Origin: Octopus bimaculoides
Lineage: Eukaryota
Assembly (NCBI RefSeq): GCF_001194135.2
Contig: NC_068992.1
Span: forward strand, 41,814,357 to 41,852,630
Reading direction: 5' to 3'
Length of the DNA: 38,274 nucleotides
The notes beneath the pieces are model-generated. The model was not told the origin of the DNA and did not search any database. It saw only the letters and a list, made by a program, of their open reading frames with translations. Shown here piece after piece: positions 1-38,274 of the stretch. Positions within the stretch are counted from its first letter, which is position 1. Every line of letters starts with the position of its first letter. The translations under genes and the position numbers were made by a program.

Positions 1-32
<32 letters not shown>

Positions 33-50
33 ATATGTATGTATGTATCA
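1..50. repeat. (TA)n/(TATG)n microsatellite
   Basis: Direct reading of the sequence. Confidence 0.95.
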
Positions 51-949
51 ATGATACATACATTCTCACTAATATAATAGCAGAGTTATAAAAAACACCT
101 ACGTTCGTATCAAATTTTATGAAATATCTTCTAGAAATATCTGTCGAAAACATAATATATATTTTTGTCTGATTTTTCTATGGTTTCATTAATCAGCGGT
201 TTATCTTCAAGAATACGTCTTGACATGCTAACTGCAAGGCTGTAATATAAGAAACCATGAAAAGACAACAATTCCTACGAAAATAAAATACAAGACACAC
301 ACACACTCAGACATACACATGTGCATGCACACTCGGATATAAAGAGTATGAGAGAGAGAAAGAAAATAAATCAGCAATAATGAAAAAAGAGAAAGGAACA
401 AAAGAAACGAAAGCAAATTTATGTGTTTTAAGTGGGATGGAGGAAAAAATATGTATGAAATTTCTAAAATATACGATGAAAGAAAACAATTCGTGCTAGG
501 GAATATCAAAATAAATGTAAATATAATGAAATGATGAGAAGAGATATATAAGTAGAATAAAATGACAATGAGAAATATGCCAGAAACATAAGTAGGGAAG
601 GAGTATTGGAAAGGGAAGACCAAAGGATGTGAAGAATTATGTAAAGATGATTTTAATATTCAGACTGAGAGTAAAATATGTTGAGCGGGGTAAATTTTCT
701 CTGAAACGAATCAAAGAAAACAAACATTGTATTTTGAATATATTATTGGTTCTAATTTAGCCACGTGATCGGAATTTTTGAAGGATGTGGTTCTGCCAGT
801 GTCATAGACCTCAGTTTTAACTAACACTATAAACAGAAAGGGAAACATCAGGAAAAACACAATCCAATTTGGTTGTAAGTAAACAACTGGGGTTATTATT
901 GTTAATAACATAGGACAATAACTTCAGTTTTTGGGGGTTGAAATATTGT

Positions 950-1125
950 GGATCCTATCAATCAGAGTTTTTAAATGGTGTTATTTTATTTAGTATGGAG
1001 CAATTTTGAATCAAATATGTTATGGACTATACCGACGAGAGATTTGAACGGATTCGAATTCAAAAAGTGAAGAGCCGGAACGATCAACGTGAAGCATTCA
1101 ATCCGCATCCCGATGATTCAAAGAA
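950..1125 (-). mobile_element. Highly degenerate tRNA-derived SINE-like relic
   Basis: GAGATTTGAAC...GAATTCAAAAAGTGAAGAGCCGGAAC resembles the reverse complement of a B-box-containing SINE head. It is recognised from memory of mollusc SINEs, and no clean in-window partner exists. Confidence 0.35.
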
Positions 1126-1180
1126 TCGATTTACTTAATGATGGATGTATACTATTCACTTATACTTTTATCCCTTTATA

Positions 1181-1222
1181 TGTTTCAGCTCAATGAGACT
1201 ACGGTCATGTTGGAGTACTATC
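1181..1222 (-). mobile_element. Isolated SINE/CR1-type 3' tail fragment
   Basis: The reverse complement GATAGTACTCCAACATGACCGTAGTCTCATTGAGCTGAAACA matches the tail GGTGGTACTCCAGCATGGCTGCAC at 25262-25300 and the SINE tails near 30570 and 34055. Confidence 0.6.
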
Positions 1223-1932
1223 AGTGTCATCACCTTTTCAGCGGCCATTGTAATGCGATTTGCCTTTGGCGAAGGAGGGAGTTTGACAAAGCTGCCGTCT
1301 TTTAAGTTTTTTGCCGTGTTGTAGTTTCATCTGGGACTTTGGACATCAGGAGATGAACTCGTTTCTTGAAAACATCTACCACTACTCCATGGAGATCCAT
1401 CAGATATTTTGGCCAGGTATTGAATAGCTGTGGGTCCTTGAATCCCTGGATATATATATTTGGAATAAATCACAACCCATCAGATAGTGATTATTGACAT
1501 CAAATATAATATGATATTTCTTTCTAACTTCTTTAACAGTCACATATATGTTCTTCTCAGCATTTATGTCTCACGACAATAAATTACATAGCCGTGTTTC
1601 TTTTAAAATATCTCACCAATCTGCATAACTTTGATTCATCGTAAACCACAGTCAATTTCTTTTAAAATAGGATACCTGAATAATTGTTGGCCCGGGTTAT
1701 TAAATAGAGTCCGTTTGACACTCATACATACGCACACAAAGTTATACACTATCATTTGCTATTCTATTATATGGATTTCCATTTCAAAGCTTCCTAGCAT
1801 AATTTTTTGGATATCATGTAATGAGTTATAAAATATACTGATCCATATCCAATGAACCTTATATTTTACAGCTTGGTTAGCAAAACAGCAATTCCGTTAA
1901 ATAATAACAGTCAAAAGTGAATTCTACATAGG

Positions 1933-2150
1933 TACGAGGGGGTACTTAATAGTTCCTGCTTTAAGGGTGTTGCGAGAGATCTGGTTAGATGCCCAAATTG
2001 CTGAGTTCTTTGATAGGGCTGAGAAAAACAGAAGGATAGCTCTGATAAGTGTGTGAATTTAAGATGGGAATATGTTCAATAAAATTATAATCAACTGATG
2101 CTCCTGTATTTTCTTTTACCCAAATCCAGCAGCTTTTCAGGTTATCCGTT
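1933..2150 (+). mobile_element. Mariner-derived MITE, copy A
   Basis: It starts TA-CGAGGGGGTACTTAATAGTTCCTG, a mariner-type TIR. It carries the transposase C-terminal remnant DKCVNL..EYVQ* and a degenerate right TIR (CCAGCAGCTTTTCAG). It is collinear with copies at 3626 and 13674. Confidence 0.8.
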
Positions 2151-3625
2151 GGTTATTAGTTCAACAAAGGTTGTCTTCACATCGAGTTGACTCCATGGTC
2201 GTTGGTCGAAGATGACGATGTAGGCGACGGTAGATGCTGGTAATGACGTGCAGCAGATAGGCGTCTCCAACTGTGTTCGTGTTTTTGTTCAACAGAGATG
2301 ATATACACTAACACTCGCTTTAGGATTATAAGGTTTTATTGTAGTGTGGGTTACACATGAATTGCTTTGCATAGAGTTCTGTACAGAGATGTGTAGTGTT
2401 TGATAGAATTGTTTCAAGATAGCTTGAAATAATGACATTGAGTTTGGTCTATACTACTAGTGCACGTGGAAGAAGAATGTTCTTGTGTGAGAGTGGTCAG
2501 CGTTAGTGCGATAAAACAAAACAGCATGCCGGCAGTCCTTCAGAAAAGCGAAACAAGGACCTGAAAGGAACTAGATTGAACAATGGCGGCAGCCACATTA
2601 TATACAATCGGACGTAGCAGAGAACGCCTGTTCGAGAGAAAGCCTGTTAATTCAACCAATTACAGACTGAGTAGAGTTGTAAACTGACAGTGTCGTTTGA
2701 ACCCTCTCTGTGATCGAAAAATGCATGTTTGAACACATGCTAATACAGACATGCTATAGTCTTACGTTCAGTAGCGGTGCTAATGAAGACGTTAAGCCTT
2801 GATTTAATATGTTAAACTTATCTTTATTAATGAATATCGAATTATAAATAGATATATACAAGATTTACACAGACATAAGAGCAAGAACTTGTGACCCGCT
2901 CACGGACTGTTTTCTTAGGAAATATTTGCCCACTGCACTAAAAAGTTTCCCCACCTCTGCCCTAGAACATACGAGGAGGTGATGAAACGTTGTACGATGT
3001 GTAAGTTATTAACGGAAAACCTAAATTCATTGCAACAGTACATATCCTATTGTTGATTCCCTTGTACTCCACTTTTTATGATATATATTATGTGTGTTGT
3101 TTCACCAAGTTCTCTTCCTGCTTTCGCTAATTGTTTTCAACTTTTACTTATAAGTGACTCATTTTACAAACCTCCCTTTAACAAAACTATGTTTGATTGT
3201 GAGAATATTAATGTAGGAATTCTTAGTAGATTAACTAACTAAAACTGGTTTTCTTTCCACTAACTCTATTCGTACAACTCGAATAATATATATTGCAAAC
3301 AGCGCTTGCATATGGTCGAATTAGATTAAATTAGATTGATTAATTTTGAGGAATAACTAATTCAAACAAGTAAACGCATTCGAGATTGCAGCAGTGTGCA
3401 CACCTTGACAAGAACCATCAGAGGTCTCACAACAGAATTTGTATCAGCTTCTAATATTTATTGATACATCCAAAATGTGCAATAAAACTGAATATAGAAA
3501 TGTTTGCCAGGCTCATTTTTGTGAAATATACTGATCCGTATCTAATGACCTTTATATTTTACAGATTGGTTAGTAGGACAGCTATTCCTATGAATAATAA
3601 TATCCCAAAGCGAATCATACATACG

Positions 3626-3840
3626 TACAAGGTGTTACTGAAAAGTTCCTGACTGTAAGGATGCCGGAAAGGTCTGGTTTGAGGCCCATACTTCCGCGTT
3701 CCTGTGAAGGCCTTAGAAAATCTGAAGGACCGCTGCAATAAGTACGTGAATCTGAAAGAGGAATATGTTGAATAAAATCATAATGAACTGATCTTCTTGT
3801 ATTTTACTTTACCCAAAGCGTGGTATATTTCAGCATATAT
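3626..3840 (+). mobile_element. Mariner-derived MITE, copy B
   Basis: TIR TA-CAAGGTGTTACTGAAAAGTTCCTG. The internal frame reads ALENLKDRCNKYVNLKEEYVE*, resembling the mariner transposase C-terminus (L..RW.KC....G.YVE). Confidence 0.85.
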
Positions 3841-3852
3841 TTCTGTTTGTTA

Positions 3853-4100
3853 CTGCGTCTGTATGTATCCTCCATCACTACTTGACGACATGTGTTGGTG
3901 TGTTGATGTCCCTGTAACATAGCGGTTCGGAAAAAGAGAATGATATTATAAGTAAAAGGCTTTTAAAAAACAATTACTGGGTTCGATTCATTCGATTAAA
4001 ATATCCTTTACCTTTCATCTTCCGGGATCGATGAAATAAGTAACAGTTAAGCACTGGGGTGTATAGCATCGACTTACGTCCGCCCTCACAATTTCTCGCT
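3853..4100 (+). mobile_element. 3' half of SINE family 1, joined to a second SINE-like segment from about 4005
   Basis: CTTGAC...TGTTGGTGTGTTGATGTCCCTGTAACATAGCGGTTCGGAAAAAGAG aligns with the SINE bodies at 30440-30560 and 33930-34060. The segment after about 4005 (CCTTTCATCTTCCGGGATCGATGAAATAAGTAACAG) diverges from them. Confidence 0.65.
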
Positions 4101-5495
4101 TTCAAGTAACATTTGAAACCCACCTTTTGTATGGATTTATATACTGACATCAGAGAGAACAAAACTGTCTTTCTGCAATTGCTTTGAAATATAAGTGATG
4201 TGGAAATACAATCTATAATCATTAAAAATTTACATTCTGTTATTTATACATGCATTTGACTTCAAAATACTTAATGGAAAACGCTGCCATTTAAGAGATA
4301 ATTACTAAAATAGGCGTGATTAACATTGTAAGTAATACGACTTCAATATCATCGATCGAATAATATAAAAAAGATGGTGATATCATCGCAGCTGTCACAG
4401 AAAAGAGATTCGCTGTCAGTCACTACTTTTGCTTATAACTACTTTTAAAATAAAATCATTGAATTGACAGCATGAAACCAGAAGATATACAAACTAGAAT
4501 ATGTGCATATACAGGGCCGTTATAAAGTATTTGTGCATATATAAATTTGAAAGCGTTAGTTGTAGACACGAGAAAAATAATGTGAAAATTCTTTCAAAGA
4601 ATTTATAAAATATTACAGATTCATATTCGAGTTGTTAGCTTTCGTTCAACATTAACAGGTTTACATATAACACCCCATGGGCAGTTTTGAAACCGATACA
4701 TAACTCAATTATCCGTTAAATCATGTATTATTTTAATTGCCCTAGCACTGTCATATAGGTATACAATTAAAGGGGGTATATTTTTGCATACACCACGAAA
4801 TATAGTGGATGTAAAGAATGTCTGTTTTTCTTTTTTTTTTTTTCCTTTAAAAAAAGGAAGTAATTTTGCTTTGCTTCGTGGCTGTAAACTAGTTATCTCA
4901 GGCTTCTAAAATCCATTTCAGAATAATTGCGTGGTACGTGTATATATAGGAGGCTACAAAGGATTATGATAATATTATAATAGGGGTGCAAGAATTCATA
5001 TAATACTAGAATTCATTGAAACTATTAAAATCTTTATCACTATTTTTAGTATTTTTATCTTCACTATTTTTTTTTATAATGCATTTATTATTTGCAGGCA
5101 ATGAAATACGTTTTGTGCTCGGGATTTGCTTTCCATTGCTGTATACCTACTTCTGCAGCCCGTTGTATGTGTGTGTATATATATACATACATACACATAT
5201 ACATATAAGGTCCATAAATTCTGTGTGAGATGGGTGTCAAGAGCGTACCAAAGCCCCAAATCGCAGTTGTGTGAAGATATGTCAAAATTTATTCCACCGA
5301 CGCAACGATGAAAATGAGCCGTTTCGAAGAGAATAGTGACAGGGTAAGAGGTCTCAGCCTATTGTTTTGGGCCAGAATCCAAAGAACAGAGTATGGAGTG
5401 GAAATATCAGCCAGCGAAATAGACATATATATATATACACGCACACACACACACACACACATATATACACACATACACACATATATATATATATA

Positions 5496-5657
5496 GGTGC
5501 AGGAGTGGATGTGTGGTAAGAAGCTTGCTTCCCAGCCACATAGTTTCAGGTTCAATTTCACTGTGTGGCACATTGGGCAGGTATCTTCTACTATAGCTAC
5601 GGACCGGTCAAAGCCTTGTGAGTAGATCTGGTAGATGGAAACTGAAGGAATCCCGTC

Positions 5658-5658
<1 letters not shown>
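5496..5658 (+). mobile_element. tRNA-derived SINE family 1, 5' half
   Basis: A-box-like GTGGATGTGTGGTAAG and B-box-like GGTTCAATTTC are followed by the core ending GAAACTGAAGGAATCCCGTCG and then (TA)n. It differs from 6102-6264 at 19 of 163 positions. Confidence 0.9.
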
Positions 5659-5708
<50 letters not shown>

Positions 5709-6064
5709 NNNNNNNNNNNNNNNNNNNNNNNNNNNNNNNNNNNNNNNNNNNNNNNNNNNNNNNNNNNNNNNNNNNNNNNNNNNNNNNNNNNNNNNNNNNN
5801 NNNNNNNNNNNNNNNNNNNNNNNNNNNNNNNNNNNNNNNNNNNNNNNNNNNNNNNNNNNNNNNNNNNNNNNNNNNNNNNNNNNNNNNNNNNNNNNNNNNN
5901 NNNNNNNNNNNNNNNNNNNNNNNNNNNNNNNNNNNNNNNNNNNNNNNNNNNNNNNNNNNNNNNNNNNNNNNNNNNNNNNNNNNNNNNNNNNNNNNNNNNN
6001 NNNNNNNNNNNNNNNNNNNNNNNNNNNNNNNNNNNNNNNNNNNNNNNNNNNNNNNNNNNNNNNN

Positions 6065-6098
<34 letters not shown>

Positions 6099-6101
6099 GT
6101 A

Positions 6102-6264
6102 GGTGCAGGAGTGGCTATGTGATAAGAAGCTTGCTTCCCAACCACATGGTTCCGGGTTCAGTTCCACTGCGTGGAACATTGGGCAAGTATCTTCTACTAT
6201 AGCTTCGGGCCGGCCAAACCCTTGTGAGTAGATCTGGCAGATGGAAACTGAAAGAAGCCCGTCG
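6102..6264 (+). mobile_element. tRNA-derived SINE family 1, 5' half
   Basis: Same structure as 5496-5658, with B-box-like GGTTCAGTTCC. Confidence 0.9.
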
Positions 6265-6339
6265 TATATATATATTACAAATTGCATCGGGCTCTTCCTA
6301 TTGTCTTTCATCATCATCATCATCATCCTTAATTATAAT

Positions 6340-9300
6340 TATTATTATTATTAATATTTTCATTTTCACACAACAAATTAGACTAATAGAAAACAAAAAA
6401 TCCTGACATCGAGCTAAAGAACCCTCATAAGTACCCTAGCTGTCCCTAATAACATTGTTTTCTGCAGCTGTACTAAACTGCTAAACTAACTGCCTACTTG
6501 CTCTATTCATCTGTTCAGACCTTTAGGGAATAGGGAAAAGTCCCAATGCACCTATAACTAGAAGGATACATTTTACCCTCACTTTCTATAGTCGCTCTCA
6601 TTCAATGGCTAGGCCCTGGTACTTTGTTATTTTTTCTATACCTCTCATATTTGGACTGTAAAGTCAATTATCTCGCACACTCTATTCTCTTTATCTATTA
6701 CTACTAAATCAGGCCTTCTAGCTTCTATTACTTGGTCAGTTTGAATGTTAAAGTCACAACAACTTGTATTTCTTACTTTCTAATACTTTACTAGGTTCAC
6801 ACCTTTTATGAGTGTGTTCAAATACTCGCTTTCTACATAACTCCCAGAGGATATTTTCCCTAGGTTGTCATGTTTTTGTTTATTTTTTCTGTTCCAGCAT
6901 GCTACATTCATTTACTATATGAATAACACTTTCCGCTTTTGGTTTGCATAATCTGCATTGAGAATCTACTTGGTTTTTGTCTGTCCTGGTTTTTATCCAA
7001 TTATTCCTTAATGCTTGATCATGTGCTGCAGCTAACAAACTTTTTGTCTCCCTCTTCAGTTTTTCTTTCTGCAACCATAGTCATGTCTCACTACAACTAT
7101 TTGCTCCAACTACCTTTGGGTATCTACAATGTAACGCCTTCTCCTGCCAGCCAGATAATTTCTGTTCGTTTTTCTGTTTTTTTTGGTTTCTCTATGTCTT
7201 GCTGTGACTCTAGAGTTTTTTAATAAACCTTTTTCACTATTACCTACATAGAAATCTATATCAACTCTAGCTAACTCTGCGATGTCTTCTACTCTTCCGC
7301 CTTCCTTTCTAGGTTAGTATAGTTGCTACTCCTGCGCTTGGGTTGAATCCTGCATTCATATTGAGTTCTTTCCTAGTTATTCTGGCTAGCTTTGCTAATT
7401 CAGTTTTTGTCCAATCTAGAAAAGCTGCTGAATATGTTAATAATGATACTGCCCACCCCCGCCAACCTCCACTAGATTCAGACAATTTAGCTTTGACTTC
7501 ATTAACTCCCTCACCCTTCTGATGTACTCTTTCTCAATATTTGTTTTCATTTCTGTAGTTAGTACTCTGTCAGATTCTAATACTTCTAGATACTTATAGC
7601 TCTCTCCTCCTTTCAATGATTTTAATGTCTGGCCATCTGGTAATTGGATGTCTTCGCTGTTGACTATTCGTCCCATTCTTATGATTAATATTGCATACTT
7701 ATCTATGCCAAATTCCATGCATATATCTTTGTTGAAGAGATTTACAGTCTGTATTAAGGAATCTATCTCTTTTTCATTCTCAATAAAAAGCTTCAGATCA
7801 TCCATGTAGAGCAAATGGTTAATTTTTCCCTTACTATTTCTGAACTGATACCCTGCCTCTGCTTTCCTTAAAACTAAACAGAGGTGGATCAAATATAATA
7901 CACATTTTAAAGGTGACAACGAGAGCCCCTAGAAAATTCCTCTTTGATATTAACTTTTCCTAAGAATGTATCACTTGAGCGGAGATTTACTTTCCATTTC
8001 TCCATACTACTGCGAATTAATTCTGTTATGTTCTCTTCTATACAGAATATACTCAAAACATTCCGTTATCCATAAGCGTGGGATCATGTCATGTTTTTGT
8101 AATCTATCCAGGCTAGTGTTAGATTTTTCTTTCTAGCTTTTACTTCATTTAGAACTGCTTTGTCTATATATAATAAATCATGCGTTCCTCTAGCCTTTTT
8201 CGTGCAACCCTTTTGTTCTTCTGGTAGTAAACCCTGGTTGTTAAGGGTGCTCGAAAATGCTATCGGAAAACATTCCTGTTAACAGCTTTCACAGTAATGG
8301 TAAACAAGTGATTAGTCTATAATTGCTGGCCGTATTACCCTTGTTCTTATCTTTGATAAAGAGTATTGTTCTCCCTCTAGTCACCCAATCGATTATTATT
8401 CCTCCATTAAGGCAATCCTGAAGCCGTTTCCTCAGCTTCCCATGTAAACTACTGAATTTCTTTAGCCAGTAACCTTGAACTAAATCTGGTCCTGGGTCCT
8501 TCCAATTTGGCATTTTTCCTAACACTTTACTCATTAATACTCTAGTTAATCTTAGATCTGGCTGCTTCTCACTCACTACTTCTTCCCTCACTTTCTTTAA
8601 CCGTACTGCATCTCCATTATGATTGACTGGCTTATCCCAAATATTACTCCAGGACGTTTTAGCTTCTTCTGCATTAGGTTTCTCATCTTCAGTGCTTAGT
8701 TCTCCAATATTTATTTGGTTATAAAGTCTCCTCTGGTCTGTCTCAAATAATCTATTCTGTTGACACTGATCTATTCTTTTCTGATATCTGGGGAGCTTAC
8801 CTGCTACTGCTACGATACACTGTTTCAGCTCTCCTATTACTGTCCAAAATCTTTTCTCTTTGACTAGGTATCTTTTCTCTTTGAGTAGGTATCTTTTCTC
8901 TTTGACTAGGTATCTTTTCTCAAGGGTTTGAGCTTCCAGACTTCTATTCAACACAGATCTTGTCTTAAAGTCTTCACTTTAGTCGCTGGTGCTAGTTGTT
9001 CCTTCCTCATTGGTAGCGCTATTATTATTTTTCCTTTAGGTTCTTCTTTGGATTGAGCTGTATCTGTTACGTTGTTGATTGTCTTTCCTACTGCCTGGTC
9101 TTCCTTTCCAGTTCTCTTGTGACCACTTCAACCTCCAATTCTGTCATCCACTTACTTCTCCTAAAAGTATTGGCTTGATCAACTAATCTCTGCTCAGTCA
9201 CTTTAAACATACTCTTCTCTACCCAATTGTTAACATCCGTTTTCTGTAGCCCCTTGTTTTAGGTTCACTTTTTAGGTAGCACTGCATCACTATCCTGTTT
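6340..9300 (-). mobile_element. R4/Dong-clade non-LTR retrotransposon A (near full length, decayed)
   Basis: The N-terminal motif reads CYLKSEPKTRGYRKRM...EQRLVDQA (about 9170-9300). ORF 8289-8954 has QNRLFETDQRRLY, PNWKDPGPDLVQGYWLK and NYRLITCLP. ORF 7437-7919 has the RT motif HLLYMDDLKL and YKYL. ORF 6880-7074 has the CCHC finger CRLC..ESVIHIVNEC. The RLE reads RRPDLVVIDK..IIDF..KYQGL and ends LLGTARVLMRVL* (stop 6414-6416), followed by a short 3' UTR and (TAA)n. It has multiple stops and frameshifts. Confidence 0.95.
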
Positions 9301-9327
9301 TCAGGCCTCGTGCCTTTAGTAGAAAGG

Positions 9328-9456
<129 letters not shown>

Positions 9457-10835
9457 GTTCAGTAGTTTTATTTTTATAACGTGCTTTCACTTCACTACTG
9501 TGCGCCTTGGGTATGTGCTGTGGTTTGCTGTGGTGCTCTTATGTTTACTGTATTGAAAGTGTTTTGCGTAGAATGTGTGCAGTACCCAGTAGTGCAATTT
9601 TCTGTATGTTATATATATTTGTAAGTCCTGGTGTTTTCGTTATGCATTTGTCTGAATATTTTTTGTATTATNNNNNNNNNNNNNNNNNNNNNNNNNNNNN
9701 NNNNNNNNNNNNNNNNNNNNNNNNNNNNNNNNNNNNNNNNNNNNNNNNNNNNNNNNNNNNNNNNNNNNNNNNNNNNNNNNNNNNNNNNNNNNNNNNNNNN
9801 NNNNNNNNNNNNNNNNNNNNNNNNNNNNNNNNNNNNNNNNNNNNNNNNNNNNNNNNNNNNNNNNNNNNNNNNNNNNNNNNNNNNNNNNNNNNNNNNNNNN
9901 NNNNNNNNNNNNNNNNNNNNNNNNNNNNNNNNNNNNNNNNNNNNNNNNNNNNNNNNNNNNNNNNNNNNNNNNNNNNNNNNNNNNNNNNNNNNNNNNNNNN
10001 NNNNNNNNNNNNNNNNNNNNNNNNNNNNNNNNNNNNNNNNNNNNNNNNNNNNNNNNNNNNNNNNNNNNNNNNNNNNNNNNNNNNNNNNNNNNNNNNNNNN
10101 NNNNNNNNNNNNNNNNNNNNNNNNNNNNNNNNNNNNNNNNNNNNNNNNNNNNNNNNNNNNNNNNNNNNNNNNNNNNNNNNNNNNNNNNNNNNNNNNNNNN
10201 NNNNNNNNNNNNNNNNNNNNNNNNNNNNNNNNNNNNNNNNNNNNNNNNNNNNNNNNNNNNNNNNNNNNNNNNNNNNNNNNNNNNNNNNNNNNNNNNNNNN
10301 NNNNNNNNNNNNNNNNNNNNNNNNNNNNNNNNNNNNNNNNNNNNNNNNNNNNNNNNNNNNNNNNNNNNNNNNNNNNNNNNNNNNNNNNNNNNNNNNNNNN
10401 NNNNNNNNNNNNNNNNNNNNNNNNNNNNNNNNNNNNNNNNNNNNNNNNNNNNNNNNNNNNNNNNNNNNNNNNNNNNNNNNNNNNNNNNNNNNNNNNNNNN
10501 NNNNNNNNNNNNNNNNNNNNNNNNNNNNNNNCTTCATTAAATACTGAAAACAGTTTTTTGTTTTGCTCGTGTTTTGTGGCTATTTGTATTAGTTTCCCTT
10601 GCTTCTGGAGTAGGTATTTTTGCAGTCCTATGGTGGTTATTTTATAATAGTTTTCTAGCTGTATAAGACCCCTGCCACCTTCTGTGCGTTGTATATATAG
10701 CCTTTCTATGTCAGATTTTGGGTGGTGCATCCTATATCCTGTCATTATTTTTCTTGTTTTCCTATCTATTTTAGATAGTTCGTTTAGTGTCCAGTTAAGG
10801 ATGTTGTAGCTGTAGCTTATAACTGGGACAGCTAA
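9457..10835 (-). mobile_element. R4/Dong-clade retrotransposon B, 5'-truncated and spanning a gap
   Basis: AVPVISYSYNILNWT...IDRKTRK..HHPKSDIERLYIQRTEGGRGLIQLE (10532-10835) is the post-RT region. The 3' end reads IQKIALLGTAHILRKTLSIQ* (stop 9545-9547), then the 3' UTR runs straight into (TAA)n. (TAA)n also lies at the 5' junction. Confidence 0.92.
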
Positions 10836-10899
<64 letters not shown>

Positions 10900-11110
10900 G
10901 TCGTTACTGTCTTTGTTCTTGATATTGATGGTGACGGTGACAATGATGATGTTGGTGATGATAATGATAAAGATGAGATGAGAATGTTGATGCTGATGTT
11001 GCTGATGATAAATATGACACTGATGATGGTAATGATGATGGTAATGATGATGATGGTGTGTAGTCAACGATGATCATGACGACGACGATGATGATAACAG
11101 TGATGATACT
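10836..11110. repeat. (TAT)n followed by degenerate (GAT)n trinucleotide repeats
   Basis: Direct reading. This explains the poly-His/poly-Asn ORFs 10795-11067 and 10904-11203. Confidence 0.9.
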
Positions 11111-13004
11111 GATGTCATCTACTGCCAAAGTTTTCTCATTAGCTGGGAAATACTCTAAACTTGATTCTCTCTCTCTCTCTCTCTTTTGTGTATTATTTAG
11201 CATTGTATGTTAACCTAAGCGGCCTCATATTCATAATCGTAGCAAACGCTTCCAAAACAAACAGTTGAAAATATAGGATAGAATGTAGAGTTGCATTTGC
11301 ACTTTTGTACTCAATCCGTTGCCAGACAAGTAACTTGTATACATCAGTATTTCAAAGAAATTATGGACAGACTTTCGAGCTTTCGGAGCTGTCACATTCT
11401 TGTTTAAATGACAGTCAGATATTTTCTTGCAATTCAGAACGAAAGTAATCACTTAAGCTTTTACCAATATTAGATGCCTTGTTTTGTGGTTGGAATAAAA
11501 AAAAAACATTAAAACGTGTGATTTAATGTTTGAAAACAACTATGTGGAGAAGCAACTATATAGCTGTGTTATAGTGATTATTATTGCAGAAACGAGCATA
11601 TATCTGGAGTTTGGATTTACATACATATATGCATACATACATACATGCATACATACATACATACAAATGTGGACTGCGACCAAATGATATAATTTATAGA
11701 ATATTATGAAAACATATTTAATATATATTTTATAAATGTTTATGAGTGATTTATTTTATATTTCTTGTTGCATTTCGAGAAGGTCATTATATCAATGATA
11801 CACGCACGCACTGGTTCGGTTTAACTTCTTTATTACTCGTTAAAAGGCTAATATAATAGTGGACTAGTTTGCTCGTTAAATAGTTAAACAATTAACAAAT
11901 AATGGAGTTGTGGAATATACAACTGTATATTAATTATTGGCATAATTACTCCCCCGGTGTACAACAAAGACTGCTTCAACACTGGAGTCTACATAAAATC
12001 AAGAAGGCATTTGCAAAACAAATAAAGATCGTTCGATGATTTTCATCATTTTCTATATATCTGTCTCGCTATTTCTCTATCTCTGTAATTTAATCAGTTA
12101 TCACTAGTCCAACTTAATTAGCTTACCATACGCTCCCAACCGTATATCATTCAAGATTCTGCATCTCTTTCCTTTCCTTTCTGAATGGTGCAATGAACAT
12201 CTGTTACATAGAGATTTTCCATAATCTTGATCTACATCTACAACGTAGTTTTTTTATTCCTTAAGGTTTGGCTGGTTTACTTCTCTCTGTTGCGTAACTT
12301 GGAGTTTCCGAATTTATTAGTAAAGAGTTGAGATCCTCTTTTTGGATGTTAGCAACTGTCCTTTGTCCTTAAAACCATTCTAGCGTTTACAGCGTGAGAA
12401 TTTCGTCCAGATATCTTCATTTAATAATCTTTTAGAAACTAAAAGCATACATTGATGAATTGAGTAATAGATGGATGTATCATTGTATAGTATAGAGCAT
12501 GTTTATTATTTCAGCATCGTGGTTGACAAGTTAGTGTCCACCTGCCTGATCCGATGCATTGTCTAACTTTTATTGCAGCTTTTCCTCTCCACTAGAAATA
12601 TTCTGAGTATCACCCGAGAATTTATGCAACGGAATAATAAGAGAAAACCAATACTTTTTATATCAACATGTTTAAACACAATAAACTCAATATCTACAAT
12701 TATAAAAAAAAACCCATAGGTATCTAATGTATATTATCTGGAGAGAGAGCGATTGTTACCCCCAGCCCATCACAAACATCGACAGGGGCATTAATTGCGT
12801 TCAAGTAATACAACGCATTAAACCGTTTCTTATTTAATTAAAAACCAGCAGCGGAAGCTTTATTTCTAAAAGCTTGGATATCTCGAAGTTGTTAGAGCTA
12901 ATACAACCTAGTTCTGTCTCCATTATAAACTTGTTGTTTACCCTTTTCTTCCATTCTTTGATTTCCTCGATTGCTGCGTTTCACCACAATACATTTTATT
13001 ACCC

Positions 13005-13140
13005 ATTCCATGGCGATCTCTTTAAATCGCCATAAATACACATCACTACCTTCAAAATTCCTAATGCATTTACGCCTAGCTATCATGATAGCAACCTTTT
13101 GAATTATTATATCACGGGATGTTGTTATCCCAATATCATC
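13005..13140 (-). mobile_element. Possible pogo/Tigger transposase relic (CENP-B-type HTH)
   Basis: The minus frame extending ORF 12898-13086 reads GITTSRDIIIQKVAIMIARRKCIRNFEGSDVYLWRFKE. This resembles the CENP-B HTH pattern (iS...Iq.KA...A....i.nF.aS.gWl.RFk). The match is by eye only. Confidence 0.4.
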
Positions 13141-13673
13141 GATGGATATATATATATATAGTATTAAATCTTACCACCGTAGCGCTAGCCTCTTAATTTC
13201 TTATTATTCCATTTTCTAGTTCAGAGATAGGGTCACGTACTACTGTAGATTATTACAACACCTAGAAACGGTGGTGGAAAATACAGTTTGTAAGTTAACA
13301 TATTGAAGGTGAGTGGTTTTTTTCAACAGTACACATCAAATTCATTATTCAGTTTTACTGCACATTTTGGATGTATCAATAAAAACTGGCAACCAAAACA
13401 AATTCTGTTGTGATGCGTATAGTGGTTACTGTCAAGTGTTGTCCTTTCTATCAATATATATATTGTAATATCATTATCATTCTGAATATGCTCGATGCAT
13501 TTTTGAACTGGAGAACAAGCTACTTACTGCGTTTTGTCAGAGAAAATATATCCCGTTTCTTGACAAATGGTATGTATGCAACTATATCAGCTCGCACCGG
13601 CACCTGTGCAGACTGTGAGATGCAAGAATTTCGGAGTAGTTGTCTCCTCTTTGGTCACAGAATCATACGTAGG

Positions 13674-13830
13674 TACGAGGGAGGGTTTAAAGGTTCGATG
13701 CATTTAGTGTTGCAAAAGGCCTAGTTCTTGTCCCAAATTTCCAAGTTCTTTTACAGGGCATATAAAAATTGAAGCACCGCTGCAATAAGAGTGTAAATCT
13801 AACAGGGGAATACGTTGAATGTAAAAATAA
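13674..13830 (+). mobile_element. Mariner-derived MITE, copy C (3' truncated)
   Basis: TA-CGAGGGAGGGTTTAAAGGTTC...GAAGCACCGCTGCAATAAGAGTGTAAATCTAACAGGGGAATACGTTGAA aligns with copies A and B. Confidence 0.8.
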
Positions 13831-14039
13831 AGCTGAAGCAAATTAACTCCAAATATATAGTGTGTGTGTTTTTATTGGTTAAACTGGCAATATGACCATC
13901 CCCAAATACAACAACATCTGTTTGAACAAACGATTTCACATCAAGAATCTTGCAAAACGAATATATAAACGTATATATACATACATATATAAGTTTATAT
14001 ATTCGTTTATATATTATATTATATATATATATATTATAT

Positions 14040-14075
<36 letters not shown>

Positions 14076-14092
14076 CATATATATATAATATA

Positions 14093-14127
<35 letters not shown>

Positions 14128-14713
14128 NNNNNNNNNNNNNNNNNNNNNNNNNNNNNNNNNNNNNNNNNNNNNNNNNNNNNNNNNNNNNNNNNNNNNNNNN
14201 NNNNNNNNNNNNNNNNNNNNNNNNNNNNNNNNNNNNNNNNNNNNNNNNNNNNNNNNNNNNNNNNNNNNNNNNNNNNNNNNNNNNNNNNNNNNNNNNNNNN
14301 NNNNNNNNNNNNNNNNNNNNNNNNNNNNNNNNNNNNNNNNNNNNNNNNNNNNNNNNNNNNNNNNNNNNNNNNNNNNNNNNNNNNNNNNNNNNNNNNNNNN
14401 NNNNNNNNNNNNNNNNNNNNNNNNNNNNNNNNNNNNNNNNNNNNNNNNNNNNNNNNNNNNNNNNNNNNNNNNNNNNNNNNNNNNNNNNNNNNNNNNNNNN
14501 NNNNNNNNNNNNNNNNNNNNNNNNNNNNNNNNNNNNNNNNNNNNNNNNNNNNNNNNNNNNNNNNNNNNNNNNNNNNNNNNNNNNNNNNNNNNNNNNNNNN
14601 NNNNNNNNNNNNNNNNNNNNNNNNNNNNNNNNNNNNNNNNNNNNNNNNNNNNNNNNNNNNNNNNNNNNNNNNNNNNNNNNNNNNNNNNNNNNNNNNNNNN
14701 NNNNNNNNNNNNN

Positions 14714-14768
<55 letters not shown>

Positions 14769-15244
14769 TACACACACACACACACATACACACACACACA
14801 GAGCCACAAACATATATATATATATGTATTTGTTATGAAAATATAGATATGTAAATAATATACAAAAATAGAACGGTCCTACCTATGATATTTTGTCGTT
14901 ATCAGAGTAAAGTCACGTAAAACTATTTGCGTGATAGAAATACAAACTGTTCACAGAAGTCACACGTTTATACAAATTAGCCGTTCTTCACCCGTGAAGG
15001 ACTAAGGCCAGGTAAATTTCTCTAATTATTTTACGTGCTTATGTAATTGAGGATCCTTCCACAAGGACAATATACGTCGTCCGGTCAAGTGATTGGATTA
15101 CGCATCTCATGATTTTGAGTCGAATTCTATAATCATCAAGCTACGGATATTAACCATCTCTCTCCCTCTCTCTTTCTGTCTCCTTTTGGCTCCTTCTCTC
15201 TGTCTCTTTCTCTCACTCTCTCTTTAAGTTTATCTCTGTTGCAG

Positions 15245-15290
<46 letters not shown>

Positions 15291-16529
15291 ACAGTCATAA
15301 AGTTGTCATTATAGTACTCGGAGTTTCGAATGTCAGAGCGAAGAGCTACGATGCATTCTCGTCGGCTATTAAAGGCAATAGACGCTATGAAAAACCGTTG
15401 AATAAAAGGGAAGTCACTCTAATAGATAGAAAAAGAAAAGAAAAAAAGATAAAAGATAAAAAATACACGCAACGACATTCTCACAATACATAAACATAAA
15501 ACCTCCTGCGTTCATAACNNNNNNNNNNNNNNNNNNNNNNNNNNNNNNNNNNNNNNNNNNNNNNNNNNNNNNNNNNNNNNNNNNNNNNNNNNNNNNNNNN
15601 NNNNNNNNNNNNNNNNNNNNNNNNNNNNNNNNNNNNNNNNNNNNNNNNNNNNNNNNNNNNNNNNNNNNNNNNNNNNNNNNNNNNNNNNNNNNNNNNNNNN
15701 NNNNNNNNNNNNNNNNNNNNNNNNNNNNNNNNNNNNNNNNNNNNNNNNNNNNNNNNNNNNNNNNNNNNNNNNNNNNNNNNNNNNNNNNNNNNNNNNNNNN
15801 NNNNNNNNNNNNNNNNNNNNNNNNNNNNNNNNNNNNNNNNNNNNNNNNNNNNNNNNNNNNNNNNNNNNNNNNNNNNNNNNNNNNNNNNNNNNNNNNNNNN
15901 NNNNNNNNNNNNNNNNNNNNNNNNNNNNNNNNNNNNNNNNNNNNNNNNNNNNNNNNNNNNNNNNNNNNNNNNNNNNNNNNNNNNNNNNNNNNNNNNNNNN
16001 NNNNNNNNNNNNNNNNNNNNNNNNNNNNNNNNNNNNNNNNNNNNNNNNNNNNNNNNNNNNNNNNNNNNNNNNNNNNNNNNNNNNNNNNNNNNNNNNNNNN
16101 NNNNNNNNNNNNNNNNNNNNNNNNNNNNNNNNNNNNNNNNNNNNNNNNNNNNNNNNNNNNNNNNNNNNNNNNNNNNNNNNNNNNNNNNNNNNNNNNNNNN
16201 NNNNNNNNNNNNNNNNNNNNNNNNNNNNNNNNNNNNNNNNNNNNNNNNNNNNNNNNNNNNNNNNNNNNNNNNNNNNNNNNNNNNNNNNNNNNNNNNNNNN
16301 NNNNNNNNNNNNNNNNNNNNNNNNNNNNNNNNNNNNNNNNNNNNNNNNNNNNNNNNNNNNNNNNNNNNNNNNNNNNNNNNNNNNNNNNNNNNNNNNNNNN
16401 NNNNNNNNNNNNNNNNNNNNNNNNNNNNNNNNNNNNNNNNNNNNNNNNNNNNGCATTTAACAACACAGTTAACAACTCAGAGTTCTTTTTCTCTAAAATA
16501 ATATAAAAGCATTTACCACAACGAAGTTT

Positions 16530-17150
16530 GTTTCCTTCAGGTCTGCTACTTCCACTGACCAAGGCAGTCTGCCACTACAATTCCGTCTCTCTCTGTTCCT
16601 CTCTCTCTCTATACATTTCTGCTGACCATAGCTTTATCCGTCAGACTTATAATCCTTCATCTTCATTTCTCTGTCCCTCTCTCTCTCTGGGACTCTATGC
16701 GTTTCTGCTGACCAAGGCTTTCTGTCTGTCAGACTTATTCTTCTCACTGGACTGGCCCCATCTCAACGGGCAAACTGCTGTCTCCCAACCGCTCCGGCTG
16801 GCTGCTACAACCCAACTGCCTCGGCTAGCTGCTACCGCTCGACTGCCCCGCTGGCTACCAGAACTCCACTGGCCAAATTCTCTGCTAATTCCTTGGCCGT
16901 CAATTTCTGTCCTCCTATTCATCCCAAATACCATAGCTCATTGTGCTACTTTACCCCCCTACCAAGATGGGTCGGTCGGTACATTCCTATCCTGCCGTTT
17001 TTGAACTTTCGCTGACCGGAAAGGGGCAGCTACGCTAAAAATAGCTGTAGTTGCCGACAAGACAAAGGAAATACCATTCTCCCCAACTGACCAGAGTACG
17101 GGTCCAAAACCCAGCCCGGGAGATAGGGATATAATGCCAACTGTATTTTC
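16530..17150. repeat. Unclassified GC-richer block with internal direct repeats (possible LTR/5' UTR of a retroelement)
   Basis: Two 34-36 bp repeats lie at 16616-16649 and 16702-16737, and tandem 27-bp units at 16795-16821 and 16822-16848. No recognisable protein motif was found. Confidence 0.4.
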
Positions 17151-17289
17151 GGTCATCGCATCAATATATATGTGTGTATGTGTTTGTGTGTGTATATGTA
17201 TGTGTGTGTGTGCACGCAAATTCATCCTCATATACACATAGGTGTCTGCATGCATACATATATATTTATCCAGTTATATATGTTTCTCA

Positions 17290-17565
17290 ACAGAAGAAGG
17301 TGTCAGTTACAGGATTTACTGGATGATCTTGTCCAAGTGTAAACCTTACACCAACGGTAGTGGCTAGTGCGGTCTTTGTAATATAGAAAGACGGTTCATC
17401 TGGAAACGTTCCTTGGACCCCGCTACATGTCTAAATTCAATAACTGGAATTTTTGGACCATGTCCACATGTGACAAAATACCTGTTACGGTTTTGGGCTC
17501 TCCAGGATCTCGGACAGAAACCGCATTTTTACTATGTTCTTGTACAAGCTTTCCATATGTCTTAA
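17290..17565 (+). mobile_element. Penelope-like element, C-terminal GIY-YIG endonuclease region fragment
   Basis: The frame from 17290 reads TEEGVSYRIYWMILSKCKPYTNGSG*CGLCNIERRFIW...CLNSITGIFGPCPHVTKYLL. This matches the PLE C-terminal pattern Y.I.W.Il.kc.pY......C.LC..E...I....LN.r.E....C.H..K.LL. There is one internal stop at 17365-17367, so the ORF track misses it. Confidence 0.8.
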
Positions 17566-18543
17566 CATTTAAAAATTTTATATATATATGTATGTATCTT
17601 TCTATTTTCTTTCCTTTTTAATTATGTGAATGTGTATGTGTGAGTATATGTATATGTATGTATATATTTCATATATGTATATGGGTGTGCGTCTGTGTCC
17701 GGTGCATAAGCGCCACTTTCATGCACACGTCCCCTTCATTAATACGGATATGTATATGTTTGTATACGGGTGTAGTTACGTGATAGCAGGATGCATATAT
17801 ATATATATATANNNNNNNNNNNNNNNNNNNNNNNNNNNNNNNNNNNNNNNNNNNNNNNNNNNNNNNNNNNNNNNNNNNNNNNNNNNNNNNNNNNNNNNNN
17901 NNNNNNNNNNNNNNNNNNNNNNNNNNNNNNNNNNNNNNNNNNNNNNNNNNNNNNNNNNNNNNNNNNNNNNNNNNNNNNNNNNNNNNNNNNNNNNNNNNNN
18001 NNNNNNNNNNNNNNNNNNNNNNNNNNNNNNNNNNNNNNNNNNNNNNNNNNNNNNNNNNNNNNNNNNNNNNNNNNNNNNNNNNNNNNNNNNNNNNNNNNNN
18101 NNNNNNNNNNNNNNNNNNNNNNNNNNNNNNNNNNNNNNNNNNNNNNNNNNNNNNNNNNNNNNNNNNNNNNNNNNNNNNNNNNNNNNNNNNNNNNNNNNNN
18201 NNNNNNNNNNNNNNNNNNNNNNNNNNNNNNNNNNNNNNNNNNNNNNNNNNNNNNNNNNNNNNNNNNNNNNNNNNNNNNNNNNNNNNNNNNNNNNNNNNNN
18301 NNNNNNNNNNNNNNNNNNNNNNNNNNNNNNNNNNNNNNNNNNNNNNNNNNNNNNNNNNNNNNNNNNNNNNNNNNNNNNNNNNNNNNNNNNNNNNNNNNNN
18401 NNNNNNNNNNNNNNNNNNNNNNNNNNNNNNNNNNNNNNNNNNNNNNNNNNNNNNNNNNNNNNNNNNNNNNNNNNNNNNNNNNNNNNNNNNNNNNNNNNNN
18501 NNNNNNNNNNNNNNNNNNNNNNNNNNNNNNNNNNNNNNNNNNN

Positions 18544-18590
<47 letters not shown>

Positions 18591-18990
18591 GAATGGAAAG
18601 TATGTCGAATGTTTGCGAAACAGAACCTGTCGTGTAAATGCAAATCCATCTATACTTTTCTTATTTCTTTTGTAAGGAGCGAATCATTTCTGTCATGGAT
18701 CTACGATAGATACCCGCACATGCGTACGCTTACACATACACTCTCGCATACTCTCACAACACAGACAGACGCACACACACACACTCACTCGCACACTTAG
18801 ACACGTGCATCAGTTTGCGTATGTAGCATGTATGTCTGATTTTACGTGTGATAGACTTTCGACTGTATGCTTGTTGCGTGAGAGTGTGAGAGCATATTTA
18901 GCGGCAATAACGCGCATACACACATACGAATACATATGTAAGTGTATCTCTCTCTCCCTGTCTCTCTCTCCATGTCTCTATCTCCCTGTC

Positions 18991-19046
<56 letters not shown>

Positions 19047-20799
19047 NNNNNNNNNNNNNNNNNNNNNNNNNNNNNNNNNNNNNNNNNNNNNNNNNNNNNN
19101 NNNNNNNNNNNNNNNNNNNNNNNNNNNNNNNNNNNNNNNNNNNNNNNNNNNNNNNNNNNNNNNNNNNNNNNNNNNNNNNNNNNNNNNNNNNNNNNNNNNN
19201 NNNNNNNNNNNNNNNNNNNNNNNNNNNNNNNNNNNNNNNNNNNNNNNNNNNNNNNNNNNNNNNNNNNNNNNNNNNNNNNNNNNNNNNNNNNNNNNNNNNN
19301 NNNNNNNNNNNNNNNNNNNNNNNNNNNNNNNNNNNNNNNNNNNNNNNNNNNNNNNNNNNNNNNNNNNNNNNNNNNNNNNNNNNNNNNNNNNNNNNNNNNN
19401 NNNNNNNNNNNNNNNNNNNNNNNNNNNNNNNNNNNNNNNNNNNNNNNNNNNNNNNNNNNNNNNNNNNNNNNNNNNNNNNNNNNNNNNNNNNNNNNNNNNN
19501 NNNNNNNNNNNNNNNNNNNNNNNNNNNNNNNNNNNNNNNNNNNNNNNNNNNNNNNNNNNNNNNNNNNNNNNNNNNNNNNNNNNNNNNNNNNNNNNNNNNN
19601 NNNNNNNNNNNNNNNNNNNNNNNNNNNNNNNNNNNNNNNNNNNNNNNNNNNNNNNNNNNNNNNNNNNNNNNNNNNNNNNNNNNNNNNNNNNNNNNNNNNN
19701 NNNNNNNNNNNNNNNNNNNNNAAATGGCTTATAAACACCTTCCACGCTGCAATTGTATATATATAATTTTCCAGTAAATTTTGTAATCGTTACAAATATA
19801 GCATAATACTTCACCCCAAAGGATCATTGATTAGATTCCTTAAGGATCGTTTTCATTGTTTATATTTCCAAGGTTTCAAATTTGTATATTTAAAAACGAT
19901 AGAGACTTTCAACTCGATCGATTTTTATTCCATTTATTTAATTATTTACCATTCGATGTCAACATTTCTGTGCTCAACTCTATCCAGCGACTGATCCGTT
20001 GGATGTCTGACGTTTGGCACTTCCTCAGGAATGGCTTCCATTAGAACAAATGACCAAAAACACAATTATCTATAAGAACAGATTAATAAAAATTATTTAA
20101 CTATACTGTTCTTCCGCCATGCTGTCTTGGTTATGTTTTGATTATGATATACAGGGGAGGTAACTCCTTAATCTGTTCTATTGTTATCGCTCTCCTGTGA
20201 ATGTCTACTAGATTAATTTATTTTATTTATTTATTTATTTATTAATTTATTAATGCCTATTGATTATCCCCGATAGGTAGATTATTTTTGTTGCCCCTGG
20301 GAGGCTATCATTGCTATTATTTTATTTTACATTAATACTGTGTCTCATTATTGGGCTAAGAGAATTTTATCCAGAAATCATTGATCCTAGGAATCTTTTC
20401 AAGCTCCATCACTGATATATTCAATAATATTTCAATATATTATCATTATTTGCTATTACCATTATATTCTATGGGTTTTATACTAAGATTTGAACCTCAT
20501 CTTTTCTTATTAAAATCCCCAGTTTGTTATCTTATTCCCAGTTTCTATTTTAATTTAATATCTACCTTTATCATGGTTGGGTCATGCACTTATATTCTGT
20601 TTAGAGATCTAACAATTGGCTGTATTGTACTGTACTGTATTACCTGTTCCACTTCTCTTCTTTATATCTAATCTATACTGAGTTGTTCTTAGGTCTGGGT
20701 AGCAAATTCCCAGCCGCCGCTTACATCCTTACTACAATTCTTTCTATATGGTCTGCTTCCATCCTTACTATTGTGTGTGCTCACAAACTCATCTCCTAC

Positions 20800-20839
20800 T
20801 CTTCTTCTTCTTCTTCTTCTTCTTCTTCTTCTTCTTCTT

Positions 20840-20902
<63 letters not shown>
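20800..20902. repeat. (CTT)n-(TAT)n compound microsatellite
   Basis: Direct reading. It is the source of the poly-R/K/S/Y/L ORFs. Confidence 0.95.
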
Positions 20903-20905
<3 letters not shown>

Positions 20906-21899
20906 AGTAATCCTATATTGANNNNNNNNNNNNNNNNNNNNNNNNNNNNNNNNNNNNNNNNNNNNNNNNNNNNNNNNNNNNNNNNNNNNNNNNNNNNNNN
21001 NNNNNNNNNNNNTATATATATATATATATATATGCATGTATGTATATGTGAGGATGCACACACAGTCACCCTCACAGACATACATAAGTTAATAAGAACG
21101 AAGTTTCATTATGAATTGACGACATCAATTCAGTGTCTCAAATATAAATATTTTTGTTTAAAACGAAAATGCGTTCTTTTAGAAATCAAATTCCATTCAC
21201 TCATTGAAATATTTGTCCCTAACGGATAGTAATTCTGCGTATTTCCGTAATTTGTCTCATATGAACGAAGAATATAACAGTAGCAGTTAAATTAAACCTT
21301 AGAAGGCAGGTAACAACATGAAATAACTTAAAATACTACACGCAGTGTGTTCTGTAAAGTTATTTTGTAAATGAACAAAATAGTGATTTTTCACGTGTAA
21401 TGGCGTTATCTCACTATAATAATTACAACAATTTTTGATAATAACTGCAGAGATATGAGACACAATACAAATATCAGGTTTCATATAGTGTCTCATATTC
21501 TAATTAAAGATTCAAGTTGGCCAAGAATGTATCAACAATTTTACTGAGTATTTTGTTAAGCTCATTACGCAATCAATTCGTTTCGCATAAAATCGCATTG
21601 TATTGTACGTTAAATGAATGTCTTCTACTACAGTAGCAGCATAATTTACGAGGAAAATTTGATAAATGGAATCATGTATGTATATTCCATTCTGTTTTTA
21701 ATTAATTGAACGCTAGCTGCAAGGAAGAAACTGGTTTCTTACACAGACACAAAGTTCCATCTCTGGAATACAGATAACAAAAACCAAGTCACATGTACGT
21801 ACATATGTATATATATATTTCTTAGAATTCTTTTTCAAATTCTCATGATAGTCCAAGCTGGTCTCTAAGAAAGCGACAATATTTTTGTGATAAGAGAGT

Positions 21900-23535
21900 T
21901 CCCGGTGTTTGTAAATACGTGGTTGAGTTGGTGTGTCGATGAACACACCCGAGTCTTTGCATTTATCCACATAAGAGTCTCAGGTGGATAACGTAATGGA
22001 ATGTTTTACAAACTTTCACTGTACCACTATTTGATTAGATTTGAAGAATCCGCGTTAGTCTCTTCTGCTCTTTCTGCATGAAACTGAGTGCTTAGATTTT
22101 TCTTCAAATTCCTCGGTATTCCCATGCACCTACGATGATCGGTACAAATGAGTCCTCAGCCAGTGCACTAGGGCTGTAAGTTCCGCTTTAATTCACCATA
22201 AATGTTCGGGTTTTCCTGGAGTTTTGATTGTACATTCACATACCATGGGTATGTGGATCTTTACAACAGTGCATGCCTCTTCTCCCCGTCCCCACAGAAC
22301 AATACCAGGTCTGTCATATTTGCAGCGAAATGCTGTTTTTATTGGAGTGCCCTACAAGTATTCATTGTTTTTAAAAGGGTGAATACCTATTGATTCTAAC
22401 ATGCCTCTGGTGGTTAGGCCCGGACAGTCCTTTCTGGGGATAGCGTTGTAAATAACTTTTGCAACTATGCCTTAAGGCAGGCTCTATGTCCTAGACACTT
22501 TGAGGCAACTGCTGCTGATGTGGTTGACATCTTCCACACTGGTGTAGAAAAAACGACATTTTCTTTTATCAAAACGTGGAGGTTTCACGGTATGTTTGTC
22601 TCTTGTTTATCAGGTATTTAGTAGCTGTAACCTCTTCCTGGATATACAAGACATATCCTTCTACGTGGGTTGCAAAGTATCATTTTGCTGGTATAATGCC
22701 TACTTCTCCTCCGAGCTTCTATTTAAGTTGGTTAGTGCAATCACCTTTGATTTAAATGAAAAAGTAGTATTCTCAAAGTACCTGTGCCGTAGATCTTTTC
22801 CAACTTTGAAGATGCCGTTGCTCTCATTTGGAAAATGTACTCATTTTTTGTTTGCTGCTTAGCAGGTGCTGTCTGACTGATACAATGCGACATTCAAAGA
22901 CTATTTAAACTGATCGAATACTTCTACGGCCATCGCTTCGTCTTACATAGATCCTATCGGTGTCATTGTTCGCTTGGAATTTGCCACTGGTGATCAGAGC
23001 CTTTCTTGCTTTGATGTCCTGGCAGCATATTTCGTCGTGTATGCAGTCCAATATTCCAAATATTGGTACTAGCACTGGCACTACAAAAGCAATATCAGTA
23101 TGGTCTTGTTAAATGCGGACAGCTCTGAGTTCCATATTATCCGGAGTCTAAGGACTCTTTTCTTATTCTGGCTTTAGTGTCAGTATGCAACATTCTCATC
23201 GATCCCGAAGTATTTCTACTTTTCATCATTAAAGACAGAAGAGATAGACAAGACGTTGATCTACATGTCTGTCTGCTTGATAAGCTTTCCTGGGCTGAGT
23301 ATCATGTATGAGCATTTATCTTGCCCAAACTACATTCGTATATCTCGTGAGAATATTGTGATTGGTTCTAACTGTCTCATGATGTTGACCATATTATCAA
23401 AATATAATTTTAAGTTATCAACAACAAATCTGTGGCTGGCATTCATTTTATTCTTTTCTACATATCTCAGCCTGTAGCCTTTGCATTTTAGTAACACAGC
23501 TGACAAGGTGTTCACTACCGCTAAAAAAACACAAG
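21900..23535 (-). mobile_element. R4/Dong-clade retrotransposon C, 5'-truncated and heavily decayed
   Basis: The RT reads SHRFVVDNLKLY..FSRDIRM*FGQDKC...KYFGIDEN. The post-RT region reads VVPVLVPIFGILD..NDTDRIYVRRSDG..FECRIVSVRQHLL. A degraded zinc finger KCRF...EDVNHISSSC and an RLE region DRPGIVLW..VPIIVGA follow, across many frameshifts. Confidence 0.85.
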
Positions 23536-23539
23536 GTAT

Positions 23540-23606
<67 letters not shown>

Positions 23607-23789
23607 TATAATGTATGTGCGCGCGCATATATGCAGTATATGTAAGTTGGTTTCTAACAAATGGTCATTATTATTGTTATGCTTAAACTAAATACCTCAC
23701 ACATGCACACACCCAATTGTTTTTGCTTTTCATTTTAGGTACTAGTTTTCGAAGCATGTAAAGGCTTTATGTAACAGCATGTAAATTAT

Positions 23790-23945
23790 TTAGAAAATTA
23801 CTATTTCTAAATCTCACAACGAGAGATATTCAACAACAGTACTAGATGAAGGGAAATAACCCGGAAATCGCGATTCACTGATATTGTTTTGAGCTGAGTG
23901 GGGGCGCTAGATTTCCTTGTTCGAAAATATAAGGTCAGACATCGT
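23790..23945 (+). mobile_element. Solo PLE pseudo-LTR relic
   Basis: TTAGAAAATTACTATTTCTAAATCTCACAACGAGAGAT matches the reverse complement of about 29550-29584, with a 14-nt exact core TATTTCTAAATCTC. GCTGAGTGGGGGCGCTAG..TAAGG matches the reverse complement of about 29322-29364. A hammerhead-like motif lies between the two blocks. Confidence 0.65.
23831..23886 (+). ncRNA. Degenerate minimal type I hammerhead ribozyme
   Basis: The layout is CAACAACAGTA-CTAGATGA-AGGGAAATAACCCG-GAAA-TCGCGA-TT-CACTGATATTG. Stem I pairs 8/11, stem II is GGG/CCC and stem III is the palindrome ATCGCGAT. The CUGAUGA box has a 1-nt insertion, so it is probably inactive. Confidence 0.55.
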
Positions 23946-24856
23946 GTCGTATAGCCAGCTGGAGACGATGTCTCCTGGGGCTAAATTACACCAACATTCG
24001 TCCTAAACCAGGACTGCCATGTTATGTTGGCAACCAATCTTTATTATATGTAAATTAGTATTATGAGAAAGTGAATGATCTGAGAAGTAATGAAGTGACT
24101 ATTTAAGTTTCTTCGTTTTAGCGCTCAGAATTAAGTTTGGTTGTGTTTTCGATGAAAAGATTTTATAGAAATTCATCCATCAAAACATCGCATACTATAC
24201 CATTCAAATTAATCTTTTAAAATTGGTTCGATATGTATTTCACAGGTTTCTGAAATTCAACTGAAATAAATTAGTTAAATTCCAAACGAAATTTGCTTGT
24301 CTGACAAAGAAGCAAATCTGGTTATGTATAGAATCTTCAACTCCTACAGATGCTTTCATTAGTGTAAACATTATAAAAAGGGCATCTTCTTAGTTTCAGT
24401 AATTAATGGTAAATCATGGAAAATATGGCTTCAAACACGTCTCGAAATGAATAAAGTTAAATTCTATACCAAACACATTACACAAGACACGCTTTCTTTA
24501 TACCATAAATGATTACTTCAGTATGTGGATCGCTTGTATGAATCACAAGTAATATTCTAAATTGGTTTCTTTATTTTATATATCTCCAACATTGCAGGGA
24601 TTTTAGGTTTTCGTTTCATGAGAATGAAATCGAAAATAAACCATCTTCATCCAATTAACAAAGGCATACTAATTTATGCAATTTATTATAGAATTTCGAA
24701 ATTTATATAATACATATCCAACTATTCAACGACACATAATTCTTTAGAATTTCCTAATTGCTGTTTTATTTTTTAAAAATTTTTCTCCTTGTTTTGTTTT
24801 CGGAATGAAAAACTAATGCAGAACTTAAATAACTTCTTGCTCATACACCCCCCCCC

Positions 24857-24888
<32 letters not shown>

Positions 24889-25190
24889 CATACAGAGAGG
24901 GAGAGAAACAAACTGGGGTAAATAAATGCATAGAACGAATGAACATGCACAACTTGTTTATAATTCAAACATAATTGCACAATTGCTAGAGCAAATAATG
25001 GATTTAGATATAAAGAATAAGATCTCTTACGGCTGTTTCTAGAATAGATATGCATGTGGTGCATATGTTATTGAACTCAGATCTTCGTATCAGCCAACTA
25101 AGCCGTCCTCAGAGAGGAACCATTCCGGAATATCCCTAATAAAGAGTATTAATAGATTTCGTGGAGAACAAACAAGGATACTTATCGTAA

Positions 25191-25260
<70 letters not shown>

Positions 25261-25261
25261 C

Positions 25262-26766
25262 TTTTCATTCCAAGGAGTGCAGCCATGCTGGAGTACCACC
25301 GTTTGCTTTGCTAGACTTTCACTAAACAGCCCCTGATATGTGATATTTGGTGGATGAAGGAGTATGGCGTTGCTGCACCCACCTGTGTTTCTTGCCTTAA
25401 GGTAGGTTGATCCGGAACACTTGACAGGAGATCCAGTTTGTTTTCAAAACGCCTACAACCAATCCATGCAAGTCTCTCAGGCTTTGTGGTGGGATACTGA
25501 AGAGGTGTGGGTTCTTCTAGCCTGACCTGTTACAGTATCTGGTCTGGTATCCTGATGGCAATTTTGGCATCTTTGGTACTACGCAGTAGCATCCCGTCCT
25601 GCTGACAATGCCAATGTTTCGTACAAGTTTTTCTAGGATTTTCTACATGTATATTATTGCATATATTTCCTGCCTTCGTTTTAGGGAGAGGAGTCTTAAC
25701 TCTTTCGGTCTCTCCCAGTAGCTGATATGTCGCATTTTGTCAAACTTCTGTGTGTAGCTTTAATGGATCGCTTCCAGTTCCGTCATTAATTTTACACTGT
25801 TTGATGACCATAGTTGGGAGCAGTAATCCAGATGGCTGAGAACGAAAGTCCTCCAAAGGATCATCACGGATTCCTCTGCACTCGTTTTGAAAGTTCGAAG
25901 GATCCATCCGGCGAAGCACCTGCATTTTATCGCTAACTTGGCCATGTGCACATGGAAAGATACATCGTTACTCATAGCCCAGGTCACGCGCTGGTTTTGA
26001 TTCAAGGATTGCAGTACCTCCTGGGTATTGTACCCTATCTGCTTTTCATTGTGCTTCAGGTGTTATAGCGCATGGCTTGTTATTTTCCGACATTAAACTG
26101 TATGTCGTTTCCCTCAGCCCACTTGTATATTGCATTCATCTCACGTTGTAGATGTGCAACGTCTCCGGGATTCGGTATCATCTGAGAGACTTTTGTATTA
26201 CCTGCATAGCTAGCAAGGGTGGCTACTGGAGCAGCTGAGGACATGTCGGAGAGGGCCACTATGAATAGCAGCGGCCCCAAGAGAGTGCCCTGTGCAACAA
26301 CACTCATTATTTGTGTTTCCTTGGAGGTTGTTCCATTGGCCACCACTACCTGACTTCTCTCTTTTAGAAAGGCATATTGCCATTCTCCAATTTTTCCAAC
26401 TATACCAAGGTTACACATATGTGACAAATCATACTATGGTCGACATTGTAAAAGGCTTTTGCAAAGATATATCATGCCCACATTTGACTTGTTAAACAGC
26501 TGCTATAGCATCCAGTCGTAATGCTGCAAGAGCTGTTACAGGCAGCTTCTACCTGGTCGCAAATTGTGTTGGGTGGCAATCATCAACTCATTCTCTTCAA
26601 GGAATGCAATTAGTTTCCTTTGGACGAATCGTTCCATGACTTTGCGGATGTGCGGGATCAGAGAGATAAGCTTATAAATTTTACCATCTGCTCCTCTTCC
26701 TCTTTATGGATAGAACATATTATTCCTACCTTTAGCTTGTCCGGGAGCTAACCATTTGCGAGGAAG

Positions 26767-26767
<1 letters not shown>
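25262..26767 (-). mobile_element. CR1/Jockey-group LINE, 5'-truncated RT to 3' end
   Basis: It reads LPDKLKVGIIC..IYKLISL..KVMER..QHNLRPGRSCL*QLL. ORF 26080-26427 has VAQGTLLGPLLFIVALSD..SYAGNTKV (decayed YADD). ORF 25760-26005 has GWILRTF..SHLDYCSQLW. The C-terminus LRDLHG..SVPDQPT..SFIHQ ends at stop 25311-25313, followed by a short 3' tail. Confidence 0.92.
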
Positions 26768-27381
<614 letters not shown>

Positions 27382-29372
27382 GATAGATATTACATGAAAA
27401 TCAGTTTCATAATAACATTCAAAAATCAATTGCTAACACAGCATTTGCCGATATTCTATTGATTCATGAATATAACTAAAACGCAGACATGATGTCTGTA
27501 TGGTGTGGGCGTCGTACATGCCAAGTACATTATATAACGCCTTGGTCGTTCCCTTCGTAAACTTAGGTGTGGCATTAATTTTGAATTGGAGGAATTAAAG
27601 GTAGATCGTCAATACTTGTTTATATCCGTATATTCAATTTCGTAGTTCCATGGATCTCAGTTGGCGTAATAAATTCTTTGACCTTACATCACACATACAT
27701 ATATACATATGCATATACATATATATATATGTACATAGAAGGAAGAGTCCCGTGAAATCCATATATATATATATATATATCCAGTAGTAATCCGGGTGGA
27801 ATGTGGGATATTGGTGTACAAATTCACCACATCGAATGATACTAACAGGGTTCCTTCACTTATTGTCTTCTGGAGGTGCTTTAGCATATCTAAATCATCC
27901 CTGATGAAGCTTTTCACATATTTTAGAAACGGTTTGAGTAAGATGTCGAGGAAGTTGCTCAAACGGTGGGTTTCACAAGCATGGCCAGCAATAATGGGTC
28001 TCAGTTTGAGATCAGTAGGGGGAGGAATATTAATGCAGAGGCTTGGAGAAACTTTGTAAGCTTTACAAATATGTGGATTCTTGTGTATTTTGGGCAATCC
28101 ATACAATAGACTAGGTCTGTATTTAAAATTGGATAAATAGTCAATTTCATCTTTAGTTAAACCCTTTCCATGTAATTGAAGTAAGGAGGATAAGTTTTTA
28201 AGAGTCTTCTGTGGGTTGTATTGTACTATCATCTCATAGTAAATATTATTTTCCAACATGGACAGTATTAACTTTTTGTAGTACTCTGTGCCTATCACCC
28301 CTACCACACTTCCTTCGTCGGCTTCTTTAATGGTGAGGTTTAAATCATTTTTTAACACGATTAGGTATTTCCATTCATTTATATTAAGGTTGGATTTAAT
28401 TCGTTGTTTTTGTAGGGTATTGAAAGGAAAACTGGTAATGTGTTCACAAAAAGCATCAAGTGCTTAAATTCTGCCCATTGTAAGACAGTATTCACTTTTG
28501 TTTTTTACTATAGACTCATATTCGCTGGTGTAGTTTTTAAGTGCTTCTGTGAGGAGTAATTTTCGGCAGAAATCCATAGTGTTATCCTTAATTTCATTCG
28601 AGTTCGACCTGCGAGGGGTTGGAGTAAACTTTAAACCTCTTGCTAGAATTCTAGTTTGTGTAACACTTAGGATTTTCTTTGATAAGTTGATTATTTTTGG
28701 TTGTTCTTGTACATTTTGTTCCATTTCACATCTCTGTTTCTCTGATTTAAGTCTAAAAAATGGTTGTAGCAGGTGGGTTGTTGTAGAAAGTTTCTATGGT
28801 GTTTGGTTTGCTGAGGAGAAAATGGGTGTAAAGTGTATCCGTGGTAATATGTTGGTGGTGGGGTGGTGGGGTGGCTGTGAAGCGGGCTAGATTATGGCTG
28901 TACTGAGGGTTGTTATATTGTCTATGGTTCATGTGGTTAGGGTTAAGTTTATTTTTAATATTGTAATGTGGGTGGAGGGAGAAGTTATGCTGTCTCGTTA
29001 GGTTGTGTCTTGTTGAATGATTGAAGTAACCATGTTGAGGGTTAAGTCTCGGAGGTAAATTCTTCCATTTATTGTGAGATGATGGAGGTGGATTGGTAGG
29101 AATTGGTTGCCAAAAGTTTAGGTTAGTCTGGAGGTTTTGATGGAACCTTTGATTTGTATGTAGGATGCCATGAGGATTACGTCCAGATTTTCTATTGTGG
29201 GCTGAATTCCTAATTGTTGTTTGTAAGTTATTTTGGGATGTAAGAGAGGTTAGGTTGGTGGAGTTGTCTCCCCTTGACCGTCTGTGGTCTGTGTTAGATA
29301 AGCGTGGGTTCAATTACTGTGTCCTTAAGTTTGTGAAGGGGAGACAAGCTCCCCCACCCAGCCTAGCCAGCA

Positions 29373-29415
29373 TTCAGGGACATGTTTCTGAGTCTTTGCT
29401 CGTCATCAGCCTGAA
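29373..29415 (-). ncRNA. Minimal type I hammerhead ribozyme in PLE pseudo-LTR
   Basis: The minus strand reads TTCAGG-CTGATGA-CGAGCAAAGACTCA-GAAA-CATGTC-CCTGAA. Stem I is a perfect 6 bp and the CUGAUGA and GAAA boxes are intact. Stem II is GAG/CTC with a C-A closing mismatch, and stem III is the palindrome ACATGT. The GUC triplet gives a predicted cut between 29379 and 29378. Confidence 0.85.
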
Positions 29416-29649
29416 ACAGTAATTGTGTCAAGGCCGACAGGAAGCGGTCCAGCTTCCTAGGGCTAAACAGCAGTAGTGTATTCCCTTATTGGGATTGTCA
29501 CATTAAGTTGACAATATACTACAACTTTGTCGCTCCACTACTGCTTAAATCTCTCTGAGAGATTTAGAAATATTATATTTCTAATTTTGCTGATCAGTGA
29601 ATGAACTTCACTATGATTTACATACGTTTGTGAAGGAGANNNNNNNNNN

Positions 29650-29863
29650 TCAATTACTGTGTCCTTAAGTTTGTGAAGGGGAGACAAGCTCCCCCACCCA
29701 GCCTAGCCAGCATTCAGGGACATGTTTCTGAGTCTTTGCTCGTCATCAGCCTGAAACAGTAATTGTGTCAAGGCCGACAGGAAGCGGTCCAGCTTCCTAG
29801 GGCTAAACAGCAGTAGTGTATTCCCTTATTGGGATTGTCACATTAAGTTGACAATATACTACA

Positions 29864-29868
<5 letters not shown>
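29650..29868 (-). repeat. 219-bp exact duplicate of 29310-29528 (second pseudo-LTR copy)
   Basis: It is base-for-base identical at offset 340 across a 10-N gap. The copies diverge at 29529/29869. Confidence 0.9.
29713..29755 (-). ncRNA. Second copy of the minimal hammerhead ribozyme
   Basis: Identical to 29373-29415. Its reality depends on the duplication not being an assembly artefact. Confidence 0.7.
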
Positions 29869-29906
<38 letters not shown>

Positions 29907-30164
29907 GAATCTGTATATACATAGATACGCACATACTTGCATAGAAATAGATTAAAACGTCAGTCACTCCCAAACATTTACACGTATATGTGAGCGGTGT
30001 TTCTATTTATGTTTGTTTTCAGATGTGAACAATTATATCTGACTTAGATACATGTGTTTTGCTTAACGACAAGTGAATGCTACAATTTATTTTGCAAGAT
30101 TTCCACCAACTCCAATGCAACCCTAAAAGGAAAAAGCATAATCAAACAATAAAAAAAAAAATGA

Positions 30165-30610
30165 AGACAAGCGTGGCTGTGTGGTAAGATGCTTTCCTCC
30201 CAACTACATGGTTACGCGTTCAGTCCCACTGTGGCATCTTCGGCAAGTGTTTTCTACTATAGATTCGGGGAGACCCAAACCGAAACTGAAAGAAGCCCGT
30301 CGTATATCCATTCACCCAGCCATCAATATATCTGTGCGTGTTTGTGTGTGTGTGGGTGTGTGTGCGTGTGTGTGTGTGCGTGTGTGCTTATGTGCATGTG
30401 TGTATGTGTTTGCGTGTGTGCGTGTGTGCGTGTGTGTGTGTTTGTCCCCCATCACCGCTTCACAAGCGTTGTTGCTGTTCTTATGCCCCTATCAAGACAA
30501 TAAGAACTAGGCTTAAATAAAATAAGTCCTGGGGTCGATTTGTACGACGAAAATCCCGTGAAAGCCCTGCTCCAGCATGACTGCATTCAAGTGGTTCAAA
30601 CAAATAGATG
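30165..30610 (+). mobile_element. SINE family 1, near full length with internal (TG)n
   Basis: Head GTGGCTGTGTGGTAAG..GTTCAGTCCC, core GAAACTGAAAGAAGCCCGTCG, internal microsatellite, body TTTGTCCCCC..AATAAGTCCTGGGGTCGATT and tail GCTCCAGCATGACTGCA are all present. Confidence 0.88.
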
Positions 30611-30910
30611 GATGAAGAAAAAGGAAAAAAATAACGAATGCAAAATAAAGCCAAATGTTTGGCTTCTGTGGAAGACAAATTCTATCTTGTTTACTAAAGG
30701 TCTTTTTCTGGTAATCTTTCACATTGCTAAACGTGCTTAATTATCTCTCGGTCTCATTAAGTACACACATTGTTATTATTAATCTATCACTTGGTGAATT
30801 TTCCCACTTTCACACTTGATTTCTCTGTCTCTCATACAATTACTCCTCTCATTTTCTACATGAGATTTCATTGTACACACACGAACACACACACGCGCGA
30901 AAGCATACAC

Positions 30911-30965
<55 letters not shown>

Positions 30966-31532
30966 NNNNNNNNNNNNNNNNNNNNNNNNNNNNNNNNNNN
31001 NNNNNNNNNNNNNNNNNNNNNNNNNNNNNNNNNNNNNNNNNNNNNNNNNNNNNNNNNNNNNNNNNNNNNNNNNNNNNNNNNNNNNNNNNNNNNNNNNNNN
31101 NNNNNNNNNNNNNNNNNNNNNNNNNNNNNNNNNNNNNNNNNNNNNNNNNNNNNNNNNNNNNNNNNNNNNNNNNNNNNNNNNNNNNNNNNNNNNNNNNNNN
31201 NNNNNNNNNNNNNNNNNNNNNNNNNNNNNNNNNNNNNNNNNNNNNNNNNNNNNNNNNNNNNNNNNNNNNNNNNNNNNNNNNNNNNNNNNNNNNNNNNNNN
31301 NNNNNNNNNNNNNNNNNNNNNNNNNNNNNNNNNNNNNNNNNNNNNNNNNNNNNNNNNNNNNNNNNNNNNNNNNNNNNNNNNNNNNNNNNNNNNNNNNNNN
31401 NNNNNNNNNNNNNNNNNNNNNNNNNNNNNNNNNNNNNNNNNNNNNNNNNNNNNNNNNNNNNNNNNNNNNNNNNNNNNNNNNNNNNNNNNNNNNNNNNNNN
31501 NNNNNNNNNNNNNNNNNNNNNNNNNNNNNNNN

Positions 31533-31569
<37 letters not shown>

Positions 31570-31964
31570 TTTGTTTTCTGTTTTTCTTTATTAGAAATTG
31601 AAGAACCAGGGACATTATGTTTGCATTGCGGTTTATATTTATATCATAATTGTTTATTTATACACGATGACTCAGACAAGACGTCTATTAGTAAAGCAAA
31701 ATCGAGGGAAAGAACAAAATTACATAACGAAGCTTAAAGCTAATACATTAACAGCAATATAAAGACATTATCTAAATATAAGACATTATCTATAGACTGT
31801 ATGTAACAACACGAGGATAGGAAGGCGTGTACAACACATTAATACCTCTTATTACTAGCCGCATAAACTAATCAATTGTTTATACATGTCTGTGCGATAA
31901 GAATATAAATATGTGTGTGTGTGTGTGTGGTATGTGTGCTTGCGTGCGTTTGTGTGTGTAAATG

Positions 31965-32013
<49 letters not shown>

Positions 32014-32827
32014 CAAATTGGACATGTCTATATCTATGTTTAAGTAAGTGANNNNNNNNNNNNNNNNNNNNNNNNNNNNNNNNNNNNNNNNNNNNNNNNN
32101 NNNNNNNNNNNNNNNNNNNNNNNNNNNNNNNNNNNNNNNNNNNNNNNNNNNNNNNNNNNNNNNNNNNNNNNNNNNNNNNNNNNNNNNNNNNNNNNNNNNN
32201 NNNNNNNNNNNNNNNNNNNNNNNNNNNNNNNNNNNNNNNNNNNNNNNNNNNNNNNNNNNNNNNNNNNNNNNNNNNNNNNNNNNNNNNNNNNNNNNNNNNN
32301 NNNNNNNNNNNNNNNNNNNNNNNNNNNNNNNNNNNNNNNNNNNNNNNNNNNNNNNNNNNNNNNNNNNNNNNNNNNNNNNNNNNNNNNNNNNNNNNNNNNN
32401 NNNNNNNNNNNNNNNNNNNNNNNNNNNNNNNNNNNNNNNNNNNNNNNNNNNNNNNNNNNNNNNNNNNNNNNNNNNNNNNNNNNNNNNNNNNNNNNNNNNN
32501 NNNNNNNNNNNNNNNNNNNNNNNNNNNNNNNNNNNNNNNNNNNNNNNNNNNNNNNNNNNNNNNNNNNNNNNNNNNNNNNNNNNNNNNNNNNNNNNNNNNN
32601 NNNNNNNNNNNNNNNNNNNNNNNNNNNNNNNNNNNNNNNNNNNNNNNNNNNNNNNNNNNNNNNNNNNNNNNNNNNNNNNNNNNNNNNNNNNNNNNNNNNN
32701 NNNNNNNNNNNNNNNNNNNNNNNNNNNNNNNNNNNNNNNNNNNNNNNNNNNNNNNNNNNNNNNNNNNNNNNNNNNNNNNNNNNNNNNNNNNNNNNNNNNN
32801 NNNNNNNNNNNNNNNNNNNNNNNNNNN

Positions 32828-32864
<37 letters not shown>

Positions 32865-32866
<2 letters not shown>

Positions 32867-33232
32867 CAGGGGTTGGACAAAATAGTGGAAACATTTTAAA
32901 ATTTCAATCAAATTTAATTTAATATGGGGCACGACCGCCTTTGGTAGTAATTACAGCTTGAATTCTTCCAGGTATCGACTCATATAAAGTTTGAATTGTT
33001 TCCAAAGGAATTTTTGCCCATTCTTCATCTAAAACAGTCTGCAGTTCTTGTAGTGATGAAGGTGGAGGATATCGACTCCTTACTTGTTTTTCTAAAATGC
33101 ACCATAAACGTTCAATAATATTGAGATCTGCGAACTCTGTTGGCCAAGTAAGATGTTAAACTTTACTAGAATGTTCCCCCTGCTGTTCTGTAATAAATTT
33201 AGCTGTTTGAATTGGTGCATTATCATCCCAAT
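32865..33232 (-). mobile_element. Tc1-type DNA transposon 3' end (transposase C-terminus plus TIR)
   Basis: The minus frame reads DDNAPIQTAKFITEQQGEHSSKV*HLTWPTEFADLNIIERLW..LQELQTVLDEEWAKIPLETIQTLYESIPGRIQAVITTKGGRAPY* (stop 32919-32921). The terminus is TA-CAGGGGTTGGACAAAATAGTGGAAAC at 32865. Confidence 0.93.
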
Positions 33233-33371
33233 AGGGCTTAGCGTAAGAACCACATTCAAAAGTCACATTGTAAAATTTAACAAGAAATTATATATGCAGT
33301 TTCAAGGTGCAGCCATTGGTGTCGGTATAGCTGGAGATTTAGCCGGTCTCTTAATGACCTGGTGGGACCGA
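33231..33371 (+). mobile_element. Penelope-like RT fragment (motif B' region)
   Basis: Within ORF 33153-33818 it reads IGLSVRTTFKSHIVKFNKKLYMQFQGAAIGVGIAGDLAGLLMTWWDR. This fits the PLE pattern F.Fn.k.Y.Q..G..iG......lA...M.wwD. Confidence 0.7.
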
Positions 33372-33384
33372 AACCGTAAGCAAT

Positions 33385-33612
33385 CCTTACCACCATCGGG
33401 GACAAACACAGATACACAAATATATACACACGCATACATATATATATACATATATTCATATATACGACGGGCTCCTATCAGTTTCCGTCTACCAAATCCA
33501 CTCACAAGGCTTTGGTCTGCCCGAGGCTATAGTAGAAGACACTTGCCCAAGGTTCCACGCTGTGGGAATAGACCCGGAGCCAAGCTACTTACCACACAGC
33601 CACTCCTGCGTC
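33385..33612 (-). mobile_element. SINE family 1, 5' half
   Basis: The reverse complement reads GCAGGAGTGGCTGTGTGGTAAGTAGC..GGCAAGTGTCTTCTACTATAGCCTCGGG..GTGAGTGGATTTGGTAGACGGAAACTGA, then microsatellite, then TGTTTGTCCCC. Confidence 0.9.
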
Positions 33613-33816
33613 TATATATATATAANNNNNNNNNNNNNNNNNNNNNNNNNNNNNNNNNNNNNNNNNNNNNNNNNNNNNNNNNNNNNNNNNNNNNNNNNNN
33701 NNNNNNNNNNNNNNNNNNNNNNNNNNNNNNNNNNNNNNNNNNNNNNNNNNNNNNNNNNNNNNNNNNNNNNNNNNNNNNNNNNNNNNNNNNNNNNNNNNNN
33801 NNNNNNTATATATATT

Positions 33817-34110
33817 AGTGGATTTGGTAGACGAAGAATGAAAGAAGTACGTCGTGTATATATACACATATATATACGTATGTATGTATGTATGTATGAG
33901 TGTCCTTATTCGTTTGAGTCTGTTTTTGTCCCGTCAATTTCTTGAGGCTGTTGCGTTTACGTCTTCGCTAATGAGCAGTTCGGAAAGAGACCAATAGAAT
34001 GAGTCCTACTCTTACAAAGAATAAGTCCTGGTGTCCATTTGCTCGACTAAAGGCCGTGCACTAGAATGGTCGCAGTTAAATGACTGAAACATGTAAAAGA
34101 ATAAAAGAAT
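33817..34110 (+). mobile_element. SINE family 1, core to 3' tail
   Basis: AGTGGATTTGGTAGACG..AAAGAATAAGTCCTGG..TGGTCGCAGTTAAATGACTGAAACATGTAAAAGA. Confidence 0.88.
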
Positions 34111-35674
34111 ATATATATATATATATAATAATAGTCACATTTTCATTATATATAATATCCACATTTTCCTAAAAAAGGACGATGCCACCATTCCTTACTG
34201 GCAATCTTTTCCTCGACGAAAAAGTGGGATAAATACAGTACATGTGGATTCACGAATTCAAATGCTCAACGTCTGGTCTTGTTTTCACTTTCAATGCAAC
34301 AACTACATCACCCCATCCTCCACAGTGGACAGAAAACAAATTGGAGCCAACAAATCAATTTCTCAGATATTGTGATGCTTTGCTATGTATCTATCAACAA
34401 ATACAAAAAGGTAAATTTGTGTCTACGTTATCAACTGAACACTAAGATTATCTCTAACTCTGAATATTTTAGTTTTAGATCTGAAAAATACGGAACTCTT
34501 TATGTATGCAATAAAATCAATACAGTGGAAAGATATTAAAAGAGATTCTCTCGAGAAAGCAACATTATCTTCACGATGTTTTTTCATTTATACTGAAAAA
34601 AAATAGTGTTTCAAATTATGCTGCATTTAATCAAGTCTCACTTCCCCTACACAACAAGCCTCACGATTTTCAGGGAGAATATTCTGGATTATTTCTATTT
34701 AAGTAGTCGATTGCCACTTATTTTACTAAACCTCACAAGTGTACGAGGCAGATTTGTCTTTGGTGAGATTTGAAATCAGAAATACCTAATTTAGCATCTA
34801 AGATATAATAACAACATTTCACAATAATATTTCAAATATATATCGAAATAGGAATTTTTTAACTCCAAAGCTGTACTAAGAGTAAACTGCATAGATAAAT
34901 TGCTATAAACCATTCTCTTCACAATAGTAATACAAACAACAAAGACACTATTTAAGTACTTAGATTCATATGTTACATTAATCCGCCTAATCAAAGCGGA
35001 AATTTATCAAACAAAATTCGCCAAATAATCAAGTAATAGATATAAAACAGCGAACGATAAAGCAAACAGACGTAAATTGAAATAACCTATATATGATAAT
35101 TAGATGTTGCTTCCTGGACGCAATAATGCCGTGGGGACGGTTAATGTTTAGTAAAATTGAAGGGTGTTGCTTTTGTTGACGAGTTACGAAATTAATTGCA
35201 GCATTGGTGTTTTAGACAATACAATCAGTTTATATGTGATAGGCTGTTTTTATTTGATTTATTACATTATCTTTGATTTGGCAGAAACAAAAAGACAAAA
35301 AAAGAATTAAAAGCTAGAAAAAAAAAGCAAAATAAAAGCTGATGAAACTAAAAATGATTTTTAAAACAAGAAACGAGATAATACTTGCAGTAACCTCATA
35401 TTCAATATAGACATACAGAAGAATGATTTATATAAGCATAAATGTATCTAGATTAATATTTCCTACACATATAAATATATCACTAGATACACTCAGTTAC
35501 GCACACACACACACACACACAGACAATTATATATATGCATACATATAACTATATATATATATACGCACTATATATATATGCATATACGTACATATATATG
35601 CTTATATATAAACGTATATATGGATATAAATATATATATATATGTATATATATATGTAGATATATATGTATATA

Positions 35675-36047
35675 TTGTTGTTGGCACTCCGTCACTTACG
35701 ACGTCGAGGGTTCCAGTTGATCCGATGAACGGAAGAGCCTGATCGTGAAATTAACGTGCAAATGGCTGAACACTCCACAGACACTTGAACCCTTAACGTA
35801 GTTCGCGGGGATATTCAGCGTGACACAGTGTGACAAGGCTGACCCTTTGAATTACAGGCACAACAGAAACAGGAAGTAGGAGTAAGAGAAAGTTGTGGTG
35901 GAAGAGGACAGCAGGGTTCGCCACCGTTCCCTGCCGGAGCCTCGTGGAATTTTGGGTGTTTTCGCTCAATAAACACTCACAACGCCCGGTCTGGGAATCG
36001 AAACCGCGATCCTATGAGCGCAAGTCCGCTGCCCTAACCACTGGGCT
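35675..36047 (-). mobile_element. Second tRNA-derived SINE family with (CAA)n tail
   Basis: The reverse complement begins AGCCCAGTGGTTAGGGCAGCGGAC (A box) ...GGTTTCGATTCCC (B box). It has a unique body and ends GACGGAGTGCCAACAACAAT. An RTE-type partner LINE is inferred from the (CAA)n tail only. Confidence 0.85.
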
Positions 36048-36333
36048 NNNNNNNNNNNNNNNNNNNNNNNNNNNNNNNNNNNNNNNNNNNNNNNNNNNNN
36101 NNNNNNNNNNNNNNNNNNNNNNNNNNNNNNNNNNNNNNNNNNNNNNNNNNNNNNNNNNNNNNNNNNNNNNNNNNNNNNNNNNNNNNNNNNNNNNNNNNNN
36201 NNNNNNNNNNNNNNNNNNNNNNNNNNNNNNNNNNNNNNNNNNNNNNNNNNNNNNNNNNNNNNNNNNNNNNNNNNNNNNNNNNNNNNNNNNNNNNNNNNNN
36301 NNNNNNNNNNNNNNNNNNNNNNNNNNNNNNNNN

Positions 36334-36375
<42 letters not shown>

Positions 36376-36395
36376 TATATGTATTCTTTTATATT

Positions 36396-36430
36396 TTTCA
36401 GTCCAATGACTGTGGCGATGCTGGATCATC
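36396..36430 (-). mobile_element. Isolated SINE/CR1-type tail fragment
   Basis: The reverse complement GATGATCCAGCATCGCCACAGTCATTGGACTGAAAA matches the SINE family 1 tail. Confidence 0.55.
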
Positions 36431-36533
36431 TTTCCACCTTCCTCCTTTGTCGGAGCGGATTTTGGTGAAGGATGGAGTTCGATGTTACTGCCCTTTTTTG
36501 CGTTTCTTACCTAGATATTGGCTCATATTTCTT

Positions 36534-36656
36534 TTTATTTAAAAGCAGCAGAAATATAACAAAAGACTGTTACTCGGAGTTTCACGTTCCCGATGAAGGG
36601 GAACGTGGAACTTCGAGCAGCAGTCTTTTGTTATATTTCTCTTGCTTTTAAATAAA
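36534..36656. repeat. Long inverted repeat (58-bp arms, 7-nt loop), probably an inverted PLE pseudo-LTR junction
   Basis: Arms 36534-36591 and 36599-36656 differ at 6 of 58 positions. The centre contains split hammerhead-like boxes. Confidence 0.9.
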
Positions 36657-36765
36657 GCATATTACTCTACCCCTGGTATTTGAGTATTACTTTTTCCACC
36701 TTGTTGCACATTTTCTGTGCTTACTCCGGTATATATATAGATAGATAGATTTATATATACGTATG

Positions 36766-36843
<78 letters not shown>

Positions 36844-37353
36844 CGTTCATATTCATATATCTATNNNNNNNNNNNNNNNNNNNNNNNNNNNNNNNNNNNN
36901 NNNNNNNNNNNNNNNNNNNNNNNNNNNNNNNNNNNNNNNNNNNNNNNNNNNNNNNNNNNNNNNNNNNNNNNNNNNNNNNNNNNNNNNNNNNNNNNNNNNN
37001 NNNNNNNNNNNNNNNNNNNNNNNNNNNNNNNNNNNNNNNNNNNNNNNNNNNNNNNNNNNNNNNNNNNNNNNNNNNNNNNNNNNNNNNNNNNNNNNNNNNN
37101 NNNNNNNNNNNNNNNNNNNNNNNNNNNNNNNNNNNNNNNNNNNNNNNNNNNNNNNNNNNNNNNNNNNNNNNNNNNNNNNNNNNNNNNNNNNNNNNNNNNN
37201 NNNNNNNNNNNNNNNNNNNNNNNNNNNNNNNNNNNNNNNNNNNNNNNNNNNNNNNNNNNNNNNNNNNNNNNNNNNNNNNNNNNNNNNNNNNNNNNNNNNN
37301 NNNNNNNNNNNNNNNNNNNNNNNNNNNNNNNNNNNNNNNNNNNNNNNNNNNNN

Positions 37354-37403
<50 letters not shown>

Positions 37404-38274
37404 GTGTATATATATAGAGAGAGAGAAAGACAGACAGACAGATACAGAGAAAGAAATATAAGTAGATAAACAGATGCCTCTGTGTGCATCACATATGTGG
37501 TTATATACTCATTTACATATGAAAATGCATATATTTGTGCACACACAAAGCATCTAATTATGTGTAAGCATGTGTGCATACATAAAGATATAAACAGGCA
37601 AATAATTGCCTAGATGGATAGCTAGATTGAGAGGTAGAGGGAGAGACAGACAGAATGAGTGAGAGAGAGAGAGATAGAGAGAATGATGAATATGTGGTGT
37701 ATGCATACACAAATATATGATGACAGTATATTCAACGGTTATACACAACCAAATAAGTAATACCTACCAGAATATCAAAATTTCGTAGTTTAAGGAACCA
37801 TCTATTCACTAACCCTTACCCAACTCCTCTCCCTTTGTGACTATGTCTTTCTGTCTCTGTCTTTCATATTCACACGTGCACACACTCTCACACGCTTACA
37901 ACAAAATCACACGTTCGTATATTTACGCACTTAAACGAATATTTTAGGAATAACGAAAATTTCGCTTTACAAGATTGCTTTGCAATTTATGATCCTGTTC
38001 TCTTAGAAAACGTCAGGATTATCGTCAGGATTAGTTTCAACACCGTAAGATCAATAATCGTAATCCTATTTAAAATTCCAATGTGATATACACTGTTAGT
38101 GGTCCTATTTTATTGACTCACTCGATCAACAACACACTACTATTTCAATACCATTTGCTTCTAGAAAAACGGTTACATACATATATACGTACGTACATAC
38201 ATACATACATACATACATGCATATACAAACATATACGCATAAACAGGCACACACACACACACACACACACACAC

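What the first reader, a model, noticed from the sequence alone, without database searches (positions are those of the whole stretch)
29373..29415. Self-cleaving hammerhead ribozyme upstream of a Penelope RT ORF
Seen in sequence: the minus strand reads TTCAGG CTGATGA CGAGCAAAGACTCA GAAA CATGTC CCTGAA. It has a perfect stem I, intact catalytic boxes, a GUC site and a 2-bp stem III that is the palindrome ACATGT, about 60 bp upstream of the element's first ORF. Established: PLE pseudo-LTRs carry minimal type I hammerheads whose palindromic stem III works as a dimer. Inference: the C-A mismatch closing stem II is CpG decay of an ancestral C-G pair (CTCG to CTCA), so the ancestral ribozyme would be canonical. 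No ORF-based annotation would show this.
Basis: partly seen in the sequence, partly recalled or inferred. Interest (0 to 1): 0.85.

Follow-up and report, generated by a model that had tools for sequence, protein, structure and literature searches.

The report
Hammerhead ribozyme pair beside Penelope remnant
The window, probably from an octopus genome, holds a real hammerhead-ribozyme motif in two identical copies joined to the front end of a broken Penelope-like retrotransposon, an association already well described in animals, so this is a new example and not a new kind of thing.

Summary
The 43-nt motif is on the minus strand at 29415->29373, exactly as described. It has a 6-bp stem I, CUGAUGA, a 3-bp helix II with a C.A mismatch at its base, GAA, the palindrome ACAUGU and a GUC site. 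A structural descriptor finds it twice in the window, against 0.023 hits expected per shuffle.

Both lie in a 219-nt perfect direct repeat, 340 nt apart across a 10-N gap.

No Rfam family reaches its threshold. The only hammerhead hit is a full-length, sub-threshold Hammerhead_HH9 alignment (19.3 bits against 52).

The "first ORF 60 bp downstream" is a compositional artefact. The real Penelope-like ORF starts at ATG 28724, about 650 nt downstream. It has one in-frame stop and breaks off at RT motif 2, and its closest relatives are Octopus elements. An intact relative encodes RT plus GIY-YIG.

The hammerhead-bearing repeat ends exactly where the element's 5' end begins (29310|29309). It is therefore either a pseudo-LTR or a retrozyme-like terminal piece.

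The CpG-decay idea could not be tested because no other family copies were reachable. The proposed C-G ancestor would also not be the canonical G10.1-C11.1 pair.

Verdict: a new member of a known kind. Cleavage was not tested.

The parts
29373..29415 (-). Proximal hammerhead motif (HHR-2), type I, 43 nt. Predicted cleavage 3' of C17, between 29379 and 29378.
   Evidence: Sequence; descriptor hit; 0.023 hits expected per shuffle
29713..29755 (-). Distal hammerhead motif (HHR-1), identical to HHR-2. Predicted cleavage between 29719 and 29718.
29356..29427 (-). Extended hammerhead. After an internal loop (CUGU / UGC), a possible outer closing stem AAUUA/UGGCU continues helix I, as in canonical metazoan type I hammerheads.
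   Evidence: Full-length (1-77) alignment to Rfam Hammerhead_HH9, 19.3 bits (gathering 52), E 0.007 in a 91-nt search. Helix III is deleted and the C.A pair is flagged as non-standard.
29310..29528 (-). Proximal copy of the 219-nt perfect direct repeat that carries HHR-2. It ends 63 nt after the ribozyme, at the junction with the PLE 5' end.
   Evidence: The junction is supported by P0121, whose similarity stops at about 29308-29311.
29650..29868 (-). Distal copy of the 219-nt repeat (100% identical), carrying HHR-1. It starts directly after a (TA)n run and ends at the assembly gap.
29640..29649 (.). 10-N assembly gap between the two repeat copies. Its true length and content are unknown.
29529..29639 (-). 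111 nt of single-copy non-coding sequence between the gap and the proximal repeat. It begins with tctccttcacaaac, which echoes tctccccttcacaaac inside the repeat.
   Evidence: no PLE protein match
29869..29903 (.). (TA)n microsatellite at the upstream edge of the composite. (TA)n is listed as a preferred PLE target in PMC8557442.
   Evidence: PMC8557442
28725..29309 (-). PLE 5' leader (non-coding). From 29100 downwards it is 86% identical to Octopus sinensis copy L003.
   Evidence: The 186-aa ORF in it has no homologues.
27791..28724 (-). PLE ORF remnant: ATG at 28724, motifs NLSKK..GLKFTPTP, YGLPKIHK and DVVNLYTNIPH (RT motif 2), then broken off in a TA-rich microsatellite. No rest of the RT and no GIY-YIG domain.
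   Evidence: 60% identity to P0001 over 298 aa, E 1.7e-107
28464..28466 (-). In-frame stop codon inside the PLE ORF remnant.

Best explanation
This is a genuine type I hammerhead ribozyme sequence of the kind carried by Penelope-like retrotransposons (PLEs). It sits in a terminal repeat piece joined head-to-tail to the 5' end of a dead PLE copy. That copy is complete at its 5' end, has one stop codon, and is cut off at RT motif 2.

Shown by the data:
- the motif and its two identical copies on the coding strand
- the exact junction between the repeat and the PLE 5' end at 29310|29309
- the PLE identity of the ORF
- the (TA)n run at the upstream edge

Inferred mechanism:
- Helix III (A-U and C-G around a 2-nt loop) cannot close within one molecule.
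- Two copies on one read-through transcript therefore pair their ACAUGU palindromes into a 6-bp helix and swap stem I strands, forming a double hammerhead.
- Each active site cuts 3' of C17.
- Cleavage would release an RNA of about 340 nt (plus whatever the gap hides) with 5'-OH and 2',3'-cyclic phosphate ends.
- It would also leave a PLE RNA starting at 29378 with a 654-nt leader.

The piece is most likely the 3' end of an upstream tandem PLE copy, that is, a pseudo-LTR. The C.A pair at the base of helix II is a weakness of unknown effect. At this locus the element can no longer transpose on its own.
For: - Motif significance.
- The monomer cannot form helix III and does not fold into a hammerhead in its sequence context.
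- The double hammerhead scores -18.2 kcal/mol against 2 x -8.4 for two monomers. The intermolecular helix III has probability about 0.85, and about 0.99 in a model transcript spanning both copies.
- The architecture aligns end to end with Rfam HH9.
- PLE ORF: the best relatives are Octopus, Argonauta and Mytilus proteins, some with GIY-YIG. tblastn hits cover 28724-27750 only.
- The intact relative L006 10001-12300 is a 766-aa ORF with RVT_1 and GIY-YIG above the Pfam cut-offs.
- Junction: the only other protein-level trace of the leader, O. bimaculoides A0A0L8FG88 (P0121), loses similarity exactly at the repeat boundary.
- Geometry: in L006 a hammerhead-like motif with the same ACAUGU helix III lies 65 nt before the element's 3' end at (TA)n. 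Here the distance from the ribozyme to the end of the repeat is 63 nt.
- Octopus loci around PLEs are enriched for such motifs: 5 found against 0.17 expected.
- Literature: PMC4209133, PMC6765202, PMC8557442, PMC11167929.
Against: - No Rfam family reaches its gathering score.
- The closing pair of helix II is C.A, not the conserved G10.1-C11.1.
- The two copies are identical, so there is no covariation evidence at all.
- The closest related copy that has a 3' end (L003, 86% identical in the leader and ORF) shows no similarity to the hammerhead piece in its 3' UTR.
- The motif looks more like the 'canonical' type I hammerheads of non-LTR retrozymes than the PLE 'min-HHR' with a long helix II and a 5' bulge (PMC4209133, PMC7229834).
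- Forcing the full double hammerhead in the two-copy model transcript costs 15 kcal/mol relative to the MFE.
- PLE hammerheads cleave poorly in vitro, and in the Anolis element cleavage needed the protein and was dispensable for insertion (PMC4209133, PMC11167929).
Confidence: 0.75

Rival explanations
1. The hammerhead piece is not this PLE's own pseudo-LTR. It is a non-autonomous, retrozyme-like repeat with a unit of roughly 340 bp and a canonical type I hammerhead. It became joined to the PLE 5' end, for example when the reverse transcriptase switched template from the end of the PLE RNA onto a multimeric or circular retrozyme RNA. That would give about 1.6 units upstream of the PLE.
For: - Two hammerheads 340 nt apart, GC about 42%, and no coding capacity. 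This matches the definition in PMC7229834 (repeat units of 150-450 bp, GC below 45%, canonical type I hammerhead with 6-bp helix I, 4-bp helix II and a palindromic mini helix III).
- The best Rfam similarity is to canonical HH9.
- The 3' UTR of L003 lacks the piece.
- The motif that lies at the 3' end of a related intact PLE (L006) is of a different, U3-A8 type.
Against: - Only 219 of the 340 nt are repeated, and the sequence after the second copy is the PLE leader, not the next unit.
- The 10-N gap could hide a whole PLE copy.
- The 63-nt and 65-nt distances to the element's end fit a PLE 3' terminus.
- Retrozymes are reported to derive from pseudo-LTRs anyway (bioRxiv 10.64898/2026.07.22.740005), so the two readings are not sharply distinct.
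Confidence: 0.3
2. The motif is an inactive relic. The C.A mismatch next to the catalytic core, in a dead and CpG-depleted element, means the RNA no longer cleaves.
For: - C10.1.A11.1 in place of the conserved G-C.
- The element is truncated and has a stop codon.
- CpG observed/expected is 0.26 in the repeat and 0.38 in the element, against 0.70 in the window. CpG decay has therefore occurred, and CTCG->CTCA is a possible path.
Against: - All 11 core positions, A15.1-U16.1, C17 and the perfect stem I are intact.
- The CpG at 10.1/10.2 is still present.
- Mismatches at the base of helix II occur in an active axolotl hammerhead (PMC7229834).
- They also occur in the hammerhead-like motif of an intact Octopus PLE.
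Confidence: 0.35
3. The second copy is an assembly artefact: a repeat or haplotype variant placed twice around a scaffold gap. In that case the genome holds a single hammerhead here and has no local partner for dimerisation.
For: - 100% identity over 219 nt.
- One copy ends exactly at a 10-N gap.
- The window is a heavily gapped draft, 17% N.
Against: - The sequences flanking the two copies on the far side differ: (TA)n on one side and the 111-nt segment on the other.
- The contig ends are not duplicates of each other, so this is not the simple unmerged-overlap artefact.
- Partial tandems are the normal state of PLEs (PMC8557442).
Confidence: 0.2
4. The match to the hammerhead consensus is due to chance.
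For: No Rfam hit at gathering thresholds.
Against: - 0.023 hits expected per window, and 1 in 1000 shuffles as good as the real motif.
- It lies on the coding strand at the exact terminus of a PLE.
- The flanks also fit the canonical type I model.
Confidence: 0.02

Closest known systems
Hammerhead ribozymes in the pseudo-LTRs of Penelope-like elements (Cervera & De la Pena 2014, PMC4209133; Lunse et al. 2017, which I could not read)
   Same: - Type I topology.
- Palindromic helix III that is too short for a monomer, so a dimer is needed.
- Located in the terminal repeat on the coding strand of a PLE.
- (TA)n at the insertion edge.
- An extra nucleotide after A9.
   Different: - Helix II is short (3 bp plus a mismatch, with a 6-nt loop) and helix I is a full 6 bp, unlike the typical min-HHR (helix II 7-8 bp, helix I 4-5 bp).
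- There is also an unpaired A between helix II and G12, so the junction is a 1x1 C.A mismatch and not a simple 5' bulge.
Canonical metazoan type I hammerheads of non-LTR retrozymes (Cervera & de la Pena 2020, PMC7229834) and Rfam Hammerhead_HH9 (RF02275)
   Same: - 6-bp helix I followed by an internal loop and an outer stem.
- 4-position helix II with a 6-nt A-rich loop (CAAAGA here, CAAAAA in HH9).
- Helix III of 1-2 bp with a 2-4 nt palindromic loop.
- Copies a few hundred bp apart, and low GC.
   Different: - Scores only 19.3 bits against a gathering score of 52.
- C.A at 10.1/11.1.
- Only two copies, and the repeat unit is not fully repeated.
- It is fused directly to a PLE 5' end and is not part of an ORF-less array.
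Poseidon PLE of Anolis carolinensis (PAc), biochemically characterised (PMC11167929)
   Same: A PLE with a hammerhead near the boundary between pseudo-LTR and ORF, in a repetitive tandem locus.
   Different: - In PAc the ORF starts inside the hammerhead. Here the ATG is 654 nt downstream.
- The PAc hammerhead needed the protein for cleavage, and cleavage was dispensable for insertion in vitro. Nothing was tested here.

Membership tests
Hammerhead ribozyme, type I | Conserved core: C3 U4 G5 A6 N7 G8 A9 ... G12 A13 A14, in that order | tested here: met
   CUGAUGA at 29409-29403 and GAA at 29388-29386
Hammerhead ribozyme, type I | Cleavage site H17 preceded by U16.1 that pairs with A15.1, with helix I open at the 5' and 3' ends | tested here: met
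   A15.1 at 29385, U16.1 at 29380, C17 at 29379; 6-bp open helix I
Hammerhead ribozyme, type I | Helix III able to form | tested here: inconclusive
   Impossible in a monomer because the loop is only 2 nt. A 6-bp intermolecular ACAUGU helix is predicted with P about 0.85 in a dimer. This is energy-model evidence only.
Hammerhead ribozyme, type I | G10.1-C11.1 pair closing helix II | tested here: not met
   C.A at 29402/29389, followed by G-C. Precedents for mismatches here: PMC7229834, and the L006 motif.
Hammerhead ribozyme, type I | Score at or above an Rfam hammerhead gathering threshold | tested here: not met
   No hit on the whole window or on 1.2 kb. HH9 scores 19.3 bits against 52 on 91 nt.
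Hammerhead ribozyme, type I | Helices maintained by covariation among family copies | tested here: inconclusive
   Only two copies were found and they are identical. There are none in ten Octopus loci or in the metagenome scans.
Hammerhead ribozyme, type I | Site-specific self-cleavage | not testable with these tools
   Needs transcription and cleavage assays.
Penelope-like element (EN+ PLE) | PLE-type reverse transcriptase with the characteristic N-terminal region | tested here: met
   A 309-aa remnant, 60% identical to O. sinensis P0001 (E 7e-102). The motifs GLKFTPTP, YGLPKIHK and DVVNLYTNIPH are present. Only the part up to RT motif 2 survives.
Penelope-like element (EN+ PLE) | C-terminal GIY-YIG endonuclease | tested here: not met
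   Absent from the window because the copy is truncated at about 27790. It is present in relatives: L006 ORF (GIY-YIG 30.2 bits, cut-off 22.6) and P0087.
Penelope-like element (EN+ PLE) | Pseudo-LTRs from partial tandem insertion, carrying a hammerhead | tested here: inconclusive
   A hammerhead-bearing repeat abuts the 5' end. The element's own 3' end is missing, and L003's 3' UTR does not contain the piece.
Non-LTR retrozyme | Short (150-450 bp) head-to-tail repeats, each with a type I hammerhead, non-coding, GC below 45% | tested here: inconclusive
   Two hammerheads 340 nt apart, GC about 42%, no ORF match. However, only 219 nt are repeated, and a gap of unknown size lies between the copies.
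Non-LTR retrozyme | Expressed as small circular RNA | not testable with these tools
   Needs RNA data.

The most novel reading that the evidence does not exclude
The locus may be a direct physical chimera of a retrozyme-like hammerhead repeat and a full-length PLE 5' end in a cephalopod. That would be a footprint of PLE reverse transcriptase switching templates onto a multimeric or circular hammerhead RNA. In addition, the 1x1 mismatch between the catalytic core and a G-C pair (C.A here, A.C in an intact Octopus PLE, possibly U.U in another Octopus motif) may be a conserved, functional variant of the hammerhead junction and not damage.
Probability: 0.15. Interest if true: 0.45.

Novelty: new member of a known kind. 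Interest (0 to 1): 0.25.

Why it matters
The locus adds a cephalopod example to the well-documented link between Penelope-like elements and dimer-dependent hammerhead ribozymes. It shows the ribozyme piece joined base-for-base to the element's 5' end. Its architecture lies between the PLE 'min-HHR' and the canonical retrozyme hammerhead, which fits the recent proposal that animal retrozymes derive from PLE pseudo-LTRs. It does not open a new question. Its practical value is for repeat annotation: ORF-based or Rfam-threshold annotation misses it. It could also serve as a test substrate for how far the junction between helix II and the core tolerates mismatches.

Tried and rejected
- **Rfam.** At gathering thresholds on the whole window, and at E<=10 on 1.2 kb, there was no hammerhead hit. 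A weak HH9 alignment appeared only on a 91-nt slice.
The 186-aa ORF has no homologues and no Pfam hit, so I rejected it as coding.
- **Family consensus for position 29389.** Ten loci around related PLE genes in O. sinensis and O. bimaculoides were fetched. None contains the hammerhead or the 219-nt or 111-nt segments. The closest copies, L002 and L003, are 5'-truncated.
- **Protein databases as a proxy for DNA.** I used the plus-strand 75-aa ORF that overlaps the ribozyme. It gave one O. bimaculoides protein (P0121), which is not on record in the contig index.
- **Metagenome scans.** Two exact-pattern scans found nothing.
- **Alignment with L006.** Aligning the piece with the 3' end of L006 gave no meaningful alignment beyond the core.
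- **The L006 motif in Rfam.** It gets no hammerhead hit, so I use it only as a lead.
- **Lunse et al. 2017.** The paper is not in the library.
- **Monomer fold.** The MFE fold in sequence context is not a hammerhead and is no more stable than shuffles, z = +1.06.

Full report
**1. Observation**

The minus strand 29415->29373 reads TTCAGG CTGATGA CGAGCAAAGACTCA GAAA CATGTC CCTGAA. In hammerhead numbering:
- helix I is 6 perfect pairs, 29415-29410 with 29378-29373
- C3-A9 is CUGAUGA
- helix II is a C.A mismatch, then G-C, A-U, G-C, around loop CAAAGA
- G12-A14 is GAA
- helix III is A15.1-U16.1 and C15.2-G16.2 around a 2-nt loop, i.e. the palindrome ACAUGU

A structural descriptor I wrote finds exactly two hits in the window, both on the minus strand. 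In 1000 dinucleotide shuffles the mean was 0.023 hits, and only one hit was as good as the real one. The plain pattern scan gives 2 exact matches against 0.17 expected. The motif is therefore real and not a chance match.

**2.

The second hit is an identical copy at 29755->29713. Both lie in a 219-nt, 100% identical direct repeat (29310-29528 and 29650-29868), 340 nt apart start to start. On the minus strand the order is:
- (TA)n
- 219-nt repeat with HHR-1
- 10-N gap (29649-29640)
- 111 nt of single-copy sequence
- 219-nt repeat with HHR-2
- PLE leader

The window is a heavily gapped draft with 14 gaps and 17% N. The true distance across the gap is therefore unknown. The arrangement is not the simple artefact of unmerged overlapping contig ends, because the outer flanks of the two copies differ.

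**3. Database tests of the ribozyme**

Rfam gives no family at gathering score on the whole window. It gives no hammerhead at E<=10 on 1.2 kb.

On a 91-nt slice the best hit is Hammerhead_HH9: 19.3 bits (gathering 52), E 0.007, aligned over the whole model. In that alignment:
- helix I, the core, the 4-position helix II and its A-rich 6-nt loop line up
- helix III is deleted
- the 10.1/11.1 pair is flagged as non-standard
- an internal loop plus an outer stem (AAUUA/UGGCU, 4 of 5 pairs) continues helix I, as in canonical metazoan type I hammerheads

This supports the architecture. It does not amount to membership by Rfam's criteria.

**4. Folding**

- A monomer cannot form helix III. In 72 nt of context the MFE structure is not a hammerhead and is no more stable than shuffles, z = +1.06.
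- Two copies can form the classical double hammerhead, with helices I and III intermolecular, at -18.2 kcal/mol against 2 x -8.4 for separate monomers. The 6-bp ACAUGU helix has probability about 0.85.
- In a model transcript spanning both copies that helix has probability about 0.99. Forcing the complete double hammerhead costs 15 kcal/mol relative to the MFE.
- These are energy-model results only.

**5. The neighbouring element**

It has no Pfam hit and no homologue. It is not open in the closest related copy.

The real coding region is in another frame. It starts at ATG 28724 and reads MEQNVQEQPKIINLSKK...GLKFTPTP...YGLPKIHK...DVVNLYTNIPH. It has one in-frame stop at 28466-28464 and breaks off at about 27790 in a TA-rich microsatellite.

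Its best relatives are predicted proteins of Octopus sinensis, O. bimaculoides, Argonauta and bivalves, with identities from 60% over 96% of the query up to 84% over partial matches. Some of these carry GIY-YIG.

PLE proteins hit the window only at 28724-27750. [quoted passage not shown]

The neighbour is therefore a Penelope-like element, but a dead copy with only its front third. The ribozyme cleavage site lies 654 nt upstream of its ATG.

**6. Where the hammerhead piece ends**

An exhaustive protein search used the plus-strand ORF that overlaps the ribozyme. It found one protein, O. bimaculoides A0A0L8FG88 (P0121). This is evidently an antisense ORF over another copy of the PLE leader. Its similarity stops at window position 29308-29311, the end of the 219-nt repeat.

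So 29310|29309 is a real junction. The PLE unit begins at 29309, and the hammerhead-bearing repeat is a separate piece that ends 63 nt after the ribozyme.

In L006 a hammerhead-like motif lies 65 nt before the element's 3' end, next to (TA)n. It has a U3-A8 core, an A.C mismatch followed by G-C, the same ACAUGU helix III, and A17. That is the same geometry. It favours reading the window's repeat as the 3' terminus of an upstream tandem PLE copy, i.e. a pseudo-LTR, which is the normal arrangement of PLEs (PMC8557442, PMC6765202).

Two observations point the other way:
- The closest copy with a 3' end (L003, 86% identical over 1300 nt of leader and ORF) has nothing similar in its 3' UTR.
- The window's ribozyme looks like the canonical type I hammerheads of non-LTR retrozymes (repeat units of a few hundred bp, GC below 45%; PMC7229834). 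It looks less like the PLE 'min-HHR' (PMC4209133).

A 2026 preprint argues that retrozymes are derivatives of PLE pseudo-LTRs (10.64898/2026.07.22.740005). The two readings therefore lie on a continuum. I put about 0.55-0.6 on pseudo-LTR and about 0.3 on a retrozyme-like piece.

**7. The C.A mismatch**

The two copies are identical. None of the ten Octopus loci fetched around related PLE genes contains the piece, and two metagenome scans were empty.

In favour of CpG decay, the element is CpG-depleted. Observed/expected is 0.26 in the repeat and 0.38 in the element, against 0.70 in the window.

- A C10.1-G11.1 ancestor would not be 'canonical', because the conserved pair is G10.1-C11.1 (PMC4209133).
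- PLE hammerheads usually have an extra nucleotide after A9 (PMC4209133). With that reading the closing pair here is the conserved G-C, and the C and A form a 1x1 loop.
- L006's motif has an A.C at the same place that CpG decay cannot produce.
- An active axolotl hammerhead has a U.U at the base of helix II (PMC7229834).

The question stays open.

**8. Mechanism and status**

Most likely, read-through transcripts carrying two copies form a double hammerhead and are cut 3' of C17 at 29719|29718 and 29379|29378. This would trim upstream sequence from the PLE RNA. It would also release a short RNA with ends that could be ligated.

This is inferred from the architecture and from the literature. 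PLE hammerheads cleave weakly in vitro (PMC4209133). In the one biochemically studied PLE, cleavage needed the protein and was not required for insertion (PMC11167929). At this locus the PLE is defective.

**9. Verdict**

This is a genuine hammerhead sequence associated with a PLE, and a new cephalopod example of a known kind. Interest is low to moderate.

Noticed in passing
window 25760-26427 (-): Two adjacent ORF fragments with LINE-like reverse-transcriptase motifs (LGPLLF, YAGNTK, FNVGK). Pfam RVT_1 hits 26080-26427 at E 0.011, below its cut-off; 25760-26005 has no Pfam hit. This is a different retroelement from the PLE and lies downstream of the PLE remnant on the same strand.
   Followed up: partly
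window 5461-5669, 6066-6275, 33398-33623, 30173-30307: A multi-copy repeat of roughly 200 nt. The same repeat occurs many times in O. sinensis and O. bimaculoides loci L005, L006 and L007 at 80-89% identity. It is probably a SINE-like family. One copy lies just upstream of the (TA)n that borders the hammerhead-bearing repeat.
   Followed up: no
window 36534-36656: A 123-nt stretch that matches its own reverse complement at 86%, i.e. a near-perfect palindrome.
   Followed up: no
window 1831-2124 and 3524-3817: Direct repeat of about 295 nt at 77.5% identity.
   Followed up: no
L006 13213-13257 (+): Hammerhead-like motif with the U3-A8 covariant core (UUGAUAA), an A.C mismatch followed by G-C at the base of helix II, helix III ACAUGU and A17. 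It lies 65 nt before the (TA)n at the 3' end of an intact 766-aa RT plus GIY-YIG PLE. It gets no Rfam hammerhead hit.
   Followed up: partly
L001 6908-6944 (+); L003 8497-8534 (-); L007 481-523 (+), 69-111 (-), 19983-20027 (+); L006 16093-16147 (+); L009 6678-6718 (-): Further hammerhead-like motifs in Octopus loci, most with a palindromic helix III (AAUU, AGUAUACU, ACAGCUGU, ACAUGU). The L003 and L007 19983 motifs are not fully palindromic. Five palindromic hits were found in the 151 kb of the first eight loci, against 0.17 expected from shuffles.
   Followed up: partly
window 29195-29422 (+) and protein P0121: The O. bimaculoides 'uncharacterized protein' A0A0L8FG88 appears to be a spurious antisense ORF over a PLE 5' leader.
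   Followed up: partly
window 27745-27790 and 29869-29903: The whole composite (hammerhead repeats plus PLE remnant) is bounded by TA-rich microsatellites on both sides. The 3' truncation of the PLE at RT motif 2 is unusual for target-primed reverse transcription. It may reflect a later deletion or an assembly join through (TA)n.
   Followed up: no
window 29878-29947: The sub-threshold Rfam mir-297 and mir-1277 hits lie on (TA)n/(TG)n microsatellite and are spurious.
   Followed up: yes
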